A stretch of DNA of 63,708 nt, counting the filler, from Licmophora abbreviata (lineage: Eukaryota), in the NCBI GenBank assembly GCA_900291995.1. It is 13 parts of 13 records of this genome, joined end to end, with 100 filler letters (N's around TTAATTAATTAA, not from the genome) between each part and the next. Parts side by side here need not be neighbours in the genome. Positions count along the whole stretch, not along the records: positions 52,720 to 56,677 come from OLMU01001510.1; 12 more parts are not named here. One strand, 5' to 3'. The notes under the pieces are model-generated. The model did not search any database and was not told the DNA's origin. It worked only from the letters and a program-made list of their open reading frames with translations. The first letter of the stretch is position 1; each line of letters begins with the position of its first letter. The position numbers were made by a program, and so were the translations under genes. Positions 1 to 63,708 of the stretch are shown in pieces.

Positions 1-102
1 TCATCGCCTTAGATGTTGACCTGGCGAGTTGAAAGGCTCCACGTAGCTATCTCAACAACATGGGAAGTCTTCCTCGGATACGACAGAGCAGCAACCTGGC
101 CA

Positions 103-1152
103 TGAGACCCACACGACTTTTTCTCTTTCTAGTGATTGTTTTGGCGGCAGTGGACGGTTTCTCGTCGACTTTCAAATCTGCCCGTGATGTCCGCTTCCAG
201 CAAGCGGGCGAAGCGACGGACCTTGCGGCACGCTCTTCGCCCTCGCCGGAAGATCACGACCGTAAGGAGTCATCCCGTCGGTCTTTTTTGTCTCGAGTGG
301 TGGGCTCCTCAGTAGCGGCAGCTGGCTTGACGTCTGCCCAGCCTCAACATGCTTTAGCGGAAAATGACAGCGGCATGTCATCTGGCGGGGGCAAGAAGAA
401 GTCTCGCTACGCAGGACTGGCTGCCAAGATTCGTAAGGTGGGAAGTGTCATGGTGAGTAGGAGACATCAGACACGTGAAGATGGAGGCATGTAATCCGGA
501 TCTATCTCTTACTTTGCCTTGCTGCGAATTGACGTGTGGAAAGGACGAGCTTCAGCGAGATCTCATGCAGGAACGGTGGGACCTGGTCGAGACGTATCCG
601 GCGCAGCTGCGGTCGTTCGTCCCACTCTTTACTACCTTCACGGACTCTGCATTTCCCACGGAGGAACCAACGGACAAAGGTTTGCGAGTGGCCCTGCGCT
701 ACGAAGTGGGTCGATTCTTTGCCTCTCTGGAACGGTTTCGCCAGGCTACCGCACGCCGGTCACTCAACGAAGCGTATGTGGCCTATTCCGATATGAGTTT
801 GCACTTTGACCGGTATCTGCACGTGGGTGGTCTCTATACTTACTATGACGACGTGATCTCACTGGAACCTTACTTCAAAGGAACTCCCGAAGATTCTCTT
901 GTGTATTCGGACCCCAGAAAAGATCCCGCAGAGGTGCGAGACTTGGTGATACTGAGCAAAGGACCTGACAAAGGCAAGACTGGTATCGTAATTGGTATTT
1001 ATCCTGATGGAAGCAAAACCTGCGTCGTGAAACTTGATAGAGTCAAAGGAATGCGCGAAATCAAAGTTGTTCCCCTGCCATGGGCTGCCAAGCGACTCGG
1101 GGAGCAAGATCCAGACGAGGCGTTCTTGATCCCGCGGAAAGAGAAAGCCTAA
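103..1152 (+). CDS. Plastid (probably thylakoid-lumen) protein, PsbQ-like helical region plus C-terminal KOW motif; 2 exons (103-452, 544-1152)
   Basis: Signal peptide ending AVDG-F, twin-Arg motif SRRSFL, then a hydrophobic stretch ending QHALA. Intron GTGAGT (453) to AAG (543) joins ...VGSVM|DELQRDL... in frame. KOW-like VRDLVILSKGPDKGKTGIVIGI. Confidence 0.65.
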
Positions 1153-1261
1153 AAAAGTTCGGCCGTCAGCAAAATAATTGGAACTTATAAAGTTTTGATC
1201 CTTCACCTCAGTTCAGTGCAGAGTTCTTACGGCAACCAACAGTGCCTCGAGATAGGTTCCT

Positions 1262-2116
1262 TTACCTTGTCGAACCATCTCCTGGTAGTAGCTTGGGAAA
1301 CGAAGACTCCTGCACAGCGATCAGCCGACAAGCCGCCATGGTGGATGCAGCTGATAAACGGAGCCAGAGCCTTCGCGTCAACACTTGTGCTTCGGAAATG
1401 ACCGGGTTCACGTGTGTCCACTGTACTCGTAGGATTCGATCGGATTGCTCCCATGCCACAGTCAGTAGAGCCACGGCGGCAAGTTGGAATGTCTCTTCTC
1501 CCGAGTACACGTCTCCCAGAAGACAAAACAGAGAGGGAGGTACATCCTTGTCACCTAGAGCTTCCGTCAGCCAGAGATCGAGAGAAGAAGACGGTGAAGG
1601 TGCTCGATCTTGCACTCCTTCACTACGGTCGCCAGAAATTTTCGATTCCTTCACCTCCTTTCCCAGTTCTCTATCTACAGACATCGACTGGTGGTATAGT
1701 GCTGCAATGGCCGGAGCATCCTTCGCATCGCCGACTCGGAATCGAACATACGAGCTCTCATCGCAGGTGAGATACTCTCGCTCTTCGTCTTCGCCATCAC
1801 CGCCTACCAGTCGATGCAGAGCAGTCTCCAAATCGCATGCCGGAGGCTCTGAACTATTCCCTTGCAAAGCACCGCCACAAGACCTTTCATTGGAGGATAG
1901 GTTCGCAGGAGGCAAACTGGTAGATTCCAGAACAACTTTATCCTTGCATTCCACAGTAGGTTCGGCAGCATCGTTCTCCTCGTCCCCATCACTACGAATA
2001 GCTCCACGAGGCTTCTTTGTCTTGTCTTCCGGCGAACAGGAGGATTCTGTTTTTTGTCCCTCGTCGCCTCGAGGCCACTCCCTTTTCTTTCCCGAATCTT
2101 CCGCTTCGGTTGACAT
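1262..2116 (-). CDS. Hypothetical protein with acidic low-complexity N-terminus and possible degenerate GNAT-like C-terminal region
   Basis: 286-aa ORF, first ATG at 2116 (MSTEAEDSG). RFRVGDAKDAPAIAALY resembles a GNAT N-terminal strand-helix; weak. Confidence 0.5.
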   Translation of the reverse strand: MSTEAEDSGKKREWPRGDEGQKTESSCSPEDKTKKPRGAIRSDGDEENDAAEPTVECKDKVVLESTSLPPANLSSNERSCGGALQGNSSEPPACDLETALHRLVGGDGEDEEREYLTCDESSYVRFRVGDAKDAPAIAALYHQSMSVDRELGKEVKESKISGDRSEGVQDRAPSPSSSLDLWLTEALGDKDVPPSLFCLLGDVYSGEETFQLAAVALLTVAWEQSDRILRVQWTHVNPVISEAQVLTRRLWLRLSAASTMAACRLIAVQESSFPKLLPGDGSTR

Positions 2117-2444
2117 GCCCAACAGAAGATTGCAGCACCAAAGTAAGTGGCGAGTGTGCTGGCGAGAATGGCAACCATCATAAAAGCGCCGCCGTCTGTC
2201 GACTGATGTGTCGACATCGAGGGTCGACGGGAGTGAGTCGAGTCAGTCACTAGTTAAGTCACGATAAGACTTTAATCCCGTGTGACGTCGACGCCAACAG
2301 TGCCGCATGACGACGGCGATGACTTTGCTCAAAAACCGGCGCAGATCGACCATGACGGCAGAATGACCGGCGATGCTTTGAGACCTCAGATCGTAAAAAT
2401 CCCTACTAAATCGCGTCTCTGGTGACATAAAAGTCGAAGGTACC

Positions 2445-4092
2445 ATGCGAAAGAGTTCCGATCTGTCGCTGAGGTCCAGAAATTTCAAACGCGCTGGCTC
2501 TGTACGGGCGAGCGTCTTGGTTCGGGCCGTACGGTGGACAGCAACTGCTCTCGCCCTGGCGGCTGGTGCAGTATCCTTTTCGACCCTGTCTCGCGAGTCG
2601 ACCATAACTGACTATGCTCACGTGTCACGCTTTGAAGCGTTTTTGAATCAGCCTATGAAGAATGTGACGAGCATGGCGAAAACTATGACTAAAAGCGCGA
2701 TCACACCAGCAGCGCTGCCACGTGCCTTTCAGTTTGTGCTGGAGCGATCAAAGCACTACGCCGGACACTGTAATGGTCTGAATCTACCACCGCAGCAATT
2801 CAATGTCACTGTCGGTGTAGATCTACCGCCGTTCGGAGTCATTGACGCTCTGACATCCTACCAACAATCTCCGGCAGATGATGACAAGGATTGGCAATGT
2901 TCTCTGCCGCCTCCGACTGAGTGCAATGTGACACAGTTTAGCGTCATCATGATGGGCTACAATCCAAGTAGACTCATGCCATTGAAGCAACAGCTAGGAA
3001 AAATGCTTCGTGGTAAACTCTATGGGAACCTAGTGAAGGAAGTCATCTTGGTATGGAACAATCCTTTGCCCATCGAAAGCGTAAACCAACTCGGAGTCGA
3101 CATTGCATCCTGGGCCAATAGTTCCACGAATCCCTTTGAAAGCGGAGGACCAAATCCCTTTCGTATATTTCTCCCTTTGGAAAACGGGCTTGGCAATGAT
3201 TTGATGAACCGGTAGTAAGTTTTGTGACGCCTCTCGAGCCACTTCAGTAATTATCAGGCCTTCAACATTTTCTCACCGTATGTTGTCTGGTCATCGCAGT
3301 CACCCCAAGATTCGCCCAAAGTCCAAGGCTATCTTGTACTATGACGACGATGGTCCCTTTTATCTCCACCGTCCCATCCTGAGCGCGTTTGAGCTCTGGA
3401 GGCGCAACGCGGATGCCCAAGTCGGAGCCATGCCGCGCGCTTTCACATTTTCTCCCCGACAGGCAAAAGAACGAACCAAAGTCATGGGAGAAGAACTCAA
3501 CGACCGTAAGTTCGTGTCACATTGTCGGGACTGTGGAGACGTGGTGGATTACGATTTCAAAGAATTTACGCCGTTTCACGCGAACATGGTGTTGCCATCA
3601 GGCTCGTTCCTACATGCCAACTATCTGTGCTTCCTATGGCACCCGGCGTTGAAACAAGTAAGGAAGTTCGTAAGTGAGCATCCTGTACACCCTGACGACG
3701 TAACAGTGTCGACTGTCGTAAGCCAGCTGGGCGGTCGTTCGCCTCTAACTTACTCACGGCGACTTCCCGAGATACGAAGGCGACTTCAAGAGACCAATGA
3801 GACGGTATTCGCGGCGACTAGCGAGTCATTCGAACGAAGAAGGCTCCTATGGGATGATGCAGAGAAGAGAGCACAATGGGGCAACTGGCGGTCAATGGCG
3901 GTGAACTCGTTAGTGTCTTTCTTCGGAAGTCTCAGCACAGGCTCCTTGGGATGGTGCTACAAAACAGTGTACCACAAGCAGAAAGGTGACAGGCATTTTT
4001 GCGATCCAGAGATCGCAAGAGATGGCACGCTGCCGTGGCTTCAGGAGGGAGGCTTTCGATATGAAGTGTGTCCTCTCATTGACGAGTCCTAG
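2445..4092 (+). CDS. Glycosyltransferase family 64 (EXTL2/exostosin C-terminal-like), type II membrane; intron 3215-3299
   Basis: FSVIMMGY..RL, EVILVWNNP, NDLMNR|YHP, ILYYDDD, FELWR..VG..PR, NMVLPSGSFLH. The GTAAGT...GCAG intron restores the frame. Confidence 0.85.
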
Positions 4093-4141
4093 TCGATACA
4101 CATCAAATAGAAAATAGATTTGGTCCTACGGATACACAACT

Positions 4142-5880
4142 TTATACTACTGCAGCTGCTTCCTTTGCTGTGTTCTTTGCCTTGGCGGCGAGGCCACTGG
4201 GTCCATCAGCTCGCGCGATGATCTCATCTGCCACCATGAGTCCTGATCGCGTAGCACCCTCCATGGAGTCAAGATAGTCTTGGTAGGTGTACGATCCGGC
4301 TAGGAAAAAGTTTTCAATCGGCGTCGCCTGCTCGGGCGGAATTTGTCCTGTCCGGGTTTTTCGCGGTACAAGCTTTGTCCTAGCTTCACTACGGACGACC
4401 ACGTGCATTTCAGCTTTCGAGATGAAGGGAAAATCTCATGGAGTTGCTTCACGCAGTCTTCCACCAGCTGCTCGTTGGAGCGGCTGGTCGCACGTTCGTC
4501 GAACACAGCTTGGATTAAGCTGCCCTCGCCAGGCTTGTAGTACTCGCCAGGACTCGTCAGTGCCAAATCAGCAAAGCATGAGAATTCAGTGTCGACGCTA
4601 TAAAGGAGATTGTCAATACCAGCACCACGGCCATCGCTCTGATCACCAGAGACATCCATCATACGGGCCTCGTCATTCAGCTCAGTCACCCATCCGTCGA
4701 AACGGACTTGTACGGTGGCAATGGGAACCGTGTCGATATTGTAGATATTGTCGAATTGCTTGTACTTCCGAAAGCTCTCAGGAAGAACCTTCTTGATTCC
4801 TGGTACATCGCATGCACAAATCACGGTGTCAAACTCTCTGAATTCTTCATTTGCTCCGACCTTGATCCCACGGACACGAGTCGGAAGACCATTCTCATCC
4901 AAGTCGTGAACAATGTCGCGGCATGGACTACTGAGGTTGATTTTGACATTGCGATCATCGAGATATTTGAGGATTGGATCGTGCAGTCCCGTCTGAGGAC
5001 TGCCGTCGAGCATGCGCAAGACACTAGCCTCCGTCCGAATGGCAAACAGCATAAAGATGGTCAACATGCATCTCGCACTAATGTTGTCGCAGTCCAAGAA
5101 TCCAAGAGCGTAGGCGATGGCATCCCACATCCGATCTAGACTTCCACGGCTACCGCCCAGTTGCTGAAACCATTCAGTGAAGCTGATGTCATCAAGCTCG
5201 CGGACCATGTCCATGCCACCGTCAAAGTCGACGAGAGCGCGGACGATGGGAGACGTACCAAGCCGAACCGCATTGTGGAACTTGTCATCGATTCCAAGCT
5301 GCTCGGTCTGTGCAAAAGCCTGAAGGCCACTGACCGGAGCGCCAATGGGAAAACGGAAGTCCAGAGCTCCCAGTTTTCCTCCCTCGTTGACAAAGGTGTG
5401 TACATGTTCTTTGATACGAAGGTTCTCATCGAATCCACCGGTTCGTTTCATGATACCAAAAAGGTTATAATAACAACCGAAGAAGACGTGGAGGCCCATT
5501 TCAATGTGATTTCCTTCCTTGTCTTGCCAAGAGCTGACCTTCCCTCCGACATAAGGCCGCACTTCAAAGAGTTCGACTTGATGGCCTGCATCGGCCAAGT
5601 CCATCGCCGCCACCATGCCGGCCAGTCCAGCACCGACGATTCCAATCCTCAAGGACTCTTCATTCTTCTTACCAGGCCCATTCTGGGCGCGGGACATCAA
5701 GTCCTTGTTCAGGAACGCGTCATTGCCTACCTGCTGCTTGGCCCCCTGAGACGTAAACGGTGCGTCTGCTACAGAACTCTGCAGGCTGAAAGACCTCGCT
5801 GGGCGAAACGCAGAAGGAGCAAAGGCAGATGCCGCTCCGAAAAGCAATACTGCGACGGCAGAGGAACTCAATTCCATCAT
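4142..5880 (-). CDS. ZDS: Zeta-carotene desaturase, plastid-targeted (1-nt frameshift near 4335, probably a sequencing error)
   Basis: ASAFAP presequence, [14 protein letters not shown] motif, [29 protein letters not shown]. The C-terminal [25 protein letters not shown] lies in the adjacent frame. Confidence 0.95.
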
Positions 5881-6166
5881 CGTTATCTTATCTGAGTTTA
5901 GAAAGAATAAATAGGCAGAATCGTGGTGCTTCCTTTGCTTTGACTCATCGACATGCCATCATTCCCGACGTTCGCGACGGTCCACCACCCATCAATCGCA
6001 TCGACGTGCGTGTCCACCACATTTAGTCGAAGGAGTCAAACTTCAACTTGCGATCTTCTTCCCCTGTCACCCGGAAGTGGAATCTCATTCGAAAAAAGCT
6101 GGGGCTACAACAGTAGAGCGAGCGCCTCTAGACTAGTTTGATATGAAGTATTAGTTTGCCTGGTAA

Positions 6167-7357
6167 CTACCAGGGACGGTCGGCATTGCATGCGACCCCA
6201 ACACATCGTATGCGGTGCTTCCCTGATATTCTACCGTCCGTTCCATAGGCTCCACTGCTGATGACTTCTGCTTGATGGTCGTCAGTGGAAAGGCGAGTCA
6301 CTTGAAATTTCGCACCAATCACGTGCTCGGCAATCGAAATGGCCGTTTGAGTGTGTAAAGTCAGGGATCCTGTAATGATTTCCGACGTCCCATCCGCCAA
6401 TGCCATGAACAATATCAGCTGATCTTGAAGCCACTCGTCAACACAGCCTCCGTCCGCCAAGGTCGATGTCAGTTCGTTGGCCGCTTCAATCCCCACATCT
6501 TTGGCATGCTTCTTTGGGCTCCCCAGTGCAGAGCCCGCCAACAAGCACCCTGTCGACGTCTTTGCCACCAGCAGAATACCTGACCCACTCCCCACGGCTT
6601 CTGGTTCCTTCACAATCTCCACTCGAGGTTCGATAGTACGACCCAGAATGATCGGCTTCAACATTTGCCTCGCCGACTTTGCCATGTCCTCCGCCATACG
6701 AAGTGGAAGCTGTCCAGCAACAAAAGATCGAATGTACAAATCGCAGACATCCCCTCGCTCCGTCATGGTGATGGGCGGTATTGGGTTAGTCCATGGTCGA
6801 GTCTCCACATGAACTTCGCCTCCCCCCTTTGGAAAATAGCCACGCCTATGAACTCTGGCCTGCACCAAATCAGGTGGGACGCCCAGCTGTTTTTGAAGCG
6901 TCGGAAGAAAGACACGTGACCAGTAGTCATACTGAGGTGCCAGTGTCGCATTGGTGCCTCCTTTCAGCACAAGTCTACACGATAGATGACGGGCGGCAAA
7001 GAGTGCACAAGGCAGAGCCGCTTGCAGCAAGAGGCAAATAGATCCAGCCGTCTTGGTGTCAGCAAGAAAAGTCCAGTCAGAAACGAGATTTACAGATGAA
7101 GTAGGGGGCTTGTACTGTACGCTTTGCGAGTGCAATTTGCCTCCCTCCAGACGACCTCCGCAGATGCTTGATACCAGCTGTAGGCCCGTGAGGTGCTGGG
7201 CCTTGAGGCCGGGCTTCGATCTCCCAGCTCGAATATTTTCAATGTGAAGTTCTTTACCGAAAATTGCTGCATATGCAACGGCGTTCCGTAGAATCTGACC
7301 CCCTCCCTCGCCTTTTGAGCCATCAACGATCACAGGAGGTGACGAGGACGCCATCAT
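6167..7357 (-). CDS. RTCA: RNA 3'-terminal phosphate cyclase
   Basis: DGSKGEGGGQILR, NIRAGRSKPGLKAQHL, TAGSICLLLQ, RRGYFPKGGGEV, VDEWLQDQLILFMALA, LTLHTQTAI. Likely start MMASSSPP. Confidence 0.95.
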   Translation of the reverse strand: MMASSSPPVIVDGSKGEGGGQILRNAVAYAAIFGKELHIENIRAGRSKPGLKAQHLTGLQLVSSICGGRLEGGKLHSQSVQYKPPTSSVNLVSDWTFLADTKTAGSICLLLQAALPCALFAARHLSCRLVLKGGTNATLAPQYDYWSRVFLPTLQKQLGVPPDLVQARVHRRGYFPKGGGEVHVETRPWTNPIPPITMTERGDVCDLYIRSFVAGQLPLRMAEDMAKSARQMLKPIILGRTIEPRVEIVKEPEAVGSGSGILLVAKTSTGCLLAGSALGSPKKHAKDVGIEAANELTSTLADGGCVDEWLQDQLILFMALADGTSEIITGSLTLHTQTAISIAEHVIGAKFQVTRLSTDDHQAEVISSGAYGTDGRISGKHRIRCVGVACNADRPW

Positions 7358-7691
7358 GGGCCATGCTGAATGTGCGGCGGCGTTGTTGTGCCGCGCACCC
7401 CTACACCACGGCTCGCGCGCACAGAGTGCATGCGCACGCCATTCTACCCGCTGTGAGGAGGGGAGACTTGGCAGTTCAAGTAACGGTATCATACCAGGTA
7501 CTAGATAGCATATTATTCAATATGTGCCGATGATGTAGACTTCTGTACGATGACAGTTTAGACCTGATGGACGAAATCATTCTAAGGTTCAATCATTGAA
7601 CCATTTACAACGTTCTCACAAGTTCAGAAAAGCAGCACACACTTCCACCAGCCACGTTTAAGGCTCTACTCTTTTGATGACAGTTCCCTGA

Positions 7692-8409
7692 TCAGGCTAC
7701 GACTGACTTCTTTGCCCCTTCCAGAGCCAAGGAAACCGCGTTCTTGCAGCCATCGTAAAGCCCAATCTTCTTGTTGTTCATGATTGACTCGTTCATGGAC
7801 ACCAAGATATCAGGACCTTCCAAGTAGAGGTTCACGAACTCGAGGGCATCCGATACTTCTCGCGCCTCCACTGAGCCGTCTCCTAGTTCCGACGAGCGTT
7901 TCGCGGAGTCCGCCTCGTGATCTCCCACACGACGGATGTGTAGCTTTGGAATACAGTAGAAAGCCAATTCAGACGGCTTGCACGCCAGCACGTCCGCAAC
8001 TCGACACAAGATATCTGTCGTAGCCACTGCCGGAAAGTACTCGTCAAACGCAAACAGAGTCACAGCCTTTGTCGGTTCGTTCCGGGCATCCAGCAGCCGC
8101 TCCTGGAACGCTCGGACACCTGCTGTACTTCCAATGGTGTCGAATTCCAACGAACACGCATCCAAAACTTCCAGGAATGCGGTCTTCATATGCTTATGAT
8201 CACCAGCGTTCAAGAATAACTGCACTTTCCCTTCCTTGACAAGTCCCGAGAGGGCGTGGACCAATTTGACAATGAACTTGCGCTGCGCTCCGGCACCGCC
8301 TACCGGAATCAAGATACGCACAGGCTTATCCTCGTCGCCCGTTCGACGCGCAATGCGACGACGACAGTCGGTCTCCAAGTTATCAACCAATCCCGCCGGA
8401 CACCAGTGG
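7692..8409 (-). CDS. C-terminal part of an uncharacterised GT-B-fold-like (MGDG synthase/MurG C-terminal-like) protein, 5' truncated by a gap
   Basis: RILIPVGGAGAQ, LFLNAGDH, DVLACKPSELAFY..PKLHIRRVGDHE resemble the nucleotide-sugar-binding C-domain of GT28-like enzymes. Confidence 0.6.
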
Positions 8410-8509
8410 NNNNNNNNNNNNNNNNNNNNNNNNNNNNNNNNNNNNNNNNNNNNTTAATTAATTAANNNNNNNNNNNNNNNNNNNNNNNNNNNNNNNNNNN
8501 NNNNNNNNN
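8410..8509. other. Artificial assembly linker N44-TTAATTAATTAA-N44 (first of 12)
   Basis: Identical 100-bp linkers also at 19153, 23043, 30584, 42555, 43844, 48246, 51136, 52620, 56678, 60224 and 61965. The 12-mer puts stops in all six frames. Confidence 0.99.
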
Positions 8510-8877
8510 CGACCACCCACAGAAGACAATCCCAAGAGCTACTGATCATACCTGCTCACCGGAACATGCAAGAGAAACGACCCTCACTCCAAGACGTTGC
8601 TCGCGAACTTTCAGAAACACTTTTGAAAGCCAAAGTGGAAAACGAGCTTTCCCCCCGTGAGGACCTTCGAACCAGTGTCGCTCGACTACCCTCGTTTCGC
8701 CGGCGACTGTCATCGCAATACAAGTCCGATCGACGGCTTTCTATTTGCTCCCGGGAGTCCTCAAATCGAAGCCTTTCATCTAGCTTTCATAAGGAAGCTG
8801 GGTGTGAGTACAACTTTGCAACTCATGCAAAGGCGGTTGCGACAACGAGGGAAACTAGGAGATCCAGCATCGCTTGA
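8510..8877 (+). CDS. Possible 3' fragment of a hypothetical protein
   Basis: Open frame running from the contig edge to a stop at 8877. No recognisable motif. Confidence 0.3.
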
Positions 8878-9006
8878 ATGAAAGAGATCCTTTCATCTCC
8901 TGACGCTGTCTACTCATTGAGGCACATCGTTCTTAGAAATCAATCATTTTGGAGTACCAGTTAGCATAACACAGTTATCATAGGCAACTATATAGAAGAC
9001 AAGCAA

Positions 9007-11055
9007 TCATGTGTCCTTGTACCCTCCCTTCTTAGGGCGCTTCTTCCTACCGGAACTCCGCGATGATTTGAACCCCCCACCTCCTTGGTTCACAAATACA
9101 ATACACCACACAACAAGACCAAAGATCCAAAGGGAGAAAAGAGTCAGCATAGGGGTCTCAGTCGGCCCCACATCGACTTTCGGCGCCGTGGTTACCACCA
9201 CGGGGTCCTGCTCAGCCGTCGCGTCGACCACCTCTGGTGGTTGCACAATTTGTTCGTAGAACGTGGGCTCCGTCCTCAACGGAAATTCGGGCTGCGGGTC
9301 AAGGTCGTTGGCCTTGGAGAACATATTCTCCAGAGGCGAGATCGAGCTGTCGTAGGGAACCCATTCTTGGTTGGCGCACTTCTTGTCCTATATAGAAACG
9401 AAAGGCGCGGCAGTTTCAGTCACTTGCGAGTCAGATGAATTCCGAAACGAGCAGAAAAGCTTCACACTGCGCTCACCTTTTTGTTTGAAGTGTTCTTCAC
9501 CAAGTTGACCCCCACAAAGGCTTCCAGCTGCTCGAGCGCTCGTCGCTTTCCGAGGCCGTAGATGCCAAGATTGGCAAGAGCGCTTTCAGTCACTTCGTCG
9601 GTACGCGGGCCAACCAAGAAGGACTTAACACGGGCGATCGACTCCTGCCGAAGTCGCTCTCTACGTCGCTTCATCCATTCTTGTGTATCATGCCCATCAG
9701 CGTTGGCATTATAGTCGTGATAGACAATGTTGCGAGTCGGTGTGTACACATCGTATCTGCGTGAAGTAGAAAAGGATAAGGCCATCGCGTCAGATGTGTA
9801 AATTTACGGGACGGGGACGAGCCATCGGAAAAGAAGCGCACTTACCCTCTCGTCCAGAATCTATACAGCGTTGACATGCAATCAAAAAAGCAAGTGTGAG
9901 AATTAAGTCTGTATGGCGTTCTCGTACAGATCAATCAGCACATCAACACGTACCTAGCGAAACGACCAAACTGCTCAATGCCCATAGTATACGCCGTGAA
10001 GGGATCATAAGGAGCCGTTTCTTCGAGGTGACACTTGGAGAAGCTAAATGCCGCAGACCATCCATGTGACAAGAGAGGCGTTTCCAGATCAACTGCCAGT
10101 CCATCAGCAGGGGAGTCGTATTCCTGAGAGCAATGGAAGCATTGAGCGGGCGAGATGTATGAATATGTGAGATGACAGCAGATCAACAGGAGCATCAAGT
10201 TTTGCACAAACAGCCAGTGCGTTCGTACCGGAACTCCGTTTCCAGTAAAACGAGCGACGCATTGTCTAGGTACTTCCGTCTTCTTAGTTCCCGTCCACGA
10301 TTCGTACTGCGACTGATCATCCTTGCTCGGCGGCACAGTACTGATGATCGCGAATTCATTGCCTGTCTTTTTCCACTCTTCCTTGGCAAGTTCGTCCCAA
10401 TCTTTCGTAAAGACCATGTGCGCATCCGTCTGCATACAAAATTCTTCATTCCCAAGAACCTTTCGTGCCAACGCTCTGGCATCCGAAGGGCCCTTGGCAG
10501 CAATGTTGTGCTCTGCTACCAAGCGGATCTGGTCAAAGCGGGGACACGCGGCGCCGTCCTCAGCGAAAACCTTGGTCATATCCTTTCGAATCGGCTGCCT
10601 GCGAATTGTTTTGACTCCTAGAAAATATTGACACTTGCATGTGAGCATACTGTCACCGGTGCAAAGCTATTAGCAAGAGAAGGGTAGCAGCAGACGGACT
10701 TACCGAACTGGCTGCAGTACGCGGCCAGACAAAAGTCGTCTTCCGCAGCGTTCTGTTCCACCAGACCAATCACGACGCTATCAGGATTCTTAGCATTGTC
10801 AAAGATTGACTTTATAGTCGAGGCACAGCGCTTTCCGTCTGTTGCGAGAGACAAGAACGACGCAAATGAGAACGACCGTAGGACAATGACCCAATGCCAG
10901 TCCTGCCGAAACGTACCGCGAAAGGAAGGAAACGTCACCCATATCTTTCCGTCGCCGTTCAAATTGGGAGGAACAGGGGCTTGGGAGCCGGTATGACCTG
11001 ACGAGGGGACGACATTGATCCAGCTTTCGCCGTCGTACACTCGTGGTCCCGACAT
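9007..11055 (-). CDS. GT60-family (Skp1-hydroxyproline/polypeptide GlcNAc transferase-like) glycosyltransferase, multi-exon, with C-terminal TM helix
   Basis: IWVTFPSFR|DGKRC..T..SIF..AKNP..V.IGLVEQ, KGP..AR, EEFCMQTDAHMVF..DWD, WSAAFSFS, PYDPF, RGYDVYTPTRN.VYHDY spread over ORFs separated by GT-AG introns. TM segment LFSLWIFGLVVWCIVFV. Confidence 0.85.
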
Positions 11056-11414
11056 GGTGCAGCCGTGTCCCCGCCGTTTTGATGTAGGCAGTCGTCGTAG
11101 CGGTCTTTTTCGTTGCGATTTGATTGATTCGTATATGTTGTATCAGTTCCTCAAATTTTCATAATACTCGTGACGTAGTGATGATTATTATTGAAGCTTG
11201 ACTCACTCGACTTAGTCGATCGGCTTCAACGTCGATTCAGAGGGAATGAATCGATGCTGTGAACATGTACACTTTTCTTCCTGAGGGGCCATGATAACTG
11301 TACCTGAATCTCTCCGAGGCTAGGTTGCCGCGAAGGGTAGGCTTGAGGCATTCGAATCAAAATAGAAGTTTGTACTAGCGCGTGATATTTTAACTGCAAA
11401 CGGTTTATACGAAG

Positions 11415-12637
11415 CTATTGCTTCTTATCATCTTCCAATCCCGTTTCGGACAGTAGTTCCAACTCCACGTTGGGCCACTCTCGCCAACGGGGTGCGACTC
11501 CCCGAACGTCCTCGACGTTGCTGATTCCCACGAGGAAGTCCCCGATTTGGTCAAGTTCCCGATCCTTGGGATCGTCGATAAAAGATGTGCAGTCAATAGC
11601 GTTCTCGGGATGAAAGATGTACGACGCGGGAGAGTTGTCAATGATGATAGATTGCGACAAGTCCCGGTTTAGCAAGCTCAAGTCCTTCACGTAGTTTCCT
11701 TCATAGTAAACACAGGATTCCCGAAAAAGACGGGCGCGAATCACTCGGTTCGGATCCAAGAGATCCAGCAGAGGATCGGCATACTTGTTCAGACTGGCAG
11801 TGTAGATAACAATTTCGTAGTGCTTCGCCATTTCCGTCAAGAACTCATCAACCCCAGGTCTCTTAGCCACATAGACAAAGTGAACGACGTCCTCAATCTA
11901 TTGCAACAAGCAGAAAGGTGAAAAAGAAGTGAGAAATGAGCTGCTAGTCTCCAAACAGAACACGGCTGTTAAGAACCTGATCCACATACCTGGACGGGAA
12001 TGACAAAGTCGGCTCCGGGAACAGCGCGAAAGCTAGAGTGAACCAGGGTCTCGTCCAGGTCAAGTACGAGACACTTCTTCCCAAAGTCATCTGGATGGTG
12101 CTTGCCAAGAAGCTTGACATTGCAATCTTCCTCCGGGTGCTCACTTTCGGTAAACACAAGTTTGTGAGAGGACTCGTGCATGGTTTTGTCTCCGTCGTCT
12201 TCCGGCAAAAGGCAACAGCACATAAGCCGAATACTGTCAAAAAGAGTCTCACAAGCATCGATGTCTTCACCATCCTCACTGAGGGACCCATCCTCCGCGA
12301 CATGGAGATGCGGCTCAGGCCCTGAAGGGTGTTCCTGTCTTGCCTGTTTGACGGCTTCTTTAGACCGAGGAGTGGTCGCGTTTCCGAACTTGTCTGTCTG
12401 TGTAATGAAATCTGGAATATGTTCCTCATTGTCGACAGCAACCGGTGTCTTCTGGATACCCGGCGACCTCAGATCGCGAGATCCGCGAACACCGGCGGGA
12501 GTTCTTGCTCCATCGCTCGATGGAGTCGACGCATCCGTCTCACGCGTATCCACGTTGTGCTTGGGATCATCCTTGTAAGCCTCGGAAGTATCGACCGTGA
12601 GCTGCGGCCCTCTCCGTGCTTTACCCTTTCCATTCAT
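11415..12637 (-). CDS. CTD small phosphatase / NIF-FCP1 family HAD phosphatase (PSR1/SCP-like); intron 11898-11989
   Basis: [64 protein letters not shown], plus a CCC palmitoylation-type motif. Start uncertain; first in-frame ATG is 12637. Confidence 0.93.
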
Positions 12638-14126
12638 ATTTGCAGAGCCTTCAGGGGCAATACGTCGACTTCCTATGTGACCGGGACTCTTGCCTGATCC
12701 TGGTTTTCTGGATCTCCGAGCCTCCTTCAATTTGCTATGACGAGTCCTCGTTTTTTGTTCCTTTCCAATCGAATCTACCCCGCACGACCAAATTCAAATC
12801 ACAAACAAAATAATTCCAAGAGACAAAGCAAGCGTTGAGTGAGCAACACGAATGGAGGAGAGATGCACTGCAGCAGAGTGACTGTCGTGAGACAGGAGGC
12901 GCAGGTGACCCCATTCCAGAACTCTCGGCAAATTTTCACTCATCCCGCAAGTCTGTCTCCACTGAAATTTCTTCATAAGTAAATCTAACGGTAATTCCAT
13001 AACAACTTGGAACCCAGTCACGCCTCAACGGAAATGACTTAGGAGATAAAATGACAGGCGTGACATTTACAAGTATACACGCTTGAGGACATGTAAATTC
13101 AAAAACGTCAATGCGCATCATCAGTTTGGTTGATGATATTCCAAGTCGCAACGCTCGGATGGAAAGCGAACCAGCCACCCGAAAACCGAAACCATGACCC
13201 GTGTGTGACTGCGGTAGGGTGTAGCAAGATGACGGAAAAGGGATCGAACCGAGCACCGAACGAAGCCACCCAGAACCAAGAAGATGCATCGATTCAGCTT
13301 CGCAGAAAATGGAGCAGACAAACAGAGCCATCGACAGACTGAAGCGGCTCCCTCTCCATTCAGAAAGAGGAGTACTACTTCCAAACTCACCTGACATTTT
13401 GATTCACCGGAATCTTCGGCTACCAACAGTCCAACAGTCAAAAAGACGCGGTCAAGGCAGGTACAGAATCTCTACAAAAAAATGAGCAGCACTTGACAGG
13501 AAATGATGGACAGTTCGATTTGAGACTCCTACTGTGTGTTGGAATGATCAAAGGCTGAGGAAGAAAAGTGAAGCGAAGAGAAGCGTGTGTCGTCGCGACA
13601 AAACATGTCAAACCGGACAAATTGAAAAGGGCAGACGGAGTCGAAGAGCTGATACAGGTAACAAGGTATTCGCGACCGAACATTATATTTAATGTTTCAA
13701 CGCATTTGCTAACGCACGAACCATAATTAATTTAGAAATCGGCGATAAATGATTTGATACAAGTATATTTTAAGTGTATTCATCACCGAATATGCGTTTG
13801 AGAATATCATGGACTCGGCGAGGCTTCGTGCCGCTTTTCTCTCACTGCTTTGGCATGGCTGATGATCCTTCTTCCGCCAAAAAAAACGATAAGAATCATG
13901 AACTCAGAAGGCAGGCAGATATTGGAGGTGACTGAGAACGAGCTGGATCGAGCTTCTATAACACTGCGCTGTGCCTGGCCAATTAGATTCTTCTCCGTCA
14001 GTCAACCGGAGCTCGTGTAACTCCCCCATTTCGATCTGATTTTGTCGCGGTGCGTCAGGCACACAGGCAACAGGCAACATCAGGCGATCACATGTCGCTG
14101 TCCTGACTGCTCTATTTTTCACCAAA

Positions 14127-15584
14127 ATGACAGCTCTGGCCGTTCCCCTGTCCGCTCCTCGACCCACCAGTAGACTCAGTCGCCACTTAGTGTGTTTCGG
14201 GTCGCTCATTTTCATATACGTTATCAGTCTGTATGGAATACTGACACGATCCTTGGGAGTGCAAGGTACTGAGACATCATTCCGCCTACCCGACGGCGAC
14301 GACGCTCTGCCGACTTCTCGGACGATCCCTTTCGAAGACGACCTTCATCGTCAGTCAGAAAGAGAAGCTAACTTGACGTCTTCATTACCCCTGGTCGCTC
14401 ATTTTGACAAGGAGAAGCCGATTGCTTCATACGAGGATCGAACAGCGGCAACACCAGTTGTCATTGGTTATGCCATTTCTGTCTCGTCCTGCTATGCAAA
14501 CTCGACCAATGTTTTCGATGGAGCGGCAGTGCTGGCACACTCGATTCACCAATCTTCAATTCGAAACGCAAACAGTACATCTCGATATGATTATTCCCTC
14601 GTAGCCTTCGTACATCCGTCCGTGGACAAGTCTTGCGTATCTCGTCTTGAACAGATTGGATACGACCTTCACACGCGAGACACTCCGTTTCAAATAGAGG
14701 ATATTCGAAATGAGAATTTGAGAAAGGCTATTGGGGAGAATGGATGTTGCGGAGAAAAAGAGTTTCTCAAGTTGTACGCCTACACATTGCAAGAATATCC
14801 TGTAGTGGTTCATCTAGATTTGGACACATTTCTCTTGCAGTCCCTTGATGAACTCTTTGATGCCATGTTAGGAATACCACTGTTGCAACCATTGCCTGTC
14901 ATGAGAAACGCTACACTACCAGAGAAGATTGACTTCTTCTTTACGCGCGACTATCTGGCGAAAAGTACCCTTCACAAAGTGCCATCAAAATATGCTGTTC
15001 AGGGAGGGTTCCTCGTGGTACGGACGAATGCCACCTTGTTTCAGGAAATGATCGACACGATTCTCCAAGGAGCCAAATTTGCGCGACATCAAGGTTGGGG
15101 TGCAGATGGATACGCGGGATATTGGGGAGCAGCTCAGATTCAAGGCTTTCTAAGTTTCTTTTATGGAACGCGGTACCCTCATGGCGCAGTGGAACTAAAT
15201 CGCTGCATCTACAATACCATGGCTAAGGACGACCCGTATTTTGCAGACGGCGAGACTTGCCGTACCGGCGAAGTAACATGTGAAGATTGTAGAGTAGCGC
15301 CGCTGTCCACAATCAAAACAGCTCATTTGACAACTTGTTGGAAGCCCTGGCAGTGTCCACAGCTACCAAAAAGACAGAACCCTCACCTATGCCATGCGCT
15401 ACACCAAGCATGGTTTGGGCTGCGCCACTCACTGGAAAAAGAAATGGGATTGGAGCTCCCAGATGTCGACAGTGGCTACAACTATCAGCGATACTGGGGA
15501 TACTGCGAAAAGAAAGATATTAAAGTTTTCGGAAAGAAGGCACTCTACCTACCCATCCAGTTCCCCAACGAGACGACAGTATAG
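14127..15584 (+). CDS. Glycosyltransferase family 8-like, type II membrane protein
   Basis: N-terminal TM helix, DGAAVLAHSI, GCCGEKEFLKLYAYTL..YPVVVHLDLD (DxD), QGGFLVVR, HLTTCWKPW. Confidence 0.85.
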   Translation: MTALAVPLSAPRPTSRLSRHLVCFGSLIFIYVISLYGILTRSLGVQGTETSFRLPDGDDALPTSRTIPFEDDLHRQSEREANLTSSLPLVAHFDKEKPIASYEDRTAATPVVIGYAISVSSCYANSTNVFDGAAVLAHSIHQSSIRNANSTSRYDYSLVAFVHPSVDKSCVSRLEQIGYDLHTRDTPFQIEDIRNENLRKAIGENGCCGEKEFLKLYAYTLQEYPVVVHLDLDTFLLQSLDELFDAMLGIPLLQPLPVMRNATLPEKIDFFFTRDYLAKSTLHKVPSKYAVQGGFLVVRTNATLFQEMIDTILQGAKFARHQGWGADGYAGYWGAAQIQGFLSFFYGTRYPHGAVELNRCIYNTMAKDDPYFADGETCRTGEVTCEDCRVAPLSTIKTAHLTTCWKPWQCPQLPKRQNPHLCHALHQAWFGLRHSLEKEMGLELPDVDSGYNYQRYWGYCEKKDIKVFGKKALYLPIQFPNETTV

Positions 15585-15652
15585 TACAAAAGACTGTAGC
15601 TAGGCACATAAGTGAAAGATCATTTCCTATTTCATCTGTTTCATCAACAAGC

Positions 15653-18168
15653 CTACGACTGCACCGCGAGTTTCATCACTGTATGGGACGCGCACGTCAA
15701 ATAAAAAGTGAGCAAGACATGAAACACGGCAAGAAAGCGCAGATTGCGACAAGAGACTTACAGTGTTCCATAAACACGCGAAGCGATACGTCGTCCGTGT
15801 TGACCTGAGCACCAGCGCCAGCACCATCCAGGTTGGAGTTGTGAGTCGTACTCGGATTCAACTTGGCCATTAAAAAGCGAGCCTCTGACTTGTGCTGATC
15901 ACAGACAATGTAACGCGGGACGGGGAAGCGGGCGTCCATGATAAGCTGCGCGTCAGACTGCGGTGCCTCAAGCAGTGCTCGAAAAGAGGCATGCTCTTCT
16001 TGCTCGTGGTATCGCTGCTCACGCCAAGCAGCAACCGTCTCTCCGTGGAACACCACCACGTGGAAGAAGGTGTCCAGTAGCAAAATGGTGTCGGGTCGAA
16101 CAGACTCGGAATCCAACAAGGCCGCCTGTGGAGGACCGTTGAATGAGTAGGAGAGCAGCGTCGGCTGGATCATGACCAGCGAATTAGTAGTGTTCTCACG
16201 ACACAGGACGTAGCGATAGTAGGCTGCTTCGTCCGGACTGCTGTTGAAGAGCTGTAAGAACTGAGATCTCCGCAAGTGAAACATGAACTGCGGGTAGAGA
16301 CTGAACTCGGGAGAAAGTCGAAAGCTGTTGGGATCGTCTGGAGCATAGTCGGCAAACTTAGTGCAGACACGAATCAAATTGCGGTCAACCCAACGTAAGA
16401 CGTCGGCCACCTCATCCGTTTCCGTCTGATGTACTGCCATGCGAGCTGTCAAGATGGCCGCAGCTTCTTGGTCGAAACTGGCCTTGACAGGATCATGCTG
16501 GCCCATCATGTGGGGTGCCGGCTTGTTGGCATCTGATGCCGGAGTGTTATGCCACGGACCGCACAGAGTCGTTGCTCGGACACGAGTACGACCATTGGCG
16601 TGTTGGTATTTTGTCAAGAACTGGATGAACCGACGTTTCCCCTCCGGCATGGGCGAGTTTCCAGGATTTGTCACGTCAAAGTAGACAGCGACGGTCGTGT
16701 TTGGATCCACGCCTCCGAGACTCCACGCGTTCGTTCCTCCACATCCTACCTCCAGGTCAGAAACGTTGGCACCAGCTTTGTGGAGCGACGAAACCGGGCC
16801 AATCGCACCACTGACTTTGAACTCGCGACTCGTCAACACCTCCAAGGATGCCCCAAATGCCATGGTCATGGTGCCTCCATCCTGTGGCGTATCATCCGGA
16901 TAACGATTAAAGACGCGGCGCAAGGATTCCTTAAAGACTGACTGCTTGAACGAATCCCCCAACACCATCAATCCACCTGTCGCTTCCACCAACTCTCTCA
17001 TTTCTAACAATCCTACTTGATCCAGAGAGCACGCAAAGACATCCACCACGTGATAGTTCGCGTTCGGTGAAGGCGACGGAGCATGCGCCTTGGACTTCTT
17101 CTTATCGCCTGCCGGCGCATTGGCCAAAGGTCGACTGAGCTGAGCGAAAAACTCCTTGGCCGGCTTGTGAAGCGGCTCCGCCTTCTTCGCCAAATCTGCG
17201 TGACTCCGCATGTCTTCCTCCTTGAGACGACTCACGACATTTCCCGGTCCCGATGTACAGGGTCCGTCGGTGAAGAGCATGACGCGAGCACCACGACGAG
17301 GAATAGCCAGGTGAAGCAAAGACGTCGCAACGCTCAAGGCGCATCCTGTGGCGCGCGCCACACGCTTCTCAGGAGGGACGGGCCAAGGGTCCTTACGAAG
17401 GTCGTCCAAGATGCTTTCCAGCTGGAAGCTACACTCCGAGACAGGCAGCAAGAACCTTTCCAGAACTTGCTCGGAGGGGCCCTGTACTGCTGGAGGTGCC
17501 TGTCCCGGTTGCTGAGGCTGCTGTGCGGGGCGAGGAGCGGCGCAGCCGAGGAGTTCCCCGACGCGTCCCGGAGCGTACTCGCGGTTTCCACGAAAGACGT
17601 ACGCCTTGCTACAGGAGTCAAAGCCGAGTTCGTGAACCTGCACGTTAGTTCCAAAGGTAATCAAGCCTACCAAGGCATCTTGCGGGAGCATGCTCAAGAC
17701 CTGCTGGAGCGAGTCGGCGAGCTCGGCCAGTTCCTTGGGATGCGCGCACGTGTCGACGACAAAGAGGAAGCATGGAGGGCCCATGTCGGGGACAGACGGG
17801 AGTTCATACTCGCACGTGGCGTACTGGGGAATGAGTTCGGCAGGGAGGTTCGTCTCCGAAATGGCCTCGGCGTAATGAGGAGGGAAGTGATTTCGCTGCA
17901 TGCAGAAGGGACAGACCCAAAGCTTGGAACGAAAGTCGACTTGGCAGTAGGGGTTGAGAACCGCGTGACAGACGCATCGAACGGGATCGTACGGCAATGC
18001 CGAGGGTGGCGCGCTGGAGGCCGGGAGCTTCTTGAGAGGAGTCACGAGGGCTCCAAGGGGAGCCACACAGCGCGTCGCTTCCAATCGAGACGAGGGCCAG
18101 CAATGAAACGACATGCGGACGCCCATCAGCTCCTCGGACGCCGCTACGTCCCATCCGCCTTCTTGCAT
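15653..18168 (-). CDS. SEC23: COPII coat subunit Sec23; short terminal exon after an intron at about 15680-15761
   Basis: Zn finger C.C.AVLNPYC...[68 protein letters not shown]. Confidence 0.97.
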
Positions 18169-18484
18169 CTTGAGTCTGACGTTCTCTTTTTAAAAATAAA
18201 AAACGACTGCAGCGTAGTTCTACCGGTAAAGAGAGCAGAGATCTAGAGTCAATGCTGGATTGTTCATGGAGGCTGGTCGACGGTCAACGTTGGCGTTCGA
18301 AACCGACCTCTGTGGGTCATCCCAAGAATCTCGTATCGTTCTACGCATCCTCAGTACTGACCAAAGTCATTGCGTAGCCCCCGGTACAAGTCGAAGCACG
18401 CGCCGGCACTGCTCTTTCCAACCGTTTTGACATTTTCTTTTTCTTTTGAGAGACATTTCGTGAAGCAATTATATGCCGATTACC

Positions 18485-19022
18485 ATGACGAGGATGAAGC
18501 CCACCGTTCTCCCTCTCCTTGCCTGCGCCGTCGCACTCTTGCTACCAAATCCTTGTGGATTCATATGCTGCATGGCTGAAATGCTACATTGACCTGGATG
18601 AGACGGAGGTAGTCATGTCCCACCCGATTGTGGAAGCTGACAAAGCCGACCACGATGTGGCTGTTATGGTGGCAACAGAAGAAGGCGAATGGAAGGCGAA
18701 CTATCACTTTCCAGCCGATACCAACACGACGCTCCAAGTAAAATTGCAGGTTCCTTCAGAGCTAGAAAATTCTGATGTTCAATACGTGATTGAATCCGAA
18801 GACGAGGGAGCAGAGTTCATCGATCCAGCCATGTGCGACGGGCGCCGTGCTTTCTCTCAGAGCTATGACAGGCCAGTCACTCTTGAAATCGACGGGAGCA
18901 GTGCAGAGAAGGTCACATTGAAAGCGGCGTGGGCCAAGGGGTTCGAAGCTGTCAAACTCACGCCGACCCTGGTATTGACGCGAGAGGGCGCGAGCGAGCA
19001 AGAAAAGTCCGCGGAATTGTAG
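18485..19022 (+). CDS. Secreted/ER Reeler-like beta-sandwich protein (1-nt frameshift near 18547)
   Basis: Signal peptide MKPTVLPLLACAVALLLP joins ILVDSYAAWLKCYIDLD if one A is removed. C-terminal LKAAWAKGFEAVKLT and an ER-retention-like SAEL ending. Confidence 0.55.
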
Positions 19023-19842
19023 CAAAGGCACCTTCTGCCGGTAGGACTTCACTCGTTGTTTTTTAGTCGTCTGTCCTGTCCACTTGTACCGCACCGTTGA
19101 ATCAGTAAATGGAACAATCTCAGCCTGTACACTCCAGAACTTCCTTCCAACTNNNNNNNNNNNNNNNNNNNNNNNNNNNNNNNNNNNNNNNNNNNNTTAA
19201 TTAATTAANNNNNNNNNNNNNNNNNNNNNNNNNNNNNNNNNNNNNNNNNNNNGCGTGCGTCATCCGAACAACAACAAACGTCGGACGCTCGAGGAGCAAC
19301 GGCAAAACGGCATGGTGATGACGCAAGTTCAAGTTGATGACGACGACGCTTCCGTTCCCACTCCTTCAATGGCAATATTGTGAACGAGCTCGTAAGGCGC
19401 GCGCAACACACTGCCGGTCGTCTGTCGTCGACCGCAATCGCCATGCGGAGTGGAGACCATGTTCAATGTAGACTATTCGCTCTCACCAGGGAAGGACATC
19501 AACCTCATACGACTGTACCATGATACAAACAAGATGAAGATCAATGCAGAAAGCGGCTCGCGGAGTGAAACAACTAGAATCGATCGTGTCTTGACACATC
19601 CTCTCTGAGAATTCATCGTTCGGATGGGGCGATGCGATATTTGTTCACTACCTTAGGGACTTACTCGGAGTAGTTCTGATCCTCGAAGCGATGCAAACAA
19701 TAAAGCGTGACCGAACGGAACGAGGCACATGTCGTTGCCGGCGCGCACGCACGCGAACAAGAACTCATTGTCGTCAGCTATCCTCACACTCTACTCGCGT
19801 CAACCGTAGCTCGCTTGTGCCCGTTCACGGATCATCATTCCA

Positions 19843-20818
19843 TCATGTTACCCGTAGTTGTTCCTTCCGTCCATTGTTTCGTCGAATGGCAGCCTCCAAG
19901 GCTTGATCCACTGCCGCATGATATTCTGTAGGGTGATCGCGCAATAGACGACAGTGATCGGAATCATCGTACCGATACACCATAGTAATGTCCGACTCTG
20001 CAATTAGTTCACGTCGGTACTGTATTAAAGCGTCCACCTGATGAGCATCGCTTGCCATGTCGGTTGTCGTATATATGTAGACTTGGTGGGGACAGATTCT
20101 ACTTTGCTGCATGCGACGCCAAAACTGCATGGGGCGGTTTAGCGCAAACGTCACGGCGCACCAAACAGTCAAGGCACACGAAGCTCCGACTGCGTAGATG
20201 GTTCGACCCGGTACAGACCAGGCCGGATGAGGAAAGGCCCGCGTCATGCCCGTCCAATTCCAGAAGGGACGTACAAAGCAGGGACAAGAGTCAAAGCATT
20301 GGTAGCCCAATTCGAGACGACGTGCAATCAGCTCAAGATCTACTCCCTCCACGTTGCTAGCATCGTCCTTGCGTTGCTCCAAGAGGACTTGCATCTCTTC
20401 TAGAATAAAAGCTCCGCCATTGCTGAAGACATGAATCACCAAGGGAACATTGCCGGGCGCGTCACGCAAGACGACGGCAGTGTCATGCAAGACAGCCAGC
20501 GCTGTCGGTCGCAACGAAGCATTACATGCGAATCTACCTACTGGAGCGGCTGCTGTAATTGCGGCGCAACTCTTGCTACAGTAGAGGGCTTGTCCGTACT
20601 GCACTAGCTGTTCCTCGGTAACACCCAAATGCCCCAGCACCACGGCCACTGCGCGGATCGTGGATGTCGGGCGAAGCGTCCGAATCAGGCTGTTCCTGCG
20701 CTCCGAAGCAATTGATTCTTCAGCGGGGGACGATGATGTCATGAAGACAACGCCGCGACCCGCTTTTTCACTCGGGACACTTCTTATGCACTCCCACAGT
20801 AGCGATGGCGAGGGCATG
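19843..20818 (-). CDS. DUF829/TMEM53-like alpha/beta-hydrolase-fold protein
   Basis: VVLGHLG..E..L..Y, IHVFSNGG, FDSCP, YIYTTTD, DSDHCRLLRDHPTEY. Start uncertain. Confidence 0.8.
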
Positions 20819-21142
20819 CAGGGAAAGTCAGTCTGGACGATGCTTCGACGCTCGACACACACACATGTTCGAATGTTGAAACTTGTCTGTCCGGCAACGG
20901 TGCTCCCTCTTGAGAGCTTCGTGCGTGTTGCAGAATTCGCGGAGGGGATGGCAGATTAGACCGAGGAGCCCAAATTACTTGCCAACTCATAGTAGGTTGA
21001 AAGACTCTACTTGCAAGCTACACAATATGGTTCTATAGCAAAGAGCATGTGATCAAATGGCGTTTGGCACAACGCAGCGCCCTACCCGTGGATGATAGCG
21101 ACTCGAATCGATCCTGCAGGGCCGTATTCGCATGGCTTTTGC

Positions 21143-22402
21143 TCAATCAAAGTATGTCCCGAGCAAGGCGCAATTCTCGTCGACAACGGCATGGATAACG
21201 TGGTCGCTCTCATAGGAGGACGTAGCTGATCCCTCTGCTCCCTCTCTCACGTTTATAAACACATACAAGTCACCATCAACTCCTCCGTTGCGACCGGCAA
21301 CGCCCATTTTCTCAACGCAAAGCATCCTTCCAGTTTCCACGCCCGATGGAATCCGAACCACTATTTGCCTGTCTACGCGTTTCGACCCTTTTCCCTGGCA
21401 AGATGTACAGTGAGCCTCAACCCGGATTCCAGTGGCCCAGCACGAAGGACATGGACGACCTGTCAATGCCTTGCCAGAACCGCTGCAAGCACTGCATATG
21501 CTTTCCGTACTTGCTGGCTTGACACCGCCACCTGAGCACATGTCACACGTTTCCCAATAAAGAATCCGTATCATTTTTGGCCCCCAAATGACCCCATGTT
21601 GGAATCGATTCCCAAGTCGCACCGTAGATCTCCTCCAGCAACTGATGGACCAGTATATCTTGTACTGGTACTGGTACTCTCATGGGCAAACTCGCTCTGT
21701 CGTCCCACGTCGTTTCTCGTTTCATGCATTGGCTCTGTCCTTCTATTTGATGATGCCGAGGCTCGATCGTCTTTCCATGTGTCGGCGTGTCGTCCGAATG
21801 GCGAGGATCCGACGGAACCGTCCGACTCTGCATGCGGTCGAGATACACCCCTCCGGCCAACGCCGACCCCCCGACTAAAGCCTCCTCTTCTCCCAAAGGA
21901 TGATTTAGGGCTTCGTTCTCGAGACCTATCGTACTCTTTCTTGAGTACGGGATCCATCAATACCTCGTAGGCGCTGTTGATTTGCTGAAATATTTCCGTC
22001 GTGTCCTCATCTGGATTGACGTCTTGGTCGGAGGAAAAGAGTTTAATGATCCAGAGATGATTTTTAAAGAGGACGTGGGGAGAGAGCAGATAGTGACAAT
22101 GATAGTAACTCACCTGGATGGTAGCGCTTGGCTAGTTTTCTATAGACGGTCTTAATTTCCTTTGCATCCGAATTCCACGAGACTCCCAGGGTTTCATAAA
22201 AGTCCTGATTCGAATTCGCTGCCATGAACAATCGGATCGGCGATGGTCTTGTCCAAGTAGCGTCATGATACAAACAGTCCACTTTTCTTTTGCTTCTTGT
22301 TTTTGTCACGGTCTCAGTGGTCAAACTCGGTGTGAACGCGGCAGACGCAGCCGTTGTCATCAGGAGAAGCGACAAGGCCAGAACGCGCATCGAGGGCGTC
22401 AT
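21143..22402 (-). CDS. dnaJ: Plastid-targeted DnaJ (type I-like: J domain, CxxCxGxG zinc fingers, C-terminal domain); intron splits HP|D; 1-nt frameshift in the A-run at 21574-21578
   Basis: Presequence ..[91 protein letters not shown]. Confidence 0.88.
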
Positions 22403-23347
22403 TACACTCCTTTGAAAGAAAAAAACGAGTACCAATTTACCTCAGGGATTAAACCAGAGGATTGAGGGAGTACGAAGGCAATGCATGCCGGTGGCCATGC
22501 CAATGATGGCAACAGCCGTCGCCGCAAGACGACATCAGTACAGTGAACTTCACTGTATCGACAGCGATGTCAGGCTCCTAGCTCTATACCCACTTTTTTC
22601 TCGCTTGTGACGTGTATTGCGGGGCGCGCGCTCCCACAGCAAGAACTCACAAAAGCTCGCACCCACAAAGTCTCCCATGCACATCGTCCCCTAAGGCAAC
22701 TGCTGCACCTGCGGTCACCGGCATGTGATCTGTATCTTAGAGTCGCAATAGCCCAATTCCTTACTACCTATCGCACTTATCGTATGACGTATCCTTCGAC
22801 CTTCTAAAACTAAGGATGCCAGCACTACTACTCAAGGTAAACCCGTACGTAGAAACACTTCCAAAAAGTTGAAAAATTAGGCAGCTCGCACAATCTCGAT
22901 GCTTGACAAACGAGTCTACGCCAAGGAGTCGCCAGTACAGTGCTGTCGGAGGCATTCATTCTCGCCATCGCCGCCAAAGTTTCCACAGTCGCATTCAATG
23001 CTATCGCCGTTTGGACAAATCCGATGATACAGATGTCACAGGNNNNNNNNNNNNNNNNNNNNNNNNNNNNNNNNNNNNNNNNNNNNTTAATTAATTAANN
23101 NNNNNNNNNNNNNNNNNNNNNNNNNNNNNNNNNNNNNNNNNNGAGCTGTAGCGTCGCTTGTTGCGTGTTCGTTGTTCGATAGGACTTGATCGAGTGCAAC
23201 TTCAGAACGCCTGAGCACGGTCGTCTTTTCTCTTCTTTTCATGACTGACGAAATCCCTTGAATCACCCCTCGTCCAGAAATTTCGCACGGCGGCAATACA
23301 GATCAGCTGAGGAGTCAAGAATTGTTTATTCCCCGCTGTTGAACAGG

Positions 23348-25920
23348 ATGAAAGCCTCTACTCGGGCGGGTCATGTCGTGTTGGGATTCATCGCGTTTCT
23401 CTCTTTCGGGCAGCTCCATCTTCATTTCTCGCTGGCAGCCAGTCTTGATGAAAATTCCGAGCCTGACAGTGAGACCGGTGGACCACGTCTTCGTGGAAGC
23501 GCTAAGGTCGGACGCCCGAGCAAGGCCGCACTCTTCGACTCCACTACAGCTTTCTTTGCCCAGGACGAAAGCGAGTTGGAATCGTCCAATACTGTGGCGG
23601 TACACGAAAGGATAGCCCCTGGTATACAGAACTCACGCGGTTTGTCTTTTTCGAGTGGCACGCCCAATCTGCAGGATGGTGGACTTTCTTCCTCCGTCAC
23701 GGGGAAACTTGCCCCGCTCCTGGACACGGAGAAAGACCTTGTCCACGTTGGGGATGAGGGAATTCCATCAGACAAGTTTCCGCTTTCCTTGTGCGAGGGT
23801 GACTGTGATACAGACGACGACTGTGCCTATCCATATACCTGTTTCAAGAAGAACGACGACGATTACGTGCCGGGCTGCAGAGGGAAGCGCAATACTTTTG
23901 CAAACGGAAACAAAGAGGTATGCGTATTTGCTGTGTCCAGGTTTGGGCAAACTCATACAGCGCCTTGTACGATATTCTCATTTCTGGCTTGATTTTTTGA
24001 ATTTTCTTTACTCTCCACTAGGACTACTGCTACCTTGACGCCGACTCAGGGCCCATCCCACCGCCTGTTTCCATTCCGACTTCCAGTACGATAAATCCGA
24101 CGCCAAGGCCTACTCCACGCCCAACGCCTCACCCAACAAACGGCTCAAGTCCAATGCCCTCATCGAATCCGGCGAGCGATCTTACGACGGTTCCATCAGC
24201 TGAGCCGACAGTCGAAGCTAGTGACATCCCGAGCATGCACCTGTCTTCCAACCCGACGATCGGGTCAAGTGCCTCCCCCAGCGCGGCACCAATTACCTCC
24301 CCAACATCACCTCCTACTCGTTTGAGTGTCTCGTCTCTCCCAACCAACGTCTTATCGACGGGGTCTCCATCCTTATTCCCTAGTGCGACCTCGAGCTCTT
24401 CTCCCACAGTACTGATGAGCTCACACCCGACTATTACGTCTAGCGGGGAGCCAAGTGTTGAGGCGTCAGAGGAGCCAACTGCGGTGTCTTCACTGGAGCC
24501 TAGCTCGGCACCGAGTATACTGCCTACCACGTCTCCAAGTATATCACCAACAGTACGACCGACACTCAGCCCCTCATCACCGCCCACTCCACTGCCTACC
24601 CCACTTCCCACTCCTGTAAACACTCCAGACCCAACGCCGGCGCCTGTACCAGTCTATGGTTTGCAGCCGGCATGCGACAAGGTAGATCCTAATGGATTCA
24701 ATTTCTGTCTTGATTTTGCTTCAATATCTGGGCAGTATGAATCCTGGATGGATTCCTTCGAGGATGCAGCGGCAACGTGGGAACGAACCATAACTGGGGA
24801 CGCTCTCTGGTTCAACGGTGCAACAAATCGGTTTGATAGTGTCGCCATTGATTCAACAATTCTCGAGCAGTTTTTGCCGGCGCGCATGGTGGGATGCAGC
24901 AGTACCTACCCGGACCTTATTGATGACGTCTATGTCTGTGCAAAGGATGCAGATTTGGAACCTGGTGTTCTTGGACAAGCCAGTCAATTTGTCACTACTA
25001 CCCGTCCCTCCTTGGTTCCAAATCGAGGCGCTGTCGTCCAGCCCGTTGTTGGCTTTATGGAGTTTGATAGAAGTGCGATTTCTGCATTGATTTCCAATGG
25101 CCTCTTTGACGATGTCATACTGCATGAGATGTTGCATGTACTGGGTGTCGGTTCAGGTTGGTATAGCAATGGACTCGCGACGTTGAACAGCTTCGGTACG
25201 CCAACCGGCCTGTACAGTGATACAGTAGGAAGCTATCAAACACAGGCGGGAGTGCAATGGAGGGATATAGGATGTGTAGGACCAGTCCCCATCGAGACAA
25301 ACTTCAGCCCTGGCACCCGATATGTACACTGGGACGAAGGTGAGTAATTGTCGCATTCCAGAATGGAGCAAGGAAGAACTGCCCCAACCGTAGCTCACTT
25401 CCACAAGCATCTTTTTAATAGACTGCCTCCAGAACGAGATCATGACTGGTTTCCTCGACCCGACCACTCCCATTTCCAAGATAACGATCGGCAGTCTTCA
25501 AGACATTGGCTATGAGGTGCGTTTTCTTTTTTGAAATGTTGTGCGCCGTAACCGTCAAGTCTATGTGGGCTGATTTTAAGTTGTTTCTCTGTGTACGAGT
25601 AGGTCGACTTCGGCCAAGCCGACGATTTCACTCGGTTGGACATCGGGGCATGCTGCTCTTCTTGCCTCGGCTTCAAACCATGCCTAGACCCTCCGGCACG
25701 AAAACTTGCCAAAAAGACACTTAGCGAAGATGGCCGTGCTACTATTCTAAGGTATGCCAGACGAAAGCTGTCTTTCATGCGAGACCAAGCTCCAGAGCAA
25801 GTAGAGATCCCGGACTATCTGACTTATACGGCAGGCGACGCTATTCGCGTGTTCTTTGAAGAGGAAGGCGGGGTATTTGATCTCTTCGTCACGTGGGACA
25901 TGGTGAAGGACATGAAATGA
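23348..25920 (+). CDS. Membrane-anchored/secreted zinc metalloprotease (M8 leishmanolysin-related) with Cys-rich domain and Pro/Thr/Ser-rich linker; about 4 exons
   Basis: TM/signal segment, CEGDCDTDDDC..C...VPGC, PT/PS repeats, GVLGQA, ILHEMLHVLG (HExxH), HWDE|.CLQNEIMTG, ITIGSLQDIGY. Confidence 0.8.
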
Positions 25921-26611
25921 GATACCTGTGTTACAATCCAGCCATGCTTACATTGGCATCTTTCCTTGCTTGGAAATGCGTCAAGCTCGAATTTGTGTGT
26001 AATGGCATTGTGCTAGAATAGAATGTTCTGTTGGAGTCAGTCCGGCAAGAACTCTCGTCTGCTTGCTGTATCTTAGTCACGTTTGTGGGCTCATGAGCGT
26101 ATCGTCTCGACACTGTTCAGTTCTGGTGATGCATATTTCTACAATAGCTCCAAAACGACAGAGAGAGTCTTGAACTAGCGGCAACAGTAGCAGCGAGAGC
26201 GAAGCATATTGGAAAGTCTTCGACATCAGGAAAGGCTATCGTTTCCGCAAGCGTGGAGCGCGAAGGTAGCTTCTTCACCCCCGATCGTTGCACCGAAGCA
26301 AGCTCCGATCCACAGGCGCTCGACCAATCCAGGCGTATTGTTCCAATGATAGCTTTCGACGCGTGGCCGCAACCGACTCTTGCACCAAGCTGTGCTCTGA
26401 CTATAAGGTTAGTGCACAAAGAAGAAGGTGCAACGTGCTGCAAAATGAGTCGAATGAGTCGAATATTCCGCTGGACACGGGATCAGATTATGTGGCGGGT
26501 AACCAAGACCAACTTTGTCGAGCTTCTCACTATTCCTTTGGTGATCCCCGAGGATGAGTCAAGATGGCAAGAACAGATAAAAAGAATACTGTCACGAACT
26601 AGAACTATCCG

Positions 26612-27235
26612 ATGACACTTCCTTCGAATGAGAGCGCTTCCGACGACGGCGACGCATCCTCAAGCACGAGCGGCTCGTTTTCGCCGCCTCCCTCACCCCC
26701 TGTTGACGATCCTCATGGGGACTCGCGAGAGGACCAAATCATTTCGAGGCTCGATCCCAGTGGACCCGAACTCAATCCGCCATCAAGTAGAAGTGCTGGT
26801 GATAGTAACAGTAAGAGAGAAGTGCTGTTGAGGAAGGATGGCATAGTACCGACCAGGTCAAAGGATCGTCGAGTTGGGAACTGCATGGTGCCGCGTCTCT
26901 TGGGAGATGGAGGCTTGGATACGATTGTCGAGACATCTCAGGAGAGCTTGTCTCCATCGAATACTGCACGATCGACAAGTTGTAACGACGAAAGTGGCTC
27001 GAAGTCACCTGAAGCGTGTAAGACCGATGGTCCGTTCGCCGATTCAGACCGACTGCAACTCCACGAAGAAGAAAAAGAAGGAAGCACGCAGACGAGCAGC
27101 GGGTGTAGTGGTGACCGCTCTTCACGTTCATTGCTTGAAACGACGCGTCTTTTCAAGCGGAAGCTTCTCATTACCGTCGGAGTCTGCATTATTCTCGTGC
27201 TCACCGTAATGCTCATAGTCTTCCTCGTACTGTAG
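26612..27235 (+). CDS. Hypothetical Ser-rich protein with C-terminal TM helix
   Basis: 207-aa ORF with ATG start, ending in the hydrophobic LLITVGVCIILVLTVMLIVFLVL. Confidence 0.55.
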   Translation: MTLPSNESASDDGDASSSTSGSFSPPPSPPVDDPHGDSREDQIISRLDPSGPELNPPSSRSAGDSNSKREVLLRKDGIVPTRSKDRRVGNCMVPRLLGDGGLDTIVETSQESLSPSNTARSTSCNDESGSKSPEACKTDGPFADSDRLQLHEEEKEGSTQTSSGCSGDRSSRSLLETTRLFKRKLLITVGVCIILVLTVMLIVFLVL

Positions 27236-28225
27236 TCTACCATCTTTTCCAAGTCGTCTGAACCCCTCTCGAAGACTTGTCCTCCATGGCATTCTTCTTC
27301 TGTCGCGAATCGTTTCGAGACAGTCTCGTTTCTAAGAGCCGGACACGAGGATAGAGGCAGGCTCTGTATCGTTCATTGACGACACTATCATGCAGACACT
27401 TCCAGTTCACCTTTGTTGCATTGGTCGCTTTTCCTTTACTCCTTGGACTCCCTGATCACCTTCCTCCCCATCACACGAGATAAATGGGCGTCGTGGAGAG
27501 CGAAGATCCTCTCGAGAACGCAGAAATTTCCCCCGCAATGGAGCCGTTGATCCCCAAGGGGTGCGAGGTTCACCGTGAAAGCACCGGCGAAGCAGAGGTG
27601 CGCGAACACGACAGATTTGCGAGCTTTTTCGTCTTGCCCTCCGTAAGAGCTCTCGATCAATATCTCGACATGCAACTTTTGCGAGCAACAAGAAGTAAGT
27701 CGTCTTGACCATGGCGACGCTGTTCTGCAGATCCTTCCCTCCTCCCTGAGGTCTTCGCTGCTACTGAGCACTTTGTCGCAAGGTGATGAAGAAGGGAGCC
27801 TATATTTTACTAAGGATAGCGCGGGCACGGCTTTCGTGTTGTCAACTTTGACACCAAGCAAGCAAGATCATCCAAGATTAAAGTACAGCGACGGATAGAG
27901 GGGGTCGCGTCAGGATTGAGGCGATTATCCTTTCTCAATTCGTCACATATTCTTTAAACTCGGGATGCTTGGGTCCTGAGTTTGGATCACGTCTCGCGCG
28001 TTCCATCACACGACTACTCGTATCATACCCAAGATTGATGACGCCATACACAAGACAAGATGAAACATGGTCGCGATCAAGACAGAAACACGACTAGACC
28101 AGTCTTGGTTCGATTCCAAAATTCTTGCCTTCGTTGTTATCACCTATCACATATTGCTATCACAAAATTGGCATCATCAAGTTGTCTGGCTAGCCACTTA
28201 TAAGCATACCCGACTCTTCCACGCA

Positions 28226-28924
28226 ATGCCAGCCAGAATCAGTTCCATGGAAACAGGTCATCCACGTCCACAGGCCCGAAGAAACGATTCGGGAGGTCTC
28301 CCCAAACTTGAGGTTCACAGAAGTGGCCGAACGATTTCATTGAATGACAGAACCGATGCATCCGATGTCAGTTCTCTTTCCACAATGCAGTCGTATCCCT
28401 CAGTCCTTCTTGAACACACCCCAAAGGGGAGCGGTCGCCAGCCTCGCGAGCCCAAACGGAGAGATTCGTCGCTCTTTCCCGTTTCCATGCCGAGTCTCGT
28501 TGAAGGGTCCTTTGATCATATCTGGGAGCAGGAACCGATAGACGCGAAAGCTTCTGTTGTAGTGGGTGTCTGGGATGGCAGCGGAGCGACGGATTCTGTC
28601 TCAGATAGGACCTCTCAGCATTCCTCGGCATCAGGCTCTTCAATCGATGTGAGTACCGGAAACGAGAGAGGCCCCTCGTTCGACCACAGCTTCACTTCCG
28701 ACGACGACCACTCCTTTGCCAGCATCGACATTGAAGACGGTCTGGACTCACTCAAGATAACGGCATTCGAAAAGAATGGTCATCAGCTAAACTCCATCGA
28801 AAAGAAGGAATCAGCCCCGCACAAGGGCGAACAAAGATTCTTAATAGGTCGCAGGGACACAATCTGGGCGTTAGTCGCGCTGAAACTCTTCATTCTTGGT
28901 CTCGCTCTCGGAAAGATATTTTAA
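28226..28924 (+). CDS. Hypothetical Ser/Asp-rich protein with C-terminal TM helix
   Basis: Long ORF (28067-28924), probable start MPARISS, ending TIWALVALKLFILGLALGKIF. Confidence 0.55.
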   Translation: MPARISSMETGHPRPQARRNDSGGLPKLEVHRSGRTISLNDRTDASDVSSLSTMQSYPSVLLEHTPKGSGRQPREPKRRDSSLFPVSMPSLVEGSFDHIWEQEPIDAKASVVVGVWDGSGATDSVSDRTSQHSSASGSSIDVSTGNERGPSFDHSFTSDDDHSFASIDIEDGLDSLKITAFEKNGHQLNSIEKKESAPHKGEQRFLIGRRDTIWALVALKLFILGLALGKIF

Positions 28925-29028
28925 ACTCTGTCGCTTCAATGATGGAGAGGAAGACAAGAAGTAAAATATAGGTAGCCATGGGAAGCTGATTCCTTTCCTT
29001 CCACACACGTGTCGTACTGCATCTCCGA

Positions 29029-30493
29029 TCACGGCAGAACGCCTTCAATCATTCCCACCGCAATCGTGTCGCCTCCTCTCCGCAGCACAAAGCGTCCAAG
29101 AGCACGACAGTCCGCGTACGTTTCCAAACAAACCTTCTCGCTCAGAGTAATCTCTACGACTGCACTAGCGCCGCCGGTGAGTGCCCGTGGTCGATCCTTT
29201 TGGGTTCCATCACGTTTTATGATGTACATCAAAGTTGAAACCACTGCTGGGACGTCCAAGCTGTGCATGTGCCAGAGGACCTGCGCACCACGGATAAGAG
29301 GGACTGCCAGATCTTCCATGACCAATATTTTTGCCTGCATCTTTTGGCGCACAGCGGGTCGGAGTGACAAATGCGATGGGGACAAGACGCACCCGGGCGC
29401 TATTCGCGCAATGTCCAAACCTCCCAAGACGAGATCTACTGTATCGCCCGCCATGGCCCAGCTGAGACGATCGGTTGAAGCATCTGCCAGTAGACCATGA
29501 TCAATGCGTGTAAGGACTGCTCCGTCGCCAATCGGCAAAACCGCCACCTTGTCTCCGGTCTTGACTAGTCCCTGCACAACTCGACACTTTGTGGTGATTC
29601 CTTTGCCTTCAGCATACACGTCAGTGACAATGGCGCGCAGCGGCTTGTCTGTTGGAGCAAAAGGAAATAGATGAGACGGTGCCAAGAACAACAGGCAAGA
29701 CCCATTCCAGTCACTTCGTATTGACGAGACGCACCAACATTGCGCTGCGCCGGAATAAAGTTGTCCATAGCCTCTAGCAGCGTGGGCCCCGAATACCACG
29801 ATTTTAATTTCTCTTCGGTCGGTCGTCCTTTGATATTGCACCCAGTCAATCCGCTAATCGGGATGAAACGAGTTCGCTTCGGTGAAAAGCCATTTGCCTG
29901 AAGAAACGGTTGCAACTTTGCTCTAATCTCCTCATACCGATGTTGACTCCAGTCCACAGCATCCAGTTTGTTGATTGCAACAATAATCTGCGAAACTCCC
30001 AAGCCCCTAGCCAGTACCACGTGCTCTTTCGTTTGTCCTCCACTCTTGCTGTTGCTACTATTTGCACTGTTGAATCCAGCTTCGAATTCTCCAATTGTCG
30101 CAGCAACAACCAGCAATCCGACATCCGCCGAGGCCGCCCCTGTAATCATGGCTGGTATAAATTCGGCATGTCCAGGCGCATCCAACAAGACAAAATCGTG
30201 CTTCGGGGTGGTGATATATTTCGTCGCCACCTCCATAGTCACGCCTCGTTCGCGTTCGCTGTCGTCCTCGTCCATGACCCAGGCCAAGGCAAAACTCGCC
30301 TTGCCGACGTCGGCAGCTACAGATCAGACATTGTGGGCGGAAGATGCATTGGATGAGTCAAGAAGGAACCAATGGAATCCATTGCACATGTGAAAGCCCA
30401 TCCCACATCCCACCTACCTTGCTTCTGATACTTTGCGATTGTTCGCTTTTGCACTTGACCGAGCTGCACCAAAACCTGTCCCATGAGCGTGCT
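29029..30493 (-). CDS. HBS1: HBS1-like translational GTPase (eRF3/EF-1alpha family), 5' truncated, multi-exon
   Basis: [78 protein letters not shown]. Introns at about 30318-30417 and 29650-29736. Confidence 0.9.
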
Positions 30494-30743
30494 CTGTGGA
30501 ACGAACGCATAAATTACGAGGTAAGAATGCCGAGCCACCAAAACTAAAAATAACAACGTTCCACAGTGCATGCGATGTATTACNNNNNNNNNNNNNNNNN
30601 NNNNNNNNNNNNNNNNNNNNNNNNNNNTTAATTAATTAANNNNNNNNNNNNNNNNNNNNNNNNNNNNNNNNNNNNNNNNNNNNTCTTCATTTCCTTTCCA
30701 AGGTCTAATTGATTTCTCTATTATTCGTCTACGTTGTGTCTTT

Positions 30744-32420
30744 CTATTCCTTCAGCTCGCCTAGCCACTGTTTTAGAGTGGTCTTGATCGCAATGAATCC
30801 CAGCTTGATGTCGTTGGTATCCTTGTCGCTCGGTCCTGTATGGCTCAAATCACTATGATGAGCGCCATTGGGAAAGTTCACGACTGGCAGCGACGGGTGC
30901 GGCGATTCAGTAATACTGACGACCGACCATCCATCATTCAACCCATTGGTGAACAAGATCTTACTCGCGTTCCGAGCGACAATGTCGTCGAATCCGTAGG
31001 TGCGCACGAGTCGGGTAGGGTCAACCGGCAGTCCAAAGCGACTCATGCAATACTCGTTGAGCAGTTCATTCGTCCAAGCTCTGGGAGGAAACATGCTCTC
31101 TTCGGAGAAACCAGCACGAATCACTAAATCATAGCATGTCTGGAACTCCCAGGACCTTGCCGTATCCCCTCCACCGGCACCAGACCAGTCCGACGTGGAC
31201 AATGTCGCATTCGCACCGGTTGGAAGACGCGTTTTCAGATCAAAGCAGTGATCCGACTCGCCTTCGTCCTCTTGCAGCAACTTCCAAAAGCCTTTGATCT
31301 TTTTCATGGTGGTGTTGTCCTTCGATTTCAGCAGGCTGCAGACGCGGGCAAGCTGCGTATCTTCCGAAGGGGGATAGTATGCCATGTTAGAGTCGGCAAA
31401 AGATTCGCGGGCGATCATGAGAAGCTCCTGTCCCAACAAGGCATTGTTTTGAATGTAGTTGGGGATCGACTCGACGCAGATACCAAAGCTTTCAGCGGTG
31501 TCCGCGACACTCAAAGCACTACTTTCCACCATGTCGCCAAACGCGGTCAGTGTCGATTTGACAGCATCGTGGCATCCAGGTGAGGCCTGTTCAGCGACCT
31601 GAGAGACCTTGTCATAGTATACGGCCGTACTGATAGCTTGTGTGTAAAGAGGCAAGGGTGCGCTCGAAGCGTACGCCATGTCAATTAGATCGGGATGCAA
31701 GAAGCGAAACATGAAACTCAAAAAGCCAGGGTAGGAGCCTCCGACCGTAATGACTGGGCAATAGTGTTTCGATGAGCGATCCATTGAGCATTTGAGATGC
31801 TTTCGCTTGTAGTGAATCAGTCGCATCGTGTCGGCCATGGATTGTTCCACAGTGTGCAGGCCAATGAAATCTGAGTTCTTCTTGACATGGACAGGCTGTG
31901 ATTCGCCGTAGAAGCGGTGCTCGGGAGCGAAGACGAATGCCTTGAATTCCTTGGCGAGGTGCTCGTAAATGAATGGATACAGAAGCCCAGTGAGCTCATC
32001 TTCTCCTCCGATTACGACAAAGATCGGATGACCTGGTCCTGCAAAGTACTCATCGCTCTCATAGTATCGATGTTTCCACGATTTGGCTGCTTTCGGGTCG
32101 GCGAAATGATCAACGAGCTGGTCTTTGAAGTACAACGGCTTGAACTCCTTCTTCTTGGGTTCATTTTTCTTTGCCTTTTTCAAATGCTTCTTTTTGGAGG
32201 ATGCACTGGGCTTACCCAGCAGATCCAGATTCGTGGAGGTGTCGGTCGGAGATGATACCATGAGAGCAAACAAGAGCATGCCGGCGCAGGCCGTCGCTGC
32301 GATCCAAACTCGGGAGGGGAGCTGCCAATGGCGCTTGTTGTTCACGTGCGAGTCTTGCTGCGCGGCCTCCTCAAAGTTCACGATAGTAGGAGGTGGAATA
32401 CTGCCGTACTCGAGCGTCAT
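30744..32420 (-). CDS. Serine carboxypeptidase S28 (prolylcarboxypeptidase/DPP7 family), type II membrane
   Basis: QLVDHF, PIFVVIGGE, PEHRFYGES, GGSYPG nucleophile, ASSAP, WEFQTC, FTNGLNDGW, GAHHSDL. Confidence 0.93.
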   Translation of the reverse strand: MTLEYGSIPPPTIVNFEEAAQQDSHVNNKRHWQLPSRVWIAATACAGMLLFALMVSSPTDTSTNLDLLGKPSASSKKKHLKKAKKNEPKKKEFKPLYFKDQLVDHFADPKAAKSWKHRYYESDEYFAGPGHPIFVVIGGEDELTGLLYPFIYEHLAKEFKAFVFAPEHRFYGESQPVHVKKNSDFIGLHTVEQSMADTMRLIHYKRKHLKCSMDRSSKHYCPVITVGGSYPGFLSFMFRFLHPDLIDMAYASSAPLPLYTQAISTAVYYDKVSQVAEQASPGCHDAVKSTLTAFGDMVESSALSVADTAESFGICVESIPNYIQNNALLGQELLMIARESFADSNMAYYPPSEDTQLARVCSLLKSKDNTTMKKIKGFWKLLQEDEGESDHCFDLKTRLPTGANATLSTSDWSGAGGGDTARSWEFQTCYDLVIRAGFSEESMFPPRAWTNELLNEYCMSRFGLPVDPTRLVRTYGFDDIVARNASKILFTNGLNDGWSVVSITESPHPSLPVVNFPNGAHHSDLSHTGPSDKDTNDIKLGFIAIKTTLKQWLGELKE

Positions 32421-32838
32421 CTTGCTTCTTTCTTGGTCCTGATACAAAGCTGAGAGGTTTCCAGTGCGAGCACCTGGTATTGAGTGAAGTAAGCGTTGTA
32501 CCAGGTACAAATGGCGCCATGGCTGCCCTCTATTTTGTGCACTTTCGTTGGCGCTCACATCGGATGACGGCGGCATCCGATATTTCCAAGTGTCATGACG
32601 GTTTTTAGACATCATGACATTATCAGATCGAATGACTGAATCACTCCCGACGAATGAGATCGTCAGCCGAGACGCGGGTGACTCGACTCACATGATGACA
32701 TCATGCGTAGGAGCTGTACCACAGCTACGGCATTGAAGAATCCATGGGGCTCACAATTTGCTGAGTCGACGTCCCATCAAAGAAGCAAATTTATTCTTCT
32801 TTCGTTCACAATTTGATCGACCTGTGCACAGAGAAACC

Positions 32839-33360
32839 ATGACTTCGACGGACTCCAGCATCAACACGCTCCCCCTTGAGCTCAGGAAGCTTCAGCGTCG
32901 CTTCCTAACAACTCCCAAGGTTTGCGCCGACTCCATCAACAAATCCAACGATGCCAACTACAACCTACCGGCTGATCTAGTTCAGGATACAAAGAACAAA
33001 ATTGAACAAGCCAACGAGTACTTGAAGAGCTCCAACACTACAAAGGAACAGCGAGCTGCGGTTCAGTCGAAGCTCGTTGACATCAAGGCGCATTTGAAGA
33101 GCACCCAGAAGCGCGAGGTGCACGGATTGTCTCCTTCCAAGGTTGCAAATGGCAAAGGCAAACCTGTTCTCTTGAGAAAGCAGTCTACCAGTGACAGTAT
33201 TTCCTCCCAGACTAGCATTGCTTCAGACATGTCCCCCGTTTCAGCGATGGAATTTCATAGGGAGAACAGTATGAATTTCCTGGTGTCGTCTTTCAAGGAG
33301 GCCGTCGGAATCAAGGCATCGCAAGACATCACCGCTGCGTTCCAGGCGTATTCCAAATGA
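32839..33360 (+). CDS. Hypothetical protein (helical/coiled-coil)
   Basis: Clean ORF with coding-like codon usage. No family recognised. Confidence 0.6.
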   Translation: MTSTDSSINTLPLELRKLQRRFLTTPKVCADSINKSNDANYNLPADLVQDTKNKIEQANEYLKSSNTTKEQRAAVQSKLVDIKAHLKSTQKREVHGLSPSKVANGKGKPVLLRKQSTSDSISSQTSIASDMSPVSAMEFHRENSMNFLVSSFKEAVGIKASQDITAAFQAYSK

Positions 33361-33675
33361 AGAGATTTTGTAGATAGGTAAATTTGCATTGTGTAGTGTA
33401 AATAGGAATGCATAGAACACAGAGGCGATTTCTAGTGTTGATGACTATTGACAGCTCACAGTTCGAAACGTTGAGAATCAAGTCCCGTGTGAGTCAGTCA
33501 TGGATGAATGAAATTCAAAAAATGAGAAACAGAGGATTCCAAACTCCAGCCATTCGCTCGTTCGTCGCACGTTTTCGAAAGAGAAAGTGAAGGTCAGATT
33601 GATGAAACGGAGGATTGATTCCAAATGCCAACCATTCATTCAGTTGTTGCACTTTTCGAAAGACGACGTAGCACC

Positions 33676-34131
33676 ATGACCGACTCTTCCCCGCCCTCTT
33701 CTTCGCCCACGACGGGACTCATTGTATTGGGCAATGCTATGTACTTTCAACCGACTCAGGAAAATAGTGGGGTGGTTTCGGCGACAGTAACAGAACGTGA
33801 GCAAATGTCTGGGTCCCTTACCTCCGCCAAAGTGGACTCACTTGAGTCCCTTCACGTTGTCATGAACGGCTCGAGTGTTGATTCATTGTATGATCCTGAT
33901 GCCATAACGACCCTAAGTCCGCTACTCAAGGAAGGTGCCGAAGTTTCGGCACATGTGTTACAAGCGGATCAGCATGCATCAGACGAAGCGATTCATTCAA
34001 TCCGTATGTCTATGGTAATGGCGAATCTCCAAATGGAATCGGAAACTCTAGGCGAGGACGGGTCCAGGATACTGACAGCTAGAAAATCAGTTAGCAATAG
34101 CAATGACGATGGTGATGATGAAGAGGATTGA
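33676..34131 (+). CDS. Hypothetical protein resembling the N-terminal methyltransferase-like domain of anamorsin/Dre2
   Basis: Pattern SLESLHVV...LSPLLKEGAEV...SMVMANL..E.E...GSRILTARK, then an acidic tail. No Fe-S Cys motifs. Confidence 0.45.
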   Translation: MTDSSPPSSSPTTGLIVLGNAMYFQPTQENSGVVSATVTEREQMSGSLTSAKVDSLESLHVVMNGSSVDSLYDPDAITTLSPLLKEGAEVSAHVLQADQHASDEAIHSIRMSMVMANLQMESETLGEDGSRILTARKSVSNSNDDGDDEED

Positions 34132-34798
34132 ACGAGCAAGAGTACAAAAGACGTGGGAAAGCGAATTCCGAAATGGATGTACTAAGTAGCTGAGTCGAGT
34201 AGTTCGTCGATCGGTAAACCAGGTGAGCAAACGGAGACATTGATTTGGAAGTGAGACCTAATGACGATTGCGAACATAGAGGTGATAATGGCAATACAGA
34301 ATCATGTTGAAGCAGTTGGCTCTCATTGCTCATGTGCAGACATGTGAGGTGACAGAGACGGGAAAAGACGGAAGGTTTCAAATTGTAATATCTTGATGCA
34401 GCAGGTGACACAACTATCACTATCTCTGGAGAGATTGTACCTGGTAGCCATATTCCTAGTAGATCTCGGCCCAGCCTTGATCTCCCCGCGGAAGGTGCCG
34501 TTAGTCTACGGTTGGTGTAGACCTATTCCCCTAGGCGGCTCAAGATGGATTGCAGTCGCTATTCCCACCGGTGTGTGTCGAATGAGTCGAGTCAGGTGCT
34601 CGAGCTCTAGGAGGTACGAAGTCTAACTCCCAGTTCAGCACGTGTTGAGCGAAGTGCCATAGTAATGTAGCTGATTTTGTATAAGTGTGTCTTAGTAAAA
34701 TACTTAACATGCAGTATATACTATGGGAAAAGCCTCGTGTGACCTGCCAATGAATGCCAAAAAGCATGAAAGATCCATTCTCACCACACAATGAAATC

Positions 34799-37210
34799 AT
34801 GAAGTTTCCAGGGATTCTTTTCACCATGATTGTGAGTGTTTTCAAGGTTTGTAGGCACGCAGGCATCTTCTTGTCTCTCCTGGGAACGACAGCGTCGTTG
34901 GTTGGAGCCGAGCAGGCCTCGGGCGTGTCTATCGACACCTCGACTACGTTCATCCCGTATGGACCGAACCATCCTCTGGAAAAAGCCAAACAACGCTCTC
35001 GACGGAACTTACAATTTATAGAATCTAGTGACGATTATCGTAACATTCGCATCGTCATGGTAGATGATCTGGATGGACAGATCGAAAAAAACCGGACGAC
35101 TTCTGAGGCGGTTGAGATCTTTCGAACTCGAGTCATCAAAGGCACCTCCGAGTTCTGGGGAAACGCACTCAAGGTTTATCCTGTACCAGCGAATGTAAGC
35201 ATCTACAACTCCAACTGCGGCGTGCTCCCGCTTTCTGAGCCAGTTTTCAACGCAGATCTCGTTGTCGATGTGAGGCTGTCCTCGATACCAGCGTGCAATA
35301 GAGGCGTCTCTGCGTATTCGACGCTCCCTTGTGAAAAGGATCAATACTTTCGACCTCTCACTGGTACGTTCTTATGTGCACCCCCGTTCGACTCGAAAAT
35401 GAAACGCGTAGACTGTTAATTCTCATGTATCATCATTCTCGCTTCCACGAAACAACAGGGGTCGTCGGTGTATGCGATAGCATGCTCAAGCTTCTAGACG
35501 AGCGAGACATCGACGGCGTCACTCGCATCATGATCCACGAGCTCGGGCATTTGCTGGGCGTGGCATTCTCCCACTTGCCCTACTTTTTTGACTTCGAAAC
35601 GGGACTTCGACGCACTCCGGATCCTGAGTTTCAACTTGTACCGTGTCTCAACGCGAATAGAAGCGACTATGCCTCCATGCCCGGAAATACAACGGCACGA
35701 CGTTTCGAGGACGAAGATGGGAGTGTTTCGAGCCGGCGATACGAGATCGTTACACCGACAGTCCGAGCTGTGGCCCGGAATCAGTTCAACTGTCAGTCGC
35801 TTAATGGCGCTCGCTGGGAAAACCAAGATAATGGCTGTCTCGGGGCTCACTGGGATAATGTAAGTCAGCAGCTCTCACATGCATCAACGTTTTGGAGCCA
35901 AAGACGCTCCGGCTTCAAACCAATCGCTCACTGGACCTGTTGCACATACTCCTTCATCGAAGCGTGTCTTTCATACCGAGCTCATGGCCGCTTCGAGTAA
36001 TGTTCTGCTGCGCAACATTTCTCCACTGACACTGGCGCTTCTCGAGGACTCAGGCTGGTATCTGGCAAACTATTCAATGTCTACCATGTCTCCCTTTGGG
36101 CATGCTGCCGGGTGCAGCTTCGTCGACGAACCGTGTCTTGTCGACGGCGTTTCCGTCGCTGACTACGCACAAGGCTTCTTCTGTGACATGTCATCCTTCG
36201 CTGGATGTATTTCCAGCCACACAGAATGGAGGTTCTGTGACCTACTTCATCACGAGTCTGTCCCCGACGAGTTTCAGTACTTTGATTCCAACGAGACGTT
36301 GGGCGGACTCTTTGCCGTGCTCGACTATTGTCCAAGCTATACGCGCAGTCGTCTCAAAGTGAAGGATTGGTCGTCCACCAATATCGGTACGAGTACAGAC
36401 AAGGACGCGGAAGCCTTTTCCTTGATTCGTTCGAAATCATGTCTCGATCCAAAACACAACAGTCAGGATGGGAACATCGCTCAAACATCTATCTTCGAAG
36501 TCCATGGACCGGATAGTCGTTGCTTCAACAGCAACGTACAAGTGCCTGGCGCGACGATCGAAGTCTGCGATTGGTTTGGCCGCGAATGTGAGCAGCTCTC
36601 CAACGTGCAGTTCCAGTTGCCCTTGTGCCTTCAGAGTCGTTGCAGCGAAGAGAAGCATGCCGTGGAAGTCTACTTTGGAGAAGTGGTTCATACCTGCGCG
36701 TACGATGGAGAGCGCGTCGAGCTTCCAGATGTTCCTGGTAGTTTCATCGAGTGCCCCAGGCTGGCTCAGATCTGTCCCACGTATGTACTGAATATCATTG
36801 ACGTACCCGTACTGCATTGTTGGTCACCGAAGCTATCTTACACTGGTTTCCATTCTTCCTTTCCATTCTCTTTCCTCTCTCCTCATTATACGATGAATTG
36901 ATTCCCCAGTCTCATTTGCCCTTACAACTGCGCTGGTCGCGGAGTTTGCGACTACTCATTGACGAGTCCCAAATGCATCTGCAACGACCCCGACGATTCG
37001 AGTCCAGGTTGTTTCCATTCTCCTCGATTCTCTTTATTGGAAGAAAACATTCCAAGCCAGTCGCCCACTACTACAGCGGTGGCCGGGGTTGTGGACTCCG
37101 TACCAACTGCGAGTGACGCATCCTCCATTGCGTCCGGCGGCGAGTGGTGGTGGTGTTTGTTTGTTGGGGTCGCGGTGACGATGGTTCTTCCTTCGATGGC
37201 AGCAGTCTGA
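34799..37210 (+). CDS. Leishmanolysin/GP63-like metalloprotease (M8) with EGF-like domain and C-terminal TM/GPI signal; about 4 exons
   Basis: DQYFRP..G, IHELGHLLG, TPTVRAVARNQFNC.SL.GA..EN, HWDN|RVFHTELM, SPLTLALLEDSGWY.ANY, CP.NC.GRGVC. Confidence 0.92.
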
Positions 37211-37657
37211 ATGTGACCGAGATTGTCGAGGAAGACATGAGTGACACCTACGAGGAGGTTTCGGTGTCGATTAAGTAGTAGAACAAAGTGAGAGAGACGT
37301 ACACTGTCATATTCAATATCGTCATCATCATGGTTCTTGGTTCATGATTCCCCTTGAAAACCGCGGCGCTGGGTGTCGTGTGTGTCGTGTCTGAGCGACA
37401 CAAAATTGAAAATTGTAGATATCGGCGAAAAGAATTTTAAATGTCCTTGGGCCTTTTCGATAGTTTCTTTGTATAATTTTAGTCGGGCACTGAATACAAT
37501 CATTACAAACATTGCGGTCGAACTTTTTCGAGTTGAAAATCAAGGCACAATGACCATGTCGACGACGACCACAACGCCGCCGTTTGCGTGGCGTGTAGCA
37601 ACAAGATAAAGACATCCATCACTATTCGTCCACTATTTCACCCCACAGTACCCCACG

Positions 37658-39862
37658 ATGAGACTCCCCTCTTCCAATGTGATCTTGCTTCTCGCCATTT
37701 TGCTGGTGGGCGTGTTGCTGTGTCTCTTGAATCTCTCACACATTCGCCACGACGCCACCAGTAATGCCAACAGCGCCACTCGCTTGATGGAGTCTTCGTC
37801 TTCGGCTTGGTTACTCTTATCTGCTGCTACTACTGAAAGCCAAAATCAACCCTCGTCATCGTCCTTGAGTCTCGAGGCCAGCGTACAAGCGGAGAAGCTG
37901 GAGCAGGCTCAATTGAAGATTGATCGACTCTTGCAAGAGCTCGACGATACGAAACGAAAACTCCAAGACGAAACAACACCTGCCGATTGCAGCCCCAAGA
38001 AGGAGTCTGGTGAATCATCTCCAAATCAACATCATCGCACTCTTTCCTCGTACCCTCCCGTGTGTCAATCATGGATGCAGGACTTTATCGTGCCTCCTTC
38101 GACGGAGAGTACTAGTACGCAATCATCATCGCCGCTCCTACTTCCTTCCGCACTGTCCATTTGGAATGCCTATTTACCAAACATTCTGCAGCACTCTCGA
38201 CACGTGAACGATCGAACCTATCTTTTGCACGACTTTACAGCTCATTTGTTACAACTCATGAGCGATCGACTTGTCAACAGTGTCAAAACAGTACCACGGC
38301 TCGCGTCACAATGGGACCGCGTGGGGGACATTCTCGAAGTGATCCAGGCGCGCAGGGACTATCTTCAACACGTCGAAACCAGTAATGACAACACCACTGT
38401 GACAGCTCCCCGCAAGCTGCGCATCGTCATCATGGGTGGATCGCTGTTGGTGGGGGTCAATTGTAGAAAGGTTGTGAGTCTCTTGAAACTTCAGGGTCTG
38501 CTCATGCCGAATCGACTTTGTACGTGGAGCAGTCGGTTGGAAGTCTTTCTCAACAATATACTGGGAAGTGATGTGGTACAGATAGACAAAGTGGCTGTGG
38601 GTGGTACCAATTCGGGAACGGGAAGAACTATATTGGAATATGAACTCATGCCCCACTCGCATCCTGATATACTCATCAATGCCTACTCCACCAACGATAT
38701 GCACATTACGACGGTACAAGAAGCGGAAAAGTCAAATCTGACTTTGGAGGACAAAGTATTTGAACTTACACAAGGATTCATTCGAGCTGCCTTGAATCCG
38801 TCCAGCAGTGGGGGCTGTCGTCCGCGGACGCCGCTGTTGCTGCATATGGACGATTATCTCGGCAACGAGCAACGAGAGATTTGGACCACGACGGGCTTGT
38901 CGAGGAGCGCGCAAGTGTTGACCAACTATTACGGCTTTGCGAGTATGAGTTATGCCGATGTAGCACGAGATTTGGTCTACGGACATACCCGAGAACAATG
39001 GCTAAGTCCGAATGGATGGTACAACGACAAAGATGAGTTCGAGCGAGAAATTCATCCCAGCATGGCAATGCATATTACCGCCATGTGGGTGACGGCCTAC
39101 AATCTCTTGAATATGGCCACGACTTATTGCAGTATGCACCATGCAGTGATGAGAAACCCAGAAAAGGCAATCGAATATAGAAGTGGTGTCGGCGGTATGC
39201 CCAAGATCTCGGGCAAAAAGGTGCCGGATGCAAAGCCAGAGTATCCGCCGAGGGGGTTGCCACCGATGCTGACAAGAGACCTGAGTTTGGAGTTTGTGTC
39301 GAATCTGTGGCGAAATAGCTCAACGATGGACGAATCGGTCCATGATTGTAGCGAGGATGAAATGGAATCTCAAGCGACGAAACGGTGTCCTTTTGCATGG
39401 GTTGCGGATCTGAGCCAACAGCAAAAGAACGAGACGTGGATTAAGGAACTATTCGATGAGCGTACGGTCGAAAATACTGGATGGGAGCTCAAGAATGACT
39501 TTAGCAAACTGGGCTATGTGCCGAAAGAAGGCGTCGTCCCAACGCTCGTCTTGGAATTTACTTCCGTCACGCGACCGATTCGAGTCGTGACGGTGTTTTA
39601 CATGAAGAGCTATGGTGATGACTGGGCCAGTAGTCGCATGCAGCTGGGTCTCTCGCGACGAGCGAACAAGCAAGATGAGTGGAAGGATATTCACCAGGAG
39701 GAGTTGTTGGCGTCTCACGAGAAAACCACTAGTGAAACATATACCCTCGAACATACACTGAAAGACGGTGGGGTTGCTGCCGGCTCAGATTTGCGAATAT
39801 CGATGGCGATGAAGGCGGGGAGCAAAAAGTTCAAGCTACAGGGCTTGGCAGTTTGCAGCTAG
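37658..39862 (+). CDS. Diatom-type SGNH/GDSL-hydrolase-like type II membrane protein
   Basis: 734-aa intronless ORF with N-terminal TM and coiled coil, then RIVIMGGS..G (block I), AVGGTNS, DILINAYSTND (block III), IHP..H (block V-like). Confidence 0.75.
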   Translation: MRLPSSNVILLLAILLVGVLLCLLNLSHIRHDATSNANSATRLMESSSSAWLLLSAATTESQNQPSSSSLSLEASVQAEKLEQAQLKIDRLLQELDDTKRKLQDETTPADCSPKKESGESSPNQHHRTLSSYPPVCQSWMQDFIVPPSTESTSTQSSSPLLLPSALSIWNAYLPNILQHSRHVNDRTYLLHDFTAHLLQLMSDRLVNSVKTVPRLASQWDRVGDILEVIQARRDYLQHVETSNDNTTVTAPRKLRIVIMGGSLLVGVNCRKVVSLLKLQGLLMPNRLCTWSSRLEVFLNNILGSDVVQIDKVAVGGTNSGTGRTILEYELMPHSHPDILINAYSTNDMHITTVQEAEKSNLTLEDKVFELTQGFIRAALNPSSSGGCRPRTPLLLHMDDYLGNEQREIWTTTGLSRSAQVLTNYYGFASMSYADVARDLVYGHTREQWLSPNGWYNDKDEFEREIHPSMAMHITAMWVTAYNLLNMATTYCSMHHAVMRNPEKAIEYRSGVGGMPKISGKKVPDAKPEYPPRGLPPMLTRDLSLEFVSNLWRNSSTMDESVHDCSEDEMESQATKRCPFAWVADLSQQQKNETWIKELFDERTVENTGWELKNDFSKLGYVPKEGVVPTLVLEFTSVTRPIRVVTVFYMKSYGDDWASSRMQLGLSRRANKQDEWKDIHQEELLASHEKTTSETYTLEHTLKDGGVAAGSDLRISMAMKAGSKKFKLQGLAVCS

Positions 39863-39915
39863 AATAGAACCTTTTAGAATGGCCTGTCATCTTATGTCAC
39901 TTCCTATTTAAATTC

Positions 39916-42452
39916 TTACATAGAGTCGGCTAGGTTCTTTAGAGCCGCCTTGACCAGCTTCCCATCTGTGCTACCAGACTCTGTGTCGCCTCCTCCGCCT
40001 TGTTCGAACGAGGCTCGGGTCAACGCCATCATGACCAATTCGTTTTGAACCATAAATCTCCGAGACGTGGGGTCTCGACTGATCAGCTCAAGAGCTCCAA
40101 CCGAGCTCATTCGTAGGTCTGCATCCTTCAGATCATCCAAGAGCGCCAAGTTGGCAAGCGCTTCGAGGAGACCATTGTGTCTAGCCATGGCGACACGGTT
40201 CTCCGCCATTGTCGCCTGAGTCTTGAACGCTTCGGCAATACAGTTGGTTTTTGTCCACTGTGATGCCGCTGTCAACGCACTCAACAACATGGGATGGCTT
40301 GACATGGGATGATGTACATCCGCGGACAGCCATTCAAGAGCTCGAGCGCAAAAGACCCTTACATCGGCGCTGAAGTCGGTCAAAACGGCTCGAGCCAATG
40401 TCTCCAAGAGGGAATCGTGATTTGCCATACGTTCAGCAATCGCCTGTGTGTTGTTACGTGCCATGTTGAAAATCGCCTCGGATGCATTCATCCGCGTCTC
40501 GTCCACCGGATCGTTTGTCACAACGCGACGCAACACTTCGAGAATTTCCCCATCGCAATGCGTTGTCATCCTCTCCGTGTTGGCAACGACACACGCCAAG
40601 GTAAACATGGTCGCCGAAGCGTATCGTCGTGTGTACTGAGATTTGTCTTCAAGCAAAAACACAAGGGTATCCAGCATGCCCTTATGCTTCACCATTGGAA
40701 TCTGTGGGAAGTGAGAGCCGGGTGTGCTGTATCGATGAGTGTCGAATAGTGCAAAGCAGTGGTACCTTCAAGCTTACAGTTTAACGCACCTTGTTCTCGT
40801 CAGCGTAAGCCAAGTTCATCAACACGATGGAACAGTGCTCTCTGACCTCCTGGGATGGATCGCGCAACGCCATGGTCAGAACAGCATCCAACAAGCCATT
40901 CTGCTGAACCATCTTCACTTTGTTCTCTTCGGCGCAGGCAAGATTGACCAAGACTGCCGCCGCATCATTTCGACTGTCCGTTGGTTCGGCATGTCTGAAC
41001 TTTCCATAAGGCTGTACATCGAGCTGATAAATCAACGAATCGAGTACAAGTGGATAGTGAGCCAGTGGAACCATGGCCGATAAAACACGCGATATATACC
41101 GAAGAATCTGGAGCGCACGGGCAACTGCTACCGGATGCGACGGCGGCTCCACTCTTAGCATGTCATCGGCCAGATTTGGAAGTGATGTGGACGCAGCATC
41201 ACGCTCTCGCAGTCGCTCCCTCAGTCCACGCGTGATGGACGTGCTATCTGTGACACTACTCTGAGTTGTTGCCGTCTCTTGTCGCGAGGAAAGTGGTTGA
41301 CTGCCACTCGGGTGGCTACCGCTCTCACGACGACTCGGTCGGCTGCCGGTTTCGTGACTGGCTTCATGGCTGACTTCCTCTACCGTCTCCAGGGGATAGG
41401 CGTTGGTTTTAACCTGATGCAGCCCCTCATAGTCTTGTGTGTATTCAGACTCGTAATCACTGGTGACAGTTTCGACTTCTCCATACATGGCTGATTCATA
41501 GTCGCCTTCACTAGTGTTGCTAAATGAGGGCGAGCTGTCAGCGACGCCTCTTTCCAAGGTCGGATTGCTTTCGTAGGTCAAAGCCTCGGACTGGTAGGAG
41601 CTTTCGTCATACGTGGCCTCATTGTAGGTGCCATTGTCAAAGGTTCGCTCCTCGTCATACGTTCCCTCGTCGTACGTTCCCGCATCGTAAGTGCCCTCAT
41701 CGTAAGTGGCACCATCCGCATAGCTCTGGCTACCAGAAGCGGCATCATCGTATAAATCTTTACCATCCTTGTACTCCTCCTCTCCCACACTAAGTTCCGC
41801 TGTAGCCGTAGTTTCGCCATGACTGTGACGGGAATCCGCACGCAGCGCTTCTTCCTGAATGTACTGCTGTCTCACCAAATGAGCCGGTTTACCCAATATA
41901 TCCGTCAACAATGGAAGCAAACAGTCTCTTACTTCGGCAAAAGACAGCGCAATACGCGCCTTGGAAGCTCGGTAGATGAGCTCTAGTGCCGTGCAGACCA
42001 TTGCCGTCTCTTGCGTGTCTCTTCCGATGCGTAGCGACAAGGCCAGCTTCTGCAGCAAGATCTTGTCGGCGTGCAGATCGAGTTCTTCGTCGTGCAGCAT
42101 CTCCTCATCGTGAGCAAACTCGCGAATTGCAGCCTCAAGAGCAATATGACGATGTTGCTCCGGGGCAATGGCAGAGTTCAAGTCTAGAGACAGCGAGAGG
42201 GAGAAGCGGGAGAGAGAGCATCGAATTGAAAATGTGAGGCTAGTTTCAGAAAGGGCTTTCGGTGACACTGAGTGCGCGTGCGTGCCAGTACTTGGTCTAC
42301 GTAAAAGGCCCAAAGGGTATTTCTTGCTTACCATAAAGCAAAAGCTTCAAAAGGTCAGCCCGTCTCTCGCTGGAAAGGACCGATCCTGACGCCTGGTAAC
42401 TGAGCCCACCGTTGAAGGGTGGGTTATTGCTGGGCATGGGGGGTAAAGCCAT
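39916..42452 (-). CDS. Armadillo-repeat protein (paralog A), 3 exons, with an acidic Tyr-repeat insert
   Basis: Repeated A..L.NLA..EN motifs (AAAVLVNLACAEENK, SIVLMNLAYADENK, ASEAIFNMA). First exon MALPPMP..LLLY is spliced via GTAAGC. Confidence 0.85.
41590..41726 (-). repeat. Coding 15-bp tandem repeat encoding (T/S)YDEG-like pentapeptides, about 9 degenerate units
   Basis: Translation SYADGATYDEGTYDAGTYDEGTYDEERTFDNGTYNEATYDESSYQS. Confidence 0.85.
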
Positions 42453-42870
42453 GGAGATGACAAACAAGCAAGCTAGGGAGCGACGAAGTTGTTTGGATCA
42501 AGTGACTGTCGAACTGTGGCACTGCGTCATTTCGACATTTCGAGAATGACCAATNNNNNNNNNNNNNNNNNNNNNNNNNNNNNNNNNNNNNNNNNNNNTT
42601 AATTAATTAANNNNNNNNNNNNNNNNNNNNNNNNNNNNNNNNNNNNNNNNNNNNGGGAGCTATGGATAGCGAAAGCTAGCTACCCAGTAGTGGTTCTAAA
42701 ATAACACTCTTTCTCTCTAGGCCAGAGTATGCTAGAGAGTAAATGAGCTGGGGACTACTGAAACTATATCAGTGACGAATCCGTTCCGCGTCAACAATGA
42801 AATTTGTGCCTTCCTTCTGGAGACAAGTTACCAGGTACTGAATTCTATCGTAATCTGCGGAACATGCAAC

Positions 42871-44497
42871 TTACTCTCTACAATCTAATCTGCTCTTTTC
42901 TTCCTGGTGTTCAATCCACTGCAACATGCGTTGTTGCAGTGGCCCGCCCATCATGAGCTCCAATATAGGATCCAAATGGGAAGCTTCTGGCAAAATGTCG
43001 ACCCGAACAGCGTTGTCGTTGTTGCTATTCATGCTCTCTCGTTGTGTTTCTCGAATTCGAAGGAGAGCTTTCGCCAAGTTGGTGCTGGACGTGTAGGGCA
43101 CGACGTCATCGTTCGTTCCATGCAACAGCCAAACCGGTGGCAATACCGACGACACGTCCACGGCATCGCGTCGACTGCTACTTTTAGTAGTACTCAACTT
43201 GCACAGGAGTTGCGTTGGCGAGCAGTTGGCGCAACGCTCCGTACCCCCTCCACACACGGGCTGCATGGGAGAAATCTGGTCAATCCCTCGTCCACGTTCC
43301 CATTCCTCGTGCGATGCAATGTCGTACACATCCGAGAGCAAAATCATTGATTGAATCGGCGATTCTACCAATGTTCGACCACCTCTCTGCAATATTGCAA
43401 GCAAACTCACGTGTGCTCCTGAACTGTGTGCAACAATCGTAATGGGAGTGTCGGGATGGCGATCTGACAATGCTTGTATCGCACTCGCCAAGTCCTCCAT
43501 TTGCTCGTCTATGCGTCCATCTGGATACGTCCGATATCCCCAAAAAGCGCACGTAGTAGTAGGAGAAGTAGTCGACGTGTTGAGAAATGTGTTTGCCACC
43601 AGTCTATACATCCAGGGACGACCCGAGCCCCAGGCACCGCCGTGTGCAAAGAGAATGAGTCGGTGTGGTGATTGTCTACCGGAAGCATGGTTGGTGAGAA
43701 TGTCGAGCGTCTGCAGCTGATGAGGGCCATACTGAATGCTTTCAAAGGTCGTCGTGGAAGGAGCCTCCTTTGTCTCCATGTTACTAAGGACCCTTGTACT
43801 TTCCTTTCCATCCTTTGCCTCGGAACTCACAACACCACTACTANNNNNNNNNNNNNNNNNNNNNNNNNNNNNNNNNNNNNNNNNNNNTTAATTAATTAAN
43901 NNNNNNNNNNNNNNNNNNNNNNNNNNNNNNNNNNNNNNNNNNNCGCTTCCTACTGATGCCTCTCGCCAAAAAAAGCAGTACGGCCGACAATCGTGTCACC
44001 CTGTCACCACCACCACCACCAAGCGTATTGGACAGTCTCATAAACTCAAGTAGAGCCTGTGGATACTCGTCGAGAAGCTGTGGCAAACTCAAGATGACCG
44101 CTCCGTCCATGAGTACTCTCAACAAGCCCGAATCGCGCAAAAAGTGCTGCAAGGGCAGTGGCCACGTACGCTGGATCCAACGAGTGAAGTCGTCCTTCGG
44201 GTTCGTGGTACTGTCGGGCGGGGGTGGGAGTGAGTCAACAGAAGAGAGTAACTCATTCAAAGTGAATAGAGTCGTGGAGTCGGAACATGCTTCTGCGGAA
44301 GACGAGTCCGTCGCCCGAGAAAAGTGCGGTGTGTCGGGGCGACAAAATCTCCCGTCATTCGCCGGCCTGGTTCCTCTTGTTCGCAGAGGAACGTAGCAAG
44401 GAAACCCCGCTGTCAAAGACACGTCTGTAGACCCGATCAGGCACACTAGAAACGACGACAAACAAGAAAAAGAACAACGGTGGCCAAGCGTCGTCAT
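42871..44497 (-). CDS. Alpha/beta hydrolase (isoprenylcysteine methylesterase/HSL-like esterase), apparently split by the gap at 43844-43943
   Basis: YGPH..Q.LD, FAHGGAWGSG, YRTYP, AHSSGAH nucleophile, LLHGTNDDVVP, SH. The upstream contig carries a same-strand N-terminal ORF with a signal-like start; joining the two is inference. Confidence 0.8.
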
Positions 44498-44656
44498 GGT
44501 CCGACTTCGGATGTTGCAACCGAGTTTGCCGTCCCTCTTGTTTCGAACTTGTTCCGGGTGTCTTTCGATCCAAAACATCAAAAGGCCCAAAGGTCATTGA
44601 GAGAAGTTCGAGAATGACCCGTCCGTCACAAAGTCACGACGCCATAACTTCTTCAG

Positions 44657-44770
44657 CGTTGTTGCCTTGTTGCCTTGCTGCCTTGTTGCCTTGTTGATGA
44701 TCGAAGTACTTGTCTCTGTCGTCCTTCACTCTCCTCCACATTCAATCTCACTCAATCTCACTCACTCACT
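44657..44770. repeat. Short tandem repeats upstream of ARM paralog B: (TTGTTGCCT)x~4 and CAATCTCACT/CACT repeats
   Basis: gttgttgccttgttgccttgctgccttgttgccttgttg and caatctcactcaatctcactcactcact are seen directly. Confidence 0.8.
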
Positions 44771-44782
44771 GATTGACCTATC

Positions 44783-46534
44783 ATGGACTTGTGGAAGAAG
44801 ACCCTAAAGGGCAAGATGCGAAGCATCAGCAGCATGAGCACGGGTTCCACCGGTTCCAAAAACTACCACCGCTCCGCGTCCTTGGCTGGCGATGCCGAAA
44901 GTACCAGCGGCGGCTCGCAGGCGACAGAAACCTCCGTTGTCTCCCCCCTCCGTCAATTGCTCGATGCCGTCAATATGAGCATTCTGCCTCATGATTTGAG
45001 ACTCAGCAGTGTCATGCAAGCGGCGCAGTTTCTAGATCATAAGGAGCGAGAAACGCACGATCATGAGCTCAAGGAGGGGGCGGCCTTTATTCTCTTTCAG
45101 AAACTGGCCTTTGCAGTGTCTCTTGAACAGCAGCAGCAACAACAACATCAAATGATGCCAGCGGTATCGACCTTGACACACTCGTATACACATGAAATCA
45201 TGCTGCTGTGCTCGTGTTTGGAAATGGTTCATCGGGCTTCTCCGGACGCCATTGCGGCCACTTGGTATGATGTTGGAGAAGATATACTGGCACTGTTGGT
45301 GGATGTCTTGGAACGACCGTTCGTCGTCACTCCGAGTAGTACTTACGGTAGTGGTGGCATGATGAGCACTCGACCGACGTCCTCGACCACAACCATTCAT
45401 CGCGACACAAAGATTAGCGTCCAGAAAGTCACCAAGCTCCTCGCCATGTACTCGTTAGTACCCGAAGCCAAGTATCCTATTGTGGAGTGTCCTGGGATGC
45501 TGTCCGTCTTGGTCAAGATCCTCGACACGCGTCACTTGCACCGCGCTCGTACGACCACATCAACGCGCAAGATCATCATGACGGAGGCGGCCCGATTTCA
45601 TGCGCTTGCGACACTGACCAATCTGGCAGCGGCCGAAGAGAATCGCAAGGATATGTTGCTGACGCCGGGGTTGGTGGATACGATTGCAAGAGTGGTAAGT
45701 AACGAGTCGTCGGCGGTGGCGCGGCAGTGTAGTGCGTTGGCATTGATGAATTTGTCCAATGGGGACAAGCATCATGTACCGGAAATGGCAAGTGATTTAC
45801 TGTTACAAGTATTGGTGGAGTTGTTGGAAGATGAGCATGCCGAGACTCGTCGTAATGCAGCAGTGGCGCTGTACAATGTGGCATGCGCTGACGAGAACTC
45901 TGTACGAGTCGTCAAGTACAAGGAGGGTGTGTTGCTTGAAGCGTTGCTGGAGATTCTCTTTCACGAAGAGTCGTGTGCCAACGCTGCCGAAACGCTCTTC
46001 AACATGAGTTGCAGCGACAATCACGAAACGACCAATCACATGGCACATCATCCAGGCTTGTTGAACACTCTGTCTGACGTCGTCCAACCATCCACCAATG
46101 TCCCGATGGATGTCAAAATGTACTGTGCCGCGACATTGCGACGCATGGCCGAGCTGATTCATGCTCCCATGATATCGCAGGGTGCCTTGCTGAGTGCACT
46201 CGTCAAGGCATCCTCGTGGACCAGGACGGCTGACATTGCGGAAGCACTCGAGGCGCATGCGGATGTTGTGGAAAATCGCAAGCCCATGTCGGAACACGTC
46301 GGTATTCTCAATGCACTTGCACAAATGTGTGGTAGCGACAATGTCAAGATTAGCATGCCCGCAATTGGAACACTGGAACGATTGTCTAGAGAAGGTGAGG
46401 CTCGACAGCAGCTATCTTCTCACGAAGGTGTCATGATGGCCTTGACGCAAGCAAGTTACGATCAAGGCGAGAATGATGAACAAGGACAACTGGTGCAGTT
46501 GGCATTGAAGAATCTTGTGGAATCGATGGAGTAG
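44783..46534 (+). CDS. Armadillo-repeat protein (paralog B), intronless
   Basis: ALATLTNLAAAEENR, SALALMNLSNG, AAVALYNVACADEN, AAETLFNMSC, plus a polyQ tract. Confidence 0.88.
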   Translation: MDLWKKTLKGKMRSISSMSTGSTGSKNYHRSASLAGDAESTSGGSQATETSVVSPLRQLLDAVNMSILPHDLRLSSVMQAAQFLDHKERETHDHELKEGAAFILFQKLAFAVSLEQQQQQQHQMMPAVSTLTHSYTHEIMLLCSCLEMVHRASPDAIAATWYDVGEDILALLVDVLERPFVVTPSSTYGSGGMMSTRPTSSTTTIHRDTKISVQKVTKLLAMYSLVPEAKYPIVECPGMLSVLVKILDTRHLHRARTTTSTRKIIMTEAARFHALATLTNLAAAEENRKDMLLTPGLVDTIARVVSNESSAVARQCSALALMNLSNGDKHHVPEMASDLLLQVLVELLEDEHAETRRNAAVALYNVACADENSVRVVKYKEGVLLEALLEILFHEESCANAAETLFNMSCSDNHETTNHMAHHPGLLNTLSDVVQPSTNVPMDVKMYCAATLRRMAELIHAPMISQGALLSALVKASSWTRTADIAEALEAHADVVENRKPMSEHVGILNALAQMCGSDNVKISMPAIGTLERLSREGEARQQLSSHEGVMMALTQASYDQGENDEQGQLVQLALKNLVESME

Positions 46535-46713
46535 ATTGATGGTTGATACACGCGCGTAACTGGCCTCTAATTCTACACTGGTATGGAGAGCGCGGGCAAG
46601 AAGAGCGGATACAGGCAATCATTCGATTTTCGGACACAATTTGCACTATATAGTTGAAAAACTAGTTAGAACAGAGATAAGAGAATATCTCATGCAGCTT
46701 TCCCCGTTTCAAC

Positions 46714-47982
46714 TCAAGGCAGCATTGCTCCATGGACTCGATTCCATGCAAGATTGTCGAGTTCCTTTTCTTTACACCAATCCTCGAGCTGTGGTGATGC
46801 TGAAAACCCCTTCTTGTGGGAGCACACCGCGTGGACTATATCATTCAGTATCGTGAGCTGCTCCTCCGCTGCCGCAATAGAAGCACCAAAGATTGAGTTC
46901 AATTTTTGCGTAAGAACCTCATTGGCACGATTGTGGAGCTCTGTTTCGTGTGGACTCCATTTCCGCAGAAGGCGTTCCGCTTCTAATTCTCTTTGACTCT
47001 TCTCCTCCTCCTCCACTCGTACCGATCGCACTTTTTTTGACAAGAAGGTGACATCTAGTGGATGAAGACCGTACTCATACCAAAATCTTAGCATGGATTC
47101 CACCATTCGTTCCGTCACTAGCAGTAGAACGCGGCCCCCAGCGCCTGATTGGTCTAGTAGCATGTCATAGTTCTCTTGTGCTGATGCGTTCGGATTGAAT
47201 CCATTTCCCATGAGAAACATACTCTCACGATCGGCTTGACAGGCACTATGTCCCTGAAAAGTGTGCAGGAAATTATCCCGCGCCTCATCCGATAGCACGA
47301 AGTCGATCCACCTGGAACGATTTTGCGTGTATACAAGGCAGCCACAATTTTTATAGAATCCACAGGCACTGTGGAGACGTGACGCAGGGTCGCGGATGAT
47401 TGAGAGAACCCTACCATTCGCAGAAGGGACAACTTTTTCAAGTAGAATATTGTCAAAGGAAACGTGGTTGGCCCAAATGTCGTATGGTGCACTCCGAATG
47501 CTGGCGTTGGTGGTTCGCTGCCTCAGAATATCTTCACCACGTGGCTTAAAGTGGATCTGGTCGGCAACTGGAGTAACCAAGCTGTGACTGGTGGCGAGTG
47601 CGTGAAGGACAGATGTGATTGTGCTGGAACCTGTCTTGTGCGTCTTAATGAATAGAATACCACTGGAAGGCCTGTGGTTTCGAAATTCATCGCTAGTGAT
47701 AATCTTCCAGAGTGTTCGCTGGGCTTGTTCGACTGACATGGAAGCGTTCGACCATGCCCGAGCGAAGTCACTGAGAGCTGGTGAGAGGAATTCAATCTTC
47801 TTGTTCGTCGCGGGCGCATGCGCTTCAATCTTCTCTGGGGGCACCGGCGAAGTTTTCATTCTTTTCAAAGAGGACAGGCTTGGAGTGCCAGTGAAGTACA
47901 TGGCAATGATTGCAGCCAGTGTACCTAGGAGCAGCAGGGTTCCCAGACGAACAAGTCCGCTTCCCAGAGGCGGAAAGATCAT
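46714..47982 (-). CDS. Galactose-3-O-sulfotransferase-like Golgi sulfotransferase
   Basis: N-terminal TM, 5'-PSB motif LFIKTHKTGSSTIT, 3'-PB motif SIIRDP..R..S, LLVTERMVES. Confidence 0.88.
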   Translation of the reverse strand: MIFPPLGSGLVRLGTLLLLGTLAAIIAMYFTGTPSLSSLKRMKTSPVPPEKIEAHAPATNKKIEFLSPALSDFARAWSNASMSVEQAQRTLWKIITSDEFRNHRPSSGILFIKTHKTGSSTITSVLHALATSHSLVTPVADQIHFKPRGEDILRQRTTNASIRSAPYDIWANHVSFDNILLEKVVPSANGRVLSIIRDPASRLHSACGFYKNCGCLVYTQNRSRWIDFVLSDEARDNFLHTFQGHSACQADRESMFLMGNGFNPNASAQENYDMLLDQSGAGGRVLLLVTERMVESMLRFWYEYGLHPLDVTFLSKKVRSVRVEEEEKSQRELEAERLLRKWSPHETELHNRANEVLTQKLNSIFGASIAAAEEQLTILNDIVHAVCSHKKGFSASPQLEDWCKEKELDNLAWNRVHGAMLP

Positions 47983-48345
47983 TGTTGGGCTGACCGTTTC
48001 CACTCACAACTCGCAAACCTTCAGCTCACGGGTGACGCTCGGTGATCGACACTAATCAAACGATCTGCAAAGGCAAAGCAACAAACATACGGTTATGTTG
48101 AACTTGGTAGCAATTCTAGGCAGAAGTATCGATACAAGCTATCATACAAGTATCGATATGATACAAGCTACAACCACTTTCTGATGAGGTGTGACATACG
48201 GATGGACAGGCAGGACTGTAAAACTATGTCGCATTGCGACACACANNNNNNNNNNNNNNNNNNNNNNNNNNNNNNNNNNNNNNNNNNNNTTAATTAATTA
48301 ANNNNNNNNNNNNNNNNNNNNNNNNNNNNNNNNNNNNNNNNNNNN

Positions 48346-49597
48346 CAAGATAGTGGCCATCATACTGGTCGGTGGCTTAGGAATGGCCTCGTTCGCATCG
48401 GTGGTTCAGCAAGTTTCGACAGTATCGACTGGGCCATCATCATGGAGCACAAAACTTGATTCTCGGCAAACGCAGGTCTACATGTCCAGAGAAGAAGAAC
48501 CGGCCTTGCTGCAAGGATTGATACACATCATTCATACGCGGTTCATGCAACATCAGGCAGACTTGAAACACTTGTCAAGAGCCCGACTTGAACAGTTGAA
48601 ATCCGTCAGCTTGCCATCTATCCTTCATCAGAACTCGACCAACTTTCTCTGGATCATCAAGACAGATCCAGACTTGGACAAGAACATTCGCCAGGAGCTT
48701 GTCGATTTGTTGCGGCCCCACCCACGCTTCTTTCTCGTCGATTCGCTCGATAATTACCATGAATGGTTAACAAACAGCAACGCCGACCTCAACGGCTCGT
48801 GGCGAGGTGGAGAGGAAGGGGAGGAGTTGTTGACACAGCTTAGCCATGATTCGATACATACAGGCGATTGATCTCTACTGCAGCGTGCCTACGAGTTGAG
48901 AGAAGAGATTCCAGTGTTGGAAACTATGTTGGATGCAGACGATGGACTGCACGACGGATTCATTGATACCGTCCAAACGTACGCACAATCCGAGTTCGGG
49001 CATTCATCTCCTTCCCGAAAGCATTGGATGTACTGGTGTTCTCGAGATTATATAGCATGGCACACTGCGTTGAACGCTACCTCGAACGATCCCGAGGAAG
49101 GCCTTCTAAAGATCATCTCGCGGCCACTGTCGTCACGAGTTGCGTACTGCTCCACGGCAGGCTTGACGGTAGGGTACAACGTCGGGACTATGCAAGTTAC
49201 TGCTACTGCCCATAACCACTTGAAAAAGGCGACATGGTATGCCGATTGCAACCACGATCCCAATGTCGAATCTTCGTGTCTTCAAGTACTCAACGACCCT
49301 GCGCCTGGCGTAGTCCGATCTCGGACCATCACATCTGCCGGTATGAAGGATGTCGAACCGGTCGCTTTTCAGACCTACCGGTACAACGAAAGTGTTTTCA
49401 TGGACATACAAGCACAATTGTGGCGGACAATGGAAGAGACGTTTCACATTTCAAAATCCGCATGCGAAGAGACCAATCGGTACATTCGAATGAACCTACG
49501 TGAGATTGCCGATGACAATTTGAACGGGCAGTGCTCTTCTGGTCACAGCTGCAAAAGCGCTGCTCGGAACAAGCTGAACTATCTCGCCTCTGGCTAG
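48346..49597 (+). CDS. Putative rhamnosyltransferase-like (GT-A) protein, 5' truncated, with an in-frame TGA at 48869-48871
   Basis: HIIHTRFMQ, RL..L....LPS...Q...NFLWII.TD and LDADDGL. The two ORFs are in the same frame, separated by a single TGA. Confidence 0.7.
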
Positions 49598-50112
49598 TGC
49601 AGGATATAATAATCGATGCAGTGCCTGTGGTGTTAGCAGTGAGCGCACTCTCAATCGTTTCATGCGTGCGTCACTCCAGCAACGACAAACCCAGCCAACG
49701 CCCCTGCTGCAACAGTTCGTCAGCAGCTTGTTTCACGATAATTTTGTACATTCACAATAGGCTTACGCTTCCGCATAGATACAATATGAAGTACCTGGTA
49801 CGAGTATGAGGCGTTGCCTAACCTACCGGTACACGAGCCTGTCGAGGAGGTCTCGACTACGAGTAGGTACCTGGTATGAGGCAGTTTCGAGATTGATTCG
49901 AAACAAGCATCTCAGTCGAAGGAGTCGAGTCCAGTCACGAGCACGCCCCGCCGATGCGACGACGCCGTTGGGGGACTTTCGAGAGAAGATACCCTCTCGT
50001 TATCACACAATACACAATCACGCTGCTGTCGGTATCAGGGAACCCGCTTGTCTTCCTTTCTTCACACTTCAGTAGACAAGGTCGTCCCTACTCCCTACAT
50101 TTCATTCTAGCC

Positions 50113-50994
50113 ATGCCGTCTCGCTATTGCGCTGCCTGCGATCGCAATCTGACCAAAGATTGCTTCTCGAAGAACCAGTGGTCCAAAGGCATCGGCATCT
50201 CCCGTTGTTCCTCTTGTACCCACGGTACTACAAGTTCTCAGCAGCAGCACGATGTCACGCAGACTGCCCGTTGCAACAATGCGACTCGAGCGTCTTTTCA
50301 AAGTTATGATCTAGACAATCCCTTCGCCGCGGGTGCCTTTCGCTGGGTCGCTCGCGGCGAGTACACGCACGGCGAACGGGCCGGGCAAGAGTGTGTCTGC
50401 AAGTGGTTCAAGACGGGAGGCGTCATGGAAGCACACTTTTACGATACGGATCTCGAGGCATCCCAAGAAGCGGTGAGGCTCATTACAAAGTGGAATGAGA
50501 AGCACTTGATCAATCGAATGGTTCAGGTGAACCTCCCCGAAGTATGGACCTTCAATCACGATGCCCGGGCGAGCTGGGCTGGCAAGAAGGTCCTCCAGGA
50601 ACCCTTTATTGAGAATTACGAAAAATTCAACAGCAATACTGGCTGGGCCGACGACAGTCTCCCCTGGCCACGCGTCATGCAAGCGCTTTCGCACTTTACC
50701 TACCATACTTCCAATGGACAGATGCTCCTCTGCGACTTGCAGGGCGGAGTCTACAGCAACGGCATTGTCTTGACGGACCCCGTGGTCATGTCGACGGCCC
50801 GCGCCTACGGACCGACGGATCTGGGGAGTAACGGAATCTCCACCTTCTTTGCCCACCACGAGTGCAACGAGTACTGTCGTTCCGAATGGCGCACTCCTCG
50901 GAACCCGACTGCCTATTATCGCCGTACCGCCGGCACGACCATGGAGCACGTTCCGACGCGCCACAGCCGTGGGGCCATGTCCATGCACTACTGA
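50113..50994 (+). CDS. Alpha-kinase (MHCK/eEF2K family) with N-terminal CxxC..FS..Q..CxxC zinc finger
   Basis: PFAAGAFR, VCKWFK, EPFI..Y.KFNSNTGW, QALSHFTYH..G..LLCDLQG, LTDP, GPTDLG..GI..FF..H.CN..C. Confidence 0.93.
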   Translation: MPSRYCAACDRNLTKDCFSKNQWSKGIGISRCSSCTHGTTSSQQQHDVTQTARCNNATRASFQSYDLDNPFAAGAFRWVARGEYTHGERAGQECVCKWFKTGGVMEAHFYDTDLEASQEAVRLITKWNEKHLINRMVQVNLPEVWTFNHDARASWAGKKVLQEPFIENYEKFNSNTGWADDSLPWPRVMQALSHFTYHTSNGQMLLCDLQGGVYSNGIVLTDPVVMSTARAYGPTDLGSNGISTFFAHHECNEYCRSEWRTPRNPTAYYRRTAGTTMEHVPTRHSRGAMSMHY

Positions 50995-51434
50995 AGGAGG
51001 TTCGGAGAGTGTGGAACAAAGACACACTTCAACATTGGTTCATTGGATCATCATCATATTATTATAAGAATATAGCCGCAGAAGGAAAGTGAAGGCGAAA
51101 TGGGGACACTATTAGACTAGCTAGTAGAAGACAATNNNNNNNNNNNNNNNNNNNNNNNNNNNNNNNNNNNNNNNNNNNNTTAATTAATTAANNNNNNNNN
51201 NNNNNNNNNNNNNNNNNNNNNNNNNNNNNNNNNNNTTTACGAGTACTTCTATAAATATTACTGTTCGGCACGCAATTATTATGTATCCGGATTTGTACAT
51301 TTATAATTTAAAACCGGTGCTACAACGTGCCAAATTCAAAACCCAAGACTCACGCGAGACTGACCACTCGACTTGACTCACTCACTCACGCTCGTCGTCA
51401 CAACAGACACAACACACTGAAAACCACTGCCACC

Positions 51435-52619
51435 ATGGGATCTCCGTCTCCCGCGCGTCGCCGCCATCCTTTGCGTTCCAGTCCACGACGAAAGAGGACT
51501 TCGTTGCTGCGACAAACGACACTGTCGACCAATGTCGAAATCGTGAGGCCTCCCAGCAATCACAAGAAGCTCCGACAAGAAAACACAGAGAAATCACCGC
51601 TCGTTTTACGACGAGTACCTCCTCCTCTGCGTCGCACGAGTCCTCGGCGAGTACAAGTACAACCACGCCCAACCGCAGCCGCAGTGACAACCCTACCAGA
51701 CCTACTTCGAGTAGTAGCAGCTTAGGCCCAGTGTCTTTCCCTCGCTTCCTCGAAATGTGGAAAGCCGTCGAAGAAGACGACGGCTGGTGTACCGAAGAGT
51801 TTGAAGAAAGCAGCAGCTTTCGTCGCGCCAATTCTGCTATACACGAGAGTAAATCTCAAAGCAAGGCCCAGTACGGCCGCCTCCTCTTCAAGGCCACCAA
51901 CGTCCTCTTTGATGTCGTTATGAACTTGCAGTACTATCATCAGTTTTTGGATGTCGGGCACGGTGTGGGCAACACTGTACTGCAAGCGGCGTATACGAGA
52001 GGCTGTGAGGCCTTGGGGATTGAGCTTGTAGCGATACGACATGAACGGGCGCTTGTGTATCAAGAGAAAATGAAAGAAGTGGATCGATTGCACAATCGAG
52101 AGCGTGATGGGAAGGTGAGATTCATGCAATGGCTCCTTTCTTGCTTTAGGCGGGACTCGATTCTTACGATGCGATTCTTCTTTCTCTGTCTATCTCTTTC
52201 ATCATCATCCTTGCACCCTTTCTTGTGAATTCCTATTTCAGAATTTTTACGCCGGTTCCGTTCGCATGCGTCACGGCAGTCTCGAGGCCCCGGAGCATCG
52301 CGCCTTTCTCACGCAACACGTCGACGTGGCCTTTTGCAACAATTACGGAGAAGTCTTTGGAGAACGCTGTCGCAAACACAAGGAACTCTATACCATGGAC
52401 GATTACCTGGCGGGGAACTTTTGTCTCATGAAACCCAACAGCATTTTGGTAACGCTCTATCCACTGTCGTCGCTGGGATTTTCGAGGGAGGAAGCGAATG
52501 CAATGAGGGTGTCGCACGGATTGCCGGAATCGGAGACTGCGTCGTTTTATCGAGAAGAACACTTTGTCTTTGAGGGGACGGGATTGTTGAGCTGGACCAA
52601 TAACAGTTTCCGAGTCTAC
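51435..52619 (+). CDS. DOT1-like histone H3K79 methyltransferase, 3' truncated; intron at about 52114-52241; frameshift in the N-terminal low-complexity region
   Basis: QYGRLL, FLDVGHGVGNTVLQAAY..GC...GIEL, DVAFCNNY, MKPNSILVTL match DOT1 motifs. Confidence 0.8.
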
Positions 52620-53161
52620 NNNNNNNNNNNNNNNNNNNNNNNNNNNNNNNNNNNNNNNNNNNNTTAATTAATTAANNNNNNNNNNNNNNNNNNNNNNNNN
52701 NNNNNNNNNNNNNNNNNNNAAGTATACCAGGCTACAGCACAATACCTTTTTGTGTTGCAATCCGGAGTGTCCGAAAGCACAAGCGCAAACGCCGATTTTG
52801 TCCTACAAGGTTGATGACGAGGAAGACAAGGTGGTGGTAAATCAATGCGATTGTCGACTGCAGCGCAAGACGCGACGTACCAAGAATTACCAAGTTCCCT
52901 GTCGTACTGTGCATGTCGATTAGAGAATGTGTATGATATAGTTATACCACGTAGGGTGGGGTTGTCTCGGAAAGGTCAGCTGCTAAAGTGGCATCACTAT
53001 TTTACTGACTACTCGTGCAGAGAGTAGCAGATAAAGCTAAAACACGGAAAGAACTATATACTGTAGTTTCCGTTTCGGATACCTGCCGGATCGCGCAATC
53101 CATCACCGTGCATCCAAACAGAAACATACACACACATGTAACACGAGCCACTCTTCCCCCT

Positions 53162-56100
53162 CTAGTAGTAGCGACGCCAGTTGGGCACGCCACGAGGGAT
53201 CATCTCGGGCACTTCGATTCGCAAACGTTCCCACATGACAGCGTCTACATTGCGGTATACCATGGCTCCAATCTGCTGGGCACGTTCCGGCAAAGACCAA
53301 GCAAGGACTTTGAGGTACTTGATGCGCTGCTCTTGACGAGGGAGATTCGTCACGATGAAAGGAATAATGACTTCCCAGCGGTCGGCAGGAGTCAAGCGGA
53401 AGCACTCGCGCGAGATTTGTTTCTGCACTTCCAGAGGGAGAATCTTACGACCAATGCACTGCAAATGGCGCTCTTCGCCGAGGAGATGCTCCATGAAGTG
53501 ATCAAAGAAGGGGGGAAGCTCCTTCTTGAGCGAGTCAACGGCATTCTGACGCTGCGAATCGCCAGAGAGGTGTCCAAGAGCTTGTTGGCAGATTCGCGCC
53601 ATCCGGCCATCTTGACGTGGTCCTCCGCATGATCGTCGTTGAACTTCTTCGCGTGCTCGGGAAAGTAATCGTTGAAGACCTTGAAGATGACTTCGTCCTC
53701 ATGTTTTGCGTGCTCTTCGTGTGTCATGCAGAACCGATTGAAGTGCGCCGCAAAGAGTCCCATGTTCTGACTACCTTTCTCGGATCGGTCGGAGACGTCA
53801 AGGTTGTCCAGACAGATTCGAAGCGCCTCCATGTTGCCACGAAAGGCTTCGTGCGTCAACTTCATAAACGACAGCGGACCCCACTTGACTACACGAGAGA
53901 CGGCGTACGAAGAAAGAAAACGATTAGAACTCCGTCCCACCAAGCAACGCAAGCAGCAAGCCATACATACACCCGTCATATACTCACCCTCCGGAGTGAA
54001 GACTCCGCGGCGACGAACCACAGCCACAATCGTGTGCAAGAGTGCGCACATATTGGCAATGGAGGCGATGGCCAAGCCAGTGAACATGAGGGTACGACTG
54101 GCCGAGTAGCCATTCAGGGCGTAAAAGGCAGCCGCGCAAGCGGCCAAAGTGTCAAGCGCAAAGCACTCGGTCCAGTATGCCATGCCGAACTTATCGCGTC
54201 CAAAGAAAGCAATGTACGGAAGTGTCGCCCACGCCATAATGGCAAACAGGAAAAGGCCAATAAAGTAGTACTGCGAAAAGTCTGCTTCGCATTCGGCAAA
54301 TGTCGACAGATCGCCACGGAAACCAGAGTTCAAGCAGATACTGAGATTGGCCAGTCCAATGACGCACGGCGCCGCCAACCAAATGAATACCCCATGGCGC
54401 GTTCGATTATCACTGTTGTGTGTTGTGGCCGTCTTGAAGAAGGTAATGACAAAGAGCGTCACCCACATCAAGAAAGCAAACGAGTAAAAGAAGCGTGCCA
54501 CATAGTCCGTCGTGACCTGATCATCCTCAAACATGGGAATGATTGGAGCGACGAGTGCCGCCACCGCTAGTCCGACCGGCAAAATCATCCAGTACGTGTG
54601 GACGTGTTCCATCTCGAGACGCTTGCCGACCCACTCTCCCATTTTGGCAATCGTCAAGAAGGATTGCATGAGGCACCGATCCAAAAGAAGACACGCGCCA
54701 CCCACTGTGCGCCCGATCCGTTCGGGTCGTCCGCGATTTCGTCGTACAAGATCCACGCGTACACCATGAAGGTAATGGCAATCAATCCAAACGATGAAGA
54801 CTGTATCGGACTGTCCCACTCGTGCTTAATCTTGCGAGGATACATGGCACATCGAGCCATGTACAAGCACAGCATGGGAACAAAGACAACGGCACCAATC
54901 GTCGCAATGACTTGATACCACGCAGAGGGCACCACGTCCGAGCGCTCCTCTACTCCCGGAGTTTCCGCAAACAAAAGTCCCCAATCGGACGAGATTTTAA
55001 AGGCAGCCGCCAATCCCACGATACTGAGTGGCATTCCGAAGTAGGTAACTTGCATATTTCGGATCAAATGAAAGTCATCCTTGGTCCACTCGTCCGACTT
55101 TGGTTTGTAACGAAGCGCCGTCGCATCACTCGGGTGGGGCGCCACGACGCGAGGCTTTGGCTCGTCCGTTTTGGAATTGGCATAGTCCCACGTGTCTTCC
55201 ACTTCTTGTTTCGACGACGTGTAGATGCGATAGACACTATCCGGAAACATATTGTAATCAATGCCCATGGAAAAGAAAACGCAGCCCAAACAAAAGTCGA
55301 GGAAGGCTTCCAGTCCCGCCGCACAGGCCAACATGCCCATAATGACAGCACCGACAATATCATGTCCATCAAAGGAGGGTCCAAAGTAAAAGATGGTTCC
55401 GAGCATACTAAACAAGACACCGCAGAGGGCCGCAAACTGTTTGGGAGGTCCGGGACGAAACTGTGGGCGAAAGGGAGACACGGCGACGGTAGCAATCATG
55501 CCCAATGGAGAGACGCTGCTGCCTACCACCATGCGGAGCACAAAGTCGACCAACAAGCCTGCAGCCAAGTAGCGACCCCACAGTTTCGTGTAAAAGACGG
55601 CACTGAGCACGCTGAGAACAAAGACTTGGAGACCCGTCACGCGAACGACGTAGTTGTTGACGACGTTCTTCGTAATTGGTACAAGATGAAAGTGAGAGCA
55701 ATGTGAGGAGGCATGAATTCATTCTTCAAGTACACTCTCTTTATAGGCAGACAGACACTCCCTAGTATAGTACTTACGGGAAACCAAAGGAGGGGATGAC
55801 GCGCTTCGCCACGAGAGACCGGTGCCAGCTTGGCCGTTTCGAGCGAGGTCGTGTCCATAGTTTTGGACTTGACAATGAGATCAGCGACTTTCGGCTCGAG
55901 CTTATGCTTCTTATGCATGGCCTTGACATCGTCACAGCCTCCTAAGAATTCTTCCTTGACAAAGACCATGGGAACGGTCGAATGAACGGTCTTGGACTTG
56001 GCTGCTTTGAAGACAGCCCCTCCCTCACTGCCGTTCTTATCGACATTGTAGACCGTCACGGGAACGCCAATGTCGTTCGAGAGGAAGTCAATGACGTCTC

Positions 56101-56302
56101 GACAAAAGGGACAGGACGACTTGGCCACAACTGCGACGGCATGAGAGGAAAGGAAGCATTCCAGCTGTGCGTCTGGAGTGGATCCCTCCAACGCACCCTC
56201 GGTCAGGACCGTGACGAGGCTCGCGGTCTTGGTCTCGCCCGCGGCGACTTCCACGCCCGTTTCCACGTCCGTCTTGGGACCATCCTCATCGTTGGGAGGC
56301 AT
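53162..56302 (-). CDS. Multidomain fusion: glutaredoxin + DUF4395 + SLAC1/TDT anion channel + hemerythrin (HHE); about 977 aa, 3 exons, two 1-nt frameshifts
   Basis: Grx: KSSCPFC, TVPMVFV..EFLGGCDD. DUF4395: PGPPKQFA, GLEAFLDFCLGC. TDT: YFGMPLSIVGLA, YPRKIKHEW, WLAAP, YWTECFALD. Hemerythrin: THEAFR, HAKHEDEVIF, DHAEDH, EHLLGEE. Introns 55668-55777 and 53889-53987. Confidence 0.88.
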
Positions 56303-56631
56303 GCTTCCGAAGAAAGAATGAAACGGCAAAGAAGATACACGACTGTCAGCACAAAATGACCCTCCACTTTTGTGAGAGTGTCATTGAGTAAGATCGTCGA
56401 CTAGTCACGGATCTGAGAGGTTTCCGGAGAAATGGTTTCCCCGCAAGCCTCGTGGGTCCGCGACTAAACCAATACATTTCATGCTGTTTATAATTTATCA
56501 CTTCTTGAGTAAGCACATAATGATAAGTATTGTTTAATAATATATTTGAAACTGTATATAAGCAACACTCACATTGTCACGTCATTGCACTTATTAAAGT
56601 GTAAACATACCATGATACTGCTGACCTGTAA

Positions 56632-56823
56632 CCTCGTACAGAATGTATCATACCTGCCGACGTTTTGAGAGCCCGCCNNNNNNNNNNNNNNNNNNNNNNN
56701 NNNNNNNNNNNNNNNNNNNNNTTAATTAATTAANNNNNNNNNNNNNNNNNNNNNNNNNNNNNNNNNNNNNNNNNNNNCCTCGTACAGAATGTATCATACC
56801 TGCCGACGTTTTGAGAGCCCGCC
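56632..56823. repeat. 46-bp exact duplication flanking the linker (56632-56677 = 56778-56823); contig-end overlap
   Basis: cctcgtacagaatgtatcatacctgccgacgttttgagagcccgcc is present on both sides of the N-linker. Confidence 0.95.
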
Positions 56824-56947
56824 GACCCTCATCGAACGTGCACCAGCCGAAACATCGAACACAAAGAGTGAACGATCTCATCATGTGTGTCATCCAATCG
56901 AGCCTGAGCGCTAACAAAAAAAGATGTCTAGTTGTATTTTCAACGTT

Positions 56948-58509
56948 CTAGTCATCCAGCTTTCTCATAAATACATGATATCGCTTCATGCTGAAGAGGT
57001 GATCGTCTTCCATTTCCAGTGACAACGGATCGATTGGCCAGTTGTACTTGTGGATGGCAAAGTTCCACCACGTCTTTTCGACCCCGCCTGAAAAAGAGAA
57101 GAGTGTGTGAAGGCACGGTGTGAGCAAACCCGACGATGATCTAAGAGTATCCCAACAACATTCTCGGAAACTCGACTTCACAAGCTCCACTGCCAAGTAT
57201 CAGCACTTACCCCAATCGATGAGTTCAGAACACTTTGGCTGCGATACTTGTTCAATAATGATGGGCTTGCCGGGTTTCGCAATTCGAATCATTTCACCCA
57301 CCCACTTGGCGTAAAACTCCTTTTGGCGAATCTGTGCAATCTCAAGCAACTGTTGATCTCTCCAGTCGGTGCTGTTGCACAGTTCGTGGTAGTGACCGTG
57401 GTTGATATCCCACGGCGACTTGCTGGGTTGATGAAAGTTGAGCGGGTTTCCGAGGGGACTGTGTAGGAACGAGGGAAGCGAGAACGAAATTTAAGTGGTC
57501 AGTGCACTTAATCGACAATGCAATACCGCACTTCAATCAGCAGCGAAATAGATCACAAATATCGTACTGATACCAACACTCACAGAATGTACCCCGTCCA
57601 GACCAAATCAAAGAAAGCGGATGGAACAAAGTCCAAATTTGTCGAGTCTCCCATGCAAATGTTGCCTTTGGAGACGCCATCTGCCGGCAGGAAATGATCC
57701 AAGAGCTGATTGGCACGTTCCGTACTTGACTCCAAGTACTCATTGCCATAGACCGTCAGTTGCTGAGGTCCATTCATCTCTTGCAGGATCTCTAGAGTCA
57801 TGAGCGTGTTGAGACCCATCCCACAAGCACTTTCATAGATCTTATCGCCATCATGAACGTTCTTCGCCATGTATTTTGCCTTCCAGCTAGTCATTCCTTT
57901 CTTCATGTGCTTATAGGTCAGTTGCCAGTCATCGTAAGGCAACTCACGAAAGTTCTTTACGAATGAGTCGAAATCGAGCGTGTGTGCCTTCTCGGTCAAG
58001 TACGCCTTGTTGAAGCGCTCTTTGTCGTAGTTTGGAGCATCGTGAGCAAGTGGTTCTGCTGGGCAGTGGTAGATGCCTTCGAGGAGCTCAATCTCACTCT
58101 CAATTGTGTTCTCGAGCACTTTTATCTCGTTTTCGATTCGGCCTTCGATGGTCTCAAACTCACTTTCGATTTCGTTTTCAAACTCCACAACAGTTTCATT
58201 CGACCTTCCAAAGACTGCTAGCAAGAAGCCGATGCTTATCAACGTTGCTACCCCCATACTCACGATCCGTATTGAGCTGTTGTAAGAAAAAGCATTCTTT
58301 GTTCTGTGGTCACGAGAAGGAAGAGAACGCCGTCCGCCACCTCGTTCTAGTGCCACCAAGTCTTTTGACGAACCCTTCTCTTTGATCGTCATGGTGGCAC
58401 TTCCTCCACCACCTCTTCTCTGGGACACCATCATGGTTCTGTATCGTCTTCGACTAGAAGTGCGGCGGTAATGTGAGTGACCGGTTGCATCGGTGCACAT
58501 CGTCATCAT
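56948..58509 (-). CDS. Type II membrane class I SAM-dependent methyltransferase-like protein, about 3 exons
   Basis: TM helix, then IYESACGMGLN (motif I-like), VYGNEY, GDSTNLDFVPS..FDLVWTGYI. Downstream exons include EMIRIAKPGKPIIIEQV and RYHVFMRK. Confidence 0.75.
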
Positions 58510-58780
58510 GGGTTCGCGGGCATCGGCAATCGAATTCCTCCAGTCACGAATGGCTTATGATCTGTTGTCCAATCACGAGCGTCGTCACGTCTGATGCGCG
58601 CGCCAGTTCGGTTCAAACAAGCTTTGGCGCGCCTTTTTCGGTGTGGTGTGGTCATTTCTTCGGAGCGTCATTTCCGAACGAAACCAGCTAAAGCAACAGG
58701 AAGTGTGTATACGTGTAGCTGCAGAACTGTGCTAGTATAATCGATCATGGCTACCATGAATGCCTGTATTTTTTCATTGA

Positions 58781-60223
58781 CTACACTCGACTGGCAGCTC
58801 GACTCAGATCGAACGTGACTCCGGTACTCACCACTTTCAAGAAGGGATACGTTCGACACATGCGAGAAATGATCTGAAGCTGCTGCTGGACGCTTACTAC
58901 ACCCCGTTCGCCCGCGACCTCTGCCAAATCCTCCGACAAGTCTCGCAAATTCTGAGGGGAGAAGCGCCTTCGGTCATTCCATAGAATGGTACGACACTCG
59001 TGAATGTGCAGCATCAACATGCCAAGGTCGTCCGATGTAAGAACTGATGGACCAAGAGAATCTTCCAAAGGAGCATTCAGAGTTTCTGATGTCGACGAGG
59101 GTTCCCAGTGCAGTGGTGGGGGTGCCGAAGGCGGGTGGTCTCGCATCACCAATAATCGCTCAATGTCGAGAATCACATGCCGAAATGACGCAAACGTCTC
59201 TTCTCGGCTCTTTCCAAGTCTCAGCAATGCATAATACAAGAAGCGGGAGAGAAGTGTCTTGCGGTGTAAATGAGCAACACCGCTGGTGTGACGGCCGCAA
59301 GATTGAGATTGATTTCGTTCGATGTCATCATTTCGTCCATTGCATACAAGGCATTCATCATTTCCTTCTTGATGAACTGCATTTCGATGAAGCTCATGCG
59401 AATCACACTGTTGATTTCGTAAATCGTCTTCATGTCTTCCTCCTTCTTTTGCTCGATCAACGACATGTCCATCGAGTGGGCGCGAGCGATGCGTTCGACC
59501 TCCTCCATATCGGGAAATCTTTCGTCGAGCCAGCTGCGAATCATCTTCTTCAACGTTTCGATCGCGTCGACTCGAGCTTTGTGGTCGCTAATGGTATCTC
59601 GATTCTTCCTTGCGAGCAGCTCGGAGAAACTAGAGATTGGGTTCCAATCCCATGCGAGCACTGGTGTCAGTGGAGCATACAAGTAGACAGAAGCAGCTTC
59701 CTAGGTGCACGGGGTTCCTACTCACATGGCAGACAGTGGTCCGGCAAAGTGCTCATGGTAAAACGACTGAACCCTCTCAACTGCCAGCTTGGCTAGCTCA
59801 ACGCCACCGCCACTTCGAAGGAGCTTGTACAAGACATAGACCACAACCGAAGATCCCATGACAATCTTGTACCAGCCTCGTCGTATCTTTGACAGCGCCT
59901 TCAGCTTGTCAAGACGCCGCCGGCGCTGCACCTCCATGATGACTTCCATGGAATTCAGCAACTCCGATACTTCCGTTGCCATCATGGGAAGATTTGAAAT
60001 CACAATGTTACCTTCGGGTAGCGCCGTTGTCACGTCTTTGGCGTCATTGACGGTCTCATTCGCTCTTTCCGCGCTTTCGTCGAAACCTTCAAAATTCACA
60101 CGCTTGTGTGGGTCAGCATACTGTTGTCCGCGCGTACAGAGAGTCTTTGCCTCTTCATTCGATTTTTCGTCTTCTTCCAATCCTTCCGCATCTTCTGTTA
60201 TTCGGTCGGAATCATTGCCGAGC
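58781..60223 (-). CDS. NCA2: NCA2/DGS1-like (nuclear control of ATP synthase 2) protein, 5' truncated; intron at about 59629-59725; frameshift near 59250
   Basis: FY.EH..GPL.AI..EL, IRMSFIEMQFIKKEM..AL..MDEMM.SNEIN....A..PA, DLGML, DL.EDL.E. Confidence 0.8.
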
Positions 60224-60323
60224 NNNNNNNNNNNNNNNNNNNNNNNNNNNNNNNNNNNNNNNNNNNNTTAATTAATTAANNNNNNNNNNNNNNNNNNNNN
60301 NNNNNNNNNNNNNNNNNNNNNNN

Positions 60324-61964
60324 TGATCCGCACCCCCTGCCACGGTCGTGCCATCTGCCGACAGGGCCACAGAAATACCAAAGCCATCCTCCTCACCCTT
60401 GCCAGGAATGGCTCTTGCCACTGGCGTCCATGCGCCATTCATCATCTGAAACACTCGCACGTGTCCAGAATTCACCCCATTGCCATCGTTCCATCGCGCA
60501 CCCAAGGCAAGGATACTGCCGTCGGACGACAAGGAGATCGACTCACGAAAGTAATCAAAATTACTCGCCCCCACAAGAGTCTGGCCCAACTGGACCCAAC
60601 TCGATTCGTTCCGCTGAAACACGCGCACGTGTTGGGATATATCTCCATTTTCGATCAGTAATGAGCCCACCGCAAGGATATTACCGTCGGATGACAAGGA
60701 GACCGACTCCCCAAACCTATCGCTTACATTCTTTCCGACAAGAGTCTGACCCAGCTGAACCCAACTCGATCCATCATGCTGGAACACTCGCACGTGTCCA
60801 GATCCAACTCCGTTGTCGCCGTTGGACTCCGCACCCACGGCAAGGATAATGCCATCGGACGACAAGGAGATCGAGCGACCAAATTCGTCACCAGCGTTCT
60901 TGCCAACAAGAGTCTGGCCAAACTGCACCCAACTCAATCCATCATGTTGGAACACTCGCACGTGTCCGGAACGAGATCCATTGTCGTTGTTCCAACTTGC
61001 ACCGACAGCAAGGATCCTAACGTCGGACGACAAGGACACCGACTCCCCAAAGTAATCACCTAGATTCTCACCAACAATAGTCTGGCCCAGCTGGATCCAA
61101 CTCGATTCGTTCCACTGGAAGATTTGCACGTTTCCTGAAGCAGATCCATTGTCGTCGTTGAATGCTGCACCCACGGCAAGGATACTGCCATCGAATGACA
61201 AGGAAAACGAGTAACCAAAGTAATCACCAGCATTCTCCCCGACAAGAGTCTGGCCCAACTGGACCCAGCTCGATCTGTTTTGCTGGAACACACGCACGTG
61301 TCCAGAAGAAACTCCATTGTCGTCGTTGTATCTTGCGCCGGCGGCAAGGGTACTGCCGTCAGACGAAATAGCAATGGACCCGCCGAAGCGATCCTCATCG
61401 CCGGTTCCGACAATGTCTTGTCCGAGCTGTGACCATTCCGACACGAATGATGATGGCGCGGGCGTTGGATTGTTCGTTGAGACGGGCGCCAAAGTTAGGC
61501 TGTCACTTAACACCCCTGACTTGTCAGTGGAGTTGCTGCCCGTCAGTGCGACGGTCGCACCCACAATGGCTGCTACCACCAGGAGAACGATTACAGTCAG
61601 CAGGATTATATTTCTCTTCGAACACAATGAACCATGTTTGGGAGGAGTTGGCTCCCCAACGTTGAGAATCTCAGCTTGCGTATCGTCGACAAGTTCCGCA
61701 GAAAGAACGGGAGGCGACGACGGCGGTGGAACGACAGGAATGTCTTGCGAATGATCTTCATGCGTCACTGTTGAGTCGGCCAACGCGCTTTCTTCGTCAG
61801 GACTATAGTCAATTCCATGTACAAAGACAGCACCCGGTTGCGGCCCTGCAGCAGGAGGAGGAGCGCTTGTCGCAGCAGGAGAACTGCCGACGCTAGTGTC
61901 GGCGTGAGGCGGGGCCTCTTCCATCACCGTTCTGGGTGTCGGGTGTGGAATGGGCGGAGCCAGA
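60324..61964 (-). CDS. FG-GAP/integrin-like beta-propeller repeat type II membrane protein (paralog 1), truncated at both ends
   Basis: TM IILLTVIVLLVVAAIVGATVAL followed by about seven ~55-aa repeats WxQLGQTLVG..GDxFGxSxSLSSDG.ILAVGA..NDxNG..SGHVRVF. Confidence 0.9.
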
Positions 61965-62064
61965 NNNNNNNNNNNNNNNNNNNNNNNNNNNNNNNNNNNN
62001 NNNNNNNNTTAATTAATTAANNNNNNNNNNNNNNNNNNNNNNNNNNNNNNNNNNNNNNNNNNNN

Positions 62065-63708
62065 AATTGACACTTGCGTCCAAGCCCCATCCAACACTTG
62101 GAATACTCGCACGTGTCCGGAATCAAAGCCATTGTCGTTGCTCAATCTTGCACCCACGACAAGGATACTGTCGGACGACAAGGACACCGAGGTACCGAAC
62201 TCATCACCAGCAATCTCCCCGACAATAGTCTGGCCCAGCTGAACCCAACTCGATCTATTCCTCCGGAATGCTCGCACATGTCCAGAACCAATTCCATTGT
62301 CGTTGTTGAGCGCTGCACCCACGGCAAGGATACTGCCGTCGGACGACAAGGACACCGACTGACCAAACCCATCACCAGCATTCTCCCCGGCAAGAGTCTG
62401 GCCCAACTGGACCCAACTCGATGCATTCCGCTCAAACACTCGCACGTGTCCGGACTCAATTCCATTGTCGTCGTTGAATATTGCACCAGCAGCGAGGATA
62501 CGACCATCGGACGACAAGGAGACCGACGCACCAAACAGATCAACAGCTCTCCTCCCGACAAGAGTCTGGCCCAACTGAACCCACATCGATCCATTCCACT
62601 GGAACACGCGCACGTGTCCGGAACTAGTTCCATTGTCGTCGTTCCATACTGCAGCTGCGGCAAGGACACTGCCGTCGGACGACAAGGATATCGAGGAACC
62701 AAACTCATCACCAGCACTCTCGCCGACAAGAGTCTGGCCCAACTGCACCCAACTCGATCCGTTCCACTGAAACACTCGCACGTGCCCAGAGTTACTTCCA
62801 CGGTCGTCGTTTTCAGGTGCACCCACGGCAAGGATGCTTCCATCGGAGGACATAGAGACCGAGTAACCAAAGATATCGCCAGGATTCTCCCCGCGAAGAA
62901 GACTCTGCTGGCCCTGATTGATCCAACTCGTTCCATTCCACTGAAACACTCGAACGTGTCCGGAATCAAGGCCAGTGTCATCGTTTTCAGGGGCACCCAC
63001 GGCAAGTATAGTGCCGTTTGACGAAATGGCTGTGGCCCAACCATACCCATCACCATCGCCGGTTCCAAAAATGTCCTGCCCGAGCTGTGACCACACACCC
63101 AAGAGTGGTGCGCTGCTGGGTGCTGCTGATGGCGACATAGTTGGATCGCTCTTGATGTCGTCACCCGACCCCACTTGCTCTGAAGTTAAAGGGTCAGACG
63201 AGCTACGGCCCGTAAGCGCAACAACCGCACCCACAACGCCTCCCGCAAGCAACAACAGCAACCCGATCGCAATCAGCACCCCATTCCGCTTTGAGAAGAC
63301 GGCGGAAGAGCCTCTCTCGGGAGGTTCTACGACCTCGGCAATTTGAGCTTGCGTAGGGTCGACGAGTTGCGCAGACAACATGGGAGGCGACGGAGGTACT
63401 GGTGTGACAATGTCTTGCGAATGTTCTTGATTCGTCACTGTTGTATGGTCGGCCAGTGTGTTTCTTCATCCATAGCATTGACAGGGTCGACGGGATGCGT
63501 CCCCGCCCGTATCGTAGCAGCATTAGGAGTCGCTGATGCTGGATTGCCAGAGTAATTGGGCGTGGATACTTGTTCCGCCGCTGTCTCGGGCAGAGCGTGT
63601 GGAATGGGCGAAGCCAGACTGAGTTTCCCCGATTTCGTGTTGATCTTGTTGTCGTTTACCTGTTCCGCCGCTGTTTCGGACAGAGCGTGTGGAATGGGCG
63701 GAGCCAGG
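62065..63708 (-). CDS. FG-GAP/integrin-like beta-propeller repeat type II membrane protein (paralog 2), truncated at both ends; frameshift near 63462
   Basis: Same repeat as paralog 1, TM VLIAIGLLLLLAGGVVGAVVAL, shared HSQD..P.PP.LSA.LVD juxtamembrane motif. The frame continues to the window end after one A is added. Confidence 0.9.
63571..63708 (-). repeat. 90-bp-period coding repeat (LA(P/S)PIPHAL(P/S)ETAAEQ core) in the N-terminus of FG-GAP paralog 2
   Basis: 63571-63618 and 63661-63708 are near-identical. A partial copy at 61943-61964 encodes LAPPIPH in paralog 1. Confidence 0.85.

Follow-up and report, generated by a model that had tools for sequence, protein, structure and literature searches.

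The minus strand of positions 53,162–56,302 in the window carries one real diatom gene, whose product of about 977 amino acids contains a glutaredoxin (Grx) domain, a DUF4395 membrane module, a TDT (SLAC1/TehA) domain, and a hemerythrin-like domain, in that order. (The window is the whole 63,708-nt stretch of DNA that we analysed, from Licmophora abbreviata assembly GCA_900291995.1; all positions count along it.) As assembled, the locus appears as four open reading frames (ORFs) in different frames. The original prediction joined these into a single gene by removing two introns and restoring two missing bases. Pfam searches, alignment to homologues, and a read-through translation all bear out this model and its domain order. 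The features are listed in Table 1.

Table 1. Features of the fusion gene and of the contig that carries it (positions in the window).
Feature	Position	Strand	Details
Real contig with the gene	52720..56677	.	3,958 nt; an artificial 100-nt spacer on each side (44 N + TTAATTAATTAA + 44 N)
Whole gene	53162..56302	-	ATG 56300-56302, TAG 53162-53164; 3 exons, 2 introns, two 1-nt assembly gaps
Exon 1	55778..56302	-	175 codons: acidic N-terminus, glutaredoxin domain, linker
Glutaredoxin (PF00462), residues 56-119	55946..56137	-	CPFC at 56102-56113; TVP, GGCDD
Intron 1	55668..55777	-	110 nt, GT..AG; junction as in homologues
Exon 2	53988..55667	-	DUF4395, linker, TDT domain; contains frame break 1
DUF4395 (PF14340) membrane module	55266..55661	-	C-L-G-C at 55281-55292; PGPPKQF loop motif
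TDT/SLAC1/TehA (PF03595)	54046..55058	-	Read in two frames
Frame break 1	54672..54673	-	One base missing at CC run; coding strand GGTGCC^TCATG
Intron 2	53889..53987	-	99 nt, GT..AG, in frame, without stop
Exon 3	53162..53888	-	Hemerythrin-like domain and conserved tail ending RRYY-stop; contains frame break 2
HHE hemerythrin-like domain	53471..53874	-	Ligand motifs KLTHEA, HEEHAKHED, NDDHAEDH, HFMEHLLGEE
Frame break 2	53561..53563	-	One base missing at + strand CC run (coding GG)
Conserved C-terminal tail, ~100 aa	53165..53470	-	Five short helices in homologue model; no Pfam match of its own

When we searched the four ORF pieces against Pfam, all four of the domains that had been named (PF00462, PF14340, PF03595, and PF01814) scored above their cut-offs. 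The scripted read-through, with X at both breaks, is 977 amino acids long and contains every motif that had been claimed: CPFC, TVP, GGCDD, FCLGC, and the His/Glu ligand motifs. Both proposed introns also hold, with junctions that agree with 7 intact homologues. Splicing of intron 1 joins LLWFP to NVVNN, in agreement with FWFPN in 7/7 homologues, and intron 2, if read as coding, would be a 33-residue insert that is missing from all seven. The contig cover of intron 1 is DNA-like only. A contig from run X3 (guessed to be RNA) spans intron 2 except for its last 3 nt and has no joints; since its end is a Nextera adapter, it is uninformative about splicing. Among 11 runs, none was an RNA run with the locus (the best share of words was 0.23).

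No residue is missing at either frame break relative to the homologues (break 1 reads WIGA followed by LMQSF; break 2 reads DTSL. followed by DSQRQ), so each break is a 1-nt gap. For break 2, there is also a 271-nt metagenome contig from run X1 (0 mismatches, depth 2). It has a C inserted behind + strand position 53,561, which extends the CC run at 53,562–53,563 and changes the coding GG to GGG, giving Leu-Gly-Asp; this is the sole indel reported over the covered parts. The two missing bases of the original prediction thus stand, except that the base at break 2 lies about 2 nt from where it had been placed (GCG[G]AT), with the same effect on the frame. Break 1 is covered by no read contig. In the metagenome contigs, an exact pattern that allowed 1–3 bases at this break gave 0 matches, and a protein-seeded scan gave three loci at 51–56% identity, none of them near-identical, so at break 1 it is homology that indicates the gap.

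Both gaps sit in two-base homopolymers. Furthermore, the window is a chain of draft contigs of 1.2–11.9 kb joined by artificial spacers, which makes assembly error the likely cause: both breaks are likely single-base homopolymer undercalls in a fragmented draft. We also considered that both deletions might be real, and that this copy was recently inactivated and makes no full-length protein. There are two frame breaks within 3 kb as assembled, no read contradicts the first of them, and the intact version of the second comes from one low-depth metagenome contig, possibly from another strain. However, conservation is undiminished past each break, up to the family's C-terminal RYY; there are no other stops or indels; the start codon, splice sites, and stop codon are intact; and the sole independent contig that spans one of the breaks has an intact frame and no mismatch. 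We consider a pseudogene quite unlikely. That the locus is several separate small genes, as the four ORFs in different frames would have it, is scarcely credible: break 1 splits the SLAC1 profile into positions 1–111 and 125–328, break 2 cuts the hemerythrin profile at 93 of 127, and the homologues, complete transcripts included, are single ORFs of 950–1030 amino acids. Annotation should therefore model the locus as one gene and treat the broken ORFs as artefacts of the assembly. The spacers also place the flanking genes of the window on other contigs, so they are not real neighbours of the fusion gene, and we rejected them (ARM, Gal-3-O-sulfotransferase, alpha-kinase, DOT1, and FG-GAP) as genomic context.

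The fusion is not unique to this diatom: it is a widespread eukaryotic family. Diatoms, Porphyridium, ichthyosporeans, a choanoflagellate, and a cercozoan all have proteins with this domain order. (Taxa with relatives include Epithemia, Helicotheca, Seminavis, Fistulifera, Porphyridium, Pirum, Papus, and Salpingoeca macrocollata.) Some of these relatives are complete transcripts; MMETSP entries marked "type:complete" show that they are single transcripts. Public databases already list the family under automatic names such as "TehA-like permease/glutaredoxin/hemerythrin-like". Database searches find the architecture in many protists, from diatoms to a choanoflagellate. As for its function, we found no description of the fusion in the full-text literature that we searched (main articles outside subscription journals). 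FastTree places the window protein inside a diatom clade of 17 rows, with an SH-like support of 100.

Among 42 long relatives, PF03595 is present in all 42, PF14340 in 39, and precomputed annotations give all four domains for 17. When we scanned five distant relatives directly, including those from Porphyridium and an ichthyosporean, all five had all four domains. Using the DUF4395 piece alone as the query, we found 40 cluster representatives of at least 750 amino acids, and all 40 have both DUF4395 and SLAC1 (domain calls at E ≤ 0.001). All four domains are present in 17 of them; 9 have Grx, DUF4395, and SLAC1, 7 have DUF4395, SLAC1, and hemerythrin, 5 have just DUF4395 and SLAC1, and 2 have Rdx, a SelW-like domain with a thioredoxin fold, instead of Grx. 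At this threshold, 12 of the 40 lack Grx or Rdx and 15 lack hemerythrin; some of these are truncated models, and some may be real variants. The 48 mid-length matches are all pieces of the same domain order, and 33 of them include Grx.

The glutaredoxin domain scores 38.8 bits in Pfam (cut-off 22.9) and E = 4e-27 in a profile search of the PDB. Class I glutaredoxin structures match the AlphaFold 2 (AF2) model of an intact homologue, P0008, with a TMt of 0.90 (Foldseek), and the fusion shares both the fold and the CPFC, TVP, and GGCDD glutathione-site motifs with class I glutaredoxins of the CPYC type, such as yeast Grx1 and plant GrxC5/S12. In contrast to those proteins, this domain is covalently tethered to a membrane protein. 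Also, while the first cysteine is present in 33/33 aligned rows, the second is replaced by serine or threonine in 5/33. These replacements would fit a monothiol (glutathionylation) mechanism rather than an obligatory dithiol relay. The homologue scores 73.8 bits against the NCBIfam equivalog GRX_euk, which is below the cut-off of 87.25.

DUF4395 scores 81.9 bits (cut-off 24.5), and this piece matches no Pfam family besides PF14340. DUF4395 is widespread in bacteria, and we know of nothing about its function. The C-x-G-C motif is present in 42/42 rows that cover the site, and K76, A79, C126, and C129 are invariant over 57 eukaryotic and bacterial rows. The AF2 model of this piece has a pLDDT of 95. 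Looking for a relationship to membrane thiol oxidoreductases of the DsbD/CcdA/VKOR/DsbB type, we compared it to 48,161 PDB representatives, which gave generic four-helix bundles only; the best Z score (9.0, to CheA P1 and FliS) is below about 13, where the tool sets its noise level for helical bundles. Searched by a word index, the DUF4395 piece matched nothing but fragments of the eukaryotic fusion family. Stand-alone DUF4395 proteins from Chloroflexota and Actinomycetota have the same four-helix module, with the invariant K, A, and C-x-G-C and the PGPPK(Q/R)FA loop. These bacterial proteins are about 150–180 amino acids long and unfused, whereas the eukaryotic forms are fused; and five of nine aligned bacterial proteins carry another CxxC some 20 residues after the first motif, whereas no such second motif is present in the eukaryotic fusions.

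The TDT domain matches the Pfam family SLAC1 in two halves (44.7 bits for profile positions 1–111 and 43.2 bits for 125–328; cut-off 27.9), while the intact homologue scores 93.2 bits. The AF2 model of P0008 (mean pLDDT 86.9, pTM 0.84) has 10 TDT helices between residues 370 and 720. Its top Foldseek hits are SLAH1 (9m7s_C/9m7u_A), SLAC1, and SLAH3, followed by TehA, and the 10-helix fold is the same as in these proteins (TMt 0.80–0.86 to 9m7s, 7en0, and 3m71), even though identity to solved SLAC1/TehA members is just 15–20%. With one homologue as the query, a sequence search of the PDB returned nothing but glutaredoxins; TehA (4.9e-41) and SLAH3 (4.4e-41), as well as SLAC1, were reached by profiles. 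Scores are far below the NCBIfam cut-offs for TehA (NF008032; 26.4 bits vs. 342) and tdt (TIGR00816; 25.5–39.9 vs. 237.25), so this is a distant TDT member and not a TehA orthologue.

We take F262 of TehA and F450 of SLAC1 to be the pore-occluding phenylalanine; the TehA structure paper reportedly assigns this role to F262. F262 aligns with the family's invariant phenylalanine (A6 F529; at least 90% in A2), which in the window protein is the F of YWTECFALD. (A count from residue 208 gave the position of F262, and the G263P entry next to it fixes the same position.) As in SLAC1/SLAH and TehA, the gating phenylalanine is conserved and the pore domain would lie between cytosolic N- and C-terminal regulatory regions. 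Because the TDT family includes carriers (Mae1 and Ssu1) as well as channels, the conserved phenylalanine is no proof of channel behaviour. SLAC1 is gated by phosphorylation of its disordered termini. The termini of the fusion are instead folded redox and di-iron modules, with the DUF4395 membrane bundle ahead of the pore.

The hemerythrin-like domain, which is cut by break 2, barely passes the Pfam cut-off (25.5 bits vs. 25.3, profile positions 3–93 of 127); the intact homologue scores 29.1 bits over positions 3–125. Across 35 rows, the predicted di-iron ligands (H741, H788, E792, H815, H863, E867, and E868) never vary, and the model of P0008 has four long hemerythrin helices. The language-model neighbours of this part are hemerythrin-like proteins of 222–298 amino acids (score 0.91–0.92). 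HHE domains (PF01814) are found in hemerythrin-like sensors such as FBXL5, BTS/HRZ, DcrH, and RIC/YtfE, which have the same four long helices and the same H / HxxxE / H / HxxxE ligand set. Unlike the hemerythrins of E3 ligases or chemoreceptors, this one is attached to a predicted channel and is followed by the conserved helical tail.

The product is a membrane protein of about 977 amino acids with 14 helices (4 + 10) that belongs to a conserved eukaryotic family. Because the number of helices is even and there is no signal peptide, we infer that Grx, hemerythrin, and the C-x-G-C motif, with which helix 4 of DUF4395 ends, would all lie on the cytosolic face. We propose that the gene and its family, as modelled here, encode an anion channel that is controlled by the thiol-redox and Fe/O2 state of the cytosol, to which we assign a probability of roughly 0.55. 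The redox/O2-gated anion transport of the original prediction is a reasonable hypothesis. The TDT domain would conduct an anion via a Phe-gated pore, like SLAC1 and TehA. The cysteine pair of DUF4395 would be a thiol/disulfide (or glutathionylation) switch at the membrane edge, set from the glutathione pool by the tethered glutaredoxin. The di-iron hemerythrin domain would report on O2, NO, or iron status, and the redox and hemerythrin modules together would gate the pore, opening or closing it as the redox and iron/oxygen state of the cytosol changes. Candidate anions are nitrate/chloride, sulfite, or selenite/tellurite. That two lineages have Rdx where the others have Grx is an argument that DUF4395 needs a thioredoxin-fold partner with CxxC or CxxU.

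If this proposal is correct, then anion flux would be gated by redox, oxygen, or iron state, which would be new compared to the phosphorylation-gated SLAC1/TehA systems; these variables are all important to marine phytoplankton. The modular fusion is shared by groups as distant as diatoms, red algae, choanoflagellates, and ichthyosporeans. Also, the fixed linkage of Grx or Rdx, DUF4395, and TDT offers a first functional handle on DUF4395, with a partner and a site of action that can be tested.

So far we have treated the cysteine pair as a switch. The original prediction instead linked the Grx CxxC to the membrane CxxC in a thiol relay. Both cysteine motifs are indeed present, but the loss of the second Grx cysteine in some relatives weakens a strict dithiol form of this relay. 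In a DsbD/CcdA-like version, the module would transfer reducing power, by thiol-disulfide exchange, from glutathione in the cytosol to the far side of the membrane, and the channel and hemerythrin would be mechanistically separate. This would suit an invariant cysteine pair in a membrane domain that adjoins a thioredoxin-fold domain. However, there is a single cysteine pair, and it is not in the core of the bilayer but where helix 4 ends; by the helix count of the model, it would be on the same side as Grx, with no second pair toward the far side; and the fold search gave generic bundles with scores below the noise level. Also, DUF4395 is strictly linked to TDT in the 40 long eukaryotic representatives, which speaks for a joint function. 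A trans-membrane relay therefore seems very doubtful to us. (A structure prediction of Grx (residues 25–135) with DUF4395 (residues 160–330) of P0008, run without alignments or controls, scored 0.00 and is no evidence either way.)

A different view of the cysteine pair is that it processes the substrate and does not gate the pore. The TDT pore would import or release an oxyanion of a chalcogen or pnictogen (selenite, tellurite, sulfite, or arsenate), C-x-G-C would capture or reduce this ion as a cysteine-bound intermediate where the pore opens to the cytosol, Grx and glutathione would recycle the cysteines, and hemerythrin would only modulate. TDT relatives are known for tellurite resistance and sulfite efflux. 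The conserved K, Q, E, R, and S around the invariant cysteine pair resemble a catalytic site, the Rdx that replaces Grx in two lineages is SelW/SelT-like, and a monothiol Grx suffices in 5/33 rows, as glutathione-dependent chemistry would predict. The bacterial proteins, some of them with a second CxxC, are unfused, so the module can work without the channel. But hemerythrin is conserved as strongly as the rest of the protein, which suits a core regulatory role. We consider substrate processing unlikely, if worth keeping in mind. We also speculate, at long odds, that the family might be a dedicated eukaryotic gateway for selenite or tellurite: the SLAC1-like pore would pass the oxyanion, the DUF4395 cysteines would trap a selenotrisulfide-type adduct, Grx (or the SelW-like Rdx) would hand it to the glutathione pool, and hemerythrin would shut the path under oxidising or iron-poor conditions. 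If so, this would be the long-sought route by which selenoprotein-dependent marine protists take up or handle selenite, and a first function for DUF4395.

The genes next to bacterial DUF4395 also bear on substrate processing. There are at least 591 confirmed bacterial loci, and we surveyed 80 of them, from Chloroflexota and Actinomycetota, that match the pattern PGPPKRF. (The pattern comes from four closer sequences, because the diversity of the bacterial alignment A3 is too great for this purpose.) Neighbours were called by a crude longest-ORF rule, one per side within 400 nt. In this way we obtained 141 proteins; they represent 79 of the 80 loci, as L072 lacked a matching ORF. It had been suggested that bacterial DUF4395 genes often sit near thioredoxin and sulfurtransferase genes, and this is not what we see: among these 141 immediate neighbours, there were no thioredoxins and no rhodaneses, and we saw no shared redox partner gene. 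Nor were there consistent sulfur, selenium, or arsenic genes among the 141, as substrate processing would lead one to expect: there is one DSBA/Rv2466c-like protein, one TauE, two proteins similar to low-molecular-weight phosphatase or ArsC, and one ArsR-type HTH protein. Instead, the neighbours are lineage-specific and include Ppx-GppA (10), DUF3604 (6), amidase (4), TPP enzyme (4), and LGT (3).

The locus of the fusion gene, on the minus strand from 56302 to 53162, is broken by the stop-to-stop ORF list into four overlapping pieces in differing frames. A Pfam scan of these pieces recovered glutaredoxin, DUF4395, SLAC1 and hemerythrin, the four domains of the original prediction, all above the Pfam cut-offs. 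One SLAC1 domain and one hemerythrin domain are thus each split by a change of frame.

Features of the window and of the fusion gene. Scan values are bits / Pfam cut-off; a slash within a motif marks the junction or break.
Feature	Position	Strand	Details
Spacers, 100 nt each	8410, 19153, 23043, 30584, 42555, 43844, 48246, 51136, 52620, 56678, 60224, 61965		44 N, TTAATTAATTAA, 44 N
Contig of the fusion gene	52720-56677		3,958 nt
P0001 (ORF piece)	55778-56302	-	Glutaredoxin 38.8 / 22.9
Intron 1	55668-55777	-	GT..AG; junction WFP/N = FWFPN of 7/7 homologues
P0002 (ORF piece)	54672-55667	-	DUF4395 81.9 / 24.5; SLAC1 profile 1-111, 44.7 / 27.9
Break 1	54672-54673		WIGA/LMQSF
P0003 (ORF piece)	53395-54672	-	SLAC1 profile 125-328, 43.2 / 27.9; Hemerythrin profile 3-93 of 127, 25.5 / 25.3
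Intron 2	53889-53987	-	99 nt, GT..AG, in frame, stop-free; 33-residue insert absent from 7/7 homologues
P0004 (ORF piece)	53165-53698	-	No Pfam match of its own
Break 2	53561-53563		DTSL./DSQRQ
Conserved C-terminal tail	53165-53470	-	About 100 residues past the Pfam hemerythrin region

To build the gene model, we aligned the pieces to seven intact homologues. Intron 2 was called because its 33-residue stretch has no counterpart in any of the seven. (If retained in the mRNA, it would insert 33 Cys-rich residues between the pore and hemerythrin domains.) At the two frame breaks, no residues are lost relative to the homologues, so each break is a single missing base. A scripted read-through with X at the breaks gives a product of 977 amino acids, whose start (MPPNDEDG...) and end (...RRYY-stop) agree with the family in the alignment. 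The predicted single protein of about 977 amino acids is thus borne out, as are the two introns (by their GT..AG ends and the alignment) and the two missing bases (by the alignment and, at break 2, by the sequencing contig described below). The pieces might instead belong to several separate genes; but several relatives are MMETSP transcripts marked complete and therefore derive from a single mRNA, and we find separate genes hardly credible.

The window was put together artificially from draft contigs of 1.2-11.9 kb, which are joined by twelve identical spacers that form a six-frame stop linker. Since the spacers are artificial, gene order or neighbourhood across them carries no meaning; the fusion gene is the sole gene on its contig. 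ORFs on separate contigs (44780-52225 and 57583-63465) encode ARM repeats, a Gal-3-O-sulfotransferase, a putative rhamnosyl transferase, an alpha-kinase, a DOT1-like methyltransferase and FG-GAP repeats, which are ordinary eukaryotic genes.

Both breaks fall inside two-base homopolymers. When we compared contigs from four public sequencing runs, break 1 lay outside their cover and break 2 was covered by one contig, from run X1 (271 nt, mismatch-free, depth 2). This contig has an extra C behind plus-strand position 53561, which is the sole indel reported in the contigs and the base that break 2 is missing: on the coding strand it turns GG into GGG and yields Leu-Gly-Asp. For break 1, two scans of metagenome contigs turned up no near-identical copy. 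Genomic loci of relatives (L081, a 14.5-kb metagenome contig, L082 and L083) are 51-56% identical to P0002; the flanks of L081 are long enough to show a relative's true gene neighbours and intron positions. The homopolymer positions, the chain of draft contigs and the X1 contig are three lines that point to assembly error, and we read both breaks as homopolymer undercalls. Alternatively, the Licmophora abbreviata copy could be a pseudogene, which at break 1 would imply a very recent inactivation; we consider this unlikely.

A search of longer proteins with P0002 found 42 relatives, with up to 58% identity. According to precomputed domains, PF03595 (SLAC1) is present in 42/42 and PF14340 (DUF4395) in 39/42, while 17/42 have all four domains. 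A direct domain scan of five distant relatives (a diatom transcript, Porphyridium, an ichthyosporean entry and two others) found all four domains in each. We also compared the DUF4395 piece alone to 1.84 billion cluster representatives with HMMER, which gave 528 matches at E ≤ 1e-3 and 156 at E ≤ 1e-10. Among the 40 matches listed with at least 750 amino acids, DUF4395 is always followed by SLAC1: 17 have all four domains, 9 have glutaredoxin, DUF4395 and SLAC1, 7 have DUF4395, SLAC1 and hemerythrin, and 5 have DUF4395 and SLAC1 only. In the remaining 2, P0167 and P0180 (Salpingoeca macrocollata), an N-terminal SelW/SelT/SelH-like Rdx domain (PF10262) stands where others have glutaredoxin. P0126 has the glutaredoxin domain twice. 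All 48 matches of 300-749 amino acids are fragments of the same domain order (33 with glutaredoxin and 13 with SLAC1); one of them, P0082, has an additional CRAL_TRIO domain upstream of glutaredoxin-DUF4395. DUF4395 is fixed between an upstream thioredoxin-fold domain and a downstream TDT (SLAC1/TehA) domain.

Named members of the family include Epithemia, Helicotheca, Seminavis, Fistulifera, Porphyridium, Pirum gemmata, Papus ankaliazontas and Salpingoeca macrocollata. In a FastTree phylogeny of 57 rows (relatives from the P0002 search with at least 900 amino acids, plus 26 representatives, with shorter rows omitted), the window protein is nested together with pennate diatoms in a clade of 17 rows (SH-like support 100). 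The fusion proteins are present in public databases under automatic names, and we found no publication on them in the full-text literature outside subscription journals and supplements, in agreement with the original remark that no functional description was known. So the architecture is recorded but, as far as we can tell, undescribed. It represents a variant of an established channel type rather than a type of its own.

All 42 rows that extend over the C-x-G-C motif of DUF4395 have it. In 57 DUF4395 rows from eukaryotes and bacteria, K76, A79, C126 and C129 do not vary, and conservation reaches at least 90% at R45, S53, Q77 and E120. The hemerythrin ligands (H741, H788, E792, H815, H863, E867 and E868 of P0008, an intact diatom homologue) are invariant across 35 rows, and the window protein has all the matching motifs. 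The C-terminal 240 amino acids resemble stand-alone hemerythrin-like proteins of 222-298 amino acids (language-model features, score 0.91-0.92). The tail is among the best conserved parts of the family (PIGRK...LPRxxQRxxYLKVL.W..PERAQQIGA.VYRNVDAVMWERL...RYY), and no Pfam family matched it.

An AlphaFold2 model of P0008, made with 35 aligned relatives, has a mean pLDDT of 86.9 and a pTM of 0.84. From the N terminus, it comprises a thioredoxin-fold domain; DUF4395, with four long and two short helices, the last of the long ones directly followed by the C-x-G-C; a linker helix and hairpin; a TDT domain of ten helices; and a hemerythrin domain of four long helices, followed by five short ones that make up the conserved tail. 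Its top Foldseek matches in the PDB were SLAH1 (9m7s_C, 9m7u_A), SLAC1, SLAH3 and then TehA (TMt 0.80-0.86), with class I glutaredoxins ranked next (TMt up to 0.90). A profile of 17 relatives that lack glutaredoxin matched SLAH3 and TehA at about 4e-41. In the profile alignment, F262 of TehA (located by counting from residue 208; it adjoins the site altered in the G-to-P entry) falls opposite a Phe that is invariant in the family and that the window protein carries as the F in YWTECFALD. In TehA and SLAC1 this Phe is reported, in the paper on the TehA structure, to occlude the pore. The domain order, the conserved sites and the SLAC1/TehA fold with its Phe are firm. The DUF4395 piece of the window was itself predicted with a pLDDT of 95, and a search with this fold returned generic four-helix bundles only (best Z 9.0).

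We propose that the protein is a sensor-channel, in which an anion pore is combined with a glutaredoxin-set thiol switch and a di-iron reporter (probability roughly 0.55). The TDT pore would conduct an anion. The DUF4395 Cys pair would be a thiol switch at the membrane edge, whose state the tethered glutaredoxin may set from the glutathione pool. The first Cys of glutaredoxin is conserved in 33/33 rows, and in 5/33 Ser or Thr takes the place of the second; in some lineages a monothiol route might suffice to set the switch. The presumed di-iron domain may report O2, NO or iron. The Cys pair might instead process a substrate, with an oxyanion caught or reduced there, which we think is a good deal less likely. 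Since the helices number 4 + 10 and a signal peptide is lacking, the N and C termini are probably cytosolic, as is the C-x-G-C; a trans-membrane thiol relay strikes us as quite improbable.

Stand-alone bacterial DUF4395 proteins (150-180 amino acids) have motifs in common with the eukaryotic fusions, but in most of those aligned the C-x-G-C is followed, at a distance of about 20 residues, by another CxxC (as in P0171, P0179, P0192, P0194 and P0201), which the fusions lack; P0195 has the C-x-G-C only. The four cysteines could bind metal or act as a relay. P0194 also has a weak match to APS kinase (30 residues, E = 4.5e-5). When one genome per species was searched by pattern, at least 591 bacterial loci were confirmed. 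For the best 80 of these, from Chloroflexota and Actinomycetota, we called one neighbour per side by a crude ORF rule and scanned the resulting 141 neighbours. None was a thioredoxin or a rhodanese, so the thioredoxin and sulfurtransferase context put forward in the original prediction is unsupported in this sample. The neighbours did include one DSBA/Rv2466c-like protein, one TauE, two LMW phosphatase/ArsC-like proteins and one ArsR-type regulator, and those that recurred were lineage-specific.
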